From IMG/VR virus record IMGVR_UViG_3300042923_001406: DNA of 64,000 nt. The stretch is one strand, 5' to 3'. A program made the position numbers and the translations under genes. The notes under the pieces are model-generated. The model did no database searches. It was not told the origin of the DNA and saw only the letters and a list, made by a program, of their open reading frames with translations. Origin of the DNA: an uncultured virus (IMG/VR IMGVR_UViG_3300042923_001406). Taxonomy: Duplodnaviria; Heunggongvirae; Uroviricota; Caudoviricetes. Positions 1-64,000 of this stretch are shown piece by piece (the stretch's first letter is position 1; each line of letters begins with the position of its first letter).

Positions 1-1
1 A

Positions 2-1870
2 TCAGATTCAAATTTTAATAACACATATGTATTTAATAAACCATTTGAAAAAATAATTAACCCCATAGAAATAGATTCATTTAATTTTCCTGAAGAAATA
101 ATGTATAATATGTATATCTCATACAAAGCATTAAAATCTCCTGCACTATTATGGGATGATTTCAGAGACAGAAGTATATCAGAAGATAAAATATGGACAT
201 ATAATGCAGATGAATTTATAGAACTTAATCCAGGATATGAAGATGGAGACCCATCTAAAAGTGTAAGTTATACTTTAGGTAATGTAGGTGATATACATGG
301 TTTAGGTGTAGGTGGTACTGGTTCAGGTAAATCAGTATTTGTTAATAATTTAATAGCTAATATATGTACTAAATACAATCCTAAAGATATAAGTTTATGG
401 TTAGTTGATTTTAAAGGAAGTGAATTCAACTTTTATTTACAAAAACCTGAAATAGGACAAAAGTATATATTACCACATATTGATGCTTGTTTATGTACTT
501 CAGACCCGGATTTCTCAGTTTCTTTATTTTCAGCTATAAGAAAAGAAGCAGATGATAGATATAAATTTCTTATGTCTAAAGGATATAAGAATATGTATGA
601 ATATAATAAATCAATGAGAAAAGAAGATACACCAGAACTTTGTTTAAAACGTACTTTAGTAATAGTAGATGAATTTCAAGTAATATTTGAAAAAACAGAT
701 AGTAAAGCACAAGAAATATTAAAGAAACATATAACACAATTATCCAAAGTAGCACGTGCTGCTGGAATACATTTACTATTTTTCTCTCAATCTATGACAG
801 GTACAATTAGTAATGATATATTATCACAATTTACATTAAGATTCGCATTAAGATGTCCGATGGATGTTTCTATGTCTATAATGGGAACTAAATATGCTGG
901 TGATATAAGAGAGAAGAATGGGTATTTATATGTTTCATCATCAGATGATAAAAAGAAAGAATTACAAAAGAAATTTAGAACACCATTTATACCAGATAAA
1001 ACTTTAAGAAATCAAATAGATACATTATATAAAAGATATATGCTAGAATCTTATAGAAGAGAAAAAGAAGCAATAACTTATGATGAAACAACTATACATG
1101 AATTAAGTGAAGTTGATGAGTTATATTCTACTATTCTTAAAGATATAGATATGAATAATAGAATGATATTAGGTGAGCGTATGGTTTATTCTAATAAAGG
1201 TAGAAGAGCTAATATATTATTTGATAGAGAGAATAATACACATGTATTTTCAGTATTTGAAAATAATGAAGATTTAATATGGTTCTTTAATACTATAATG
1301 TTTAACATAGGAAAAACAGAAAATGCTAATGTTATTTTTAATTCAGTTGATAAGGATTTAACATATTTATTTGATTTAGATTATTATATAAATAAATATA
1401 ATTGTAAGGAGTTTAATAATCCAGAAATGACTCCAGATATATTATTAAAAACTTTTAAGGATATAAATGAAAGAAGAAAAACTATAGATACTAATATTTT
1501 AAAACCTTTATATATAGTATTAATAGGTTGGAACAAATTAATGAAATTTGGAGTAGCAAATGATTTTAAACTAACAGATCCGTATGTTACATTAATGCAA
1601 GTATGTGGTTCAATGCATATCCACTTTATATTTATATCTAAATCTAATGCAGATATACCAAAACAAATATCTAATATATCTAATTATAGAATAGCTGGTA
1701 AGTGTGATTCTAAATCATCTACTATTTTATTTGATTCTGATGTGGCATATAAAAACTATGAACAAGATAACGGATATATGTTTTTATATAATTCTGGTTC
1801 AATAGAAAGATTAAAAATTTATAGAAGTAAAATTAATAAAGAGTTAAAAGAAAAAGAAATAATTATATAG
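2..1870 (+). CDS. FtsK/SpoIIIE-domain ATPase, EssC/EccC-like (5' end outside the window)
   Basis: The frame is open from base 2. Walker A HGLGVGGTGSGKS, LVDFKG, Walker B LVIVDEFQ and ARAAGIHL..SQ are typical of the FtsK domain. A second, degenerate ATPase-like domain follows. Confidence 0.85.
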   Translation, partial: SDSNFNNTYVFNKPFEKIINPIEIDSFNFPEEIMYNMYISYKALKSPALLWDDFRDRSISEDKIWTYNADEFIELNPGYEDGDPSKSVSYTLGNVGDIHGLGVGGTGSGKSVFVNNLIANICTKYNPKDISLWLVDFKGSEFNFYLQKPEIGQKYILPHIDACLCTSDPDFSVSLFSAIRKEADDRYKFLMSKGYKNMYEYNKSMRKEDTPELCLKRTLVIVDEFQVIFEKTDSKAQEILKKHITQLSKVARAAGIHLLFFSQSMTGTISNDILSQFTLRFALRCPMDVSMSIMGTKYAGDIREKNGYLYVSSSDDKKKELQKKFRTPFIPDKTLRNQIDTLYKRYMLESYRREKEAITYDETTIHELSEVDELYSTILKDIDMNNRMILGERMVYSNKGRRANILFDRENNTHVFSVFENNEDLIWFFNTIMFNIGKTENANVIFNSVDKDLTYLFDLDYYINKYNCKEFNNPEMTPDILLKTFKDINERRKTIDTNILKPLYIVLIGWNKLMKFGVANDFKLTDPYVTLMQVCGSMHIHFIFISKSNADIPKQISNISNYRIAGKCDSKSSTILFDSDVAYKNYEQDNGYMFLYNSGSIERLKIYRSKINKELKEKEIII

Positions 1871-1882
1871 GGAGGTATAATT

Positions 1883-2176
1883 ATGTTAGTAGTTAATGCA
1901 GTAGGTTGTACTTTAGATAATAACTGTTTACAATCAATAATAGATAGTGCTGTAGATGAAAATTATAGTAGTATATTAACTGATAGTGAAAAGGTATCTA
2001 ATTATATAGAAAATAAACATAACAATAAAATAAAAATAATTCAGGAAGAAAATTTATTTATTTTATTAGCAAGAGCAATAACTAATTCTATATTACTTAT
2101 AACTAATATAGATAATTATATAAGTGATGAGTATAAAGATTTAAGTAAAGAGTATGATATAATTGAGATAAGATAA
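1883..2176 (+). CDS. hypothetical protein
   Basis: 97 aa ORF with GGAGG RBS, operonic with the FtsK-like gene. Confidence 0.7.
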   Translation: MLVVNAVGCTLDNNCLQSIIDSAVDENYSSILTDSEKVSNYIENKHNNKIKIIQEENLFILLARAITNSILLITNIDNYISDEYKDLSKEYDIIEIR

Positions 2177-2177
2177 T

Positions 2178-2933
2178 ATGGAAAAACACAAGTATTTAAT
2201 AATTATATTAGCAGTAGTATTTATAAGTTTTGTTTTATATAATCAATTTTCTTTACCACTAGATGTAATAACTTTTAATCCAGATATATTATATAGAAGT
2301 AATATACAAAGTTCAACAATAGATCCTAAAGAATATTATAATAAGTTAAATAATATCTTATATAATGAAAATGATGAACTTTGTAATTATACTTTATCAT
2401 ATGGTAATAATTTAATAACTATAGAAGATAATAGAGGTATAGTATATCCATCTAATGAAATTATAGAAGAAAGTTTATACAAAGATAATATATATGATTT
2501 CTTTTATAATAAAATAGGAATAAATGGAGAAGAATTATTTAAAGATAATGATTTAATTATAATGCCATTAGACAATATGGGATTTAAAAATAATAATAAG
2601 TTAAATTCATCTTTAAAAGATGAATATGATAAAAATGATATAGAAATAGTAATAGGAACACAATATTTATTAGTATTTGAAGATGTTAAATCTTGGTGGT
2701 GTCATAATCATGTAGATTCAGAAAATATACAACATGATATATTTGTAGGTAATAGTTCTAAATCCACTATAAAACAAGTAGGTAAAGGAGCAATAATTGG
2801 TAAAGCAAAATCATCTACTTTAATGAAGATATACAAGATTAAATCTAATATAACAGACATAAGAGATGCGACTAGTATAGATAAAGATCTAGAACTTATA
2901 AATACAAATGATTATTTATTTAATAAAAACTAA
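2178..2933 (+). CDS. N-terminally membrane-anchored hypothetical protein; C-terminus weakly M23/LytM-fold-like
   Basis: Hydrophobic N-terminal helix; C-terminal WWCH...VGKGAIIGKA pattern, which is only a weak match. Confidence 0.55.
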   Translation: MEKHKYLIIILAVVFISFVLYNQFSLPLDVITFNPDILYRSNIQSSTIDPKEYYNKLNNILYNENDELCNYTLSYGNNLITIEDNRGIVYPSNEIIEESLYKDNIYDFFYNKIGINGEELFKDNDLIIMPLDNMGFKNNNKLNSSLKDEYDKNDIEIVIGTQYLLVFEDVKSWWCHNHVDSENIQHDIFVGNSSKSTIKQVGKGAIIGKAKSSTLMKIYKIKSNITDIRDATSIDKDLELINTNDYLFNKN

Positions 2934-2949
2934 AAGTATAATTTTATTT

Positions 2950-2984
2950 TTTAAAAATAATATAATTTCAGACATATACACTTG
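2950..2984 (+). promoter_or_regulatory. conserved bipartite motif copy 1 (putative element-specific promoter)
   Basis: TTTAAAAA-N12-AGACATATACACTTG, intergenic, upstream of the WXG100-like pair. Confidence 0.7.
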
Positions 2985-2994
2985 AGTAAGAGAT

Positions 2995-3021
2995 ATAGCG
3001 TGTTATATCTTAACACGCTAT
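2995..3021 (+). other. stem-loop followed by a T-run, in the leader of the WXG100-like genes
   Basis: ATAGCGTGTTA-tatct-TAACACGCTAT then TTTT; a second small inverted repeat TTAACCTA/TAGGTTAA follows. Confidence 0.55.
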
Positions 3022-3073
3022 TTTTAACCTAAAGATAGGTTAATGTGAGTATAATATAATGGAGGTAGATAAA

Positions 3074-3355
3074 ATGGCTCATGATTTAGTAATTGAAAAT
3101 CCACAAAAAGTGGACGCACAACTTGGAGAAGCTGTTGCAATTTTAAAGAACATAAAAAGCACATTAGAAACTGTTAGTGAAATAGGTTCTATGGATTTAA
3201 AAATAGGCGGGTTAGATACAGCTTTTGTGCGAATTAAAGAATTGAATAATGACATGGATAAAGCTGTTAAAACTGTTGAAACAATCAGGATAGACATCAA
3301 TGCTCATGTTAAAGAGTTTGAAAAAAGAAACTCTGAAGAAAATATGGGATATTAG
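3074..3355 (+). CDS. small helical protein, WXG100/EsxA-like partner
   Basis: 93 aa from the ATG after GGAGG; helix-turn(KIGG)-helix heptad pattern; sits next to the FtsK-like ATPase operon. Confidence 0.5.
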   Translation: MAHDLVIENPQKVDAQLGEAVAILKNIKSTLETVSEIGSMDLKIGGLDTAFVRIKELNNDMDKAVKTVETIRIDINAHVKEFEKRNSEENMGY

Positions 3356-3367
3356 GAGGAAGTTGAG

Positions 3368-3742
3368 ATGGCAAACAAAGGAATTCAATCAAGAACAGCC
3401 GATTATCAAAGAGCATTAGAAGGAGTAGGATATGCTACTTCAATACTTAAAAACAAACAGACTCAGTTAGAAGAAATTATAACTAACTTAAATAATCCAG
3501 AGGTAATGGATGGGGAAACTGGTAAAGAGTATACTAAAAAGATTATAGCTGTTTCAGGTACTGTAAATGCTTTATTAGAAAAGTTTGGTTTATTTGCTAA
3601 TAAAGTTGAAGAAGTTTGTAAGGCAAATGGTGCTTACTTAGATAATTCAGTTATGGCTGATATGAGTAAGGTTGAAGCAGCATTTAGACAAACAGCAGAG
3701 GATATAAAATCATTCAATGGTAAAACAAGTAAGAATGCTTAA
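3368..3742 (+). CDS. WXG100-like protein (MDG in place of WxG)
   Basis: Central VMDGETGKEY resembles the WxGxAxxxF turn and is flanked by amphipathic helices; AGGAGG RBS. Confidence 0.55.
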   Translation: MANKGIQSRTADYQRALEGVGYATSILKNKQTQLEEIITNLNNPEVMDGETGKEYTKKIIAVSGTVNALLEKFGLFANKVEEVCKANGAYLDNSVMADMSKVEAAFRQTAEDIKSFNGKTSKNA

Positions 3743-3781
3743 ATATCATCTAGGTATTGGAATAATTAATTTATAAGAGAA

Positions 3782-3810
3782 AGATAGGTATATAAAATAT
3801 ATACCTATCT
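3782..3810 (+). terminator. stem-loop after the WXG100-like pair (terminator or processing site)
   Basis: Perfect 13-bp inverted repeat AGATAGGTATATA-aaa-TATATACCTATCT; no strong U-tract. Confidence 0.55.
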
Positions 3811-3860
3811 GGAATTATATTATATAAGATATAATTAATGAATAGGAGAAAGTTATTCGT

Positions 3861-6800
3861 ATGATAAAAATATTAGGTAAGTTTACAAAAAACAACAATA
3901 TTATTGCTTGGCGTATAAAAGATGGCGATGATCAAACAGGTGTAGAATATAATATAGCTTATAGAGCTTTATATCACAAAATATTTTTTGATGAATTATT
4001 AAATTCAGGATATATTTTTCATGATTATCATGGTGATATTTCTACATTAGATGGGTTTAAGATAAGCGAGTTGCCAGAATCAACTGAATATTTATCAGAT
4101 TCAGAGTTAAATGATTTATTAGATAGTATAGAAGTAGGTATGTATGATGAAAAAGATATATTAGAATACTTTAAACGTGATACTAATATAGAATTCGTAA
4201 ATGTATTAGAATCAGAGAATCCTACAGTGAAAAATAGAGAAGAATTTATTAAATTTTTGAAAACAAGTTCATATGCTATGGATAGGGGTATAAAGACCTT
4301 TATAACAAAATCAATAAATTCATTTGTTTCTAAAGATGCTTTATTTACTTTAGAAGAAATAATAGGTAATTCTGAAATTCGTGCTTTATTTGTAAAAATG
4401 TTTGACATTTATACAATGAAAACTATGAATGATTTAAATGAATTGATAAAAGATTACAATATAGATATTAATAATAGAGATAAAGAAACAACAATGTTAA
4501 ATCTTTTAAAAGAATTTTTCTCTTATGGGATACCTGGATTAAATGTTAATATTCTATCTATAAAATATGATAAGTATCCTTCTAATCCATTTAGATATAT
4601 AAATAATGATATAATGAATCATGCTAGTTTAGAGTATGGTTTAAGAAGAAATTCAGATTATAAATTCTTTAGTAATGATTTTGTTGATAAAGATTATAAT
4701 TCTTTAAGAAATGATGACATGTATGATACAAGTGCTATAATAAATACAAAACCAGTTAATGATATGAAACCTGATAAAATATCAGATGATTATTCTATAT
4801 TACCTTATGGTGATAAGTATTTACCACCTAGAGTAATAATAGAAGTTTTATCTAATACTGATAATATAAAGTATACTTTTATAGCAGATTGTAATGAAGC
4901 TCATTTATATTATAATTCTGTAGAAAAAATAAAAACATTAGAATTATTTAATTTCTTTACAATAGATAGTGTTAAGATAAATATAAGTAGAATATTAAAC
5001 AATGGAATAGATTATATATTTAATTCTGTTTTAATAAGAGAATATATATTAAATAATGTAGAAAAAGCTATAGTTAAACCTAAATATGATAGTACATTCA
5101 AAATAATGTCAAATATTGGTGTATCCCCTTATTATATTCCTATGTTTATAAATAAACTAATAGGAAATGGTTTTGCAGCATATCCAGAAGTTGAAAATGC
5201 TTCTATATTTAATACATTACATTATTACTGTTCAGATACTTTTAGAAATGGATTATCACAGTATATTTTGAATAAATATGGTCAAGATTGTGATGAAGAT
5301 TTAAATGAAAAAAGTCTTGTAGAACAGATGGAAATAATAAATGATAAAGTAAATGAATTAAAAGAATCAAATCAATATCTTATAGAACCAGCTGTTACTG
5401 AAGGTATGCCTAAAATTAGTAGTCCTGAATGGGTGTCTTGGCAAGAAGAATATTATGCTAATGAAATAGGAAATATTAATTTTGTTTATATGGTATTAGA
5501 TGGTATACAAAATATTGCTAATTTAGCAATAGGGAAGCAAATAGATAAGAGTTTTAATAATAGAAAGATATTTGGTGCAATATATGGAGCTTTTGAAGCA
5601 GAAAGATTAATTAATAATTCAATTACTTGTAGTGATTTTTTGATTAATTATGTTAATAAATATATAGATACTTCTGTAGTATTTAGAAAGAGAACAGCTT
5701 CACACGATGGTTGTTTAAAAGACATAGCTTTATTAAGAAATATAATGTCTGAAGAAGCACATAGTTTAGTATATATAACAAAAGTATTCAGAGAAAATGG
5801 AAATAGTATGTTAAATGAAGTTAACAGACATTTCGGATTTGAATCAATAGTTATGGATAAAAGTGCCGGTTCAAAAGGAAAAGAAATATTTACAAGTTTA
5901 AGAGATCAATTAAATAAAGAGTTATTTAAAAAGAAGTTAGATGAGTATAATTATGTAACAGGAGATATTTCCTCTTTAATATTAATGAATATATATAATA
6001 AAGCAGATAAAGCTAGATTAGAAGATGATATTTATTATATTCCATTTAATATTAAGTTACCAAATGGAGAAGATTTTAATTGTGAAGTAAGACTAGCTAA
6101 ACAATACTATGTATTAGTACAAAATGGAACTTTATTTACAGTTAAATATTCTACTAACTATGATTTCTGTGAAAATCAGTTCTCAAAAGCTAATGTTAAT
6201 TGTGATTATTATTGTGTAAATGCTAATATTAGTCCGTGGAACGTAACACCAAGAGAAGGATTTAAAATAATGGAATATAACTTATATTTAAATTATTTTA
6301 AAGAAGATGAATTAAAACAAGTATTACCAGATTCAATATTAGATAAGATGAAACAATCAGGTTCTAAAGTAATATCTTGTTTAAGAGATAATTTTTCAAA
6401 ATATGAAATGTTTCCTTCTATGCCTGGGTTATTTAATAAAGCAGAAGAAACAAAAAGAGCAGTAGAAGGATTTTTCTTATATAAAAATGAAGTTGAATCT
6501 TTAAGTAATTACATTACAAGAACTTTATTTGATATAAAAGAAGAAAAAAAGAAAGAATTAGCTGTTAAAAACACTCTATTAAAATCTGATATTTATTATT
6601 ATAATTTTAAACCTTATATGCAAAATGATGGTGTTACTGATGAATTTTTAACATATTATGAGCAATATGAGTCTAAACTTACAAATAAACATATATCAGA
6701 AATGGTACCAAGATTATTAGAGAATGATTGGTTAGAAAATATTAATAATATTCTTTTAATACCAACTAATGGAAATATATCTTCAGAAAAGATTAAATTT

Positions 6801-7040
6801 AGTGAAATTTCATTTAATAATAAAATATGGAATAAAAAATTATTGACTTCTGATTTTAATACTTCTAACAATGTATTTATATCAAGAGGTTCTATAAATT
6901 ATTGTAGTAAGAAAAAGATGATAAATAGATTAACAGAACAAGATTTACAAGAATTATGTAATGATAAGGTAGCTATACAAATAGACAGCAGAAATTATGT
7001 AATAAAAACAATACAAGGATTAGTAAAGGTAGGTATATAA
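3861..7040 (+). CDS. large hypothetical protein abutting the DNA polymerase gene
   Basis: 1059 aa ORF with AGGAG RBS; its TAA is immediately followed by the polymerase ATG. Confidence 0.8.
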   Translation: MIKILGKFTKNNNIIAWRIKDGDDQTGVEYNIAYRALYHKIFFDELLNSGYIFHDYHGDISTLDGFKISELPESTEYLSDSELNDLLDSIEVGMYDEKDILEYFKRDTNIEFVNVLESENPTVKNREEFIKFLKTSSYAMDRGIKTFITKSINSFVSKDALFTLEEIIGNSEIRALFVKMFDIYTMKTMNDLNELIKDYNIDINNRDKETTMLNLLKEFFSYGIPGLNVNILSIKYDKYPSNPFRYINNDIMNHASLEYGLRRNSDYKFFSNDFVDKDYNSLRNDDMYDTSAIINTKPVNDMKPDKISDDYSILPYGDKYLPPRVIIEVLSNTDNIKYTFIADCNEAHLYYNSVEKIKTLELFNFFTIDSVKINISRILNNGIDYIFNSVLIREYILNNVEKAIVKPKYDSTFKIMSNIGVSPYYIPMFINKLIGNGFAAYPEVENASIFNTLHYYCSDTFRNGLSQYILNKYGQDCDEDLNEKSLVEQMEIINDKVNELKESNQYLIEPAVTEGMPKISSPEWVSWQEEYYANEIGNINFVYMVLDGIQNIANLAIGKQIDKSFNNRKIFGAIYGAFEAERLINNSITCSDFLINYVNKYIDTSVVFRKRTASHDGCLKDIALLRNIMSEEAHSLVYITKVFRENGNSMLNEVNRHFGFESIVMDKSAGSKGKEIFTSLRDQLNKELFKKKLDEYNYVTGDISSLILMNIYNKADKARLEDDIYYIPFNIKLPNGEDFNCEVRLAKQYYVLVQNGTLFTVKYSTNYDFCENQFSKANVNCDYYCVNANISPWNVTPREGFKIMEYNLYLNYFKEDELKQVLPDSILDKMKQSGSKVISCLRDNFSKYEMFPSMPGLFNKAEETKRAVEGFFLYKNEVESLSNYITRTLFDIKEEKKKELAVKNTLLKSDIYYYNFKPYMQNDGVTDEFLTYYEQYESKLTNKHISEMVPRLLENDWLENINNILLIPTNGNISSEKIKFSEISFNNKIWNKKLLTSDFNTSNNVFISRGSINYCSKKKMINRLTEQDLQELCNDKVAIQIDSRNYVIKTIQGLVKVGI

Positions 7041-8378
7041 ATGTTAAGACTTAATTTAGACCAAAGACCACCATCAATTCAAGAAAGAGTTGATATAATG
7101 CGAAAACACATATCTAAAGGTGGTGTACCAGTAGATTATGATAGACTAGTTGAATATTTAACACACTTTAGAGTTGAGATGTTTGAAACAGGTTCTAAAT
7201 TATTATCTTTAATGAAGTCTAAAGATCCCTATTTTACATCTAATTCTATTAAGAAATGGACTAAAGAAAATAATATAAAAGTTGGATTTAACTTAACAGA
7301 AACAGGTAATGTATCTTATAATGCTGAATCATTAGATAGTTTTATAAACACTAATTATTATGGTGAGGAAATTACCAATATAGTTAAAATTTTAAAATTA
7401 TATAACTTCTATACAGCACAAATTTCTTTATTACCTGGTATACTCGATCAATACCAACCATCAGGGTTAGAATCAGAAGATGGAAGAAGATTAGTTCTTA
7501 TAAAGCCTGGGATAGAAGCACAAAATACAGGTAGATTTGGTATAGTAAATCCAGCTTTAATGAATTTACCACGTATCATGAAAGATATTTATGTAGCACC
7601 TAAAGGTTGGACTTTAATGTCAGCAGATTCAGGTCAAATTGAACCTAAATTTATATATGGATTTTATATGCCTGACAGACAAATACAAAAACTTATATTA
7701 CTCTATGGAGATGCTTATTATGCTATATTGCATTATTGTAGAATGCCTATAGAGGATATAAGAAATATGAGAATGGATTTTGAAGCTATAGAAATAACAC
7801 CAGAATTAAAAGAATTAAGACAGAAATTAAAAACATATGGAAATGGTGTTATGTATGGTTCTACGTATAATCCTGAAAAAGATAAATTAAAAGAACAATA
7901 TATACAAAGAATCGGTCAACATCCTCTAAGAATAGAATGGCAAAAGAAACTTGAAATTAAATTAAATCAAGGTCAAAGAATATTTCCTTCTTTATTTGGT
8001 ACTCCAGTAGATATTTATAAATCTGAAAAATTTATAAAAGCTAAAACAGATAAGGATAAACAATTGGCTTTAATACATTGTATGATAAATAATCCTATAC
8101 AAGCAACTGCAGGGGATTGCATGGGATTTTCTTTACAAGCCTCAGATTATTTATTAAGTAAGAAAGCTCCAAATAGTTGGATTACTAAATATGTTCATGA
8201 TGAAGGACAATATTGTATTCATAACTCAGAAAAAGATTATGTATTGGAGGAATTATCAGGACATACATCATATAATGTAGAAGATATAGTTCTAATATAT
8301 AATGAGCCTAAATTTGGAAGGGAATTTAATAAAGATATACCAATATCATATGAACATCTATTCTCGGAGGCAGTTTAA
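7041..8378 (+). CDS. polA: family A DNA polymerase, polymerase domain only
   Basis: NTGRFG..NPALMNLP, motif A SADSGQIEPK, motif B RQKLKTYGNGVMYG, NNPIQATAGD and motif C YVHDEG. Confidence 0.9.
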   Translation: MLRLNLDQRPPSIQERVDIMRKHISKGGVPVDYDRLVEYLTHFRVEMFETGSKLLSLMKSKDPYFTSNSIKKWTKENNIKVGFNLTETGNVSYNAESLDSFINTNYYGEEITNIVKILKLYNFYTAQISLLPGILDQYQPSGLESEDGRRLVLIKPGIEAQNTGRFGIVNPALMNLPRIMKDIYVAPKGWTLMSADSGQIEPKFIYGFYMPDRQIQKLILLYGDAYYAILHYCRMPIEDIRNMRMDFEAIEITPELKELRQKLKTYGNGVMYGSTYNPEKDKLKEQYIQRIGQHPLRIEWQKKLEIKLNQGQRIFPSLFGTPVDIYKSEKFIKAKTDKDKQLALIHCMINNPIQATAGDCMGFSLQASDYLLSKKAPNSWITKYVHDEGQYCIHNSEKDYVLEELSGHTSYNVEDIVLIYNEPKFGREFNKDIPISYEHLFSEAV

Positions 8379-8380
8379 AT

Positions 8381-8839
8381 ATGAGATATAAAATATATAC
8401 AGATGCTGCTACAAGATTATTGGAAGGCTATTCTAGAATAGCCTTCATTGTTTTACAGGGAAACAATTATATTACTACACATAGTGAATTAGTACAAGAA
8501 AAAAGTACTGCAAATGCTGAGTCTATAGCTATAGGTAAAGCTCTAAAATACGTTGTAGAGAATATAAAAATAGATAAAGATAAAGATGAAATAATTGTAA
8601 TAACAGATTCTTTATATGCTGTTAAATTATCTAGAAAATATTTTAAGAAATTAAAGAATGTAAATTCTAAAACTAAAGTAGTAGAGCCAATAAATGCTTA
8701 TTGGTTAAAAGATATTTATAATAGCATAGATAATATAGATTGTAATATATCTTTTATAAAAATACAAGCACATCAATCAGGAAAAACACCACATCATTAT
8801 ATAGATAGATTAGTTAAAATAGGTTTAAATTTAAAATAA
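8381..8839 (+). CDS. ribonuclease HI family protein
   Basis: IYTDAA, STANAESIAI, ITDSLY and KIQAH...IDRL retain the D-E-D-D catalytic set. Confidence 0.8.
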   Translation: MRYKIYTDAATRLLEGYSRIAFIVLQGNNYITTHSELVQEKSTANAESIAIGKALKYVVENIKIDKDKDEIIVITDSLYAVKLSRKYFKKLKNVNSKTKVVEPINAYWLKDIYNSIDNIDCNISFIKIQAHQSGKTPHHYIDRLVKIGLNLK

Positions 8840-8852
8840 GGAGTATATTAAA

Positions 8853-9416
8853 ATGTATGTATTAATAGCAAATGGCTATAAAGGTATAGTAGAATCTAAA
8901 GAAACATTAGATATATTATCAGCTATATATCCTTATCCTAAATTTAGAAAAGTAAAAACAAAAGAAGATGCAGTTAAATTTTTAAATAGGTATAATAGAA
9001 GAGATTATGGAGTTCATTTTAATAATTATGGTACTACTGATAGTAATTATTGTTATGCTTTCATAAAATATGTAATAGATAATAATGATTTATATGTATC
9101 TATAGATACTTCTAAAATAGGTTTTATTAGAATTAATAATAAAAATAAAAAAGATGTTGTGGTTGATAACAGACCTACTATGATTAGATTTAAAATAAGT
9201 AATATCAATTTAAAAGACGAGTTAATATCAGATCATTGTATAGCAATATATACAATACTAGATATATTAGGTGAATATGTAGATGTAAATATAGAAATAC
9301 CAGATATATCAGTATATCTAGCTTTGTATAAATATGTTGGTGAAAGTTACGTTATAAAAAATACACAAGAAATAATAAAAGAAAGATTAGGTGGTGTGTC
9401 TGTAACAATAAATTAG
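8853..9416 (+). CDS. RNase H1 hybrid-binding (viroplasmin/Cauli_VI-like) domain plus a degenerate RNase H-like domain
   Basis: The N-terminus GYKGIVES...YPYPKFRKVKTKEDAVKFL matches the hybrid-binding domain pattern. Confidence 0.55.
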   Translation: MYVLIANGYKGIVESKETLDILSAIYPYPKFRKVKTKEDAVKFLNRYNRRDYGVHFNNYGTTDSNYCYAFIKYVIDNNDLYVSIDTSKIGFIRINNKNKKDVVVDNRPTMIRFKISNINLKDELISDHCIAIYTILDILGEYVDVNIEIPDISVYLALYKYVGESYVIKNTQEIIKERLGGVSVTIN

Positions 9417-9427
9417 GAGGCTATAAT

Positions 9428-9595
9428 ATGTTATATAATATAGATATATCAGATATAGGTAAACTAATAATAACTATATTATTAGTTTATTTTTCTATAA
9501 AAATAACTTCTAAATTCATAAAATTTATTTTGTTTATATGTATAGTATTATTTGTCATAAATTTATTATTGAATTTAGGATTAATAAATGTTTAA
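9428..9595 (+). CDS. small membrane protein (55 aa, not in the ORF track)
   Basis: AGGAGG RBS; MLYNIDISDIGKLIITILLVYFSIK...; two hydrophobic stretches. Confidence 0.65.
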   Translation: MLYNIDISDIGKLIITILLVYFSIKITSKFIKFILFICIVLFVINLLLNLGLINV

Positions 9596-10058
9596 TAAAA
9601 AATTATTTTTATATTTATTTATATTTATAAGTATATTTATTTACATAATAAATGTAAATAAATATAAGATTGAAGTTGTAGGAGATAGTATGTCACCTAC
9701 TTATAAAGAAGGAGATATTTTATACTTTAATAAATATAACAAAAATAATTTGTTAAATAAAAATGACATTATATTATTTAACAATGACACAAACAAAAAT
9801 TTTATAATAAAAAGAGTTGTTGGTATTGAAGACGACATAATTGAAATAAAAAATAATATACTTTATATAAATAATATAGAGTATAATACATACATAAGTA
9901 ATAATAAAAAGTTCTTTATAAGTTACAAAAAATTTATAGTTAAAAAAGAAGAAGTATTTGTTATAGGTGATAATTTTTATAATTCTTTAGATAGTAAAAT
10001 TTTAGGTTGCATTTCTACTAAAGATATAAAAGGATACATTAAAGAAAGAGGTAATTAA
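9588..10058 (+). CDS. lepB: signal peptidase I (S26)
   Basis: TM anchor, GDSMSPT (catalytic Ser), IIKRVVG (catalytic Lys) and GDN..NSLDS. Confidence 0.9.
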   Translation: MFNKKLFLYLFIFISIFIYIINVNKYKIEVVGDSMSPTYKEGDILYFNKYNKNNLLNKNDIILFNNDTNKNFIIKRVVGIEDDIIEIKNNILYINNIEYNTYISNNKKFFISYKKFIVKKEEVFVIGDNFYNSLDSKILGCISTKDIKGYIKERGN

Positions 10059-10376
10059 ATGAATAATAAAGCAAAACGTGTTGTTATATTCTTTAACGTT
10101 TCTACTAATGGATACTTAATACAAGTAGTAGGTAGTAATAATGAAGTATTACATAAAATTGATTCTTTACCTACAATGTGTAATTTATCTGATTTATATG
10201 TAGAAGTAATAAAAGTAGATGAATATGAAGAAGAAGATGAAAACATATTTATAATAAATAATATACTAAAATTTGATATAAACAAAGGTATAGTTAATTA
10301 TTTAGGGCCTTATCCAGAAGAAGATGTTTTATCTGATATTACTTATATGAAACAAGCTTTTAATATAAGTATATAA
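10059..10376 (+). CDS. hypothetical protein
   Basis: Operonic ORF with GAGG RBS. Confidence 0.7.
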   Translation: MNNKAKRVVIFFNVSTNGYLIQVVGSNNEVLHKIDSLPTMCNLSDLYVEVIKVDEYEEEDENIFIINNILKFDINKGIVNYLGPYPEEDVLSDITYMKQAFNISI

Positions 10377-10388
10377 GGAGATAATATA

Positions 10389-10652
10389 ATGTTTAATAAA
10401 AGAAAAGCTATGAAATTATTATCATGTCAATTAATAAATAAGAAGTTTAAATTAAGCAAAAAGATTAATAATAATAATGATGTTAAATTTAGATTTGAAC
10501 ATGAAGGTTCTTTTTTGTTTGAATATTATATTAGTTTAGAAGATGCTTCTTTAATACTAAGATTGAATAAAGGTAATATATTATTTGCAATACAAAACGA
10601 GTATATGGTATATAATATGGGAGATAATATATTATGTATTGTTAGCAATTAA
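10389..10652 (+). CDS. hypothetical protein
   Basis: AAGGAG RBS, operonic. Confidence 0.65.
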   Translation: MFNKRKAMKLLSCQLINKKFKLSKKINNNNDVKFRFEHEGSFLFEYYISLEDASLILRLNKGNILFAIQNEYMVYNMGDNILCIVSN

Positions 10653-10664
10653 ATTGGTGTATCT

Positions 10665-10850
10665 ATGTTTAAAAATAAAAGTATGGAACTAATCATATTA
10701 ACAGTATTTGAATTAATTTTAACAATATCAGTTTTTATTATAACATATAATATTGGAATTAAATCAAACATATTATTAATGTATGTACTATCAATAATAA
10801 TTTACATAATATGTTTTATTAATTATAAGAGAGGTAAAGATAATGCTTAA
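10665..10850 (+). CDS. small membrane protein
   Basis: Two hydrophobic helices. Confidence 0.6.
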   Translation: MFKNKSMELIILTVFELILTISVFIITYNIGIKSNILLMYVLSIIIYIICFINYKRGKDNA

Positions 10851-11214
10851 ACATAGAAAAATAAGTATAAATTACTATATAAATATAGTAATAATTTTAT
10901 TAGAAATAAAATTTACTAATAATATAATAGATTATATTATAAAAACAGGTGATATTTATAGTATATTTATATTTTCTTCACTATTATTTGTATTATTACC
11001 ATTGCTTACTTATCTAGTATTAAAATATAATGTAAAATTATTAAAATATTTAATAGACTCTGTGGCTATTAAGATAATTATTATTTTAATACAAATAATA
11101 ATTTTAAATATGTCTATTATAAGTATATCATTAAATAATTTATTTATAATAATAAATTTATTTTTATCAATAATGTACATTTATAGTACTATATTAAAAA
11201 TGAAAAATATATGA
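10843..11214 (+). CDS. membrane protein
   Basis: About four hydrophobic helices. Confidence 0.6.
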   Translation: MLKHRKISINYYINIVIILLEIKFTNNIIDYIIKTGDIYSIFIFSSLLFVLLPLLTYLVLKYNVKLLKYLIDSVAIKIIIILIQIIILNMSIISISLNNLFIIINLFLSIMYIYSTILKMKNI

Positions 11215-11234
11215 TAAAAAGGAAATAAATATGT

Positions 11235-11507
11235 ATGAAAAGATTAAAATTATATAAATTAATTTTATGGTTATCTTCTTATATAGGATTAATTTATATT
11301 GAATATAAAACAATAGTAGAATATTATAATTTATTCTATAAAGAAGATAAAGATATACATATTATAGTTTTAACATCTTTAATAATACTTTGTATAATAT
11401 CTACATTTAATATTATTAAATATACAAAGTTATATATTAAGAAAATAAAAAATGATTATAATACTAAGAAGAGAAAGAAGGAGAAATGGTATAATGATAA
11501 ACCTTGA
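11235..11507 (+). CDS. small membrane protein
   Basis: Two hydrophobic helices and a basic tail. Confidence 0.6.
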   Translation: MKRLKLYKLILWLSSYIGLIYIEYKTIVEYYNLFYKEDKDIHIIVLTSLIILCIISTFNIIKYTKLYIKKIKNDYNTKKRKKEKWYNDKP

Positions 11508-11988
11508 ATTTATAAATAGTACTAATACTTTAACTATTGATGGTACTGGAGATTTAGGATGGAAGGATATATTTAAATACAGGGACAATACAGAATACAT
11601 AGTATTTAAAAAAGATAGTGATATATTTTGTTCAAATGCATCTAATTTATTTTGCGGATTTGAAAAATTAAAAGAAATAACAGGTGAATTAGATACAAGT
11701 ATGTGTAAAGATTTTTCTTATTTTTATGCTGAATGTTTTCTACTAACAAAATCAATATCTAATTTAGATACTTCTAATGGAGAGGAATTTGACTTCTTTC
11801 ATTCTGATAATAATAGTTTAGAAATGATAAAATTTAATTCTACTAAAAAAGGTAAAAAATTTCATCATATGTTATATGGTTGTAATAGTGTTAAACATGT
11901 CGTAGGTATAACTATAAATGAAGAAACAGATATTAACGATATATCTGATTTAAGTCATATAGTTAACTTATTCAGATATGATGAATAA
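11494..11988 (+). CDS. BspA/DUF285-type leucine-rich repeat protein
   Basis: TLTIDGTG and LDTSMCKDFSYF / LDTSNGEEFDFF repeats; start moved to the ATG after AAGGAG. Confidence 0.7.
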   Translation: MINLEFINSTNTLTIDGTGDLGWKDIFKYRDNTEYIVFKKDSDIFCSNASNLFCGFEKLKEITGELDTSMCKDFSYFYAECFLLTKSISNLDTSNGEEFDFFHSDNNSLEMIKFNSTKKGKKFHHMLYGCNSVKHVVGITINEETDINDISDLSHIVNLFRYDE

Positions 11989-12023
11989 ATATAAATAATA
12001 ATTTATACAAAGGAGGTGATTAA

Positions 12024-12869
12024 TTGATAATTGTACCAAAGATATCAGAAAATGATTTTAATTTAAAAAGAGAAGTAATTGATGTTATACAAGACAAAAT
12101 AGAAATACAAATGACTTCAAAAGACTTAGAGAAAAGTTTTCATAATAGTAAACATGTAATAGATAAATTATTAAAAGAAAAATCTATAAATGAAATAGTA
12201 TTTCACATGCCATTTTCATTTCATACATTTGAATTGTTTGTGTCTTCTACAATAAATATGACTAAAGTTTTAAAATTTATACATTTAATAAATGATTTAT
12301 CTATAAAATATGATATAAAAATAGGAATATTACTACATCAAGAAAATTCACTAGAATTAATAGATAATATACCTAATTCATATGATTTAATAAGTGAAGT
12401 TTTAAATTTTACTTACAATAATAAAAATATTTACTATTTAATAGAAAATTGTTTACCTTATTTAAATTGTGGTGATATAAGAGTAATACATGCTTTTGAA
12501 TTATTAAATAGATTACCACATGATAATCTATTTTGTTGTATAGATGTATGTCATATTAGAATACAAGAAAATATATTTAGAACTAATATAACTATACCTA
12601 AAAATATAGTTAGTAGAATTAAATGGATTCATTTTGCCAGTGATGGTGGTGATGGTTATATAAATAAAGAAACACATAGTTCACCACATAAAACAAAAAC
12701 ATTATTGTTATCAGATTTAAAGTATTTAGAAGAGCAAGGTATTGATGTAAATAATACTCCTTTAGTAGCTGAATTAACAGAAATTAATTATTCGGATAGA
12801 GTAAATATGTTAAAAGAAATAAAATTATTAAATAGTTTAAATGTAAATAACGTCTATAAAGTTTCTTAA
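12024..12869 (+). CDS. AP endonuclease 2 / xylose-isomerase-like TIM barrel protein
   Basis: FHMPF, LLH, LIEN, CIDVCH, WIHF, SPH and VAE form the metal-ligand pattern. Confidence 0.7.
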   Translation: MIIVPKISENDFNLKREVIDVIQDKIEIQMTSKDLEKSFHNSKHVIDKLLKEKSINEIVFHMPFSFHTFELFVSSTINMTKVLKFIHLINDLSIKYDIKIGILLHQENSLELIDNIPNSYDLISEVLNFTYNNKNIYYLIENCLPYLNCGDIRVIHAFELLNRLPHDNLFCCIDVCHIRIQENIFRTNITIPKNIVSRIKWIHFASDGGDGYINKETHSSPHKTKTLLLSDLKYLEEQGIDVNNTPLVAELTEINYSDRVNMLKEIKLLNSLNVNNVYKVS

Positions 12870-12879
12870 TAATTTAAAT

Positions 12880-12914
12880 TTTAAAAAAATTATATTTTTA
12901 GACATATATACTTG
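12880..12914 (+). promoter_or_regulatory. conserved bipartite motif copy 2
   Basis: TTTAAAAA-N12-AGACATATATACTTG. Confidence 0.7.
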
Positions 12915-12960
12915 TAAGATAGATTATTTAATATTTTTAAATTTCTACTTAATTCAATAG

Positions 12961-13013
12961 GTAAGTTTACATTTCTACTTTATGTTTGACATATAGTAGA
13001 AGTGTAATCTTAC
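12961..13013 (+). repeat. 25-bp imperfect inverted repeat with a TTG loop, in a leader
   Basis: GTAAGTTTACATTTCTACTTTATGT-ttg-ACATATAGTAGAAGTGTAATCTTAC, with 3 mismatches, one of them G-U compatible. Confidence 0.7.
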
Positions 13014-13044
13014 ACTAAATATAATAATAAAAAGGAGATTTATT

Positions 13045-13353
13045 ATGTACAAAGATAATGATTTAAATTTTATTAACAAAACTTTTGGTAGGAAATTAAA
13101 TGAAGTACAAAGAAGCAGAAGAAGATTTGATAGAAAAATTAATAGATTTTTGAATAAAGAAATGGGAATATTTGATATTGGTTGGTCTATAATGACTCTA
13201 ATAGTAAAAAGATTTATTATTGATTTATTATTATCCTATTTAATTTGTATAACATTAAATTTATCATTTACTTTTATGTGGATATTTGTAGTTTCAAGAG
13301 TATTCATGGTATCAAATAATATATTTAGAGTTGTATTAAATAATTTAGAGTAA
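13045..13353 (+). CDS. hypothetical membrane protein
   Basis: AAGGAG RBS; C-terminal hydrophobic segments. Confidence 0.65.
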   Translation: MYKDNDLNFINKTFGRKLNEVQRSRRRFDRKINRFLNKEMGIFDIGWSIMTLIVKRFIIDLLLSYLICITLNLSFTFMWIFVVSRVFMVSNNIFRVVLNNLE

Positions 13354-13383
13354 AGAAACATTTTAAGAGAAGAGGGATAAACA

Positions 13384-13578
13384 ATGTTTACAGTAAAAAC
13401 AAATTGCCCTATATGTGGTATTATAACCACAGTTGAATTGACTTCAGAAGAGGTTAAAATATTTTTTAGTAAAAAGAAATATCCAATCGATTTTCAAGAA
13501 AGAAGAGTATGTGATTGTTGTATTGATGAAGGATTTAATGTAAATGAAGTTAATAAATTAATTTCTTTAACATGTTAG
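13384..13578 (+). CDS. small zinc-finger protein
   Basis: CPICG...CDCC. Confidence 0.65.
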   Translation: MFTVKTNCPICGIITTVELTSEEVKIFFSKKKYPIDFQERRVCDCCIDEGFNVNEVNKLISLTC

Positions 13579-13680
13579 TGTAATTTATAGTTAACTTAAT
13601 GTATTTTTGAATTCATGTGTTGAATTATTTATATTTGTAAATAAAGGGCATATTTTATATAATTTATAAGGAGAAAACAT

Positions 13681-14157
13681 ATGAATATATTTATATTAGA
13701 TACAGATATAGTTAAATGTGCACAATATCATACAGATAAACACGTAGTTAAAATGATTACTGAAACTGCTCAGTTATTATGTTCAGCTTATTATTATCAA
13801 GACAAATTTAAAGATGAAATACCTTATAATTTAACTCATGCTAATCATCCTTGTGCTAAATGGGTTAGACATTCTATTAAAAATTGGGAATGGTTATTAA
13901 TGTTAGGAGTTTATCTTTATAAAGAGTATATGCATAGATTTGGTAATAAAACACATAAAGCTGGTAATGTAATATTATGGTGTTATGAACATAAACCTAA
14001 TTTACCAGACAATGGGTTAACTATGTTTGAACAATGTATGCCAGAACAATATAAAGATTCTAATCCTGTTACTGCATATAGAAATTATTACAACGGTGAG
14101 AAGAAAGAATTATTTAAATGGACTGGTAGGACAATACCTTATTGGATAAGATGGTAA
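13681..14157 (+). CDS. pyrimidine-dimer DNA glycosylase (DenV-like family)
   Basis: MNIF.LD...AQYH.DKHVVKM..ETAQLL, H.NHPC..W and AYRNYY. Confidence 0.85.
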   Translation: MNIFILDTDIVKCAQYHTDKHVVKMITETAQLLCSAYYYQDKFKDEIPYNLTHANHPCAKWVRHSIKNWEWLLMLGVYLYKEYMHRFGNKTHKAGNVILWCYEHKPNLPDNGLTMFEQCMPEQYKDSNPVTAYRNYYNGEKKELFKWTGRTIPYWIRW

Positions 14158-14161
14158 AAAG

Positions 14162-14183
14162 GGAGTCTAAATAGACTCCTTTA
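14162..14183 (+). terminator. putative intrinsic terminator
   Basis: GGAGTCTA-aa-TAGACTCC followed by TTT. Confidence 0.55.
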
Positions 14184-14224
14184 TATTTATTATAATAATC
14201 TAAGATTATTATAATAAATATAAA
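14180..14224. repeat. perfect 21-bp inverted repeat
   Basis: TTTATATTTATTATAATAATC-taa-GATTATTATAATAAATATAAA. Confidence 0.75.
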
Positions 14225-14255
14225 TAAAAACTATAAAAGTTGGGGAGGTGATTAA

Positions 14256-14915
14256 TTGTCTTTAAATAATTCTGTAAATAGTATATTAAATAAAATGCAT
14301 TCACAAAAAATAGCATCTAATAAAGGTACTTTTGGAGAACAAGCAGTATTTTCAATATGTGAAGATATATACCAAAGAAAAAGTGGTATACTAATACATT
14401 CTTATTCTTATAAAACTGAACCTGGATTAGCAGGTAACATAAAAAAGAATGGAGATAAACTATACGTTGAAAATTTAGGTAGTTTTACAGAAATAGATAT
14501 TTTGTTGGTAACGTCTTATAAAATATTCCCTATCGAAGTTAAAGCATACAAAGCTAATACAATAACTTTAACAGATGATAAGATAAAAGGATGTTTAAAT
14601 ACAGATAAATCACCTGTACATCAAAATGAGATGCATTGTAGACATTTATATCCACATATATTTACTTCTATACCAGAAGGGATGACTGATTATATAGTAC
14701 CTATTGTAGTATTTGCAGATGAAACTAAGGTAGTAGATTCTAGAAGTAATTCACAGAAAGAGTATATACATGTTACTATATTAAATCAATTAAGACAATT
14801 ATTAGAAAATAAAAATAAACCATACAACAATAAAATATTAGACTTAAAAACAATAGAATTAAAATTACGTAATGTAATGATTTCAAATGAAAAGTTTTTA
14901 CCATATATAAATTAG
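14256..14915 (+). CDS. NERD-domain (PD-(D/E)XK) nuclease
   Basis: GTFGE, TEIDILLV, IEVK and SPVHQN..H. Confidence 0.8.
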   Translation: MSLNNSVNSILNKMHSQKIASNKGTFGEQAVFSICEDIYQRKSGILIHSYSYKTEPGLAGNIKKNGDKLYVENLGSFTEIDILLVTSYKIFPIEVKAYKANTITLTDDKIKGCLNTDKSPVHQNEMHCRHLYPHIFTSIPEGMTDYIVPIVVFADETKVVDSRSNSQKEYIHVTILNQLRQLLENKNKPYNNKILDLKTIELKLRNVMISNEKFLPYIN

Positions 14916-14949
14916 ATAAAGAAAAAATACGATTAAGTAGGAGGATTAA

Positions 14950-15603
14950 ATGGATAATCCAATAGATAAATTAAAAAATGATTTTAATATTAATTTAATA
15001 TGGTTAGATGATACACCATATGAATATATGAAAAATGATGTTAATTTTATTAATTTTTTATTTAAATTAAATTTTATAAGTAAAGAACATATGATTATAT
15101 ATTTAGATATAATATTTAATAATAATGAATATTCTAATACTAAATTATTTATTGAATCTTATATTAAAACTATAGATTTATTTAAAGAACAAATCTATAT
15201 TAATACAATGTTAGGTTTATATGATAATATAGACACAATTAAACTCGAATTAAAAGATACAATAGAATTTAAAGATAAGACAGATTTTATGATTGATGTT
15301 ATAATGCAAAGAATAATTCAGATAGATAATGAATTAAAAACACTATTAATAGGATGTAGTATAAATATCGAAGTAATTAAAGAAGTAGTTAGTTTAATAC
15401 ATAACTATATTATTAATAATAAGATATATTCTATAAATAATCTATTTGAAATAAATTGTATAACTTATATAATATATGATGTAGATTTAGATAAATTATG
15501 TTCTAGTAATACAAGTACGGAAGCAGCAGTTAATTTAACACTATTTAGTAGTGTACTATTACATATACAAAACAGATATTATAATAAATTAATTAAAGAA
15601 TAA
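14950..15603 (+). CDS. hypothetical protein (NPIxxLK N-terminus)
   Basis: GAGG RBS; helical 217 aa ORF. Confidence 0.7.
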   Translation: MDNPIDKLKNDFNINLIWLDDTPYEYMKNDVNFINFLFKLNFISKEHMIIYLDIIFNNNEYSNTKLFIESYIKTIDLFKEQIYINTMLGLYDNIDTIKLELKDTIEFKDKTDFMIDVIMQRIIQIDNELKTLLIGCSINIEVIKEVVSLIHNYIINNKIYSINNLFEINCITYIIYDVDLDKLCSSNTSTEAAVNLTLFSSVLLHIQNRYYNKLIKE

Positions 15604-15664
15604 ATTTACATAACTTTATTATTCTTAAATTAAATCTATATTAAATCAATATAAAGGAGTTATT

Positions 15665-16210
15665 ATGAAAGATTTAGATAATATTATAATAGATAATTTG
15701 ATATTACCAGATTGTGAAATTATATTGGATAATATTAATAATAATGAATGTATAGAAATTATTTTAACCTATTGTAAAGCTTTTACTAAAATACCTAAAT
15801 ATATGGTAGATAAAGAACAAAATGAAGAAATTAATTTAAATATTAGAATATTAAATGAATTATTTTATAGTATAAAACTTTGTAATATTAAGTCAAACAA
15901 ATCAAACAAATTATCTTTATTATTAATGGATAAATATATAGATGTTTATTCTATAAATGAAGATGAGACTACAGAATTGTTAATACATACTGATGTAAAA
16001 AGAAGAAATTATAAAGAAGCTTTAATAGAATTACTTAATATGATACAAAAAGTAAATACTAATATAGTATACAATTATAAAAAAGAATATATACTAACTG
16101 ATTCATTTAAGAGTATAATAAAACAAATTGGGTCAAATATAATATTTTATGAAGATACCTACATAAGTAATACTAAAGTTAAAGAAGAAATTAATAAAAT
16201 TGAGGATTAA
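15665..16210 (+). CDS. hypothetical protein
   Basis: AAGGAG RBS. Confidence 0.7.
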   Translation: MKDLDNIIIDNLILPDCEIILDNINNNECIEIILTYCKAFTKIPKYMVDKEQNEEINLNIRILNELFYSIKLCNIKSNKSNKLSLLLMDKYIDVYSINEDETTELLIHTDVKRRNYKEALIELLNMIQKVNTNIVYNYKKEYILTDSFKSIIKQIGSNIIFYEDTYISNTKVKEEINKIED

Positions 16211-16212
16211 TT

Positions 16213-16656
16213 ATGAAAGAATTAATGTTAGACAATATATTTGATAATTTAGACAAATTTGACACTATATGTGTTACTACTAATGGATGCATTAAATCTA
16301 ATGGTAGATTAGTTATGGGTAAAGGTATAGCAAAGGAATTTAAAGACAGATATGTTACAATAGATACTGTATTAGGAAATTTAGTTAATAATTCAGGTAA
16401 TAAATGTTATTTTATACAAGAAGAAGATATAAATATAATATCTTTTCCAACTAAAAATAATTGGAGAGATAAATCAGATATAAATTTAATAAAGAAATCT
16501 TGTTTACAATTAGTAGATTTAGCAGATAAATATAATTTAAGTAGAATAGCATTACCTAGGCCTGGATGTAGTAATGGTTGGTTAGATTGGAAGTATGTTA
16601 AAGAAGAAATAAAGAATTTGTTAGACGATAGATTTACTATATTTTATAATGATTAG
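16213..16656 (+). CDS. macro-domain (ADP-ribose processing) protein
   Basis: TTNG, MGKGIAKEFK, SFPTK..W and ALPRPGCSNG. Confidence 0.85.
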   Translation: MKELMLDNIFDNLDKFDTICVTTNGCIKSNGRLVMGKGIAKEFKDRYVTIDTVLGNLVNNSGNKCYFIQEEDINIISFPTKNNWRDKSDINLIKKSCLQLVDLADKYNLSRIALPRPGCSNGWLDWKYVKEEIKNLLDDRFTIFYND

Positions 16657-16665
16657 GTGATTAAA

Positions 16666-16776
16666 ATGAATGTATACAAATGTACTGCATGTAATAAAAT
16701 AATAAAATCTAAATTTAAATTAAGATTTTGTGAGTGTGGTGGTAAACTTTTAATTAAATCAATAATTAAAAAGTAA
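16666..16776 (+). CDS. 36 aa zinc-ribbon protein (not in the ORF track)
   Basis: AGGTG RBS; MNVYKCTACNK...FCECGG. Confidence 0.6.
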   Translation: MNVYKCTACNKIIKSKFKLRFCECGGKLLIKSIIKK

Positions 16777-16807
16777 TAGTAATAATTAAATAAAGAAGGT
16801 ATTTTAT

Positions 16808-17395
16808 ATGCATAATCCTATAAATAAATTAAAATTTGAAGTAAATAATAATAACAATAATAATACATTTATACTAAAGAAGAAATTTGTAGATATAGTA
16901 TATAATGCAGCTAAATTAGAGGTAGAAAATATAACATTTTTACAGACTCAATTAATAATAGACAATTTAAGTTCAGAAGGATTACTTCCTAATGATATAC
17001 AAGTAGTACTTAATTTAAAGAATGCTATGAATTATTGCTTAAATACAAATGATTTTAATATTGATTTATTACTAAATATAAATAAATTTGTTTCTTATAA
17101 TGAATCATTAGAATGGGGAGTATTAAGAAATGGTACTATAGGAATTAGTGGTACTAACTATAAACCTGAAATACCTAGTAAGGATAAGATAGAATTAATA
17201 TTATTTAGTAAAATAGGATATTATGATAAAATGTTAGAGTTAATAACAGAACAACCATTTTGGGATGGTAATAAAAGAACTTGTTATTTATATACTTTAT
17301 TAACTTATTTTAGAGATAATAATAGTATAATAGATATAGATATTATAAAATTACAAAAAGATTTATATTCTTTGTATAAATATAAAGAAAAATAA
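16808..17395 (+). CDS. Fic/Doc family protein
   Basis: GVLR..TIGISGT.YKP and QPFWDGNKRT. Confidence 0.8.
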   Translation: MHNPINKLKFEVNNNNNNNTFILKKKFVDIVYNAAKLEVENITFLQTQLIIDNLSSEGLLPNDIQVVLNLKNAMNYCLNTNDFNIDLLLNINKFVSYNESLEWGVLRNGTIGISGTNYKPEIPSKDKIELILFSKIGYYDKMLELITEQPFWDGNKRTCYLYTLLTYFRDNNSIIDIDIIKLQKDLYSLYKYKEK

Positions 17396-17418
17396 ATTAT
17401 GGTTATTAATAAATAGTG

Positions 17419-17436
17419 TTTTATATGCATATAAAA
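17419..17436. promoter_or_regulatory. 18-bp perfect palindrome upstream of the SLH protein gene (candidate operator)
   Basis: TTTTATATGCATATAAAA. Confidence 0.35.
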
Positions 17437-17525
17437 TATATTAAGAGGTGATGTTATGTAAAATTATAATAAGTATTAAATAATATAAAAATTAATAAAT
17501 GACAACAAAAACTTTGGAGGAAGAA

Positions 17526-20500
17526 ATGATTAAAAAAACAATTAAAAGATTAATATCCCTTGTAATAGTACTAATGATGGTACTAACAATGATGCCTTTG
17601 GGTGAATTTAGTAAGGCTTATGGTGCAACATCAGAACTATTAAATGGAGATATATTAGTAGATACTGGTTCTAATATTACTAGTGTTTGGTATCCAACTA
17701 TAACAATGCTCGATGGTAGCACTTTATCAGTAGAACCTGTTGATGGTGCATTATTGTCTGGTGCTGATGGAAAAACTTATAAAATGTATGGTTATAAATT
17801 AGTTAAAAGAAATTCTAATAATTCTGTAATATTTACAAAAACAATAAAAGAAGATATATTACAGTCTTTACCAAATACTTCAACTAAACCATTTTATAAT
17901 CTTAGTCTTGTAGATTTAGGTAATGATGAGTATCTAGTAATAGGTAATGCAAGTAGTAATACATTTAGATTTAATATACATGATATTAATGGTAATATAA
18001 TAAGAGGTGATGATGATTCTTTATCAAGTTTAAATGGATGTTATACTAAATCTAATAATATAATAGTTAAACATAATAATAAATATATTGTTTACGGTAC
18101 ATATGGAGGTAGTAATCCAACAAAAATATGTATATTAGATTCACAAATGAATTTAATAGATACAAAATTTTTTGATGGTAAAGATTATTCTTACTTTGAA
18201 GTATCTGATGGTACTGTATTTGCTTATGATGATAAAGTAGATGTTTTATATAGAGTGTCAGATACAGACATATCAGTATTAGAGGAACTGAACATTACGT
18301 ATACAGAAGAACCAGTTAATATATTTAAAATTAAAGATTATATATTAGTGTGGTTTTATAAATCAGTTATAGTATATGATTCAAATTATAATGAATTATA
18401 TAGAAATACATATACAGATAACACAACAAGTGCTAAAATGATTAATAGTAATATAGCAAAAGGATTTAATAGTTTTAGTGGGGCTGGAATAAGAGAAATT
18501 ACAGTAGATGAGAATTCACCACAAATAACAGGAATAGATATTGAACAAATAGGTGTTAATTATGGTGTAAAATTAACTGTTAATACAATAGATGATTTAC
18601 CTTATAATTTGCAGTATTCATATGATGATGGTTTAACATGGACTAATTCAAATATAAGTAAGATATATGAAAATGGAACAGTATCAGTAATAGTAAAAGA
18701 TAAAGCTGATAGAATATCTGAAACATATAGTATTAATGTTAATGGTATATTAAGTGATGGATATATAGAAGGTGATTTGAGTAATATTTCCAATAATAGT
18801 GTTAAAGGAAAATTATATAATAACGGTATACTGGAAATTAGTGGTTCAGGAATTATGAAAACATTTTCAACATCTACTAAACCATTCTTTAGTGAAGTAA
18901 GTTCACGTATAAATGAAGTTATAATAAGTAGTGATGTAGTAGGTATTGGAGCTTATTTATTAAGTGATACAAATGTTACAGAATTAAAACTACCATCAAA
19001 TGTAAAAACTATAAATATAAATTCATTTAAAGGAATGACAAAGTTACAATATATTTATAATTACTGTACTACAAGTCAAAATTTTAGTGGAGTTTTATTT
19101 AATATAACAGATAATCCTGAATTATTAATAGCATGGGGTACAGAAACAAATGTAGGATTTAAAACAGAAGCTACACAATGTTCAATACTTTGGAAAGACA
19201 TTGTATTAGAACCACCTATTATACAGAAAAAATTAGTATCAATAGATATGGATAATAGTAAGATATTTAAGACTTTATATAAAACTAATGAAAGTATAGA
19301 TATGAATAATATGAATTTAAAATTATATTATTCAGATGGAACAAGCCAGAGTATACAAGTAATTGGAAGTATGTTAACAGGATTTGATACAAGTACACTT
19401 GGTAACAAAACAGTAACAGTTACATATGAAGGAAAAACTTGTACATTTACTATTAATATAGTAGATACTGTGCAATCAATACAAATAAAGAGTGGTACTA
19501 ATAAAACTCAATATTATGTTGGTGATACATTAGACCTTACTGGAACTCAGCTAATAGTTACAAGAGAAAGCGGAGGCATGGAATTTGTAAATGTAACAAG
19601 CGATATGGTGACAGGGTTTGAAACTGATAATATAGGGGATAAAATAATAACTATAACATACGGTGGAAAGATAGCAAGTTACATAATAAACGTAAAAGAA
19701 AATTCAATTACTGGAATAGAATTAGTCGGTAATACATACAAGACAGAATATATACTTGGTGAAACACTGGATATAAATGGATTAGAAATAAAAGTAAACT
19801 ATGCAAATGGAACAAATAATACAATTCCAGTTGACAGTGCTATGATAAGTGGTTTTAGTACATCAACTTTAGGAACTAAAACTATTACAGTAACATATTT
19901 AGATAAAACAACAACTTATGATATAAATGTCAGCAAGTCTGTAAACTTACTTGACGCTGAAATAGCAGTTCAAAATGCTGAATCTAGTAAAAAACAAGCT
20001 GATTACGACATAGCTAAACAAAAAGTGGACGTATTAGATTTATCACAAGATAAAAATGACTTACAATTTAGATTACAAGTATTGGAAGTAGAAATAGCAT
20101 TAGACGTGGCTGAAGTAGCTATAACAAGATTTGAATTGACAGAAACACAAGAAGATTACAACGACGCAATGAATAAATTAGCGTTTGCATTGACATTATT
20201 AAATAATTGTCCAGAAGAAAGCGAGATATTCGCATTAAATGATACAATAACATTCGGTGCAAAAACAATGTTTGCGTCAATTAGTACATTTAGTGTTACT
20301 TCACCAAAAGACAGTATAACTAGCAGATATGATTCATTAAATGCTAGATTAAAGGTTAAGCAAGCTGAAGTTACACAAGACCCAGCTGATATTCAAGCGG
20401 CTAAAGACGCTGTAGATAAGTTACCTACTGGGGCAGAAAAAGATGAATATACAGATAGAGTAGAAACTGTGGAGCAAGTGGTAATAGATAAAGAAATACA

Positions 20501-23405
20501 AGACAAAATAGATAATGCAGACAGTAAGGCTGAAGAATTACAAGACGTAATAGATGGAGTAAAAGATAATCCTACTACTGAAGATGTAACAAATATACAA
20601 GATAAGATAAATGAAATACAGAATATAATAGATACACTACCTAATGGTCCTGAAAAAGACAGATTACAAGAAATAGTAGATAATTTACAAGATCAATTAG
20701 AGATAATAAAAGATAAAATAGCTACAGAAGAATTAATAGAAAATATTGAAGGTAAGTTACAAGACATAGAGAACTTAAGACCTATAAATGAAAGTAATGT
20801 AGGAAATGTTCAAGATTTAATTGATGAAATACAAGATTTGATAGATACTTTACCTAATGGAACTGAGAAAGATAGATTACAAGATATATTAAATGATTTA
20901 CAAGATGAAGTAGACACTGTATTAGGTAATTTAGATGAACAGACTAAAATAAGTATAATAGAAGACAAACTACAGGAAATAGAAGATAAATTAACAAATG
21001 TAACAGAAAGTAATGCTTCTACTATACAAGATTTAATAAATGAAATACAAAATTTAATTAACAATTTAAAACCTGGAACAGAGAAAGATAGATTACAGAA
21101 TGAGTTAGACCAACTTCAAGATGAGTTAGATTCTAAAGTAAGAGATATAGAACTAGCTAAGGGTATAGAAATAGAACAAGGTATGCAGACACTTAGTATA
21201 GGTCAAAAAGTTCAATTAACTCAAACTAGTAAACTAGGAGTAACATGGACTTCATCAGATAATTCAATAGTTACAGTAAATAGTACAGGTAGAATAACAG
21301 CAGTAGCACCTGGAGAAGTGATAGTAAAAGTTACAATAACAGGAACTGAAATTTTTGATAGTATTAAAGTAAAAGTTACAGCTGAAACAATTAAAGTAAC
21401 AGGCTTAGACATTCAAGAGGCTACATTAGAATTAAAAGCAGGAGAAAGTAGTGTATTAAATTATACAGTATCACCTTTAAATGCTTCTGATAAAAGAGTA
21501 ACTTGGGTATCAAGCAATAACTCAATAGCTACAGTAGTTAATGGAACTATTACAGCAATATCAAAAGGTACAGCAGTAATAACAGGAACTACAGTAGATA
21601 GTGGATATGCAGATGGGGTTACAGTAAATGTATTAGAAGTACCTCAAGATACAACAACACCTGTGAAAATAACAGTAACACCTAGAACACTTGTACCAAG
21701 TAAAACAGTAACAGTAGACATAAGTGTTGAAGGTAAGATGTTAGAAGTAATATTCCCAAATGGATCAAGAGCATTCGGGAATCCATTAATGTATACATTG
21801 AGAGAAAATGGAGCATATACATTTGGAGTAATGGGTAAGGATAAAGAATCTACAGATTCTACAACAATAGAGATAGATAATATAGATAATGAAGCACCTA
21901 TAATAACATTCGTAACAAGTGGTTCAGCAATATCTACAGTAACAGTTAATGCAGTAGATGATAGTGGAATAGACAAAGCATACAGTCCAAGTGGGAACTT
22001 AATAAGTTTACCTTATGAGTTTGATGCAAGGTCTATGACAGGAACATTTGTAGTTATAGATAAAGCAGGTAATAGGTCATCTAAAGATTATCAATTATCA
22101 ACAGTATTAATTGGAACAACTACAGAACCTACATTTGTGGCATTAGATGGTATTCCTAAAGAGTGGACAAATAAACCAGCTACAATAACAGTAGGAGCTG
22201 AAAATCAAGTTGATGGTGTGGTAGACATATTACTAGAAGATAATACTATATCAAAATTAAGATCTAAATATTCATTTGTAAGTTTACCAGCATTAGCTAT
22301 GTTTGCTGATACAGATGATATTAAATTAAGTAGTAGTAAATTATTATTAAAAGATATAGAAATATCTTCTAATGGAAATATAGAATATACAATTATAACA
22401 TCAATGGGATCTTATACAGATATAGCTACAATAGATAAGATTGATATAATTAATCCTACATTAGAAATAGAAGTAAATAAAAATAAAATAACATATATAG
22501 CAGGAGATAATGCTTCTGGAGTTAAATCAATATTGTTACCAACAGGTGAAGCCATTTCTGGAGTTTCTGTAGGAAATACTAGTAATGTAGTAGGAGAATT
22601 TACAATGCTAGGAAATGGAGAATTTGATGTAATTGTAGAGGATTACGCAGGAAATGTATTTACTAAATCATTTAATATATCCAGTGAAAATCCAAATATC
22701 GAAAAACCTGAAGAACCAGTAGACAATGGTGGAAGTAACGGAGGTGGAAATTCTGGTGGTGGTAGTAGCACTCCTGAAGAACCACAAAAACCTAATGAAG
22801 CTGAAAAAGAAACAAATATTGCTATAAGAGATAATCTAACAATAAATAAAATTAATGGTTATATAAATGGTTATGATGATAATACATTTAGACCTAATGA
22901 ATTTATAACAAGAGCAGAGGTATCACAAATTATATCTAATATAGTTGATGGAAAAGGAAATGTAGATAGAGAAATATATGATATAGAGAATAAATGGTAT
23001 ACAGAATCTATAAAGAAAGTTGTGGAATTAGGTATAATGAAAGGATTTGAAGATAATTCATTTAGACCTGATAATTATATAACAAGACAAGATTTTGCTA
23101 TAACATTAACTAATTTATTAGATATAGATAATTCTTATGGTAAAACAAATAAAGAATTAAATGACATATCTTACAAATATGGTAAAACTAGTATTGAATT
23201 ATTAATATCTATGAATGTAATAAATGGTTATGAGGATAATACTTTTAAACCTGATAATTCGATAACTAGAGCAGAAGCTATTACAATGATAAATAAGTTA
23301 TTAGATGATTATATAGATAAAAATATAGATAAAAATCATAATCTAATAGATATTGATAATTCATGGGCTGTAGATGAAATAATAAGAGCTTATATTATTA
23401 AATAA
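17526..23405 (+). CDS. giant secreted S-layer-homology (SLH) surface protein with LRR, Ig-like and helical repeats
   Basis: Signal peptide after GGAGG; BspA-like LRR; three Big_3-like repeats (GFDTSTLGNKTVTVTY); LPNG.EKDRLQ helical repeats; two Big_2 domains (VTWTSSD..IVTV); three SLH repeats (GY.DNTFRP...ITRAE). Confidence 0.9.
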   Translation: MIKKTIKRLISLVIVLMMVLTMMPLGEFSKAYGATSELLNGDILVDTGSNITSVWYPTITMLDGSTLSVEPVDGALLSGADGKTYKMYGYKLVKRNSNNSVIFTKTIKEDILQSLPNTSTKPFYNLSLVDLGNDEYLVIGNASSNTFRFNIHDINGNIIRGDDDSLSSLNGCYTKSNNIIVKHNNKYIVYGTYGGSNPTKICILDSQMNLIDTKFFDGKDYSYFEVSDGTVFAYDDKVDVLYRVSDTDISVLEELNITYTEEPVNIFKIKDYILVWFYKSVIVYDSNYNELYRNTYTDNTTSAKMINSNIAKGFNSFSGAGIREITVDENSPQITGIDIEQIGVNYGVKLTVNTIDDLPYNLQYSYDDGLTWTNSNISKIYENGTVSVIVKDKADRISETYSINVNGILSDGYIEGDLSNISNNSVKGKLYNNGILEISGSGIMKTFSTSTKPFFSEVSSRINEVIISSDVVGIGAYLLSDTNVTELKLPSNVKTININSFKGMTKLQYIYNYCTTSQNFSGVLFNITDNPELLIAWGTETNVGFKTEATQCSILWKDIVLEPPIIQKKLVSIDMDNSKIFKTLYKTNESIDMNNMNLKLYYSDGTSQSIQVIGSMLTGFDTSTLGNKTVTVTYEGKTCTFTINIVDTVQSIQIKSGTNKTQYYVGDTLDLTGTQLIVTRESGGMEFVNVTSDMVTGFETDNIGDKIITITYGGKIASYIINVKENSITGIELVGNTYKTEYILGETLDINGLEIKVNYANGTNNTIPVDSAMISGFSTSTLGTKTITVTYLDKTTTYDINVSKSVNLLDAEIAVQNAESSKKQADYDIAKQKVDVLDLSQDKNDLQFRLQVLEVEIALDVAEVAITRFELTETQEDYNDAMNKLAFALTLLNNCPEESEIFALNDTITFGAKTMFASISTFSVTSPKDSITSRYDSLNARLKVKQAEVTQDPADIQAAKDAVDKLPTGAEKDEYTDRVETVEQVVIDKEIQDKIDNADSKAEELQDVIDGVKDNPTTEDVTNIQDKINEIQNIIDTLPNGPEKDRLQEIVDNLQDQLEIIKDKIATEELIENIEGKLQDIENLRPINESNVGNVQDLIDEIQDLIDTLPNGTEKDRLQDILNDLQDEVDTVLGNLDEQTKISIIEDKLQEIEDKLTNVTESNASTIQDLINEIQNLINNLKPGTEKDRLQNELDQLQDELDSKVRDIELAKGIEIEQGMQTLSIGQKVQLTQTSKLGVTWTSSDNSIVTVNSTGRITAVAPGEVIVKVTITGTEIFDSIKVKVTAETIKVTGLDIQEATLELKAGESSVLNYTVSPLNASDKRVTWVSSNNSIATVVNGTITAISKGTAVITGTTVDSGYADGVTVNVLEVPQDTTTPVKITVTPRTLVPSKTVTVDISVEGKMLEVIFPNGSRAFGNPLMYTLRENGAYTFGVMGKDKESTDSTTIEIDNIDNEAPIITFVTSGSAISTVTVNAVDDSGIDKAYSPSGNLISLPYEFDARSMTGTFVVIDKAGNRSSKDYQLSTVLIGTTTEPTFVALDGIPKEWTNKPATITVGAENQVDGVVDILLEDNTISKLRSKYSFVSLPALAMFADTDDIKLSSSKLLLKDIEISSNGNIEYTIITSMGSYTDIATIDKIDIINPTLEIEVNKNKITYIAGDNASGVKSILLPTGEAISGVSVGNTSNVVGEFTMLGNGEFDVIVEDYAGNVFTKSFNISSENPNIEKPEEPVDNGGSNGGGNSGGGSSTPEEPQKPNEAEKETNIAIRDNLTINKINGYINGYDDNTFRPNEFITRAEVSQIISNIVDGKGNVDREIYDIENKWYTESIKKVVELGIMKGFEDNSFRPDNYITRQDFAITLTNLLDIDNSYGKTNKELNDISYKYGKTSIELLISMNVINGYEDNTFKPDNSITRAEAITMINKLLDDYIDKNIDKNHNLIDIDNSWAVDEIIRAYIIK

Positions 23406-23445
23406 TATAATTGTATAAAAGTAATTAGTTAATTTATTAATATTT

Positions 23446-23480
23446 TGTTAATAGTGGTGATTTGATCACCACTATTAACA
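23446..23480 (+). repeat. hairpin copy A (perfect 16-bp stem, TTG loop)
   Basis: TGTTAATAGTGGTGAT-ttg-ATCACCACTATTAACA. Confidence 0.8.
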
Positions 23481-23526
23481 GATATTTATAAAAATTATAG
23501 AAATATTTTAACAAAGGAGAATTTAC

Positions 23527-24174
23527 ATGAAAGATTTGGAATGTTTATATGATGAAATAGAGCAAAACTTTATTAAAGAATTATATGATAATGAAGCAAA
23601 TGGTTATAAGATAGAAAAAGGTAATGGTAAAATAATGTTATCTTCACCACATAGTGTTAGTCAGATTAGAAATGGTAAAACAAAAATAGGGGAGTATAGA
23701 ACTGGATTAATAGTAAAAGAAATAAATAGAATTAATAATAATTCTGTAATATATAAAACTAAAAATTTAAATGATGATGCTAATTATGATAGTAAATGTA
23801 AATTCAAAAATAGATTATTAGAATATTTAAATAGTAATAAGGATATAAAAATGATAATCGATTTACATATATCTTCAGATAAAAAAGAATATGATATAGA
23901 TATTGGTACTGGTAATGGTAATAATATATGTCATAGACAAGATGTTTTAGAATTAATGGTAAATAAATTAAAAAGTATTTATACAAATACTTATGTAGAT
24001 AATACATTTCCGGCATCGTATAAACATACTGTATCTTCTACAGTTTCTAGAATATTAAATATACCATCATTTCAAATAGAAGTTAATTGGAAAAATATAA
24101 ATAATTACAATAAAACAGAATTATTTATATCAACTATTATAGAAATGGTGAATGATTTGGATAAGATAATATGA
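23527..24174 (+). CDS. N-formylglutamate amidohydrolase-like Zn hydrolase
   Basis: SSPHS, DDAN, IDLH, DIGTG and FQIE. Confidence 0.6.
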   Translation: MKDLECLYDEIEQNFIKELYDNEANGYKIEKGNGKIMLSSPHSVSQIRNGKTKIGEYRTGLIVKEINRINNNSVIYKTKNLNDDANYDSKCKFKNRLLEYLNSNKDIKMIIDLHISSDKKEYDIDIGTGNGNNICHRQDVLELMVNKLKSIYTNTYVDNTFPASYKHTVSSTVSRILNIPSFQIEVNWKNINNYNKTELFISTIIEMVNDLDKII

Positions 24175-25058
24175 ATGCTTGGATAATATATAATGGAGCA
24201 TTAAGAATTAATAGAATGGAATTAATAGCAAAAAGATTATCAGAAAAAGCTAAATTAAGAAATCTTAACTTGATATTAATAAAGAATAATGAAATAATAC
24301 CATACTATAATGAAAATAGTAAAGCAGATTTAAAGTCATGTAGAGAGTTATTATATCCTAAATTTATAATATTTTGGGATAAAGATATAATGCTTGCAAA
24401 ACATTTAGAAGTAATGGGTTTTAAAGTTTTTAATTCAAGTAAAAATATAGAAATATGTGATAATAAATCTCTAACTCACATAAATTTAGCTAATTGTAAT
24501 ATTAGAGTACCACGAACAATATTGGCACCATTTACATTTAGTAATCAAGATTTAAGTAATGAATATATAGATATGTTATTTAATGAATTAGGTAATAAAC
24601 TAATAGTAAAAGAATCACATGGCTCTTTTGGCATGCAAGTAAATTTAGTAAATAATAAAAAAGAGTTTTTAGAAGTATTAAAAAAAATTAATAATAAACT
24701 ATTTATAGTACAAGAATATATAGATACTTCATATGGTACAGATGTTAGAGTAAACTTGATAGGTAATAAAATAATAGGTTCTATTAAAAGAAATAGTTCA
24801 TGTGATTTTAGATCAAATATAACTTTAGGTGGAACAGGAAAAGTTTATAATTTAAATAAAGAACAAGAAGAATTAGCATTAAAGGTACAAAAAATATTAG
24901 GATTAGATTTTTGTGGATTAGATATACTATTTGGTAAAAATAATGAAGCAATACTGTGTGAGGTTAATTCAAACTTAAGCTTTTTAAGCTTTGAAGAGAT
25001 AACTGGTATAGATTTTTCAGGTATGTTAATAGATTATTTAATTGAGAGGTCAAAATGA
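24171..25058 (+). CDS. RimK-family ATP-grasp ligase
   Basis: ICDNK, KESHGSFG..V, QEYI, DVRV, DFRSN, GLD and EVNS. Confidence 0.9.
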   Translation: MNAWIIYNGALRINRMELIAKRLSEKAKLRNLNLILIKNNEIIPYYNENSKADLKSCRELLYPKFIIFWDKDIMLAKHLEVMGFKVFNSSKNIEICDNKSLTHINLANCNIRVPRTILAPFTFSNQDLSNEYIDMLFNELGNKLIVKESHGSFGMQVNLVNNKKEFLEVLKKINNKLFIVQEYIDTSYGTDVRVNLIGNKIIGSIKRNSSCDFRSNITLGGTGKVYNLNKEQEELALKVQKILGLDFCGLDILFGKNNEAILCEVNSNLSFLSFEEITGIDFSGMLIDYLIERSK

Positions 25059-25990
25059 AAGGATTATTAATATATGTAAAAGAAGATTATGAAAAGAATA
25101 AAAGTTATGTAAATTGGTTAATAGATGAGTTTAAAATCAAAGATGTTGAGTTAATATTAAAATTTGAAGATGAAATAATAAATGAAGGTATAAATATAAA
25201 TGAAAATATTAAATTTATAATTAATCGTTCAAGAAACTATAATATAACTTTAGAAGCGGAACTATGTAATATAAGAGTATTTAATAAATCAGATATATGT
25301 TTATTAGGTAATAATAAGTTACTTGCATACAGATATGCTGAAAGTAAAGGATATCTTTACCCAGATATAATATTAGATTGGAATAACAAAAATAAGAAAG
25401 ATATTATATCTAAGACTACGGATGGACATGGTGGTTGTGATGTTACTTTACTTGAACATTTAAATATAAATAGTAGTAAAAATAGATTTCAACAAAAATT
25501 AATTAAAGATATTATAGGTGACATTAGATTTTATATTATAGGAAATAAAATAATACATGCAGTTTTAAGAACTTCTAATAAATTAGTTTCTAATTTTAGT
25601 AAAGGTGGTAATATACAAGTATATAATTTTAATTCTAAGGAAAAACAATATGTAGAAAAATTTATTAATGACCTAGAAATAGATTTTGCAGGTGTAGATT
25701 TTTTCTTAACAAAAAATAAAGAATTAATTTTTAATGAAATAGAAGATGTTGTAGGTAGTAGAATGTTAAGTGTACTAAATTTAAATAATACAACTGAACT
25801 ATTTGTAAATCATATACTTGAAGAAATAAAAATAATAAATAAAATAAAAGATCTAGAAGAAGATTATAAATCATTAGGTAATAGTGAAATTAAATGTTAT
25901 GAAGATTTATTAGAAATAGATTCACAACAAGAGTTTATTTTAAATGAAATTGAAAAGTTAAAAAGTAATAAAATAACAAGTAAAAAATGA
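25055..25990 (+). CDS. second RimK-family ATP-grasp ligase with a C-terminal helical extension
   Basis: GNNK, K..DGHGG..V, DIRFY, SNFS.GG, GVDF and NEIED. Confidence 0.85.
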   Translation: MKGLLIYVKEDYEKNKSYVNWLIDEFKIKDVELILKFEDEIINEGININENIKFIINRSRNYNITLEAELCNIRVFNKSDICLLGNNKLLAYRYAESKGYLYPDIILDWNNKNKKDIISKTTDGHGGCDVTLLEHLNINSSKNRFQQKLIKDIIGDIRFYIIGNKIIHAVLRTSNKLVSNFSKGGNIQVYNFNSKEKQYVEKFINDLEIDFAGVDFFLTKNKELIFNEIEDVVGSRMLSVLNLNNTTELFVNHILEEIKIINKIKDLEEDYKSLGNSEIKCYEDLLEIDSQQEFILNEIEKLKSNKITSKK

Positions 25991-26008
25991 TATTTTATTA
26001 TTTGATTT

Positions 26009-26043
26009 TTTAAAAATAAATATTTTATAGACATATATACTTG
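26009..26043 (+). promoter_or_regulatory. conserved bipartite motif copy 3
   Basis: TTTAAAAA-N12-AGACATATATACTTG. Confidence 0.7.
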
Positions 26044-26085
26044 AAAAGAATAGGAATGAAGAAATTCTTATTATAATAAAAAATT

Positions 26086-26118
26086 CTTAATAGTGGTGAT
26101 TTGATTACCACTATTAGG
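26086..26118 (+). repeat. hairpin copy B (TTG loop)
   Basis: CTTAATAGTGGTGAT-ttg-ATTACCACTATTAGG; both mismatches are G-U compatible. Confidence 0.8.
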
Positions 26119-26173
26119 ATAAGTTTTAAATGAAATTAGTTACACTATATTAAAAATTAAATAATAAGGGAGA

Positions 26174-27229
26174 ATGAATATGAAAAAGATAATTATAATG
26201 GTATTAATACTAATAATGTTATTCACAATGACAGTATTTGGAGAAGATTTAAAAGAAGTTGATGTTTTATTAAATGCTGATATAAAAATAAAGAATGATA
26301 ATATTTTATTTACAGCAACAGATGTTAATAGTAATATAGTTTTACCTATAAGCTATAATGGTACTACTTATTTACCTATTCGTGCAATAAGTGAATTATT
26401 TAATAAAGAAGTTAATTGGAATAATGATACGCAAACTATTACAATAACTGATAATAATTATGTAATAGAAAAAGAGGTTAAAGAAAATAATAATTTAATA
26501 AATAGCTATGTGAAAGCATTTATTAATAATGGAATTAAAATAATTATTAACAATGAATTAATTATAATGAAAGATGCTAATGGTAATATAGTATTACCTA
26601 TCTCTTATAATGGCTCTACTTATGTACCTGTGAGAGCTATATCAGAATTATATACTAAAGAAGTTAATTGGGATGGAAATAATAATACAGTTTATTTAGG
26701 TATTAAACCAGATCTTTATGAAGGAAATGAAATTTCTTTTATAGATGCATATATTAATGAAGGTATATCATTTAATGAGTGTACTATAAATAATAATAAA
26801 CAAAATGAATTTGGTACTTTATATATAAAACAGGGTATTGGATATATTAATTCATTAGAATATGTTACTGGTGGTATAGACTATTATACACAATATATAG
26901 CTATTAATAATGAAGATTTAAATGGTAATACTATTAAATTAGAATTAAATGGTAAATTTTCTAGTATGTCATTTTATTTTAATTGTTCTGCAAATGATAT
27001 GATTGATATTTCAATGGATGTATATTATGACGGAGAATTTAAACAAACAATACTAGGAAAGAGATATTATTACATTGAAGGTGGATATCAAAAGAATAAT
27101 TATGCATTTCAGTTAAATACTTTGGATATATCAGGTGTAAATGAAATAGAATTTAAGCCTAATTGGTCTGGTAATAATGGTGGTAATAATTATGCAGATT
27201 ATACATTAAATAATATAAAATTTAAGTAA
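26174..27229 (+). CDS. secreted protein with two stalk (copper amine oxidase N-terminal-like) domains
   Basis: Signal peptide; two copies of PISYNG.TY.P.RAISEL..KEVNW. Confidence 0.85.
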   Translation: MNMKKIIIMVLILIMLFTMTVFGEDLKEVDVLLNADIKIKNDNILFTATDVNSNIVLPISYNGTTYLPIRAISELFNKEVNWNNDTQTITITDNNYVIEKEVKENNNLINSYVKAFINNGIKIIINNELIIMKDANGNIVLPISYNGSTYVPVRAISELYTKEVNWDGNNNTVYLGIKPDLYEGNEISFIDAYINEGISFNECTINNNKQNEFGTLYIKQGIGYINSLEYVTGGIDYYTQYIAINNEDLNGNTIKLELNGKFSSMSFYFNCSANDMIDISMDVYYDGEFKQTILGKRYYYIEGGYQKNNYAFQLNTLDISGVNEIEFKPNWSGNNGGNNYADYTLNNIKFK

Positions 27230-27245
27230 TAGGAGGGGTATTAAA

Positions 27246-27455
27246 ATGGATATTATGGGAAATATGTTAAGAGATTTAGGAAATAGTATATACAATTCAC
27301 AGGAAATTAAGACATTAATAGTATCTGTATTTTCACTTATAGTTTTATTTTTATGTTACTTATTTTTTAGGTATGCACATAGTTATAAAGTTAAAGTAAT
27401 AGGAAGTATAATTTCTATGTTAGTATTTTTAATACTATATGGTATTATGTATTAA
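27246..27455 (+). CDS. small membrane protein
   Basis: AGGAGG RBS; two TM helices. Confidence 0.65.
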   Translation: MDIMGNMLRDLGNSIYNSQEIKTLIVSVFSLIVLFLCYLFFRYAHSYKVKVIGSIISMLVFLILYGIMY

Positions 27456-27526
27456 TATTAAATTATATTTAACTACTAAAAATAATATATTTATAATATA
27501 AAAAATATAATATAGGAGGTAATAAT

Positions 27527-27784
27527 ATGTTCTTAAAAACAAAATCCTTATTTATTAGATTTGATTCAATACAAGGATTTAAAAAAGTATATAGAAATAA
27601 TGTTGAACACATATGTATAGTAATTAATGGCATAGAACAATCTATAATACAATTCAATAGCACTTCTAAATGTGATAAATGTTTAGAATTTCTATGTGAA
27701 AAATTAGTCGAAAGTACACAACATGGTACAAATTATGGAATAGTAGATTTAGATGAGTTTTACAAAGGTTTAATAGGTAATTAA
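27527..27784 (+). CDS. hypothetical protein
   Basis: AGGAGG RBS. Confidence 0.7.
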   Translation: MFLKTKSLFIRFDSIQGFKKVYRNNVEHICIVINGIEQSIIQFNSTSKCDKCLEFLCEKLVESTQHGTNYGIVDLDEFYKGLIGN

Positions 27785-27785
27785 T

Positions 27786-28016
27786 ATGATTAAATTAAGT
27801 AATTTACAAAGATATAATGCTGTATGTTTGGCAGAGGATTATCAAGGTAACCCTCTACCTTCTATAGAAGAGATTGTTTTAGATTGTTGTAATACTTCAA
27901 TTAATTTAGATAAGATATTTAAATATGTTGGTAATAAAATTAATTTAGAAGTAGATGATTCAATTAAATGTACTATAATTAAAATATTAGATAAACATAA
28001 TAAAAAATATTTATAA
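27786..28016 (+). CDS. hypothetical protein
   Basis: Operonic ORF. Confidence 0.6.
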   Translation: MIKLSNLQRYNAVCLAEDYQGNPLPSIEEIVLDCCNTSINLDKIFKYVGNKINLEVDDSIKCTIIKILDKHNKKYL

Positions 28017-28031
28017 AAGAAAGGATAATGT

Positions 28032-28277
28032 ATGAGAAAATGTGATATAGATATTTTTGGAGAAGATTCTTTAGCAATAGTTGAACATGATGTAGATAAC
28101 AAGTATAGAGTAGTAAGATTATGTGATAATGAAGTATTAGTTGTAGGATATTTTGAAAAATATAATGGATGTATTGTAAGAACAATGTATACTGGGGAGA
28201 AATATGCAACAGGAGATTATGTTTTAGAAGTAGATAATGGTGAATCTACTGAAATAATACATGCTTTTATAGATTAA
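28032..28277 (+). CDS. hypothetical protein
   Basis: AAGGA RBS. Confidence 0.65.
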   Translation: MRKCDIDIFGEDSLAIVEHDVDNKYRVVRLCDNEVLVVGYFEKYNGCIVRTMYTGEKYATGDYVLEVDNGESTEIIHAFID

Positions 28278-28327
28278 ATTTATTATGAGTTATTTTTACT
28301 AACTAAAATTATTTAGGGGGAATTATT

Positions 28328-28558
28328 TTGGAATTAGGAGATAAACTAATAGAAAGTATTCCAATAATAGTTAATGGTTTTGAGGTTGGTAGTGAGACAT
28401 CATATTATACTAAAGGTGGATTATACAAAATAGTAGAAAAATATAATAAACATATGAAATTAAAAACAAAAACAAAAATATATGATGAAGAATCGTATAT
28501 AAAATTAAAAAATGGGAGACGTTATAAAAATGAGCGTAACAAAGTTAGAGAGTTATAA
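28328..28558 (+). CDS. hypothetical protein
   Basis: AGGGGG RBS with TTG start. Confidence 0.55.
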   Translation: MELGDKLIESIPIIVNGFEVGSETSYYTKGGLYKIVEKYNKHMKLKTKTKIYDEESYIKLKNGRRYKNERNKVREL

Positions 28559-28751
28559 TGGATTTTTAAATTATTCTGGAGTAAAAGGAATATATAGAAT
28601 ACCATTAGATGAAGTAAGTACAAATAATGTTAATTTAACTTTATTAGGAAAAGAAAAGGAAAATCATAATTTTAATAATATAGAAGATGCTTTAAGATTT
28701 ATAGATAATAGTGAAGTTAATCTTAAAATACCACAAGTAGAATATATATAA
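28530..28751 (+). CDS. hypothetical protein
   Basis: Start moved to the ATG after GGGAG. Confidence 0.6.
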   Translation: MSVTKLESYNGFLNYSGVKGIYRIPLDEVSTNNVNLTLLGKEKENHNFNNIEDALRFIDNSEVNLKIPQVEYI

Positions 28752-28763
28752 GGGAGAGCAAAT

Positions 28764-29072
28764 TTGAATAGAAAATATAAATGTTCATTTAAAGACAAGT
28801 TTATATGTTCTAAAATAATATATATTAAATGTATTAAAGAAGAATATTTAAATATAAAGAATTTATATGAGTATTATATAAATTATGATAAATATTTTGA
28901 AGAGAATAACGTATGTTATTTTTGTAAAGATAAAAGAGTAATAAATTCTATAAAAATAATACATAAATTAAAATTATATATAAGCAATAGACAATTAAAA
29001 TATTTACGTTATTGGAAAATTAATAATGAAATAGATAAAATAGAAAATGTTATACTTGAATCTTTAATATAG
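28764..29072 (+). CDS. hypothetical Cys-containing protein
   Basis: AAGGGAG RBS with TTG start. Confidence 0.55.
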   Translation: MNRKYKCSFKDKFICSKIIYIKCIKEEYLNIKNLYEYYINYDKYFEENNVCYFCKDKRVINSIKIIHKLKLYISNRQLKYLRYWKINNEIDKIENVILESLI

Positions 29073-29081
29073 GAGTTTGTT

Positions 29082-29621
29082 ATGGATATGTTAACAATAA
29101 AAGAAATAAATGATAGAATATCTAATATTGATATAAATGAAAATAATAACATAACAAAGGTTATATCTTTAGTAGATATATTATACAATCATAAGGATTA
29201 TGATGTAAATGAAGAAGTAATTAATTTTAATTTTATTAAATTTATTGAAAGTAGAGATTCTTTTATAAAGGAAGTTAATAATAAATTCCCTTTATCAATT
29301 ACTGAAGAATTTAACTTAATAAGAAGATTTGATTTATATCAATTAATATTTTCTTTTATATATAAATTTAGTGATAAAGAATTATTATCAATTGATAATA
29401 ATTCTTATATAGATGAGAAAATAAATTTGGATAATATAGGTTATTATATTAATAAAGAAATGAAAGAATATATTTTTATAAGTAGATTTTATAATAAGAA
29501 TAAATTATCTATTTTGATAAGTTATGATAATTGTGATTATGATAAACAAATTAAGAATATATTAAATTTTGATAAAGAATTAAATTTAATAGATATAGAA
29601 TATAAAATACAAGATACATAA
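29082..29621 (+). CDS. hypothetical protein
   Basis: AGGAG RBS. Confidence 0.65.
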   Translation: MDMLTIKEINDRISNIDINENNNITKVISLVDILYNHKDYDVNEEVINFNFIKFIESRDSFIKEVNNKFPLSITEEFNLIRRFDLYQLIFSFIYKFSDKELLSIDNNSYIDEKINLDNIGYYINKEMKEYIFISRFYNKNKLSILISYDNCDYDKQIKNILNFDKELNLIDIEYKIQDT

Positions 29622-29640
29622 AATAATCAGAGGTGATGTA

Positions 29641-30003
29641 ATGTTTGATATATTAATAATAGAAGATAATAATGATCTAATAGATATAAAAGAAAAAATA
29701 TTTATAGAAAACTTAAGTGTAAATAGATGTAATATTTTAGATTTAGATAATACTCTAATATCTATATATGATTTGATTATAGTAAGTTATAAAAACAAAA
29801 ATAAAATTACTATAAAAGATTTGTTTATTGATATTAGAAATAAAGATAAATACGCAGATATAATATTATATACTAATGATATAAATACATATTTAATTGT
29901 AGATTTAATAAATATTGGTATAAATGGTTATTTTAATGAACTTGATAAAGAAGATTTATTAAAGTATGTAACAAAGAAAATTAAAAATTATTATGGAGAT
30001 TAA
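29641..30003 (+). CDS. stand-alone atypical receiver-domain protein
   Basis: ILIIEDN, YDLIIVS, IILYT and GINGYF follow the receiver fold pattern. Confidence 0.65.
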   Translation: MFDILIIEDNNDLIDIKEKIFIENLSVNRCNILDLDNTLISIYDLIIVSYKNKNKITIKDLFIDIRNKDKYADIILYTNDINTYLIVDLINIGINGYFNELDKEDLLKYVTKKIKNYYGD

Positions 30004-30030
30004 ACTATAATTTAAATAGGGAGTAATTAA

Positions 30031-30315
30031 ATGGAAACATCTAAGTCAAGAGAATTTAAATCAAGATCACAAAGTGGAGAAAATATATGGAATCCTATAT
30101 ATTCTACATTAGTTATAGTTAATAATATATTTGAACAAAAATTATCAAAGCTTAAATTAGGTATGGAAACTAAAAAGATGTGTAAAGCATTCTTCTATTC
30201 CAGATTACAATGTATGGATTTAAAAGGAACAATAGATTATGAAGTAGAAAAATGTATTGATGAAGCAATAATTTATGTTACTGATAATATGGGTAAAAAT
30301 AAAGAAATATATTAA
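30031..30315 (+). CDS. hypothetical protein
   Basis: GGGAG RBS. Confidence 0.65.
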   Translation: METSKSREFKSRSQSGENIWNPIYSTLVIVNNIFEQKLSKLKLGMETKKMCKAFFYSRLQCMDLKGTIDYEVEKCIDEAIIYVTDNMGKNKEIY

Positions 30316-30364
30316 TATAAATAAGAAATAATTATACTATAATACTAATAAGTAGGTGATATAA

Positions 30365-30682
30365 TTGTCAAATAACAATGGTAGTATTGCAGCAAAGAAA
30401 CATGCTGATAAAATAAGAAAATCTTATAGTAAAAGTCAAAGAGAAATGAAAAATAAAATAGAATGTTCAGAATTTGAAATTAAACGATTAGTAAGAGAAA
30501 ATAAAACATTAAAAGAAATTAATAGTACTTACGAAGAACAAATAGAAGAATTAAATAAAATAAATGATTTTTTATTAAATAAATGTAATATGACTGTATC
30601 AGAAGCTAGAAATGAAGTTTATCCTTTAAAACATTTAGAAGATTTATTTAAAACAACTAAAGTATTAAGAAATTATTTTTAA
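30365..30682 (+). CDS. coiled-coil hypothetical protein
   Basis: AGGTG RBS with TTG start; heptad pattern. Confidence 0.6.
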   Translation: MSNNNGSIAAKKHADKIRKSYSKSQREMKNKIECSEFEIKRLVRENKTLKEINSTYEEQIEELNKINDFLLNKCNMTVSEARNEVYPLKHLEDLFKTTKVLRNYF

Positions 30683-30740
30683 TTAAACAATTATGAGTAT
30701 AATAAATAAATTAAAAATATAAATTTAAAGGAGAGTTTAT

Positions 30741-31052
30741 ATGAGACATAAAGAAAGAAAAGATTCTATACAAATATTAAAAAATTTAGTTTGTTTAAGT
30801 TCAGATGATTTAAGTGAATATGAGAATAAAAGACGTTTTATAAATAAACATGTTAGTAAAGAGATTTTAGATAAAATACGTTTAGAAGAAAAAGAAGAGT
30901 CAAAAAAACAAGTAAAATTACGTAAATTTATGGATATTATAAAAATAGAAGCAGATATACATGGTGTACCCATAGTAGTTTATAATCCTACTACAAAGCA
31001 AATAGAACATAAATATGCTGATGGTACTATAAAAGTATATAAACAGTTGTAG
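30741..31052 (+). CDS. small partner (putative antitoxin) of the downstream zeta-like ATPase
   Basis: C-terminal GVPIVVYN......HKYADG pattern and adjacency. Confidence 0.5.
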   Translation: MRHKERKDSIQILKNLVCLSSDDLSEYENKRRFINKHVSKEILDKIRLEEKEESKKQVKLRKFMDIIKIEADIHGVPIVVYNPTTKQIEHKYADGTIKVYKQL

Positions 31053-31062
31053 GTGATATTAT

Positions 31063-31614
31063 ATGATTAAACCTGAAATAACTGTATTTGCTGGACCAAA
31101 TGGTTCTGGTAAGAGTACATTAACAAATATATACAAACCAAAATATAAATATATAAATGCAGACGAAATTCAAAAGACTTTAAATTGTAGTAATATAGAT
31201 GCTGCAATAATGGCAACAAGAATGAGAGAAGAATGTTTAAATAATAATGAAGATTTTTGTTTTGAAACTGTGTTATCAACAGAAAGAAATTTAAATTTAC
31301 TAAAAGAAGCAAAATTAAAAGGATATTTTATAAAATGTTTTTTCGTTGTAACTGTAAGTGAAGAAATTAACGTACAAAGAGTTAAATATAGAGTATCTAC
31401 TGGAGGACATGATGTTCCAGAAGATAAGATAAAAGATAGATATAAAAAATCAATAAGTATGATAAGAGAATTATATAAAATATGTGATATATTACAAATA
31501 TATGATAATTCAGGAGATAGTATTATACGTATATTTAAAAAGCGTAAAGAGATATATTATACTTATGATAATTGTTTTTGGTCTTATGAAGATACTTTAA
31601 ATTTAATAATATAA
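31063..31614 (+). CDS. zeta-toxin/AAA_33-like P-loop ATPase
   Basis: AGPNGSGKST, INADEI, FETVLS, RV..GGHDVP...I..RY and YDNS. Confidence 0.85.
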   Translation: MIKPEITVFAGPNGSGKSTLTNIYKPKYKYINADEIQKTLNCSNIDAAIMATRMREECLNNNEDFCFETVLSTERNLNLLKEAKLKGYFIKCFFVVTVSEEINVQRVKYRVSTGGHDVPEDKIKDRYKKSISMIRELYKICDILQIYDNSGDSIIRIFKKRKEIYYTYDNCFWSYEDTLNLII

Positions 31615-31652
31615 ATTATTAAAGGGGGACATATCCAATAAAAATAAAGGAG

Positions 31653-32309
31653 ATGTCACAAATGGATTGGAATAAAATAATAAAAGAAGAATGTAAGAAA
31701 GAATATTTTAAAGTTTTATTAGATTTTATAGTAAAAGAATATGAATATAAAAGTATATTACCACCTAAAGAATTAATATTTAAAGCATTAGATTTGACAC
31801 CATTCAATGAGACTAAAGTAATAATATTAGGACAAGATCCATACCCTAATAAGGAAAATGCTTGTGGGTTATCATTTTCAAGTTGTAAAGATTCTAATAT
31901 ACCTAGTTCGTTAAGAAATATATTTATAGAATTAAAAGATGATTTAGGTATAATAAATAATTCTGGAGATTTAGAGAATTGGTGTAAACAAGGGGTACTT
32001 TTATTAAATTCTATTTTAACAGTAGAAGAAGGAAAAACAAATTCACATAAAGGTATAGGATGGGAAATATTTACAGATAGACTTATATATGAATTATCTA
32101 TAAATAAAAATAATTTGGTATTTATACTGTGGGGTAGTAAAGCTCAGAATAAAGTATATAATATAAATTTATCTAATCATTTAGTTATAAAATCAGTACA
32201 TCCATCGCCAAATTCATGTTATAGAGGTTTCTTTGGTAGTAAACCTTTTTCAAAAACAAATAATTATTTAATAAATAATTTATTAAAACCAATAGATTGG
32301 AAATTATAA
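31653..32309 (+). CDS. ung: uracil-DNA glycosylase (family 1)
   Basis: ILGQDPY, GLSFS, QGVLLLN and HPSP. Confidence 0.95.
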   Translation: MSQMDWNKIIKEECKKEYFKVLLDFIVKEYEYKSILPPKELIFKALDLTPFNETKVIILGQDPYPNKENACGLSFSSCKDSNIPSSLRNIFIELKDDLGIINNSGDLENWCKQGVLLLNSILTVEEGKTNSHKGIGWEIFTDRLIYELSINKNNLVFILWGSKAQNKVYNINLSNHLVIKSVHPSPNSCYRGFFGSKPFSKTNNYLINNLLKPIDWKL

Positions 32310-32329
32310 TATGGGGAGTAAAGATAAAT

Positions 32330-32944
32330 ATGAATCCTATAGAGTCATTAAAAAATGAAAGTAATAAAGAAAATGAAATATATAAAAACTCATTCTTATA
32401 TAAAATAAGAAAAAATAATATTTTAAATTGGGTGTATGACTTAGAAGAAATAATTAAATATAAAGACATACTAAATACCTGTAATTTTAATTCTACATTA
32501 GAAATAGAATCTGGTATAGTAAAAATAAATCCAATTGGTAGATATTTAAGTCATAAATTTGTAGATCATGTTAAAAGAGGATTTAATTTTTATGAATTAT
32601 GCATTGTAATGAAACATAAAATAATATCTTTTGAAAGTTACTATGGCATGTTTAATTTATCAGAAGAAGATATAGAAAAGGTTAAACAAATAATTTATAA
32701 GTATAATAGATTAGTGTTTGATAAATTAGATATAAATGATAAAAAGAAATTGATACACATAGAACAAACTGCTGAGGTATTACATTATATGTTAGTACCT
32801 TCTGTTATATTAGAAAATATAGAAAATGGTTGGTGTAGTTTAACATTTACTGTGGATAATAATAAGAAAAAAGATTATTGTACAATATTTAGTGTAGAAG
32901 AACTAGAATTATTAGAGAAGGTAAATAAATTAATACAAAAATAG
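32330..32944 (+). CDS. hypothetical protein (NPIxxLK N-terminus)
   Basis: Start moved to the ATG after GGGGAG. Confidence 0.7.
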   Translation: MNPIESLKNESNKENEIYKNSFLYKIRKNNILNWVYDLEEIIKYKDILNTCNFNSTLEIESGIVKINPIGRYLSHKFVDHVKRGFNFYELCIVMKHKIISFESYYGMFNLSEEDIEKVKQIIYKYNRLVFDKLDINDKKKLIHIEQTAEVLHYMLVPSVILENIENGWCSLTFTVDNNKKKDYCTIFSVEELELLEKVNKLIQK

Positions 32945-32969
32945 TTTATAATAACACAAGGAGAAAATA

Positions 32970-33572
32970 ATGTTATATACAATATTAGATATAGAAACTA
33001 CAGGATTTCATAAAGAAGGTGGAGATGAGATACTATCTTTTGGGTTTATACGATGTAATTCTCAGTTTGATATAAAAGCTTCAGGGATACTATATTTTTA
33101 TAAACCAGGATTTAATGTTGAAAAATATCCAGCATTTAATACACATAAATTAAAATTAGAATTTATGGAAGAACATGAAAGTAAATTTAATGATAATTTA
33201 AAGAAAATGTATTCTTTATGTTATAATTCAGTAATTGTAGGTAAGAATTCAACTAAATTTGATATGCCGTTTATAAAAAATTTTTGTAAAAGACATTCTC
33301 CTTTATTAGATGAATTACCTTATTTAAAAACTTTTGATGTACAAGAAGAATTTTGTAAGATATATAGAGAAAGAACTAAGAATAATAATGTTGGAACTTT
33401 AACAGATTATATTAATTGTTTAGGAATAACAAAGCAAGATTTAGAAAAAGTATATAATTCATTACCAGTAAAAGATGGTGAAAATATGCACATGCACGGT
33501 GCTTTATTTGATACAGTAGCAACTTATATGGTATTTAAAGAAAATTGTAAAATATTAAACTTAAGGCCTTAA
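32970..33572 (+). CDS. DEDDh 3'-5' exonuclease (DnaQ-like)
   Basis: LDIETTG, N..KFDMPF and HGALFD. Confidence 0.9.
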   Translation: MLYTILDIETTGFHKEGGDEILSFGFIRCNSQFDIKASGILYFYKPGFNVEKYPAFNTHKLKLEFMEEHESKFNDNLKKMYSLCYNSVIVGKNSTKFDMPFIKNFCKRHSPLLDELPYLKTFDVQEEFCKIYRERTKNNNVGTLTDYINCLGITKQDLEKVYNSLPVKDGENMHMHGALFDTVATYMVFKENCKILNLRP

Positions 33573-33587
33573 TGAAGGAGTATATTA

Positions 33588-33881
33588 ATGGATAATAACA
33601 TTTTTAATAATTGTAATACTGATTCTGAAGTTATGAAAGAGTTTTTTAGATTAGCAGAAACTGGTGAGTACGACAGAAGAGAATTGGTTATGTTGTCTAA
33701 TAGAAGAAGAGAAGAAATTAAAAATAAATTGTCACCTAATATAAATTTAATAAAAATAATTATACCAGAAGAAAAACAAGTATCTATAAATGAACATTCA
33801 AAAGGTATAACTATAATAGGACCTAATTCAAAATCATCAACTGTTTTTGAATTTTTAGGTGACAATATGATTAAATTTTAA
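33588..33881 (+). CDS. hypothetical protein
   Basis: AAGGAG RBS. Confidence 0.65.
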   Translation: MDNNIFNNCNTDSEVMKEFFRLAETGEYDRRELVMLSNRRREEIKNKLSPNINLIKIIIPEEKQVSINEHSKGITIIGPNSKSSTVFEFLGDNMIKF

Positions 33882-33921
33882 AATATATTTTATAAAATAA
33901 TCAATAAGAGAAGAGTTATTT

Positions 33922-34734
33922 ATGGAAATAGATTTAAGAGCTTTACAAATGATGGTTGAAGAAGAGAATTCAGTTGAAACTACAAGGAATATATTAAATA
34001 AAGCAGTTGAATTCTTTTCTAGACATAAAGATAATAAATGGAAAGTAGAAAGTATTTTCAAAGATTTAAGAGGTACTGTATTTAATTTTGATGATTTAGA
34101 TGAAAAGGATTTATTCTTTTGTGATTTAGATGAAATAAAAGTATTTGATATTCCTGATGAATTTAAGACTTATTCACTAGGATTATTTGCAGATGAAAGA
34201 GTATGTAGATATGCTTATAGATTAGTTTATCCTGTAAGAGATGTAAAAGGAAATGTAATGGGTTTATGTGGTTGGGACCCTGGAGACCAACCTAAATATT
34301 TAGATTCAAAAACATATGGATATAATGCTAAAAGAAACTGTTTATATGGGATGGAAAAATTAGAAGAATACTACAAATCCAATAAACCAGTATTTATAGT
34401 AGAAGGTATAGTTTGTTGTAATTATTTACGTTCTAAAGGATTTCAAGCACTAGCATTACTAGGTTCTTCTATATCTACATATGTAATAGAAATATTAAGA
34501 AGATTTGGTAAAAGACTAGTATTAATACCAGATAATGATACAGCAGGTTTATCTATTTTAAAACGTTCTTTTTATAATTTACCTGATTCAAAATGTTATG
34601 TATCTTTAGTAGCTAAAGATATTGATGATACTAGAAAAAAAGATGATGGTATATATGAATTACAATTATTAAGTGAGTTAAGTAATATACAGAATACTTT
34701 CTGTTTTACAAATATATTAAGTATGGTTAAATAA
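33922..34734 (+). CDS. DnaG-like primase (catalytic/Toprim core only)
   Basis: RLVYPVRD..G.VMG..G, PKYLDS, IVEG and PDNDTAG; no zinc-binding domain. Confidence 0.85.
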   Translation: MEIDLRALQMMVEEENSVETTRNILNKAVEFFSRHKDNKWKVESIFKDLRGTVFNFDDLDEKDLFFCDLDEIKVFDIPDEFKTYSLGLFADERVCRYAYRLVYPVRDVKGNVMGLCGWDPGDQPKYLDSKTYGYNAKRNCLYGMEKLEEYYKSNKPVFIVEGIVCCNYLRSKGFQALALLGSSISTYVIEILRRFGKRLVLIPDNDTAGLSILKRSFYNLPDSKCYVSLVAKDIDDTRKKDDGIYELQLLSELSNIQNTFCFTNILSMVK

Positions 34735-34752
34735 AATAATGGGGTGTTAATT

Positions 34753-34878
34753 ATGAGTAATAATAGTAATACTAACTGTAATACCAATATAAGATTAGAT
34801 AAACTTTTACATGAAGTTTCTACAGAAGATTTAGCTGAAATAATAGAAATATTAAAAGAAAGGTATAGTATAAAATAA
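34753..34878 (+). CDS. 41 aa hypothetical protein (not in the ORF track)
   Basis: GGGGTG RBS; fills the intergenic gap. Confidence 0.5.
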   Translation: MSNNSNTNCNTNIRLDKLLHEVSTEDLAEIIEILKERYSIK

Positions 34879-34880
34879 TT

Positions 34881-35399
34881 ATGATAAAAAATATTGAAAG
34901 TATTAACATATTAAGTAAACAAATTAATTATATTATAGATATGTTAAAATATATTAAAAAATCAGATATAAATAAATATTCTAATATTTTAGTAAGTCTT
35001 CATAAGTCTTCTTTAATAAATTTATTTATGGAGAATGGTTATCAAATTGCTAATATTAATCATATTTTGATAAAACATTCTATTTTACATGAAGAAGAAT
35101 TTAAAGAATGGATACAAATTGTATATCCATACGTAGATTATGACGAATTAATTGTATTATTAAAACCTTGTACAAGAGATGACGATAGTATATTGTATTT
35201 TAGTGATATATTAGATACTGATAGTATATACTATGATATTATTTATAGAATTAAAGTATATACAGGTATTTCTATATATTATAATGGAAATAACTTAGAT
35301 TTATTTTGTAAAACAGAGATAACTAAATTAATTAGTTATATAGATAAACATATTTTATTAATAAAACAAAAATGTATTATTAATAATAATTTAAATTAA
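34881..35399 (+). CDS. hypothetical protein
   Basis: Operonic ORF. Confidence 0.6.
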   Translation: MIKNIESINILSKQINYIIDMLKYIKKSDINKYSNILVSLHKSSLINLFMENGYQIANINHILIKHSILHEEEFKEWIQIVYPYVDYDELIVLLKPCTRDDDSILYFSDILDTDSIYYDIIYRIKVYTGISIYYNGNNLDLFCKTEITKLISYIDKHILLIKQKCIINNNLN

Positions 35400-35418
35400 A
35401 TATTATAAGGAGATTTAT

Positions 35419-35853
35419 ATGGAGACAATAAAAGGATTTAAAGGTAAATATGAATTTCTTGATAATATGTTTAATTGTCATATTAATTTTAATGGAGAAG
35501 AATTTATAAATAGTGAATCAGCTTATTTAGCTAATATAATAAAAGATACTAAACAAAAAAGTAAATTTTATAGAACAACTGGAATGGAAGCTAATAAACT
35601 TGTACATAGAATGAATATTAGAGAAGATTTAAATAGTATTTGTATTAATTTAATGTACGAAATATTAAAATGTAAATTTAATCAGAACAATAGATTAAAA
35701 ATAAAGTTAATAGAAACAAATACTGATATATTAATATATTACAATTATTGGGGTGAAACTTTCTGGGGAATATGTAATGATAAAGGTAATAACTTCCTAG
35801 GTAAAATATTAATGATAATTAGAGATGAATTTATAAAAGAAAGTATAATTTAA
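35419..35853 (+). CDS. NADAR/YbiA family protein
   Basis: F.G.YEFL.N, SE.AY, KF.QN..L..KL..T and WGETFWG....G.N.LGKILM.IR. Confidence 0.85.
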   Translation: METIKGFKGKYEFLDNMFNCHINFNGEEFINSESAYLANIIKDTKQKSKFYRTTGMEANKLVHRMNIREDLNSICINLMYEILKCKFNQNNRLKIKLIETNTDILIYYNYWGETFWGICNDKGNNFLGKILMIIRDEFIKESII

Positions 35854-35879
35854 TGATTTTTAGAAAGGTATAAAATAAT

Positions 35880-36674
35880 ATGAGTGTATATTATGCTGGA
35901 ATAGGTTCAAGAGAAACTCCTGATAAAATTCTAGAATTTATGACTGAGTTAGGAAAGTATTTTTCATGTAAAAATTATATCCTTAGGTCAGGTGGTGCTG
36001 AAGGGGCTGATAGTAGTTTTGAGAAAGGATGTGATTTAGTAAATGGAAATAAAGAAATATACTTACCATGGTATAAATTTAATAATTCCAATTCTAATTT
36101 AGTAGTAAAACAAGGATTAGCATTTGAAATTGCTAAACAATTTCATCCTTACTATGATAACTTATCGGAAGGTGCTAAGAAATTACAAGCAAGAAATACA
36201 CACCAAGTATTAGGTTTAGATTTTAAAACATACTCTAATTTTATAATATGTTATACTAAAAATGGTTCTGGAAATGGTGGTACAGGTCAAGCTATAAGAA
36301 TTGCAAATCATTTTAACATTTCTGTATTAGATTTAGGTAAATATAATTCTATTAATGAAGTAAAATTAAATACATATGAATTTTTAAGGTTAAACAATTT
36401 TGATAAATTAAATAGAAAATGTACAGTTGTAAACAGACATAAGGAAGAATATGATATTTATATAGGAAGAGGAACTAAATGGGGTAATCCATTTGAAATG
36501 AAAAATAATTCAATTGAAGAAAGAAATAGAGTATGTAATGAATTTGAAAAATATTTTTGGACTACTAATTTACCAAGTCAATTATTTGAACTAAAAGGTA
36601 AAAGATTAGGATGTAGTTGTAAGCCTTTAAGATGTCATGGTGATTTCTTAGCTAATGAAGTTAATAAATTATAA
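35880..36674 (+). CDS. SLOG/DprA-like domain fused to DUF4326
   Basis: N-terminal YAGIGSRETP, LRSGGA.GAD and GGTGQA; C-terminal YIGRGTKWGNPF...LKGKRLGC.CKP..CHGD. Confidence 0.8.
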   Translation: MSVYYAGIGSRETPDKILEFMTELGKYFSCKNYILRSGGAEGADSSFEKGCDLVNGNKEIYLPWYKFNNSNSNLVVKQGLAFEIAKQFHPYYDNLSEGAKKLQARNTHQVLGLDFKTYSNFIICYTKNGSGNGGTGQAIRIANHFNISVLDLGKYNSINEVKLNTYEFLRLNNFDKLNRKCTVVNRHKEEYDIYIGRGTKWGNPFEMKNNSIEERNRVCNEFEKYFWTTNLPSQLFELKGKRLGCSCKPLRCHGDFLANEVNKL

Positions 36675-36694
36675 TGCAAAAGTATATTTCAATT

Positions 36695-36729
36695 TTTAAA
36701 AAATTTATATTCTTAGACATATATACTTG
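36695..36729 (+). promoter_or_regulatory. conserved bipartite motif copy 4
   Basis: TTTAAAAA-N12-AGACATATATACTTG. Confidence 0.7.
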
Positions 36730-36813
36730 TAGAAGTATGTGTAATAAAATATTGTAAGAAAAATACTATACATTATTACATATAATGTATAACTCCTTTA
36801 TTAGTTCTTAAAT

Positions 36814-36873
36814 ATTAAGAAGTATTAATACTTCTTAATTTAAGTATATAAAATATTTTATATACTTAAATTA
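36814..36873. repeat. two overlapping perfect loop-less palindromes (26 bp and 38 bp)
   Basis: ATTAAGAAGTATT|AATACTTCTTAAT (36814-36839) and TAATTTAAGTATATAAAAT|ATTTTATATACTTAAATTA (36836-36873). Confidence 0.85.
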
Positions 36874-37012
36874 GTAAATATTAATTGTAATACCCCTTTA
36901 TACTTTTTTATTTACTTAGTTAATTTTTATGTTGAGGAATAGTTATAAACTATTTTCCTTAACATAAATACTATAACACATCTTATTATATTATAGTATT
37001 TATTTTAGGGAA

Positions 37013-37042
37013 AATATTTATTAATATTTATTAATATTTATT
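37013..37042. repeat. 3x 10-bp tandem repeat
   Basis: AATATTTATT x3. Confidence 0.7.
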
Positions 37043-37209
37043 TTACTTATCGTTATTTATTAAATTTAAAAACTGTAAATAAGCACATTTAGTGTAATAA
37101 TTCGAAAGAGCAGTAAATACATTAATTTAATAAATACAAACACACACATAAAACACTTATAAACAAATTAAAACAAAAAATTAAACAAAGAAAACGGAGG
37201 AAACAAAAG

Positions 37210-38427
37210 ATGGCAATTAAGATTACATCAACAAGAGAAGCAGTAAAGGTACAAGCTAGTCAGAGAAGTAAACAAGTATTAGGTAAAAAAGTTTTAGAAC
37301 TTGGAAAAGAATACGCTTTGTTATTTCCTAAAAAAGGTAATGAAGTAGTAGTATCTGGTATTGTAGGTCGTAACACAAATTATGATGCATTAGCTATTTC
37401 ATTTGGTAGAATAATGGAAAATCAAATGGATATTAATGAAGAAACAGGAAGAATAAAAGACAAATCAGGAATGGATAGATGGGCAGCTTTATCATCAATT
37501 TTATATAAAGCCTCAGAAGCAAAAGAAATAAAAGAAAAAGAAGAAGAAGCTAAGAGTTTAGCTGAGAAAACTGGATCTTCTATAGATGAAAGAGCATTAG
37601 AACAAGCTATAGAAAAAGTAAGAGAAGCTTATAATGGAAAGAAGAAACAGGGAGATGAAAAAGAAGTATTACCTACTAAACAAAGACTTGTTGGTAGTAG
37701 AGTAGATTTTAGTATATTTACTGAAGCACTTCTTATTCCTCTTAATAAAGAGTTAAAACCTGAATTTGAAAAAGCAGTTGGAGTTGAAGTTAAATTATCA
37801 ATTGCAAAACAAAGACAAATAAATGCTATTCTTGATAATCCTGTATATCATGATGTTAATGACCCAGACGGTTTCTTAGAAATTAAATTTTCTTACATTG
37901 GAAAAGATACAAAAGAAGCTGGTCAGAATAAATACCAAGGCGTTGAACCTGCTGTACGTAAAGTAAATCTTGAAAAAGATGCAGATGGAAAATATAAAGA
38001 CACAGGTGTAGAATCAATAACACATTTACTTAATGATGTATCACATGACAGTGAATTAATGTTCAATAGAGCTGGAACAGTTTCATTTGCTAATACTTCT
38101 GCAGACGTTGAAGCTGCTATGAGAAAATTCTTAGCTAATAATAGAATGTTACCATTGTACATTGATTTTGAAGATGAGATGACAATAAGACATGCTAAAG
38201 ATATTATTGAATTAGGTTGTGTATTTAAACCTGATACAAGACAATACAAAGAATTATTAGCTATCGTAGAAGAGCAGAAAGACGCTATAGACAAATTAGA
38301 AGATGATTCTATAACAGGGGATATAGCAGAAGTGGCTAAATCTAAATCAACTAAAGAAGTAGTTGATAAAGTAGATTCAAATGAAGAATTAAAGAATATG
38401 GTTGAAGATGAAGTTGAAGACATCTAA
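37210..38427 (+). CDS. probably highly expressed protein with an acidic C-terminal tail (candidate SSB or recombination protein)
   Basis: GGAGG RBS; more C-ending codons than its neighbours; tail MVEDEVEDI; precedes the SbcCD-like genes. Function is inference. Confidence 0.5.
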   Translation: MAIKITSTREAVKVQASQRSKQVLGKKVLELGKEYALLFPKKGNEVVVSGIVGRNTNYDALAISFGRIMENQMDINEETGRIKDKSGMDRWAALSSILYKASEAKEIKEKEEEAKSLAEKTGSSIDERALEQAIEKVREAYNGKKKQGDEKEVLPTKQRLVGSRVDFSIFTEALLIPLNKELKPEFEKAVGVEVKLSIAKQRQINAILDNPVYHDVNDPDGFLEIKFSYIGKDTKEAGQNKYQGVEPAVRKVNLEKDADGKYKDTGVESITHLLNDVSHDSELMFNRAGTVSFANTSADVEAAMRKFLANNRMLPLYIDFEDEMTIRHAKDIIELGCVFKPDTRQYKELLAIVEEQKDAIDKLEDDSITGDIAEVAKSKSTKEVVDKVDSNEELKNMVEDEVEDI

Positions 38428-38452
38428 ATAATAAAATATAATAAAATTCATT

Positions 38453-38480
38453 CTACCTATGGGGATACTCTCATAGGTAG
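38453..38480 (+). terminator. stem-loop after the 405 aa gene
   Basis: CTACCTATGGGG...TCTCATAGGTAG with G-U pairs. Confidence 0.55.
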
Positions 38481-38510
38481 GTGTATTATATCTTTAAGAG
38501 GTAAATTATA

Positions 38511-39380
38511 ATGAAAGTTGAATTAACTAACATACAGTCTATTAAACATGCAGTTTATGAGATAGAAGAAAAAGGAGTAACTCAAATAATAGGAGAGAAT
38601 TCTAATGGAAAATCTATTTTTATAAAAGCCTGTTCTTTTATTGCAAATAATAAAATAAAAGATGAAGATAAAAGAGATTCTATAATAAATGACGACGTTA
38701 CACATGGTATAATAACTATGGAAAGAGAAGGAGTAACATTAAAAGCAACTATATATAGAGAATCTACTAATTGTGTATATGAATTAAAAAGAAAAGATGG
38801 AACATTAATAAGACGTACTATAAGAGAAGGAGGCTTGGAAGAGCTAACTGAAGAATTCGGATGGATAGCATTCGACGGAAATATTTGTTTGCAAATATTT
38901 GAAACATTTGGTATAATGCCATTTGTAAATAATAGAGAAAGCAGTGACTATGAAATTGTAGATTATATAATAACAGATAGAGTAGCTAATGATTTTGTAG
39001 AAAACTATAGTAAAGTAACACATCCTGCTTTCAAAGATTACTTAGCTAAAGTAAAGTCTAAAGCAGAAGAAGCACAAAGAATATTAGATAAAATAACTTT
39101 TTATCCTATAGATAAATATGAAGATATTTTATTTAAATTAAAAAAATATCAAAGAAATGTTCAACATTTAAAAATTGTAAATCCAATAAAGTTACCTATA
39201 ACTAAACATTTTAATTATGTTCCAATAGAACCTATTAAATTAAATAGGATGCCTATATACAAAATAGCACCTGATTGTCCTAATATGGTATCTTTAATAT
39301 CATATATAAAAGATTATTCAGAAGCTTTAAATGGTTTCTGTCCTACTTGTCACACTAAGTTTAAAGAAATGGAGAATTAA
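38511..39380 (+). CDS. SbcC/Rad50-like ATPase, N-terminal half ending at the zinc hook
   Basis: VELTNIQS, Walker A GENSNGKS, a short coiled coil and terminal CPTC. Confidence 0.8.
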   Translation: MKVELTNIQSIKHAVYEIEEKGVTQIIGENSNGKSIFIKACSFIANNKIKDEDKRDSIINDDVTHGIITMEREGVTLKATIYRESTNCVYELKRKDGTLIRRTIREGGLEELTEEFGWIAFDGNICLQIFETFGIMPFVNNRESSDYEIVDYIITDRVANDFVENYSKVTHPAFKDYLAKVKSKAEEAQRILDKITFYPIDKYEDILFKLKKYQRNVQHLKIVNPIKLPITKHFNYVPIEPIKLNRMPIYKIAPDCPNMVSLISYIKDYSEALNGFCPTCHTKFKEMEN

Positions 39381-39381
39381 T

Positions 39382-40455
39382 ATGATTTGGAAAATAGCCG
39401 TAGCAGGTGATTTACATAAAAGAGTTAAAGATATATCTACTATAAAAGGATATGTTAATTGTTGTGATTATACATTAGAAAGTTTAATAAAAATGATAAA
39501 AGAAGAACAATTAAATGCTTTTATAAGTTTAGGTGATTGGTATGATAAAGGTTATGTAGATGATGTAGCAGCAGCTATAGCTGACGTATCAAGAGAACAT
39601 TACATTCATGAATTATTAAACGGTAATTTTTATGGTGTAATAGGAAATCATATAAGATTAAGATTAGATTCAAATCCTGAACTAATGCTTATGCAACCAC
39701 ATCCTACATTAAAAAGTAGAAAAGAAGTTAGAAGAGAACATCAGATAATAAAAACACCTAATCAAATAAGGGTTGGAAATATTCAAATATCATTAGTACA
39801 TAATTTACAACAAGCTAATAAATTAGAAGATTATATTATAAGAAGATTACCAGATGTAAAATATCATATAGCTTGTGTTCATGATCCAAGATTTGTACCA
39901 TTAAGTAAACTAGCACTAACAAATACATATGCACATAATACTTTAGATTCTGAAATAGTAAGAACATTAAGTGAAGTTGATTTATGTATATGTGGTGATA
40001 TACATATGCCATTAGGATTATTTGATATATCGCCTAAAACAAAAATGATCGTTCCTGGAAGTTTAACTAATACTAATGCTAGTTTAAAAACAAGACACAG
40101 TTCAATAAAAATACCTATATTAACTATAGATGATAAAACTGATGAATTTTCATTAAATTTTAAAGATTTTGATTTAAATTTAAATATGTTAACATTTGAT
40201 GAAAAAGCAGAAGAAAAAATAATAGATAAAATAAAAACTCTAAGAGGTAATTCATTAGATAAATTATATAATGAAGAAAATACAGGTAGTATTATGTCTA
40301 CAGGTATATCTTCTTTTAATTTTAGAGAATTTTTAGATGAACAAGATTATACGCCTAATGATAGAAAATTAATTAAATCAGTTATGAAAATTCCAGAAGA
40401 TATAATGTCACTTATAAAGATTCATTATGAAGATTTACAAATAATAGAAGAATAA
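39382..40455 (+). CDS. SbcD/Mre11-like metallophosphoesterase nuclease
   Basis: GDLH, LGDWYD, GNH, H, GDIH and PGS; start moved to the ATG after GGAG. Confidence 0.85.
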   Translation: MIWKIAVAGDLHKRVKDISTIKGYVNCCDYTLESLIKMIKEEQLNAFISLGDWYDKGYVDDVAAAIADVSREHYIHELLNGNFYGVIGNHIRLRLDSNPELMLMQPHPTLKSRKEVRREHQIIKTPNQIRVGNIQISLVHNLQQANKLEDYIIRRLPDVKYHIACVHDPRFVPLSKLALTNTYAHNTLDSEIVRTLSEVDLCICGDIHMPLGLFDISPKTKMIVPGSLTNTNASLKTRHSSIKIPILTIDDKTDEFSLNFKDFDLNLNMLTFDEKAEEKIIDKIKTLRGNSLDKLYNEENTGSIMSTGISSFNFREFLDEQDYTPNDRKLIKSVMKIPEDIMSLIKIHYEDLQIIEE

Positions 40456-40468
40456 TAGGAGATTAATT

Positions 40469-40783
40469 ATGAGTAAAAATTTAGTTAATACTATGAGAGA
40501 AGTTCTTATAGAGGCTCGTACTAAAGAAGAACAAAAAATAGATGATTTCGCAAAGGCATTAACATCAGTTAATATAGAAGAAGTATTTGGAGATACTTAT
40601 ATACCTCCAATTATATCATTAAAATCATTATGTCCAGAAGCTTATGAAAATGAACCTAATTATATTAAATATGAAGAGCAATACAATAAAATGGTAGAAA
40701 TTTTTACTAACATAAATAATAAGATTATAGCATATAATGAGGAGGCACTAGAATGCCTGCAACAATACAAAATGATATCTTAA
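40469..40783 (+). CDS. hypothetical helical protein in the SbcCD-like operon
   Basis: AGGAG RBS. Confidence 0.7.
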   Translation: MSKNLVNTMREVLIEARTKEEQKIDDFAKALTSVNIEEVFGDTYIPPIISLKSLCPEAYENEPNYIKYEEQYNKMVEIFTNINNKIIAYNEEALECLQQYKMIS

Positions 40784-41793
40784 TTCCAGCTATATTAAAA
40801 CATTTAAAAAGTAAAAAATCAATGCCGATTAATTTTAAATTTGTTAATAATAGAATAGATATACAATCATCAGAAGAATATATAATAGATACAGTAATTA
40901 ATGGTACATATTCACATGATATGGAGGGTTCTTGTTTTTCAGCTTTAATAACTGATTCTATAGTGTTATTACAGAATAACTTAAATCAAGAAACTAAAAT
41001 AATAAAAGAAAACGATGAAATAGTTTTATTTATGCAGGATAATATTACTCTGCCTTATTCTATATCACATGATACAAGAATAAATATAAGTAGTGATAAT
41101 ATACAAAATAATGGACAAATAAATTCAAATATAATAGATAATATTATTAGTGGATTTAGATTATCTATTAATACATCTAAAATATTAGAAGTAGGAGTAC
41201 CATCTGTTATAATATCTAATGGAAGAGTATATTGTTTATATTCAAACACTATGATTATAAATGATACTTCTTTATTATTTTCTGATATAGAAATACCTTA
41301 TAATACTTTTAATAATATAAATAAGAATATAGATAAAGGAAATATAGATTTATTAACTGACAATGATAAGAAATTATTAATATTGAAATCTAGAAATAGT
41401 ATAATAACTTGTAATTATAAAATACCAAATTTAGATTTAATTAATAGTATCAATAATTTAATAAATAGTTTTAGTGAGTATGGTACATTTAGATTATTTT
41501 CATTAAATAATCTAGAATTAATAAGTAAATTCTTCCCTAAAGAATCACTAACTATATCTTTTTATAAGGATTATACTATTGGTATTAATATTACCATATC
41601 AGATGGTAAATCTATAAAGATAGGAACAAAGAATATTGATTCTATTTTTAATATAATATTAAGTACAACACAGTTTGATGTATTATATAAATTATTTAAA
41701 GATTATAATACAATAGAAGTTTTTAAAGGAAGTGATACTCTATGTTTAAAGAACAACAACAAAATTTTAATTCTATCGGGAATGATCTTTTAA
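40753..41793 (+). CDS. hypothetical protein, possible sliding clamp (DnaN/PCNA-like)
   Basis: 346 aa with a repeating beta-rich/helix pattern, in a replication-repair operon; the fold call is inference. Confidence 0.35.
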   Translation: MPATIQNDILIPAILKHLKSKKSMPINFKFVNNRIDIQSSEEYIIDTVINGTYSHDMEGSCFSALITDSIVLLQNNLNQETKIIKENDEIVLFMQDNITLPYSISHDTRINISSDNIQNNGQINSNIIDNIISGFRLSINTSKILEVGVPSVIISNGRVYCLYSNTMIINDTSLLFSDIEIPYNTFNNINKNIDKGNIDLLTDNDKKLLILKSRNSIITCNYKIPNLDLINSINNLINSFSEYGTFRLFSLNNLELISKFFPKESLTISFYKDYTIGINITISDGKSIKIGTKNIDSIFNIILSTTQFDVLYKLFKDYNTIEVFKGSDTLCLKNNNKILILSGMIF

Positions 41794-42392
41794 TTTCAAT
41801 AGCACAATGTGAAGAAAGAATAAGAATATCTAAACAAAATGAAATAAAATATAATGAGGCTAAGAAACAAAAAGAAAGTGCTGATACTTTATGTGATATG
41901 GTAAGGACAACAGCTAATCACATGAATAAAGTTTATAAGAATGTAAAATATTTTTTAGAAAATAAAAAGACTACTTCTAAAGATATTTTAGAAAGTGCTA
42001 TACATAATGTATCAGAAATAGTGCAAGATTCAGATTTAACTACTTGTAAAATAATACATGATAATGGTAAGACTAAAATATTAAATATAAAAGGTCAAAA
42101 TATAAATGAACGTGAAGGTTCTGCAGCAAGAGCTGTAATGGGGTTATTATTAAAATATACTTGTATAAAAGCAATGCCTAATAAAATACAATTAATGTTA
42201 TTGGATGAAGCAGCAGCAACATTGTCTTCTAGTACTTCTGTAAATTTTAGAGAGGTAATAGATTTACTTTCTAATGATATAGGTATAGTAGGTATAGAAC
42301 AAAAAGATATTTTATATAGTGGTTTATCTAAAAAGAAATATGTAGCTGAAAAATTAGATAAAGTATCAACTATAAGAGAGGAGGCTATATGA
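41742..42392 (+). CDS. SbcC/Rad50-like ATPase, C-terminal half
   Basis: Coiled coil, divergent signature EGSAAR and Walker B LMLLDEAAATLS. Confidence 0.7.
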   Translation: MFKEQQQNFNSIGNDLLISIAQCEERIRISKQNEIKYNEAKKQKESADTLCDMVRTTANHMNKVYKNVKYFLENKKTTSKDILESAIHNVSEIVQDSDLTTCKIIHDNGKTKILNIKGQNINEREGSAARAVMGLLLKYTCIKAMPNKIQLMLLDEAAATLSSSTSVNFREVIDLLSNDIGIVGIEQKDILYSGLSKKKYVAEKLDKVSTIREEAI

Positions 42393-43279
42393 TTAAAAAA
42401 GAAGAAATAAACATTAATAAAACATATCTTTTAAAAGATGTAATAGGTACTAGATATCTTATACCAACACATAATAAATCAATGGATGATTTTTTCAATA
42501 TATGTAAAAGTTTATTTGAAGAAACGGGTAATAAAATTAAAGTAGATATAGCCTTCTGTAAATTTAATCCTGACAATTACACTAGAATAGACAATTATAT
42601 AGATTTTATAGACTTTACTGATTCAGATAATCCTGCTATATCAGGGATGTTAGAACATAATAAAAATGTAAATAAGTATAAATTACTAGAAAGAAATAAT
42701 ACTATAAAATTTGAAGATATACCAAAGGAAATAAATATTGAATCTTTAAAATCATTTTTAAGTAGTATAGATATAGATAATCCAAATCCAAGTATAATTT
42801 ATAGAATACCAACTATTAATGAAATGAATGGTAAAAAACCAGATATTGCTATATTATTAGCAATGATGATAGTAATAATGAATCCTAAAATTAAAATAGA
42901 TTTAACTAATCAATCAGAGCAATTTTTCGATATATTTAAAACATTTTGGAGATATACGGGTAAAGTTAATAGAGATTCCTATTTAATAAAATGGGATTAT
43001 AATTATATGAAAATAGGAGCAAGTTTTAATGATACTGATGAAAACTGTTACTATTTTTATATTCCAGGAGTAGGAGAAATAAGTGAAAAAGAATTAAATG
43101 AAAACTTTAAAGTTATACCCTTTATTTTTGGAGATGTAAAATTTTCAGAATTAAAGAAAGATCCTGAATTAAATAATATTTATAAAGATATACAAGAAAG
43201 ATTAATATATGAAATAAAAAGAAATAAAGTAAAAAAGAAAAAATTAATTTCTGAATTATCATTTAATAAAAAGGAGTAA
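42389..43279 (+). CDS. hypothetical protein
   Basis: ATGA overlap; GAGG RBS. Confidence 0.7.
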   Translation: MIKKEEININKTYLLKDVIGTRYLIPTHNKSMDDFFNICKSLFEETGNKIKVDIAFCKFNPDNYTRIDNYIDFIDFTDSDNPAISGMLEHNKNVNKYKLLERNNTIKFEDIPKEINIESLKSFLSSIDIDNPNPSIIYRIPTINEMNGKKPDIAILLAMMIVIMNPKIKIDLTNQSEQFFDIFKTFWRYTGKVNRDSYLIKWDYNYMKIGASFNDTDENCYYFYIPGVGEISEKELNENFKVIPFIFGDVKFSELKKDPELNNIYKDIQERLIYEIKRNKVKKKKLISELSFNKKE

Positions 43280-43283
43280 AGTT

Positions 43284-45299
43284 ATGTCAGATATACCAAA
43301 GAAGATTAAGGATGGCGTTTCTATAATATGTGCACAAACAGGCATACATTTAACAGATGAACAAAAAGAAGTTTCTTATAGATTTAATGATAGCATGTCT
43401 GTATTCGCCAATCCTGGAACTGGTAAGACAACTACAGCAGTTAATGGGCTTATTACAGCTCAAACATTATATGGAATAAAAGGAAAACAAATAAATGCAA
43501 TGTCATTCACTAAACTTGCGACTGCGGAATTATCTGCAAGATATAAAGCTGCTTGTAGAAAATGTAATATAGTTGCTAATGTACAATTTAATACATTCCA
43601 TTCCATTTGTTATAAAATAATAAGAAAAGCATACCCTAATTTTACTATTAGAGATGATAGAAGAATTGAAAATGAGTTAAAAGATTTTAAACAATTTTTA
43701 AAAGAAGAAAATGTTGAAAAGTATGATGATATGTTTTTCGTAAAGAAAGTTTATCAAGCAATGAATTCATTAAATGGAGAGTTATTATTTTCTAAAAACG
43801 CAGTAGAAAATTCTTCTAAATTTATAAGAATAAGTGAAAATATATCATTAAAACAATTTCAAATGGCTAGAGCAAGATGGTTTAAGAGAAATTTTGTAGT
43901 TCAGTCTATAATAAGAGGAGATATACCTACAATGGTATTGTTTATTCTTTTAATAAATCCAAATTTAGCAGAAGAATTTAAGAAAGAATATGAATTAATG
44001 GTAGTAGATGAGTTTCAAGATATGTCTATACTATACTTAGAAATATTAGCTTTAATAAGTAATAGATTAATAGTAATAGGAGATTTGAAACAGCAAATAT
44101 ATGGATTTAATGGAGCTTCTTTATTAATATTAGATGCATACAAAAATATATATCCTGATGCTCCTGTATTAGAACTTAATCAATCTTTTAGATGTAAGAA
44201 TGAAATAGTTGAGTTAGCTAATAGAATAATATCACCTAATGAAATACAAGGATTTGAAAATTTTAAAGGGATTGGTGAAGGTGGTTCCATAGAAATATTA
44301 AAAAATTCTGATACTATATTTAATAATATAATAGATGAATTAAAGAAAAAACAAGATAAAAAAGAATATTCAGATGTTATGTTTGCATCGAGAAATAATG
44401 CTTCAGTAGTTCCTATAATAGAAAAATTATATAGAGAAGGAATAGTTTTTAGAACAACTAAGTTTTCTAAATTAATGGATTTACCTATGTTTAGAGAAAT
44501 ATGCAATATGGCTGATGTAGCTTTAAATTCTACTAATCCAGACTATGTAGCCAAAGTTAATTTATTTATTCCTGAATTTAAATGGATGAGGGCAACAGAA
44601 AATCCACTATTAGAAGTAATGTCAATATCTAAAAGACAAAGTGATAAAGATTTATTAACTATGAATTATGCTTATAATTTAGATTCATCATATACTATAT
44701 TAAATAAATTACGTAGATTTGTTACATTAAATAAAGAACAAAAACAACCATTTTCTGTTTCAATGATGCCATTGCTAGAGATATACGAAGAATTTGTAAT
44801 AGAAGGTAATTGGTGGAAAATAGATCAACCTAAAGAATATTACATTAATTTAGTGTCTTCTATAATATGTGATAAAACATATGAAGAAATGGTATATGAT
44901 GAAAATGATAAATTTAATAAAAATGAATATTATAGTTCTATGAATGAAGGAATAAGGTGTTACACTTTTCACTCGGCTAAGGGATTAGAAGCATCTAAAG
45001 TATTTTTATTAGATGTAGATGATATGATTATTCCTAAGGATTCAAGTATAGAAGATTTATTAAATGATGGTTGTTCATTAGAAGCAGCAAAAGAAATAAG
45101 AAATGAAAGGAATCTTCTTTATGTTGCAATAACTAGATGTAAAAATGACTTAACAATAGTATATAATGAATCAATATCAAAATTAGTATCTGTACCAGAA
45201 CAAAATGGATATACATTCTTAGATAAAGTATGGAAAGATAAAGCTGTTTTATTAAATGAAAATAAAGCCTTTAAGAAATTAATGGGGGTAAAAGAATAA
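43284..45299 (+). CDS. UvrD/PcrA/Rep SF1 helicase
   Basis: ANPGTGKT, VDEFQD, GD.KQQIYGFNGA, SFRC, TFHSAKGLE and LYVAITR. Confidence 0.95.
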   Translation: MSDIPKKIKDGVSIICAQTGIHLTDEQKEVSYRFNDSMSVFANPGTGKTTTAVNGLITAQTLYGIKGKQINAMSFTKLATAELSARYKAACRKCNIVANVQFNTFHSICYKIIRKAYPNFTIRDDRRIENELKDFKQFLKEENVEKYDDMFFVKKVYQAMNSLNGELLFSKNAVENSSKFIRISENISLKQFQMARARWFKRNFVVQSIIRGDIPTMVLFILLINPNLAEEFKKEYELMVVDEFQDMSILYLEILALISNRLIVIGDLKQQIYGFNGASLLILDAYKNIYPDAPVLELNQSFRCKNEIVELANRIISPNEIQGFENFKGIGEGGSIEILKNSDTIFNNIIDELKKKQDKKEYSDVMFASRNNASVVPIIEKLYREGIVFRTTKFSKLMDLPMFREICNMADVALNSTNPDYVAKVNLFIPEFKWMRATENPLLEVMSISKRQSDKDLLTMNYAYNLDSSYTILNKLRRFVTLNKEQKQPFSVSMMPLLEIYEEFVIEGNWWKIDQPKEYYINLVSSIICDKTYEEMVYDENDKFNKNEYYSSMNEGIRCYTFHSAKGLEASKVFLLDVDDMIIPKDSSIEDLLNDGCSLEAAKEIRNERNLLYVAITRCKNDLTIVYNESISKLVSVPEQNGYTFLDKVWKDKAVLLNENKAFKKLMGVKE

Positions 45300-45304
45300 G
45301 AATA

Positions 45305-45691
45305 ATGTATATAGATAAAAAGACATTATTAACAATGTTGGACAAAGAAGATATTAAATATAAAGATAATAAACTTATTATTAATCTTTTACCAAAAAAT
45401 TCTTATTTTGAATTATGTGATGAAGATACGTTAACTGCAATGTATTATAATGAAAAAGACGAAGAAATTTTATCTTTTAAATTATCATTTGATCATTTGA
45501 ATCAAAATAAGATTAATTATATAAGTGAGAAAATGGATATGGATTCAGAAATAAATGAATATATGAACTTAGAATTATATAATAGTAATAAAAAAGTAAA
45601 ATATAATATAATTCCTTTATTTATTTTTTATTTAATTCTGTTTCTTTCTGTTTCATACTTAATATATATTATTTATTTAAACCTAAGATAA
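45305..45691 (+). CDS. hypothetical protein with a C-terminal TM anchor
   Basis: Hydrophobic C-terminus. Confidence 0.65.
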   Translation: MYIDKKTLLTMLDKEDIKYKDNKLIINLLPKNSYFELCDEDTLTAMYYNEKDEEILSFKLSFDHLNQNKINYISEKMDMDSEINEYMNLELYNSNKKVKYNIIPLFIFYLILFLSVSYLIYIIYLNLR

Positions 45692-45694
45692 GGA

Positions 45695-46321
45695 GTGGTA
45701 ATATTGGGAATAAAATTAAATAGTGATTTAAATCCGTTAGAATGTAGTATAGAAGATGGTTTTATAAAAGTATATCTATTCGATGAAGTTATAAAATTAT
45801 TAGAAACTAGTATACCGAAAAATATAGTAATGAATAAACAATGTAACTTTTTTCACAGTAACTTAGGGTATTTATTGGGTTATTTAGTTAGTGATAAATA
45901 CAAAATTTTAATAAGAAAAACTGGTAATTTAGATATATTAAGTTTAAATAATATTCTTTTAAAAAGAGTAACTATAGATATATCTTCCATAGCAGATGAT
46001 TCTATAAAGATTAGAAGTTGTGGATCTTTGTTTATATTAGATAGAGTACATCCAGCTTATATAGCAGACTTATATAATAATAAATCTATTATATTTTCAT
46101 CTAATATTCCAGCTTCTTTAATAATAGATTTAAAAGATGAAACAAATAATTTTATACACAGATGGTCTAAAAGTAATTTTAATGATGTTGGATCCCTGCA
46201 TATAAAAGATAACGGTGATATAAGTAAAGGATTATATTTAAATAAAGGTAGTGGTATAGACTATATGTTAGAAAATTATCAATTAATTAAACAAGATGGC
46301 ATAATTGGAGGTGTGGCATAG
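45695..46321 (+). CDS. hypothetical protein
   Basis: Operonic ORF. Confidence 0.65.
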   Translation: MVILGIKLNSDLNPLECSIEDGFIKVYLFDEVIKLLETSIPKNIVMNKQCNFFHSNLGYLLGYLVSDKYKILIRKTGNLDILSLNNILLKRVTIDISSIADDSIKIRSCGSLFILDRVHPAYIADLYNNKSIIFSSNIPASLIIDLKDETNNFIHRWSKSNFNDVGSLHIKDNGDISKGLYLNKGSGIDYMLENYQLIKQDGIIGGVA

Positions 46322-46947
46322 TGAAATCATATTGTATATTCAGAGAAGATATACATTCACCTATATTTGAATCAGAATATGATTTAAATACTGGATTGAT
46401 AGACAATATACCAGACTATAAATTTAAATGCAAATTATCTAAATATTTTATAAATGAATTTGATGTGCCTGAAGATTATGGTAGTAGGTTTATGAAAGAA
46501 TATTATATAAAAGCCATACAAATGTGTAATGGGTTAATAGCTTTTAATTTTTATGATGCAGGTATAACAGTTATAACAAAAAATTCTATATTTGTATATT
46601 TTATAGAAAATGGAGTTATAAGAGAATATAAAGAAGAATTCAAAAATATTAGTCCATTTAATTATAATAAGAATTATATTGGAACATATAAAACTGAAGT
46701 AATACAATTTGATATTGAACATAATTTTTGTTTATTATGTGTAGATAATGAAGGGGTATTATTAACTGAAAATGGTGAGATAAGGACAGATATAGTTAAC
46801 TTTAGAGGTTTTAGTGATATTTTAAATATATCAGGTTCTATATCAATTTGGAGAGACGGATTTGATGGATTATTATATGACAATGAAAATAATTTACTAA
46901 GATATAAATTATTTAAAGACAATTTATTAATTGAAGTTATAAAATAA
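46321..46947 (+). CDS. hypothetical protein
   Basis: GGAGG RBS with GTG start. Confidence 0.7.
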   Translation: MKSYCIFREDIHSPIFESEYDLNTGLIDNIPDYKFKCKLSKYFINEFDVPEDYGSRFMKEYYIKAIQMCNGLIAFNFYDAGITVITKNSIFVYFIENGVIREYKEEFKNISPFNYNKNYIGTYKTEVIQFDIEHNFCLLCVDNEGVLLTENGEIRTDIVNFRGFSDILNISGSISIWRDGFDGLLYDNENNLLRYKLFKDNLLIEVIK

Positions 46948-46960
46948 GGAGGTGTTTACT

Positions 46961-47104
46961 ATGTTGGAATTTTTACCTTCATGGGCTAAAGCTTTAATAG
47001 GTTCAGGATTAATGATATTTATAGGTATATTTGGATTTGCTTGGACAACACATAAAGATAATAAAAATAAACCTACTTCTAATAAAGAAACTAAAGGAGA
47101 ATAA
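46961..47104 (+). CDS. 47 aa single-pass membrane protein (not in the ORF track)
   Basis: AAGGAGG RBS; MLEFLPSWAKALIGSGLMIFIGIFGFAW... Confidence 0.7.
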   Translation: MLEFLPSWAKALIGSGLMIFIGIFGFAWTTHKDNKNKPTSNKETKGE

Positions 47105-47107
47105 TTA

Positions 47108-47533
47108 ATGTTTGGATTATTTAAATCTAACTCAAATTCTTCTTTAATATTTATAGGTAATTTTAAATCTAATCAAAAAGATTTTTTAGAAAGAGCTGAT
47201 GAGGCATACTTATTAACTTTTAAACAGATGGATATGTCTTATTTTGCTAAATTTGCTTCTAGAAATTTATATATGATGATTTATAGAAGTTTAACATCAG
47301 AACGTTCATGGGTAGGTGTATCTAATAAATTTAAGAAAGTTACTTGGACTATGATAGAACAAGACAAAGAAGGTAGCTTCCTAGCATCTAAAGATACAAT
47401 ATTTGATAAAGTTAATGTTAGTAGACAACTTAAATTATCAGTAGCAGATGATTACAGAGAACTTTGGGGAGTTATTAAAAGTATAGATGGTAATTATACT
47501 GTAGAAAGAATAAGTGAGGTAGTTGAATGTTGA
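47108..47533 (+). CDS. hypothetical protein, possibly Tim44/NTF2-like fold
   Basis: FLERA..AY and a YRELW...Y.V.RI C-terminal pattern. Confidence 0.45.
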   Translation: MFGLFKSNSNSSLIFIGNFKSNQKDFLERADEAYLLTFKQMDMSYFAKFASRNLYMMIYRSLTSERSWVGVSNKFKKVTWTMIEQDKEGSFLASKDTIFDKVNVSRQLKLSVADDYRELWGVIKSIDGNYTVERISEVVEC

Positions 47534-48027
47534 GTTTAAAAGAAGAAAGTGTTAGAATATCCAGAAGCTTACAGGATACATATGCTGAAAGTAAAAAGTT
47601 ATTAACTAAATTAGAAGATGAAATAATTATAACATCTAAAGAGTTTAAAGCAGCATCAGAAGAGGGAGATCATAGAGAAAATGCAGCTTATACAACAGCA
47701 CAAGAAGATTTAGCAAACTTAAATAAGAGAAAAATAAATCTTTTAAGATTATTGGATGATATAGAACAATTAAAATCTGACTCAACATATGTTCCTAAAT
47801 CTTTTATTGGATTATATAGTACATTTAGATTATTAAGAGAAGATACAGAAGAAATAAGTACATGGAAGGTATTTCCTGGTTTAATTTCAGATACTGATAG
47901 AGGTATAATGTCAGATGAAGCACCTATATTTAAATTATTGAAAGATAAACAAGCGGGAGATATAATAGAACAGACACATAAAATAAGTGGAAAGACTATA
48001 AACTTTAGAATATTAGAAGTTTATTAA
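47527..48027 (+). CDS. greA: GreA/GreB-family transcription elongation factor
   Basis: A.EEGDHRENAAY..A coiled-coil tip; GIMS.EAPI...L..K.AGD and FRILEV. Confidence 0.85.
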   Translation: MLSLKEESVRISRSLQDTYAESKKLLTKLEDEIIITSKEFKAASEEGDHRENAAYTTAQEDLANLNKRKINLLRLLDDIEQLKSDSTYVPKSFIGLYSTFRLLREDTEEISTWKVFPGLISDTDRGIMSDEAPIFKLLKDKQAGDIIEQTHKISGKTINFRILEVY

Positions 48028-48041
48028 GAAAGGATAGAGAC

Positions 48042-50039
48042 ATGATAATTGCAACTAAAACGGTAGATTCTTTATTAAAAGGATTAGTAAATTCTGATTC
48101 ATTAATGATTTCAAGATTAGAATCTATAATGTCATCAATACAATTAGATCCAAATATATCACAACCAAAAAAGGAAATGTATATATTATCTTCAGACGAT
48201 ATAAAAACTCCTAACAGTAGAAAATTATTTATAGAATCATTAGATAGTAAACATCAAAATTCTATTATAATGTTTATAAATAAAACTAATAAAGAAATAA
48301 AAGAGTTAAATACTAATATATTTGATTCTTATCTTGTTAAACCTAGTAAGGATAATGTAAAACAAAAATTATTAGAACTAGTACAAGAGTCTGAAAATAA
48401 AACTAAATTTAAACAATCAGAAATAAAAGAAGAAGATAACTTTTCTATAAAAAATATGGTAGGAGAAATTAAGAAAGAAGACATAAAAGAAGATAACATT
48501 CAAGAAGTATCTATTACTTTAGACTTACCAAAAGAAGAAAAGGTTGAAGAAGTAAATGATACTGGTTATAATGATCTATTAAGTAGAATACAAAGAACAG
48601 AAAATTGGGCATCATTAACAACTATAGTATCAGAAGTTTCAGCTTCAAGAATAGTACAGGAAATAACTAAAGCAAATGCTTCATTTAGACAATCTGAAAA
48701 TTATATATCATCATTATATGAAAATATAGATGCTATATTATCTAATCCAACCTATAGTATAGAAACACAATTATCTAAGGTACGTGCTATATTACATGAT
48801 AAAGCACATATAAAAGCTAAAACTAATTCTATAGTTGAACAAGAAGTTGAAAAGATAATAAAAGTTATAATAGATAAATCAAAAGAAGAAGTAGAAAGAA
48901 AAACAAAAGATTTAGATGAAAAAATAGCTTATGCTATAAGAAATAAATCAACAGCAGAAGCAGATAATGTAAGATTATCTACTATAATTGAAGAAAGAGC
49001 TAAAATATTAATTGAATTAAATGCTTTAGATTTAGAAATAAAAGGATTATCTACAATCTGTAATAATACTATAAATGATACAGTAGATAATACATTATCA
49101 GAAAGTACAAATTCTACAAAATCTCCAATATTAGATTCTCAATTATCAGCTAGATATGGGACTATAGTACCAGATAATATATTAGATATATTAGATAACT
49201 TATTTTCAATAGGTGCAGAATCAAATAAAGAATTTGGTGAAATGTCAAATGCTGTAGGTTCAACTATAAGAAAATTATATAGTTTATTATCTTTATATCA
49301 AGAAGAAAATGAAGTTTTAGCAAATACTATAAGATATTTAAGAGCTAATAATGTAGAAGACACTGTATTAGCTAATACTATTTTAAAGAAGACAAGTAGA
49401 TTATTTATATCTTCTAATAATTTTGATAGTATTACATTATCTTATATGATATCTAAACATAATTCTAGAAAGAATAATAATGTTTTATTAGTAGATCTAA
49501 CTAATACAGATGTATTAGATTTATTTGGAATAGATAAAATAAAATATTCATATTTTATGGAAAGAGAAATGATTGAAGATAAATTTAAAGTTATATCAGT
49601 ATATGGTGATGAAGGTGTTGAAGTTAAAACATTTGAAGATTATCAAAGATTATCAACAAAATTATTACAATATGCAAAACACTATTCAATGATTAATATT
49701 ATTTGTTTACCAGAACAAAAAGAATTAATAGAATCTATGAAAGAAGATGTTTTATCTATTACATATTTAGTAGATTGTTATCCAGTAAGTATAAATGAAA
49801 TGAAAGATTGTATAATTAAATCTAAAGTAGATAATACAGCTTATAAGGTTATACTAGTTAATTATATGAATAATTCATCATCTATTTGTAAACAATTAAA
49901 CATATTAGATAGATTAGATATTCAATTAGCTATGTGTGATCCTATAAAAGAAATAAGATATTGTTCTTTGTTTAAACAAGATCCTTATAATGTAGAATCT
50001 ATAATAGAAGATTGTGTAGGTGTCTTTAAAATATGTTAA
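48042..50039 (+). CDS. coiled-coil protein with a degenerate C-terminal MinD/ParA-like domain (TadZ/CpaE-like architecture)
   Basis: Long coiled coil; NVLLVDL and KVILVNY with no intact Walker A; overlaps the secretion ATPase gene. Confidence 0.45.
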   Translation: MIIATKTVDSLLKGLVNSDSLMISRLESIMSSIQLDPNISQPKKEMYILSSDDIKTPNSRKLFIESLDSKHQNSIIMFINKTNKEIKELNTNIFDSYLVKPSKDNVKQKLLELVQESENKTKFKQSEIKEEDNFSIKNMVGEIKKEDIKEDNIQEVSITLDLPKEEKVEEVNDTGYNDLLSRIQRTENWASLTTIVSEVSASRIVQEITKANASFRQSENYISSLYENIDAILSNPTYSIETQLSKVRAILHDKAHIKAKTNSIVEQEVEKIIKVIIDKSKEEVERKTKDLDEKIAYAIRNKSTAEADNVRLSTIIEERAKILIELNALDLEIKGLSTICNNTINDTVDNTLSESTNSTKSPILDSQLSARYGTIVPDNILDILDNLFSIGAESNKEFGEMSNAVGSTIRKLYSLLSLYQEENEVLANTIRYLRANNVEDTVLANTILKKTSRLFISSNNFDSITLSYMISKHNSRKNNNVLLVDLTNTDVLDLFGIDKIKYSYFMEREMIEDKFKVISVYGDEGVEVKTFEDYQRLSTKLLQYAKHYSMINIICLPEQKELIESMKEDVLSITYLVDCYPVSINEMKDCIIKSKVDNTAYKVILVNYMNNSSSICKQLNILDRLDIQLAMCDPIKEIRYCSLFKQDPYNVESIIEDCVGVFKIC

Positions 50040-51412
50040 ACTTAAATGGAATATTAGAAATTCAAACTATCAATGCAATTAACAATATAGTAACAACAAG
50101 ATTTAAGGATAGTTCAATTTTTAAAACACCTGAGAGCTTAATACTTTACGAACAAAATTACTTAGATAAAGATAAGTTGTTACTACTGTGTAATGAGGTA
50201 TATGAAGAAAGACTTGAAGAGCCTATAGCAACTTATATACCTAAAGATATTGTAAACTTATTCAAACATACAAATGCAGTTCCAATAAGATATATAGCAT
50301 CTAAAAGAGAAGTAAGTGTTTTATATATACCAGAATATTCTATAATAAAACCAACTACAACCTTATATGATATAATCTACATTCCAACTACACTACATTA
50401 TTTTATTTTAAATTATACAAGATATTATGGTAATTTTAAAGAATTATTAGAAATATCAGGAAAATTAGCTTTAAATATGATAATAGAAGAAGCTATAAAT
50501 TTGGATGTACCAGATTTAACTATAACTAATCAAGAAGAACAAGTTATAGTTTATTATAATTATAAAAAAGAAAAATTAATGGCTAATAATATTTTTCCAA
50601 GATATATAATGGATGAAATTATAAAAGTTTTTACTATAGGAACACCTATTTCTGACTTAAGTGATAATAAAGCTAAATATGTGGGTTATGATATAGATGA
50701 AGAATATAGGGCAAGAGTAGTAATAAATAAAAATTATTATGGTCATGTAATAACAATAAGATTATTTCCACAATCTTTATTTAATAAAAAATTAGAAGAT
50801 TTAAATATTAATAAAGATTTGATAAATTTCTTAAGAGATAAAAATATACAAAATAGTAATGGATTAAGAGTCATAGTTGGTGCAACTATGAGTGGTAAAA
50901 ATACTACAGCTTTAGCTATTTTAAAAGAAATAGTTGATAATGGTAAAAGTAAAGTAGTATCTATAGAAATGCCTGTAGAACAGAGGTTGTTAGGTGTTGA
51001 ACAAATAGATACAGAAGTTATAGAAGAATATAAATCAAATATAGAATCATTAATACATCAAAACCCAGATTTTGTATATATAACAGAAACTAAAGATGAA
51101 ACTGGACCTTCAGTTATGAGGATAGCTAACACTGGTAAAAAAGTATTAACAACATTACATAGTAATTCTGTTTCAGATACAATATCAAGGTTAATAGATA
51201 TAACACAATTATCAAGTAATAGAATAATACAAGTATTACACTCTATTATATATCAAGAATTAGTTAAGATTGATGATGAAATATATCCTATAAATAAATT
51301 TGTATATTTTGATGATGATTTTAAAAATGAATTATATGATAAATCTTTTGGTGAAATAATAAAATTAATTAAAAATAGAGAAAAAGGAGGATTAAAAGAT
51401 GAATTACTTTAA
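50033..51412 (+). CDS. PilB/GspE/VirB11-family secretion ATPase
   Basis: GATMSGKNTT, SIEMPVE, QNPDFVYITETKD and TG..VLTTLH.NS. Confidence 0.9.
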   Translation: MLNLNGILEIQTINAINNIVTTRFKDSSIFKTPESLILYEQNYLDKDKLLLLCNEVYEERLEEPIATYIPKDIVNLFKHTNAVPIRYIASKREVSVLYIPEYSIIKPTTTLYDIIYIPTTLHYFILNYTRYYGNFKELLEISGKLALNMIIEEAINLDVPDLTITNQEEQVIVYYNYKKEKLMANNIFPRYIMDEIIKVFTIGTPISDLSDNKAKYVGYDIDEEYRARVVINKNYYGHVITIRLFPQSLFNKKLEDLNINKDLINFLRDKNIQNSNGLRVIVGATMSGKNTTALAILKEIVDNGKSKVVSIEMPVEQRLLGVEQIDTEVIEEYKSNIESLIHQNPDFVYITETKDETGPSVMRIANTGKKVLTTLHSNSVSDTISRLIDITQLSSNRIIQVLHSIIYQELVKIDDEIYPINKFVYFDDDFKNELYDKSFGEIIKLIKNREKGGLKDELL

Positions 51413-51713
51413 TAATAATTTAGATATTTATAATCTTTTAAGAAAAGTTGTTTATAATACTCAACATATGTTTATAGAAGATACTTCTAAATTAAAAATA
51501 ACTCCTTATCCTAGAATGGAAGAATCAAATTTTATAATATCGGAAGATTTATTAAAAAGAAATAAATCTATACTAACAGCTCATATATTAGAAGAATATA
51601 AACCTAATAAAATTAAGTTAGAAAGATTAATGAGAGAATCAAATACATTATTAATAGATATACTTATAAATGATATTGGAGGTGTACGGGGTGTTCCAAT
51701 ATCGAGCTGTTAA
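51399..51713 (+). CDS. hypothetical protein
   Basis: Overlapping operonic ORF; GGAGG RBS. Confidence 0.65.
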   Translation: MNYFNNNLDIYNLLRKVVYNTQHMFIEDTSKLKITPYPRMEESNFIISEDLLKRNKSILTAHILEEYKPNKIKLERLMRESNTLLIDILINDIGGVRGVPISSC

Positions 51714-52284
51714 AAAAGGAACAGAATTAAATTATAAATGGTATTTATTTAGTTTGAGTGATTGTCCTATATTATTATGGGAAGACGCTTTTTGTTTATA
51801 TAATAAAAAGAAATCACCTATACTATTATATGATACTATTGTTAGAGGACATTATAATTATAATTATTTTGAAGGAGATATTATAATAGATAAAATGTTA
51901 AATAAAGAGCTTGGTATTGTTGTATATAATAATGGATTTTTTATGCAAAATAGAAATACATTTGAGAAAAAACCTATACCTGACGGACATATATACATAG
52001 TTAAGGCGAACAAAGAGTCAATAGATTTTTTATATACATTAAACCGTACTCCAATACAATTTAGAAGTTCTGAATTAATTTTCGATTTTATGGATTTAGT
52101 GTCTATAATAAATGATATTATATTAAATGTTTTGATAATGAATCAACATAGAACTATAAATATAAATATGGTTACTGAATTGATTTATTATGATAGTACA
52201 GAAGATGTAAAAATATATGAAGGAGATATCATTAATGGAAGCATAGCGTCCATAGATAATATAAAAGATATCATTACAAAATAA
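51691..52284 (+). CDS. YopX-like protein
   Basis: FQYRA N-terminus, YFEGDII and IYEGDII; GTG start after GGAGG. Confidence 0.5.
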   Translation: MFQYRAVKKGTELNYKWYLFSLSDCPILLWEDAFCLYNKKKSPILLYDTIVRGHYNYNYFEGDIIIDKMLNKELGIVVYNNGFFMQNRNTFEKKPIPDGHIYIVKANKESIDFLYTLNRTPIQFRSSELIFDFMDLVSIINDIILNVLIMNQHRTININMVTELIYYDSTEDVKIYEGDIINGSIASIDNIKDIITK

Positions 52285-52292
52285 AGGAGAAG

Positions 52293-53426
52293 ATGATGAA
52301 AGTAAAAGGTATAACAATTGATAACGGAGGTTCTGAATTAAGGTATATTTCTTCAGAAAACTCAGAAGAGGTAATTGCATGTGAAAAGAATATATCAATA
52401 TTGGATAGAGGTACATTTAGAATAAAAGATAACTTAGAAGAACTAGATATAGTAGATATAGTAGAATCTACTAATGATGGTTATGAGGGTATGTATGCCA
52501 CAGGATATGGTTACTATTTATATGATGGTATAGATATGGCATTAAATACTCAAACTAAGAAAACAAGTAATCATGCATGGTATAAACAAGTGTTAGTTAC
52601 AATAGCAAAAGATGCTATGAAATATAAATTATTAAAATTAGAGGAAGGTAACTATGAAGCTAATCTAATAGATTTAGATTATGCAGTTATAACTTTAATA
52701 CCAGCTAAAGAACATTCTGGATCTGAAGATTTCGTGTCTAAATTAAAGAAAGATTTATGTGGTACATATACTGCAGAATTTCCTGTAATAACAAAAGGGT
52801 GTAATTTAGTTACATTTAATATATCAGAAGAAAATATTGGTGTTCTACCAGAAGGAGTAATAGCTATAACTTCTTTAAATAAAGAAGATTTAACAGATGA
52901 AACATATAGCCTTATTATTGATATGGGACATGTGACTACTGACATCGCTATATTTAAAGGTACAAGAATGATAGGTAATACTGTTAAATCTTTACCTGAA
53001 GCTGGTGGTACATTAATGAATCTTATAGAGGGAGTTTTAGAAGACAATGGTTGTATAAGCACTGATGAATCAAAAATAAAAGCATTCACAACTTATAAAG
53101 CTACTCTAAAGAAAAAAGAGATAGATTTATCAAAAGATATAGAGAGAACAAAAGATTTATTCATTGTTAATTATATCAAAGATGATATAATAAAAATAAT
53201 AGGCTTAGCTGGAATTTCATCAAATGTAATACAGAATTTCATACCTATTGGTGGAGTTTTAGGTGTTAAAAATCCTAATACAGAAAATTATGATTTAATA
53301 GATAAAATTGTTGAAGAATGTAATTTAATAAATGCAGAAGTGCAAATATTAGATGAAGATTTAAGACATGTCAATATTAATAAAGCACATAATTACTGTA
53401 CTAATATGTTAAGAAAGATGGGATAA
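52293..53426 (+). CDS. ParM/StbA actin-like partition ATPase
   Basis: IDNGGSELR, LPEG, IDMGHVTTD and IGG actin-fold motifs. Confidence 0.85.
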   Translation: MMKVKGITIDNGGSELRYISSENSEEVIACEKNISILDRGTFRIKDNLEELDIVDIVESTNDGYEGMYATGYGYYLYDGIDMALNTQTKKTSNHAWYKQVLVTIAKDAMKYKLLKLEEGNYEANLIDLDYAVITLIPAKEHSGSEDFVSKLKKDLCGTYTAEFPVITKGCNLVTFNISEENIGVLPEGVIAITSLNKEDLTDETYSLIIDMGHVTTDIAIFKGTRMIGNTVKSLPEAGGTLMNLIEGVLEDNGCISTDESKIKAFTTYKATLKKKEIDLSKDIERTKDLFIVNYIKDDIIKIIGLAGISSNVIQNFIPIGGVLGVKNPNTENYDLIDKIVEECNLINAEVQILDEDLRHVNINKAHNYCTNMLRKMG

Positions 53427-53427
53427 A

Positions 53428-53766
53428 ATGAGAGTAACAATAACTCTAGGAGAAAAAGCTTTAGAGTTTGTTACTGGTATTCCAGAAGAGGAACTTCCTG
53501 AAATATTATCAGACGTTTTAGAAAGATCATTAAAATCTCAAGTAAAGTCTATAGAAAATATTATAGTTGAAAAAGAAGATAATAATGAATATTTATTAAG
53601 TAAATTCAAGGAAATGATGGTTGATATATTAAATTCTCAACCATCTAATTCCTCTTCAGAGGATATTAGATCTATTAAAAGTAATACAAAGAAAGTAATA
53701 TTAAAAAAGACTAAAGAATCAAGTAATGATATTAATGACTTTGATGTTTTTAATTTACTTAAATAA
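53428..53766 (+). CDS. putative ParR-like adaptor
   Basis: Small gene directly after ParM; N-terminal beta-helix-helix (RHH-like) pattern and a low-complexity tail. Confidence 0.55.
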   Translation: MRVTITLGEKALEFVTGIPEEELPEILSDVLERSLKSQVKSIENIIVEKEDNNEYLLSKFKEMMVDILNSQPSNSSSEDIRSIKSNTKKVILKKTKESSNDINDFDVFNLLK

Positions 53767-53783
53767 AAGGAGGTATACACTAA

Positions 53784-54410
53784 ATGGAAAATTATGTGAT
53801 AGACTTAATTTTAAGTGAAAAACATGTTTTAATTCTAAAGAAAGAAAATTTATTATCAGATTTAGTTAAATGTTCTAAAGATGTTGTTATAGAAAATATA
53901 ATAAACTATATAAATAAATCTAATAATGAAGAAATAAAAAATATATTAAAAGAAGCATACAAAGATAAATTATATCTTCTTGAGATATCTAATGACAATT
54001 TAATGATTGACAAAGTAAATACAGTTAGTAAATACACATATGATTCAATACATGCTGGATTAACTATTGAAGAATTAAATATTATGAAAAATAATATTAA
54101 TAGTTTATTAAATAAAGATTATACAGTACCATATATAAATGTAATACCAAGTAATATAATAAGTGGTATTATAAACACTTTATTAGCTCTTAATAAAGTT
54201 AATAAAGATAAAGAATATAAGATATTAGCGTATAATTTTGAGGCGGCAATAGAATCATTTAGAGACAAACCTAGAGCAACAGCGAAAGGTACAATATTTA
54301 AGCCTATATCAAAAATAAATAATGAATTAGTAATAATGGTAAAAGGTATTGATTTTTTAATAAATCAGAAAACACTTAATTTACCAGTAGAATCTTGGAG
54401 GTATTTTTAA
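53784..54410 (+). CDS. hypothetical protein
   Basis: AAGGAGG RBS. Confidence 0.7.
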   Translation: MENYVIDLILSEKHVLILKKENLLSDLVKCSKDVVIENIINYINKSNNEEIKNILKEAYKDKLYLLEISNDNLMIDKVNTVSKYTYDSIHAGLTIEELNIMKNNINSLLNKDYTVPYINVIPSNIISGIINTLLALNKVNKDKEYKILAYNFEAAIESFRDKPRATAKGTIFKPISKINNELVIMVKGIDFLINQKTLNLPVESWRYF

Positions 54411-55423
54411 TGTCTATTTTAAGAATATTTAACGTTTCCGATTATATTTATGCAGGTGCAGCTCCAAGAGATAAAAAGAATAGTTATTCTAAAATGCCAT
54501 ATTACTATGCAGGAGTAAGAGAATTACCATCTGGTGAATATTCTGCCAGTAAATTACCTACTGGTGGATTGTCTTTTATGCTAAACCCTATATTTGAAAG
54601 TTTTACTCAAGATGTTAATAAGGAAGAAACGTTAATATTTTGTATAGATTCAACTCCAACAATAAAGTCAAATATGTATAAAGAACTTTTAAAAGATGAA
54701 AAAGGATATAAAGCAAATAGACAGAAACCACCAATAGAAGTAATAATACAAAAAGAAGCAATAAAAGATTTATTAAAATTAGTATCACCTAATGTATTAC
54801 AAGTAGAAGGTTATGAAGCAGATGATATTATATCATCAATTGTTCATAAATATAAAAAGCATTATGACAAAGTAATAATACACACAAGAGATTCAGATTT
54901 ATATTGCTTAGTTGATGATAATGTTATAATAGATTTAGTAGGAACACAAGGTAAAGTTGTTACTAAAGAAAATTATGGTGATGTATTAAGAAATAGAGAG
55001 AATTATCCATTAAAATTTAATAGTATTTTATTGGAAAAATTATATTACAGTGACGTTTCAGATAATATACCTGGTGTTGGATTAGAAATAAGAAAACAAG
55101 TAGAATCTTTTATACCAGAAGATAATTATAAATTTTTAATTAACTTTAATATATTAAGATCATGGGTTGCACAAGCTACAAACTATAATAAAATAGTTAT
55201 AGGTGTATTAGATTTAATTATACCTTTATCAGTACCAGATGAGTTCTTAGAAGTTTATGATGAAATAATTGAATTTGATAAATTAGCTTATATGGGATAT
55301 AAAATTCAAAATAAATATTGTAAAACTAATCACTGGTTTGATGGTGATAAAGAAGATGTAAAAGAAGTACTAAATTATTACACAGATGAATTTTATATGA
55401 GAGGAGGAAGATTTAATGGCTGA
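54410..55423 (+). CDS. 5'-3' exonuclease / flap endonuclease (PolA N-terminal-like)
   Basis: YKANR, GYEADDII, TRDSDL and D.SDNIPGVG. Confidence 0.9.
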   Translation: MSILRIFNVSDYIYAGAAPRDKKNSYSKMPYYYAGVRELPSGEYSASKLPTGGLSFMLNPIFESFTQDVNKEETLIFCIDSTPTIKSNMYKELLKDEKGYKANRQKPPIEVIIQKEAIKDLLKLVSPNVLQVEGYEADDIISSIVHKYKKHYDKVIIHTRDSDLYCLVDDNVIIDLVGTQGKVVTKENYGDVLRNRENYPLKFNSILLEKLYYSDVSDNIPGVGLEIRKQVESFIPEDNYKFLINFNILRSWVAQATNYNKIVIGVLDLIIPLSVPDEFLEVYDEIIEFDKLAYMGYKIQNKYCKTNHWFDGDKEDVKEVLNYYTDEFYMRGGRFNG

Positions 55424-55874
55424 TAAGAAATTTCCTAGTTTAAGTAGTTTTTTAAATATGACAAATAATATAGATAAAACTACATTAAATTCTGCTATAA
55501 ACAAAGGAGTAGAACAAGAAGTATCAAGAATATTAAATGAGACTTCAGTTAAATTATCTTTTGGTAATAATCTTTCAGAAAATGTTGAACCACACGATAC
55601 TTCTACATTTATAAAGGAAAGTGTAAAAGAATCTATTGAAGCAAATGCTGCTCGTGTTAAATCATTGTTAGAAGATATTTTTTCAGACTATGCTGTATCT
55701 AAAGAAAGAGAAGAATTTTGGGTAAATAAATTATGCAAACAATTTAATATAGATAAGAATTTACCTTTTGAAGAAAGAGCAGCATTAATAGATAAAATGT
55801 TAGCAGAAGATTCTGACACTCTTAATTATGTTTCATTTATTGTTGAGACTGGAGAGCAGAAGAATAATAATTAA
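55416..55874 (+). CDS. hypothetical protein
   Basis: GAGGAGG RBS. Confidence 0.7.
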   Translation: MADKKFPSLSSFLNMTNNIDKTTLNSAINKGVEQEVSRILNETSVKLSFGNNLSENVEPHDTSTFIKESVKESIEANAARVKSLLEDIFSDYAVSKEREEFWVNKLCKQFNIDKNLPFEERAALIDKMLAEDSDTLNYVSFIVETGEQKNNN

Positions 55875-55914
55875 TTGAGTTGTTTCGTAAATTTGCAAAA
55901 CTGAAATTAGTACA

Positions 55915-55949
55915 AACAAAAAATTTTAGTTCATAGACATATATACTTG
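55915..55949 (+). promoter_or_regulatory. conserved bipartite motif copy 5
   Basis: AACAAAAA-N12-AGACATATATACTTG. Confidence 0.7.
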
Positions 55950-55985
55950 TGTAGAAGAATACGTTGAAAGAGAGGAGAGAAGTAA

Positions 55986-56576
55986 ATGACTAATACAAGT
56001 CTAAAGTTAGAAAAGAATAATATTTTAGCCTTTTTAGTCAAACCTAATAATGGTTTTACTGAACATTATGTCAGTAGTCAACCTCTTAATCTGTACATTC
56101 CTTATACTCAATATCTTTCTTTAGTAAAAGAATTGATTTATTTAAATCTTAATATATTAAGAACAGATATTAGTACGTACAAGAATGCAATATCCTATGG
56201 GGACTTTAGTACACAGATGTTAAAGCTTTATCACTATGATATTGCACTAGCTGGATTAGAAGAATTACATAAATCTAACAACAGTAACCATCAATGTACA
56301 AGAATATTTGGATTAATTGATGAGTACAAAGGTAAGTTTATAGTTAAAACTATATCATATGATAATTCAGCTGAGTTTCTAGTAGCGAACTTCTCACAAG
56401 ATGAAAGAACGGTTTTTACAAATTTAATGCTCAAAAAGAAACCTTTAGATTTTAAAAAGGTTTTACAAACAGATGAAATTATAAATAACGGTAATATGTT
56501 AAGTATAATTTTATTATATTTTGGAGTTTATATTTCTGAAAACCCTAAATTTATAATATCTATAGAGGAGGAGTAA
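55986..56576 (+). CDS. hypothetical protein
   Basis: GAGGAG RBS; first gene after motif copy 5. Confidence 0.75.
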   Translation: MTNTSLKLEKNNILAFLVKPNNGFTEHYVSSQPLNLYIPYTQYLSLVKELIYLNLNILRTDISTYKNAISYGDFSTQMLKLYHYDIALAGLEELHKSNNSNHQCTRIFGLIDEYKGKFIVKTISYDNSAEFLVANFSQDERTVFTNLMLKKKPLDFKKVLQTDEIINNGNMLSIILLYFGVYISENPKFIISIEEE

Positions 56577-56577
56577 T

Positions 56578-58227
56578 ATGTTAAGTAAAGCTAAAATAAG
56601 TCAGATTAGAAGTGGATTCCAAAAAGTTTATAACATTAAAACTATCTCAGATGACGACATTATTAAGTATGGTACAGAAATTATTACTTGTGCAAGAAAG
56701 TTCCCTTTTGAAGAAAAAGATGAAGATTTATTTCTGATGAGACTTACAGAAATACAAGATTTAGGGGATAATGACAAAATACAAGAATATATTTCTAGAG
56801 TTCCACATAATGTATTTTCAGGAAAGTTTTATACAAGGTATGAAAAGTTATTTGAAATTGGCAGGTTAAATAAAATTGGTTATTTAGGTAATTCTAACTC
56901 TGAACCTGAATTAGAACCAGAATTTAAAAATGAAGAATTAGAAGAGTTAGAAGAAGAAAAAGTAGTTAGTACTGGCGAAACTAAAGATGAAGAAGGTAAT
57001 TTTAACAATGAAATGGAGAAACAGACCAATTCTGTCGTTGAACCTACTTTGAATAGTGAAGCTGTAACTATAGATAAAAATAATAACATCCTTGAGGAGG
57101 AAAAGAGAATGAGTAACGCAATAGAACAATTACAGCAAGAAGCTGGCATGGTAGGAGTAGGAACAAACGTAATAACTGACCCTAATTTGGGAGTAGATGC
57201 TAATTCAAGAGCAGCAGCAAGAGAATTAGTTGAAAATGAATCAAAAGAAAGAATGAATTATTCTGAAAAAGCAACAATAAATAAAGTATTAACAGTAGGA
57301 ATCAAAAGAGAAGAAAAAGCTGTTCAGGGAAGAGCAACAATGGGTAAAGTATCTAACGCTGCTAAAGCTTTAGAAAAATTCAAGACAATAACTGGATTTG
57401 ATGAAGTTAACGGAGCTATTTCTTTTAAATATCTTCATGCTTCACAAACACAAGATGACGCTATGAAAGTTTACAATGAACTTTTATCAGCAATTGCTGA
57501 TCCTAATCATTTAGTTAAACCTTTCTATGGAAGAGAAGACATGGATGCACCTATTACTATAAAAGGTATAGTAATTGATACTCCAGATAAGAAAGAAATT
57601 CAGCTTTCACAGAAAGATATTGCAAGTCATATTCTTCAAAATTGTATGCTTTTACTTAAAGTTGGTGGAACATCAGGAGCTCAGTTCCAGATTGATGCTG
57701 CTAAACCTAAGAAAGGTGCTCAACCTAAGAAATCATATGTTGTTAGAATAGCTAACAAAGCTAATCTTCTTGATGACACTACAGTTTGTATTCCTGTTAA
57801 ATTAGTTAATAGAGAAGTTATGGCTGATTCAAGAACTCCATTCAAATCAGAATTGGCAGTAGCAGTTTATTCACAAAATGCTGCATCACAAGCTGGTGGA
57901 GAAAAGAAGAAAATTACTTGGAGAATTCCTTTAGATGTAGAGCAATTTAAAGTTGACATTGTACAAGATTATTCTGAATTGTTTGCTAACGCAGGTGTTG
58001 GAAGATCAACTCCATCAATCTCATTGGAAGATGCAGCTAACGTTGAGAAAGCTATGGAGACATTGGCTAATATTACTGCTGCTGAAATCAGCAAAGGTAA
58101 AGAAAGTATTCTTAACACAGATATGATAGCTAAATTTGAAGAAAACAAAAAAGGTATCATGACTGCTGAATCAGAAGAAGTTAACAAAGCTTTAGGCGGA
58201 AAGAAAGACGAAAACGACTTTGAATAA
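56578..58227 (+). CDS. hypothetical protein with a probable internal in-frame start at 57109
   Basis: 549 aa ORF; acidic linker, then GAGGAGG-N8-ATG. Confidence 0.75.
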   Translation: MLSKAKISQIRSGFQKVYNIKTISDDDIIKYGTEIITCARKFPFEEKDEDLFLMRLTEIQDLGDNDKIQEYISRVPHNVFSGKFYTRYEKLFEIGRLNKIGYLGNSNSEPELEPEFKNEELEELEEEKVVSTGETKDEEGNFNNEMEKQTNSVVEPTLNSEAVTIDKNNNILEEEKRMSNAIEQLQQEAGMVGVGTNVITDPNLGVDANSRAAARELVENESKERMNYSEKATINKVLTVGIKREEKAVQGRATMGKVSNAAKALEKFKTITGFDEVNGAISFKYLHASQTQDDAMKVYNELLSAIADPNHLVKPFYGREDMDAPITIKGIVIDTPDKKEIQLSQKDIASHILQNCMLLLKVGGTSGAQFQIDAAKPKKGAQPKKSYVVRIANKANLLDDTTVCIPVKLVNREVMADSRTPFKSELAVAVYSQNAASQAGGEKKKITWRIPLDVEQFKVDIVQDYSELFANAGVGRSTPSISLEDAANVEKAMETLANITAAEISKGKESILNTDMIAKFEENKKGIMTAESEEVNKALGGKKDENDFE

Positions 58228-58242
58228 TAGATAAATAAATAG

Positions 58243-58271
58243 AAAAGGCTGTGTATAATACACAGCCTTTT
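58243..58271 (+). terminator. intrinsic terminator (symmetric, A-tract before and T-tract after)
   Basis: AAAAGGCTGTGTA-taa-TACACAGCCTTTT. Confidence 0.85.
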
Positions 58272-58324
58272 ATTGCAATTTAATTTAATTGATTTGAAAT
58301 AATATACAAGGAGTTGTATTAATT

Positions 58325-58939
58325 ATGATAACTAAATATTTAAATGGATATAGTGGTTATGGTTATACAGAAGAAGAAGCAATTAAAAACTGTAAAATAA
58401 TTAGTTTATTAACCAAGTTTACTACTATAAGTATGTATGAAGATGTTAAAGAAATAAGAAATAATTTATCTCCTTGGCACCCTAAAGAAAATACTTTATT
58501 TATAAGAGGAATAGGTTATATAACTTTTAAAAATAATTTATTAGATATAGGTAATGTAAAAGAAGAAATAACTTCTTTATTTGAAGTTATTTATAAAGCT
58601 TTAAGTAACAGATTAGATATATTAGAACTATTGTCTTGTTCTATTGAATTAGAACATTTTATTGATATAAATAAAATACCTTTTAATAAACTAAACACAT
58701 ATAATCAAATTTTATTAGAAGATATATTTATATCTGATGATAATACTAAATCTTTTATTGTTACAGATAAATACACTTTAATAATAATGATTAATAAAAT
58801 TGGAATAAAAAGAAATTCAGATGAGTATTATTATACTTGTTTATATAAAGATGAAAATGACATAAAAGATATAATATATTATATATCTTATATCAATGGT
58901 TATGAAAATATAGATAAAATTTTAGAAGGAGTAAGATAA
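58325..58939 (+). CDS. hypothetical protein
   Basis: AAGGAG RBS. Confidence 0.65.
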   Translation: MITKYLNGYSGYGYTEEEAIKNCKIISLLTKFTTISMYEDVKEIRNNLSPWHPKENTLFIRGIGYITFKNNLLDIGNVKEEITSLFEVIYKALSNRLDILELLSCSIELEHFIDINKIPFNKLNTYNQILLEDIFISDDNTKSFIVTDKYTLIIMINKIGIKRNSDEYYYTCLYKDENDIKDIIYYISYINGYENIDKILEGVR

Positions 58940-58942
58940 TAA

Positions 58943-60130
58943 ATGGCAACTTTTGTACGTTCTATGAAAGATATAATAGGACATAAATATATAGTAAATT
59001 ATTTAAATAATAAAATTGCACAAGATAAAGTTCCAGATGTTATCTTATTTTCAGGTATATCAGGAATTGGAAAAACAAGCATAGCAAAAATACTTGCTAT
59101 AGCAGTAAATGGATACAAGGAAAATTTATTTAAACCTATAATAGATGATAATTCATCTACTGATTGCATTAAACTATTTAATATGAGTTCAATAGGAGAT
59201 GAAACTGACTTAGTAGTGTCAGAATTACAATCAACATCCTTTTCATCTACAGGACGTAAAGTAATAATATTAGATGAAGTGCATGGTATGACTAAAAAAG
59301 CACAAGATGCTATATTAGTTACTTTAGAGTATTTACCAGAAAACATATATGTATTTTTATGTACAACAGAAAAAAGTTTACTTAGAGAATCCTTAGTGTC
59401 AAGATGTAAACAATTAGATTTAAACAATTTATCTTATAATGAAATAAAAGAATTAATTAATAATAAAATACAAGAAAGAGGATTAACATTTGATATAAAT
59501 AAAGATATGGTATTAAATTTAATAGCTAGTTGGTCTAATAATCAACCTAGACAAGCTATAAATTTATTAGAAGCATTTGAGATAAATTCTAGAGTTAATA
59601 AGGATGATTTATCTGCATTTATATCAACTAATAATGTTCCTATAATAATATCTTTATTAGGATATTTATATGGTTCGTTAACTAAAGGTATTGAATTTGT
59701 TGACACATTATCTATAACTCCAGATTTACTAGGAACTATGATTGAAGTTTTAAAAGTGGGTCTTGGTCATACTTCAAGTTTAGTTTCAAGAGAAGATAGT
59801 ATGAATATAAACAGGATATTAGCTACAGCCGATATTAATAATTATTTAAAATTTGTAGTTAAAGTTAATTCAACTGAAAGAATAAGTAAAAGAGTATTTA
59901 TAGCAAAATTCATAGAATGTCATTCGTCTATTTTAAATGGAAATATAAGTAATTTAAATATAGAGTCAAACATAAATAACTCTATAGCTGCTGACACTAG
60001 AACTATAGGTGATACTGCATTAGATAGATTAAGAAAAGAAGCTATTCCTGAAACTGATTTTGATAGAGAAGATAATCAAGCAGTTTCTATGGATACTTTA
60101 TTCAATTTAGGTAAGAAAGTAGAGGATTAA
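58943..60130 (+). CDS. dnaX: DNA polymerase III gamma/tau-like clamp-loader AAA+ ATPase
   Basis: DIIGH, FSG.SGIGKTS, IILDEVH.MT..AQDA.L.TLE, LCTTE and SRC; lacks the Zn module. Confidence 0.85.
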   Translation: MATFVRSMKDIIGHKYIVNYLNNKIAQDKVPDVILFSGISGIGKTSIAKILAIAVNGYKENLFKPIIDDNSSTDCIKLFNMSSIGDETDLVVSELQSTSFSSTGRKVIILDEVHGMTKKAQDAILVTLEYLPENIYVFLCTTEKSLLRESLVSRCKQLDLNNLSYNEIKELINNKIQERGLTFDINKDMVLNLIASWSNNQPRQAINLLEAFEINSRVNKDDLSAFISTNNVPIIISLLGYLYGSLTKGIEFVDTLSITPDLLGTMIEVLKVGLGHTSSLVSREDSMNINRILATADINNYLKFVVKVNSTERISKRVFIAKFIECHSSILNGNISNLNIESNINNSIAADTRTIGDTALDRLRKEAIPETDFDREDNQAVSMDTLFNLGKKVED

Positions 60131-60131
60131 T

Positions 60132-61007
60132 ATGAAATTAAATAAATCATTTGTGATTATATTTATATTCATATTAATTTTAAGTATAATTATACTTAGT
60201 GTTTATAAAGATTTAAATATTAAAGATATTATAAATTTAATAAATATTTTTAATAAAGAAAAATTATCAGAAGAAAGTATAAGTAACGTAAAATCTTTTA
60301 AACCTATGGATATAAAAGAAAATTTATTATATACAAAATATAATTATAACATTAATTATAATATACTATATTTTAATAATAACATTATATTTATGCCTAT
60401 ACCAGATGGTAAATATTTGTATAATTATAAAGATACTTTATATTTCGAAGATGGTTCTACTTATATTTCTGTTTCTACTAACAGAAATAAAATAAATGAA
60501 AAAGATGAATGTATAGTAAATGAATATAAAATTGGATTTAATAAACCTATAATTTTTGAAGTGGTACTTCCAAAATCTTATATTGTATTATATATAAAAT
60601 GTTATTCATCTGAGTCATACAGTTTTTATAAGGATTTAGATTATAATAAAATAAGCTTTAAAGAAAATAACTTAAATTTAGAAACTTTAAAAAAGGAATT
60701 TTATTTAATAGATGATAAGCTAAGTTATTTAGATAAAGTATATTTAGAAATAGTAGATAAATATAATAAAGATTTTGAAGGATATTCAGATTTTATTAAA
60801 TATAATGATAAGATATTTACCTATCATAGAAAAATAGGAGAACCAAGTGATAGTATTTTATATGAATATCATAATTTCAAGGGAATGGGTTATGAATTTA
60901 TAGAATATGGAAATTATTATGGAATAGAATATATAAAATTTAAAGAAGTATTAATATTAATAAAATATTTAACTTCTAATAGTATATTAATATATTATGT
61001 AAATTAA
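60132..61007 (+). CDS. N-terminally anchored hypothetical protein
   Basis: N-terminal TM helix. Confidence 0.65.
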   Translation: MKLNKSFVIIFIFILILSIIILSVYKDLNIKDIINLINIFNKEKLSEESISNVKSFKPMDIKENLLYTKYNYNINYNILYFNNNIIFMPIPDGKYLYNYKDTLYFEDGSTYISVSTNRNKINEKDECIVNEYKIGFNKPIIFEVVLPKSYIVLYIKCYSSESYSFYKDLDYNKISFKENNLNLETLKKEFYLIDDKLSYLDKVYLEIVDKYNKDFEGYSDFIKYNDKIFTYHRKIGEPSDSILYEYHNFKGMGYEFIEYGNYYGIEYIKFKEVLILIKYLTSNSILIYYVN

Positions 61008-61040
61008 AATAACAAAATAATCAAATATAGGAGATATAAT

Positions 61041-61832
61041 ATGAAATATAATTTAATAGATAATAGTAAAAATAAGGATATTTTAGAAGAGTTAATTAGT
61101 TCTTCTAATGGTGCTCTTTTAATAAATAGTAAAAATACATTTGTAGCCGTTACAATAATAGAAGAATTAAAGAAACTTACAGAATTTGATACATTTAAGT
61201 TATATAAGGACTCTATTATACTTAATCCAAATTCTAAAGCTGATGTAATAATTATAGTAACATCAAAAGATGATTTATCAGATTATTCTCATCAAGAATT
61301 AGAGTCTGATTTTCATATTGCTGAATTAGAGGTAAGTGAAGATAATAAAATGTTATTTAATATAAAAATGTCTTTAGCATCAGATAGAATAAATTTCAAT
61401 AACAAAAATAAGAATAAAAGAACAAAAGTTAAAAATTTAAAATTAGAAATACAGCAATATCTTAAAACAAATAATGTTCTACTAATGCAAGAATTAAATA
61501 AAGATGTTATTGATATAATATTATCTGAATCTGATAAAGTAGGAGTTTATAATAATTATGATGATTTTATGGAAGAGAAAGAAAATAATATATTAAAAAA
61601 TAATATAATTATTTTAGATTTTAATATTGATTATCATAATTCAGTTTTAATAGATTTAATATACAATATATTAAGTAATAATAAAATTATAGTGTGTGAT
61701 TGTAGTTGGTTAAATTACTTTTTATATATGAGTGTAAATAAAATAGGTATTAATTTAGTTTCTACTATTATTTATACAGACAAAATATTGAAACCAAAAG
61801 GAAATATACCACTTTATTTAAAAGAGGAATAG
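61041..61832 (+). CDS. hypothetical protein
   Basis: GGGAG RBS. Confidence 0.65.
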   Translation: MKYNLIDNSKNKDILEELISSSNGALLINSKNTFVAVTIIEELKKLTEFDTFKLYKDSIILNPNSKADVIIIVTSKDDLSDYSHQELESDFHIAELEVSEDNKMLFNIKMSLASDRINFNNKNKNKRTKVKNLKLEIQQYLKTNNVLLMQELNKDVIDIILSESDKVGVYNNYDDFMEEKENNILKNNIIILDFNIDYHNSVLIDLIYNILSNNKIIVCDCSWLNYFLYMSVNKIGINLVSTIIYTDKILKPKGNIPLYLKEE

Positions 61833-61833
61833 T

Positions 61834-62223
61834 ATGAGACCTTTATACACTAAGATTAAAGTAACCAATAATACACAAACCCAGAAATTACCTATATTTG
61901 ATCAATTAAGACTATTATTAGGAAAAGTATCAGATGATGAAAATATTCAGATGGAAGCAGAAGAGAAGATATCAAAAGCTAATATAGAGATGAAATCTTC
62001 TTTATCTAATTTGATAGATTCTGTAACTAAAAAGATGAATGAAATTGGAAGTTCTAGTGTAACTTTATCTATATCTTCGAGATTTAAACCTTATTTTGAA
62101 AGTGTTTTATCGTCTACTAATGGTAAAGGAAGATTTTATAATTTTGAAATTGTAGATAATAATATGTCTATAAAGGATGCTGATTATTTCATTATAATGA
62201 AAATAATTAAAAAGGAGGATTAA
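61834..62223 (+). CDS. hypothetical protein
   Basis: GAGG RBS, operonic. Confidence 0.7.
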   Translation: MRPLYTKIKVTNNTQTQKLPIFDQLRLLLGKVSDDENIQMEAEEKISKANIEMKSSLSNLIDSVTKKMNEIGSSSVTLSISSRFKPYFESVLSSTNGKGRFYNFEIVDNNMSIKDADYFIIMKIIKKED

Positions 62224-62224
62224 T

Positions 62225-63301
62225 ATGAGTTTTTTAAATAAATTAAAAGATATATTTACTTATTCTGGAGAAACAGAAGAGGATAACAGTATAAATAAAT
62301 CAGAGGAATTAGACAGCATAGATTTAAGAGAGGATAATTTTAGATTAAACTTAGATAATCCTCTAAAATATATAAAAAATGTAGTGAATAATAATAAACA
62401 AAAAATAAAAAATAATATAATTGAAAAACAAAATAATGTATCAAGAAACACATTAAACAAATTATATACTTTTATTCATCTAAGAATAGAATATAAATTA
62501 AATAAAGGAAAACCAGTTGAAGAAGGTATACTACTTTATAAAAGATTTTTAGAAGATAAAGTCATAGATGAAGGTATGTATTCTGATACTGATTTACTAT
62601 ATGTAAAAGAACTTATAAATATAATGAAATCATTATATGAAAATGAAAATAAAGAATATATAAATATAGAAGACATAGTTGATGAATTATGTTCTAATAA
62701 ATATATTTTTAATATACTAGAAATTTTAGAAATACAACAAAAATTTATGTTTTTAGATTATTTTATAAATAAATCATATATAGTATGTGGGTATTCTTAT
62801 ATATCAGAGTCTAATAATAATATAAATGATATTATTAAATCATTAAATAAAGGTGTATTTAAATTAGAATTAGATAATATAATATTTATAATAGTTAATG
62901 AATTATCAAGTGTTATATCAAATGATAATGAGTTGAATGTTAAAATAGATTATATTTCTTCTAAGTTAAAGACGTTTTTAAAACAATACTTATTAGATAA
63001 TAAAAATATAATACCATTATTTTTAAAGTATAATAATTTATTTGATGATAATAATATTAAAGAAAATAGTAATGTAAACTTAGAAATAAATAATTCAATA
63101 GAGACTTTAAGAAACAAATTTATAAACTTATATAAGCCTTTAACAGATTTAGAAAATGAAGATATTAGTATAACTGATTTAAAATCAGCTATAGAAGATA
63201 TTAATAATAATATTTCATTAGAAGATTATACAATGTCTCAAGAAGAGTATAAAATATTAAAATCTTTAGAAGAAAGATATGATTTAATGAAAGAGAGGTA
63301 A
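62225..63301 (+). CDS. hypothetical protein
   Basis: AGGAGG RBS. Confidence 0.7.
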   Translation: MSFLNKLKDIFTYSGETEEDNSINKSEELDSIDLREDNFRLNLDNPLKYIKNVVNNNKQKIKNNIIEKQNNVSRNTLNKLYTFIHLRIEYKLNKGKPVEEGILLYKRFLEDKVIDEGMYSDTDLLYVKELINIMKSLYENENKEYINIEDIVDELCSNKYIFNILEILEIQQKFMFLDYFINKSYIVCGYSYISESNNNINDIIKSLNKGVFKLELDNIIFIIVNELSSVISNDNELNVKIDYISSKLKTFLKQYLLDNKNIIPLFLKYNNLFDDNNIKENSNVNLEINNSIETLRNKFINLYKPLTDLENEDISITDLKSAIEDINNNISLEDYTMSQEEYKILKSLEERYDLMKER

Positions 63302-63306
63302 ACATA

Positions 63307-64000
63307 ATGTTTGAGAGGATTATATATTTTATAGGAAGATGTTTATCTAATATTTTTGGATTTGTATCTAGTATAAAAGATAATATAACAGTAGAAACAA
63401 ATATGATGAAAAATCAAGTAAAGTCTACTACAATAAAAACTAAGAGTATGATAAATGTTTCTATTAGTGAAGATAGTCATATAAATTATTTTAATAAACG
63501 TGTAATAACAGAATTTTTAAAAGTAATAGCTTCTTTATTAGAATATAAATATAATAAAGATAGCAATCTTTATGTAGTGTATTTAGTTAGAAAGAAAAAT
63601 AAATATAATATAGAATATATAAAGTTTACTAGAGATAATAAAGAATCTAAAATAACAAATATAACATACACATATATAAATAAGTTAATATCTACTACTG
63701 GTATATCAGTTAATATAGGTAGAACAGATAAAGATATATTAAATATAGATGAAAATGTTATTAAATGTGTATTAGATTCTATTAACACAAATAAATCACC
63801 TTTATATATATTATATAATATAAATGACAATATAGAAATAGGTAATGACAATTTTATATATGATTGTTGGGTGCTTACTTCAAAAATAATCTTACACAAA
63901 ACAGAATCATATTTTAATAATAAATCATATTTTAATGAAGTTGAATATTTAACTAAAAAGGCTGGATTACATGTCGTAATGTCTTATTTTAAGAGTATTA
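63307..64000 (+). CDS. hypothetical protein, runs off the window end (not in the ORF track)
   Basis: GAGG RBS; the frame MFERIIYFIGRC... stays open to the end. Confidence 0.65.
   Translation, partial: MFERIIYFIGRCLSNIFGFVSSIKDNITVETNMMKNQVKSTTIKTKSMINVSISEDSHINYFNKRVITEFLKVIASLLEYKYNKDSNLYVVYLVRKKNKYNIEYIKFTRDNKESKITNITYTYINKLISTTGISVNIGRTDKDILNIDENVIKCVLDSINTNKSPLYILYNINDNIEIGNDNFIYDCWVLTSKIILHKTESYFNNKSYFNEVEYLTKKAGLHVVMSYFKSI

What the first reader, a model, noticed from the sequence alone, without database searches (positions are those of the whole stretch)
38511..42392. Rad50/SbcC split at the zinc hook into two genes, with Mre11 and two extra genes nested between the halves
Seen: gene 1 has Walker A and a short coil and ends right after CPTC. 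Gene 5 has a coil, a divergent ABC signature (EGSAAR) and Walker B (LLDEAAATLS), with Gln at the H-loop position. Between them lie an Mre11-like nuclease (GDIH for GHxH), a 104 aa helical protein and a 346 aa possible clamp. Both halves are intact ORFs separated by ~2.4 kb of other genes, so this is not a simple frameshift. Known: SbcC/Rad50/gp46 are normally one chain whose coil folds back at the hook. Inference: a heteromeric, short-armed SMC-like nuclease complex, possibly clamp-coupled.
Basis: partly seen in the sequence, partly recalled or inferred. Interest (0 to 1): 0.75.

Follow-up and report, generated by a model that had tools for sequence, protein, structure and literature searches.

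The report
Split Rad50 wrapped around a clamp
On a large plasmid-like element, the DNA-repair motor Rad50 is encoded as two separate, conserved genes cut just after its zinc-hook motif, with a nuclease, a small helical protein and a predicted sliding clamp between them; the halves likely reassemble into a DNA-end-processing machine whose arm is built unlike the textbook one.

Summary
The N-half has a Rad50-type lobe and ends in CxxC (173 of 183 homologues). None of the 183 is fused to a C-half. The order N-half, nuclease, small protein, clamp, C-half holds in 27 of 27 loci that reach the C-half. dN/dS is at most 0.17 for both halves. The 346-aa protein folds as a beta sliding clamp.

Only about 60 residues of N-half helix can pair with the fixed-length C-half. 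The hook sits on a proline-rich tether that grows in 19-residue steps. The signature Ser, D-loop Asp and H-loop His are all replaced across the family.

Best reading (about 0.7): a two-chain gp46/Rad50-like ATPase works with the Mre11-like nuclease in recombination and replication of a 141-kb element that encodes its own RNA polymerase. Clamp docking is unsupported (about 0.2).

The scan has found split Rad50 before on other DNA (42 notes, at least 37 genomes). Bacillus phage 0305phi8-36 has a related split, half-noticed in PMC3175470. My searches found no paper that describes the split. Verdict: new variant of a known kind.

The parts
37210..38427 (+). Conserved 405-aa protein of unknown family, upstream of the N-half gene
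   Evidence: Nearest of the seven profiled genes upstream of the N-half in 47 of 47 loci; other genes intervene in L031-L034. No Pfam, PHROG, NCBIfam or PDB match.
38452..38481 (+). Terminator-like hairpin between the 405-aa gene and the N-half gene
   Evidence: 13-pair stem; hairpins of unrelated sequence at the same place in most distinct intergenic regions folded. Function inferred only.
38511..39380 (+). Rad50/SbcC-type N-half: lobe I (Walker A, Q-loop), helix 157-217, Pro-rich 19-aa-repeat tether, short helix, terminal CxxC
   Evidence: AlphaFold model; Foldseek best hit P. furiosus Rad50; hhalign to T4 gp46 95%, E 2e-8; tether lengths and periodicity.
39382..40455 (+). Mre11/SbcD-like calcineurin-type nuclease (likely start 39382; longest ORF from 39331)
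   Evidence: Pfam Metallophos E 2.8e-11; six metal-site positions invariant in 22 of 22, motif V GHIH 17 / GDIH 5. The Mre11 assignment rests on context; no PDB profile hit at E 0.01.
40469..40783 (+). Conserved 104-aa helix-loop-helix protein of unknown family; candidate accessory or third piece of the arm
   Evidence: Present in all 26 complete loci; tandem-doubled in L012 and L045; no significant PDB match; no similarity to T4 gp46 or to 0305phi8-36 gp7.
40753..41793 (+). Divergent three-domain beta (DnaN-type) sliding clamp, predicted
   Evidence: AlphaFold pLDDT 87.5; Foldseek E 9e-14, TM about 0.7 to bacterial beta clamps; ESM Atlas TM 0.77-0.81.
41742..42392 (+). Rad50/SbcC-type C-half: about 85-residue helix and lobe II with altered signature, Walker B DE, altered D-loop and H-loop
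   Evidence: Best PDB profile hit is an SMC head, E 0.0055; Atlas neighbours SMC_N and SbcC_Walker_B; motif tallies in 72 sequences; register against T4 gp46 and 0305phi8-36 gp5.
42389..43279 (+). Conserved 296-aa protein of unknown family, after the C-half gene
   Evidence: Follows the C-half in 25 of 26 loci; the remaining locus ends inside the C-half. No family assignment.
43284..45299 (+). UvrD/PcrA-like SF1 helicase, same gene run
   Evidence: Pfam UvrD-helicase E 6e-31; follows the 296-aa gene in relatives that reach that far.

Best explanation
The two genes encode the two complementary halves of a Rad50/gp46-type ABC ATPase that likely assemble in trans and likely act with the neighbouring Mre11-like nuclease on DNA ends and hairpins during recombination and replication of a large self-replicating element. 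Shown: the N-chain carries lobe I (Walker A, Q-loop), a fixed 60-61-residue helical stretch, a proline-rich tether of variable 19-residue repeats and a terminal CxxC; the C-chain carries a fixed-length helix and lobe II; both are under purifying selection and were never found fused. Inferred: the N-chain helix and the C-chain helix zip into a short antiparallel coil that rebuilds the head; two such pairs plus a nuclease dimer form an N2C2M2 complex; the two terminal CxxC motifs share a zinc ion at the end of tethers that have no descending coil partner. Inferred more weakly: ATP is bound normally but turned over by altered chemistry or slowly, because the signature Ser, D-loop Asp and H-loop His are replaced while Walker A Lys and Walker B Asp-Glu are kept. 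The clamp gene is most likely a co-expressed replication gene.
For: The N-half folds like the Rad50 N-lobe and aligns to T4 gp46 residues 5-163. The C-half matches SMC/SbcC C-lobes. The halves are complementary: 0 of 72 C-halves have a Walker A or CxxC, and 0 of 183 N-halves match the C-half profile. Order N, nuclease, small, clamp, C in 26 of 26 loci with the C-half in view out of 47, plus L055, across N-halves 20-70% identical to the window's. dN/dS is 0.017-0.17 for the N-half (13 of 14 pairs measurable) and 0-0.057 for the C-half (7 of 9). Among seven genes in 18 loci, the N-half/C-half divergence correlation is the highest (0.87; weak, since all share ancestry). The neighbourhood is replicative: clamp, UvrD, primase, clamp loader, PolA, DnaB. 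The cultured phage 0305phi8-36 has the same kind of split. PMC7824862 (passages) calls SbcC/SbcD practically universal in jumbo phages and part of their core recombination apparatus.
Against: Three canonical ABC catalytic elements are lost across the family. The signature Ser position is R 32, T 24, V 8 and others of 72; the D-loop Asp is S 60 or N 11; the H-loop His is Q 68 and H 3. Normal ATP hydrolysis is therefore not assured. C-half similarity to known heads is weak in sequence (E 0.0055; no significant hhalign to T4 gp46). The window nuclease has Asp for the first His of motif V, and the nuclease profile hits no solved Mre11/SbcD at E 0.01. The AlphaFold model of the N-half alone is only moderately confident (pTM 0.44, residues 123-154 poor). 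Many loci are near-identical strains, so the independent lineages number about 18, not 27.
Confidence: 0.7

Rival explanations
1. Three-piece Rad50: the 104-aa protein is a structural third chain that fills in for the missing descending arm or caps the end of the short coil. This extends the best explanation and does not exclude it.
For: It lies between nuclease and clamp in 26 of 26 complete loci. Against T4 gp46, the C-half lacks about 60 residues between hook and signature (122 against 182), and the small protein has about 70 helical-pattern residues. 0305phi8-36 has a 92-aa coiled protein (gp7) in the same slot. Earlier scan notes proposed this for other clades (lead only).
Against: The facing N-half stretch (218-261) is proline-rich and modelled as non-helical, so it cannot form an ordinary coil. 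Small-protein length does not track tether length: it is doubled in L012 and L045 but single in L011, L013 and L021, which have long tethers. No similarity to gp46 or gp7. It is among the least conserved genes of the run (20% mean identity).
Confidence: 0.4
2. Clamp-coupled nuclease: the element's beta clamp docks on the complex and tethers or stimulates it at forks or DNA ends.
For: The clamp gene directly precedes the C-half gene in 26 of 26 loci, with overlapping or nearly abutting frames. Precedent: P. furiosus PCNA binds the Mre11 C-terminus and stimulates resection (PMC6009593, abstract). An [RKN]GxxxxxL patch in the nuclease linker (12 of 22 by eye) is a candidate site.
Against: QLxLF-like motifs occur in only 1 of 40 N-halves, 2 of 22 nucleases and 1 of 20 small proteins; the 5 of 17 C-half hits are the Walker B strand. 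T4 gene 45 (clamp) sits two small genes from gene 46, so adjacency is ordinary. The 0305phi8-36 split cluster has no clamp-like gene between the halves. The element has its own clamp loader and PolA, which explain the clamp.
Confidence: 0.2
3. ATP-binding but hydrolysis-dead scaffold: the halves assemble and hold the nuclease or bridge DNA ends, without a Rad50-like ATPase cycle.
For: Signature Ser, D-loop Asp and H-loop His are all replaced.
Against: Walker B Asp-Glu is invariant in 72 of 72; Walker A Lys is in 181 of 183 (two gaps). New near-invariant residues sit at the same loops (E125 71 of 72, G126 72 of 72, E186 71 of 72), which points to rewired rather than lost chemistry.
Confidence: 0.15
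4. Anti-phage or anti-competitor defence system of the ABC-ATPase plus nuclease type.
For: Many defence systems pair an ABC/SMC ATPase with a nuclease (own knowledge). The N-half has weak PADLOC hits (E 4e-5 at best).
Against: Most of those hits cover only the Walker A region; the other six proteins have none. The cluster is a fixed core of the element among replication genes and not a variable island.
Confidence: 0.06
5. Decayed or mis-assembled single gene.
For: Only the prior that Rad50/SbcC is a single chain.
Against: Independent contigs confirm the junctions; there are three intact genes between the halves; selection is purifying; no fused relative appears among 183 proteins.
Confidence: 0.01

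Closest known systems
Phage T4 gp46/gp47 and cellular Mre11-Rad50 / SbcCD
   Same: Rad50-type N-lobe, CPTC hook motif at the same distance from Walker A (249 against 252 residues), Walker B, a calcineurin-like nuclease partner, and a clamp gene nearby.
   Different: Two chains and not one; the hook is C-terminal on a proline-rich repeat tether and not at a coil apex; FSEGE becomes xREGS, the D-loop Asp becomes Ser/Asn, the H-loop His becomes Gln; nuclease, small protein and clamp genes lie between the halves.
Bacillus phage 0305phi8-36 gp8 / gp7 / gp5 (NC_009760; gp8 = A7KV18)
   Same: Best BFVD fold hit. gp8 ends its Rad50 part at CPTC near the C-terminus; gp5 is a separate 236-aa C-half with a Ser-ending D-loop; a small coiled protein lies between. 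PMC3175470 (section 6 read) noted that one P-loop NTPase segment is missing from this protein, without naming a separate C-half in that section.
   Different: There the nuclease is fused to the N-half, the arm to the hook is long (382 residues) and helical in pattern, signature Ser and H-loop His are kept, and no clamp-like gene is nested. Sequence similarity is remote (hhalign 93% over 63 columns for the N-half, 12% for the C-half).
P. furiosus PCNA with Mre11-Rad50 (PMC6009593, abstract and outline seen)
   Same: Precedent that a sliding clamp can bind and stimulate an Mre11-Rad50 nuclease.
   Different: Single-chain Rad50, a PCNA-type clamp and a defined PIP-like motif; none of these is shown here.
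Bacterial DnaN beta clamp
   Same: Three-domain clamp fold over the whole 346 residues, TM about 0.7; a DnaX-like loader lies at window 58943.
   Different: 7-14% identity; no Pfam match; it works beside a family A polymerase on a mobile element (inferred).

Membership tests
Rad50/SbcC/gp46 | SMC-type ABC N-lobe with Walker A and Q-loop | tested here: met
   Foldseek to Rad50 heads; G-N-x-x-G-K-S columns 96-99% conserved and Q/N at the Q-loop in 169 of 183.
Rad50/SbcC/gp46 | C-lobe with Walker B Asp-Glu | tested here: met
   DE in 72 of 72, on a separate gene; SMC and SbcC_Walker_B neighbours.
Rad50/SbcC/gp46 | Signature motif with Ser (LSGG / FSEGE) | tested here: not met
   Three MAFFT modes put R124 at the Ser of T4 FSEGE and of gp5 DSRGG; that column is R 32, T 24, V 8 and others of 72. 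The HMM register puts the invariant Gly there; neither register gives a conserved Ser.
Rad50/SbcC/gp46 | D-loop Asp and H-loop His | tested here: not met
   S 60, N 11, G 1; and Q 68, H 3, one gap, of 72.
Rad50/SbcC/gp46 | Single chain whose antiparallel coil folds back at a central CxxC hook | tested here: not met
   CxxC lies within 35 residues of the C-terminus in 173 of 173 proteins that have it; no fused form among 183.
Rad50/SbcC/gp46 | CxxC hook motif binding zinc between two chains | tested here: inconclusive
   The motif is conserved (CPTC 120 of 173); zinc binding and pairing cannot be tested here. 73 of 173 tails have two or more further Cys/His, which might complete an intrachain site.
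Rad50/SbcC/gp46 | Linked Mre11/SbcD nuclease | tested here: met
   A calcineurin-like nuclease follows the N-half in every locus long enough to show it.
Rad50/SbcC/gp46 | ATP-dependent double-strand exonuclease and hairpin cleavage | not testable with these tools
   Needs purified proteins.
Mre11/SbcD | Five phosphoesterase motifs of the two-metal site | tested here: met
   D27, H29, D69, N106, H107, H179 and H225 are invariant in 22 of 22; position 223 is H 17, D 5.
Mre11/SbcD | C-terminal helix-loop-helix that binds the Rad50 coil | tested here: inconclusive
   A conserved helical-pattern tail follows a variable linker; it was not folded, and there is no PDB profile hit. The role of that element in Mre11 is recalled.
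SMC (condensin, Wadjet) | Hinge domain and kleisin/KITE partners | tested here: not met
   No hinge sequence in either half and no kleisin-family hit among the neighbours. The 405-, 104- and 296-aa proteins remain unassigned.
DnaN beta clamp | Three-domain clamp fold | tested here: met
DnaN beta clamp | Head-to-tail dimer ring loaded on DNA | not tested
   No dimer model was made; a loader gene is present.
ABC-ATPase defence systems (Gabija, Septu, PARIS, Lamassu) | Full-length match of the ATPase and the cognate effector | tested here: not met
   Only weak, mostly Walker A-region hits for the N-half; none for the other six proteins.

The most novel reading that the evidence does not exclude
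A five-protein DNA-end machine of a new build: a two-chain Rad50 head with rewired ATP chemistry (no signature Ser, D-loop Asp or H-loop His), a zinc hook hung on an extensible proline-rich tether in place of a coiled-coil apex, a small helical third chain, and the element's own beta clamp docked as a processivity factor.
Probability: 0.15. Interest if true: 0.85.

Novelty: new variant of a known kind. Interest (0 to 1): 0.6.

Why it matters
In current models of Mre11-Rad50, a continuous intrachain coiled coil carries signals between the zinc hook and the ATPase head (PMC13402864, passages, describes hook, head and coil-relayed coupling). A family that keeps head and hook but breaks the chain at the hook, and joins them by a repeat tether of variable length, is a natural test of whether that continuity is needed. 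The proteins are small (289 + 216 + 357 aa), so they suit reconstitution and cryo-EM. The family-wide replacement of three ABC catalytic elements asks how an SMC-type head can cycle without them. It also shows that annotation misses such C-halves and clamps: neither has a meaningful Pfam, PHROG or NCBIfam hit. The biological role is probably ordinary, and split Rad50 has turned up often in this scan.

Tried and rejected
The VIA-align search of the N-half model was not available.

Fused relatives: none among 7,997 scored candidates of 593-2000 aa (weak evidence by the tool's own note). None among the best 150 listed of 1,003 profile hits (the other 853 were not seen). The four longest hits (446-491 aa) are N-halves with longer helical arms that end in CxxC.

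Named phage and plasmid collections: only a weak hit to the single-chain SbcC of Lactobacillus phage 3-521 and none in plasmids. IMG/VR scans: nothing, one locus; could not run.

Promoter scan: fewer sites than in shuffles (58 against 77.8), so uninformative. Clamp-binding motif scan negative. The 405- and 296-aa proteins stay unassigned (the designed-LRR hits cover a short stretch of about 26-34 profile positions and were rejected). No RNA holder listed. Residue covariation between halves was not attempted, as there are only about 18 distinct pairs.

Literature: ten searches; those aimed at a split Rad50/SbcC were 35, 60, 78, 106, 111 and 123, and none listed a paper describing one encoded as two genes. 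Passages read in PMC5105663, PMC7824862, PMC12153180, PMC2147016, PMC13402864 and bioRxiv 10.64898/2026.07.21.739742 do not describe it. Krishnan et al. 2020 (NAR 48:10045, ABC ATPase classification) and PMC4583041 are not held. The first, and its supplements, could already list this clade.
Full report
Observation. The five genes are present as described. They are tightly packed: the nuclease likely starts one base after the N-half stop, the small gene overlaps the clamp gene by 31 bases, and the clamp gene overlaps the C-half gene by 52. Each has a purine-rich stretch before its ATG. Contigs of run X4, from a different study, confirm the N-half stop and the clamp/C-half junction. The more distant run X5 keeps the order but carries 1,109 extra bases between the nuclease and small genes.

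The N-half. The AlphaFold model (36 sequences, pLDDT 75.7, pTM 0.44) shows a beta-rich lobe to about residue 120, a poorly modelled Q-loop region, helices at 143-217, an extended stretch at 218-261, a helix at 262-273 and CPTC. Foldseek ranks Rad50 and SMC heads first. The profile aligns to T4 gp46 residues 5-163 at 95%. Two searches gave 183 distinct homologues. Of these, 173 have a CxxC past residue 180, always within 35 residues of the C-terminus; the other 10 are 134-273 aa and look like fragments. None matches the C-half profile at E 10. Only the best 150 of 1,003 profile hits were listed. The helical stretch is fixed at 60-61 residues (162 of 166 measured). The distance from there to CxxC peaks at 60 and 79, with smaller groups near 98 and 117. 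The tether is 11% proline against 2% elsewhere, and its autocorrelation peaks at lags 19 and 3 (164 sequences).

The C-half. There are 56 homologues of 189-240 aa, 72 with those from loci. The signature Glu sits at residue 124-127 in 61 of 72, so this chain does not lengthen when the tether does. The best PDB profile hit is an SMC head at E 0.0055, and Atlas neighbours are SMC_N and SbcC_Walker_B clusters. Walker B Asp-Glu is invariant. Three alignment modes align EREGS with T4 FSEGE and with DSRGG of 0305phi8-36 gp5, which makes the Ser column R, T, V, I or L. The D-loop Asp is Ser or Asn. The H-loop His is Gln in 68 of 72, after a near-invariant Glu. The exact signature register is not settled without a structure, but neither register tested gives a conserved Ser.

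Arm arithmetic. Walker A to CxxC is 249 residues here and 252 in T4 gp46. From the C-half start to the signature is 122 residues, against 182 from hook to signature in T4. About 60 residues of descending arm are absent, and the part of the N-half that they would face is the proline-rich tether. I infer a short head-proximal coil formed between two chains, and a hook at the end of an unpaired or self-paired tether.

Gene order and selection. Of 47 loci (window plus 46), 26 reach the C-half, and all 26 have the order N-half, nuclease, small, clamp, C-half. The gap is 2.2-8.5 kb because unrelated genes insert mostly after the N-half. The halves never share a frame. The other 21 end before the C-half. 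The one IMG/VR locus agrees. Many loci are near-identical strains; about 18 are distinct. Pairwise dN/dS, on stop-to-stop frames and non-independent pairs that do not include the window, is 0.017-0.17 for the N-half, 0-0.057 for the C-half, 0.008-0.049 for the nuclease and 0-0.17 for the clamp. It is below 0.1 for the small protein in 8 of 11 measurable pairs; the three L002 pairs have few changes and give 0.15-0.79.

The genes between. The 346-aa protein has no sequence match but folds as a three-domain beta clamp. The nuclease keeps the two-metal motifs; the window's GDIH is a minority form. The 104-aa protein is a conserved helix-loop-helix with no known relative. Nothing but gene order ties the clamp to the complex, and T4 also has its clamp gene close to gene 46.

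The element. The window lies in a 141-kb record classed as a virus, linear, 81% complete. It encodes RNA polymerase beta and beta-prime, two PolA-like proteins, DnaB, a clamp loader, an FtsK-like ATPase, an actin-like partition protein, a pilus-type ATPase and an S-layer protein. No capsid or portal family was hit among 141 proteins scanned, and Terminase_6N is absent. The FtsK-like protein has a weaker second hit to a PHROG labelled terminase. It looks like a giant plasmid-like element, but the record is incomplete. In 3 of 3 genome bins the split genes share a contig with a second beta-prime; the 85%-complete viral record G004 showed none. Related contigs reach 150-350 kb, some labelled human gut metagenome, and three sit in Lachnospiraceae or Endomicrobiellum bins (binning unverified).

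Known relatives. The best viral fold hit is A7KV18 of Bacillus phage 0305phi8-36. PMC3175470 (section 6 and passages) lists it as an Mre11/Rad50 fusion that lacks one P-loop NTPase segment. In the record, gp8 ends at CPTC and gp5 is a separate C-half, with a 92-aa coiled protein and one further gene between. A hook-split Rad50 therefore exists in a cultured phage. Its arm is also lopsided: 382 residues up, 120 down, 212 with gp7. PMC2147016 (passages) has no occurrence of Rad50, SbcC or Mre11 in the main text. My searches found no description of the split; Krishnan et al. 2020 could not be read.

Earlier scan notes. The scan already holds 42 notes in at least 37 genomes on split Rad50; none showed up as a look-alike of this sequence, and none held clamp, UvrD and plasmid words together. 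They gave me the three-piece idea, kept here as a rival, and are not counted as support.

Verdict. This works like gp46/gp47 or Mre11-Rad50 (about 0.7), but it fails the single-chain and catalytic-motif tests for plain membership. It is a new variant of a known kind. What is particular to this clade is the repeat tether, the triple motif change and the nested clamp. Interest 0.6.

Noticed in passing
window 38452-38481 and the same gap in L002-L047: A strong hairpin of unrelated sequence sits between the 405-aa gene and the N-half gene in most loci; it may be a leaky terminator that steps expression down.
   Followed up: partly
window 33922-34734 and G000 89773-90249: Primase appears split: a TOPRIM part here and a CHC2 zinc-finger part about 56 kb away.
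   Followed up: no
G000 120462-121571 and 131430-132221: NAD-dependent ligase appears in two pieces that match different parts of one PHROG profile; split replication genes may be a habit of this element.
   Followed up: no
G000 109692-118587: Own RNA polymerase beta and beta-prime genes; already noted by earlier findings. A second beta-prime lies on the same contig as the split genes in 3 of 3 genome bins.
   Followed up: partly
window 37210-38427 and 42389-43279: Two conserved unknown proteins flank the cluster in nearly all loci, under purifying selection, with no family match.
   Followed up: partly
L012:12718-13398 and L045:13103-13834: The small helical protein is tandemly doubled in two lineages.
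   Followed up: no
window 7041-8378 and G000 127300-130629: Two family A polymerase-like genes (445 and 1109 aa) on one element.
   Followed up: no
window 47527-51412 and 52293-53426: GreA-like factor, a 665-aa unknown, a pilus/secretion-type ATPase and an actin-like partition protein follow the helicase; the first two recur in relatives.
   Followed up: no
G000 121555-122411 and window 31063-31614: A nucleotidyltransferase-HEPN gene pair (likely a bacterial toxin-antitoxin pair) and a zeta-toxin-family ATPase.
   Followed up: no
proteins P0179-P0182, P0115, P0122, P0131: Distant N-halves of 384-491 aa in which the tether is longer and partly or wholly helical in pattern, still ending in CxxC; they look like intermediates between this clade and long-armed split forms.
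   Followed up: partly
all of G000: 142 of 143 non-overlapping ORFs of 90 aa or more lie on one strand, with positive GC skew throughout the window.
   Followed up: no
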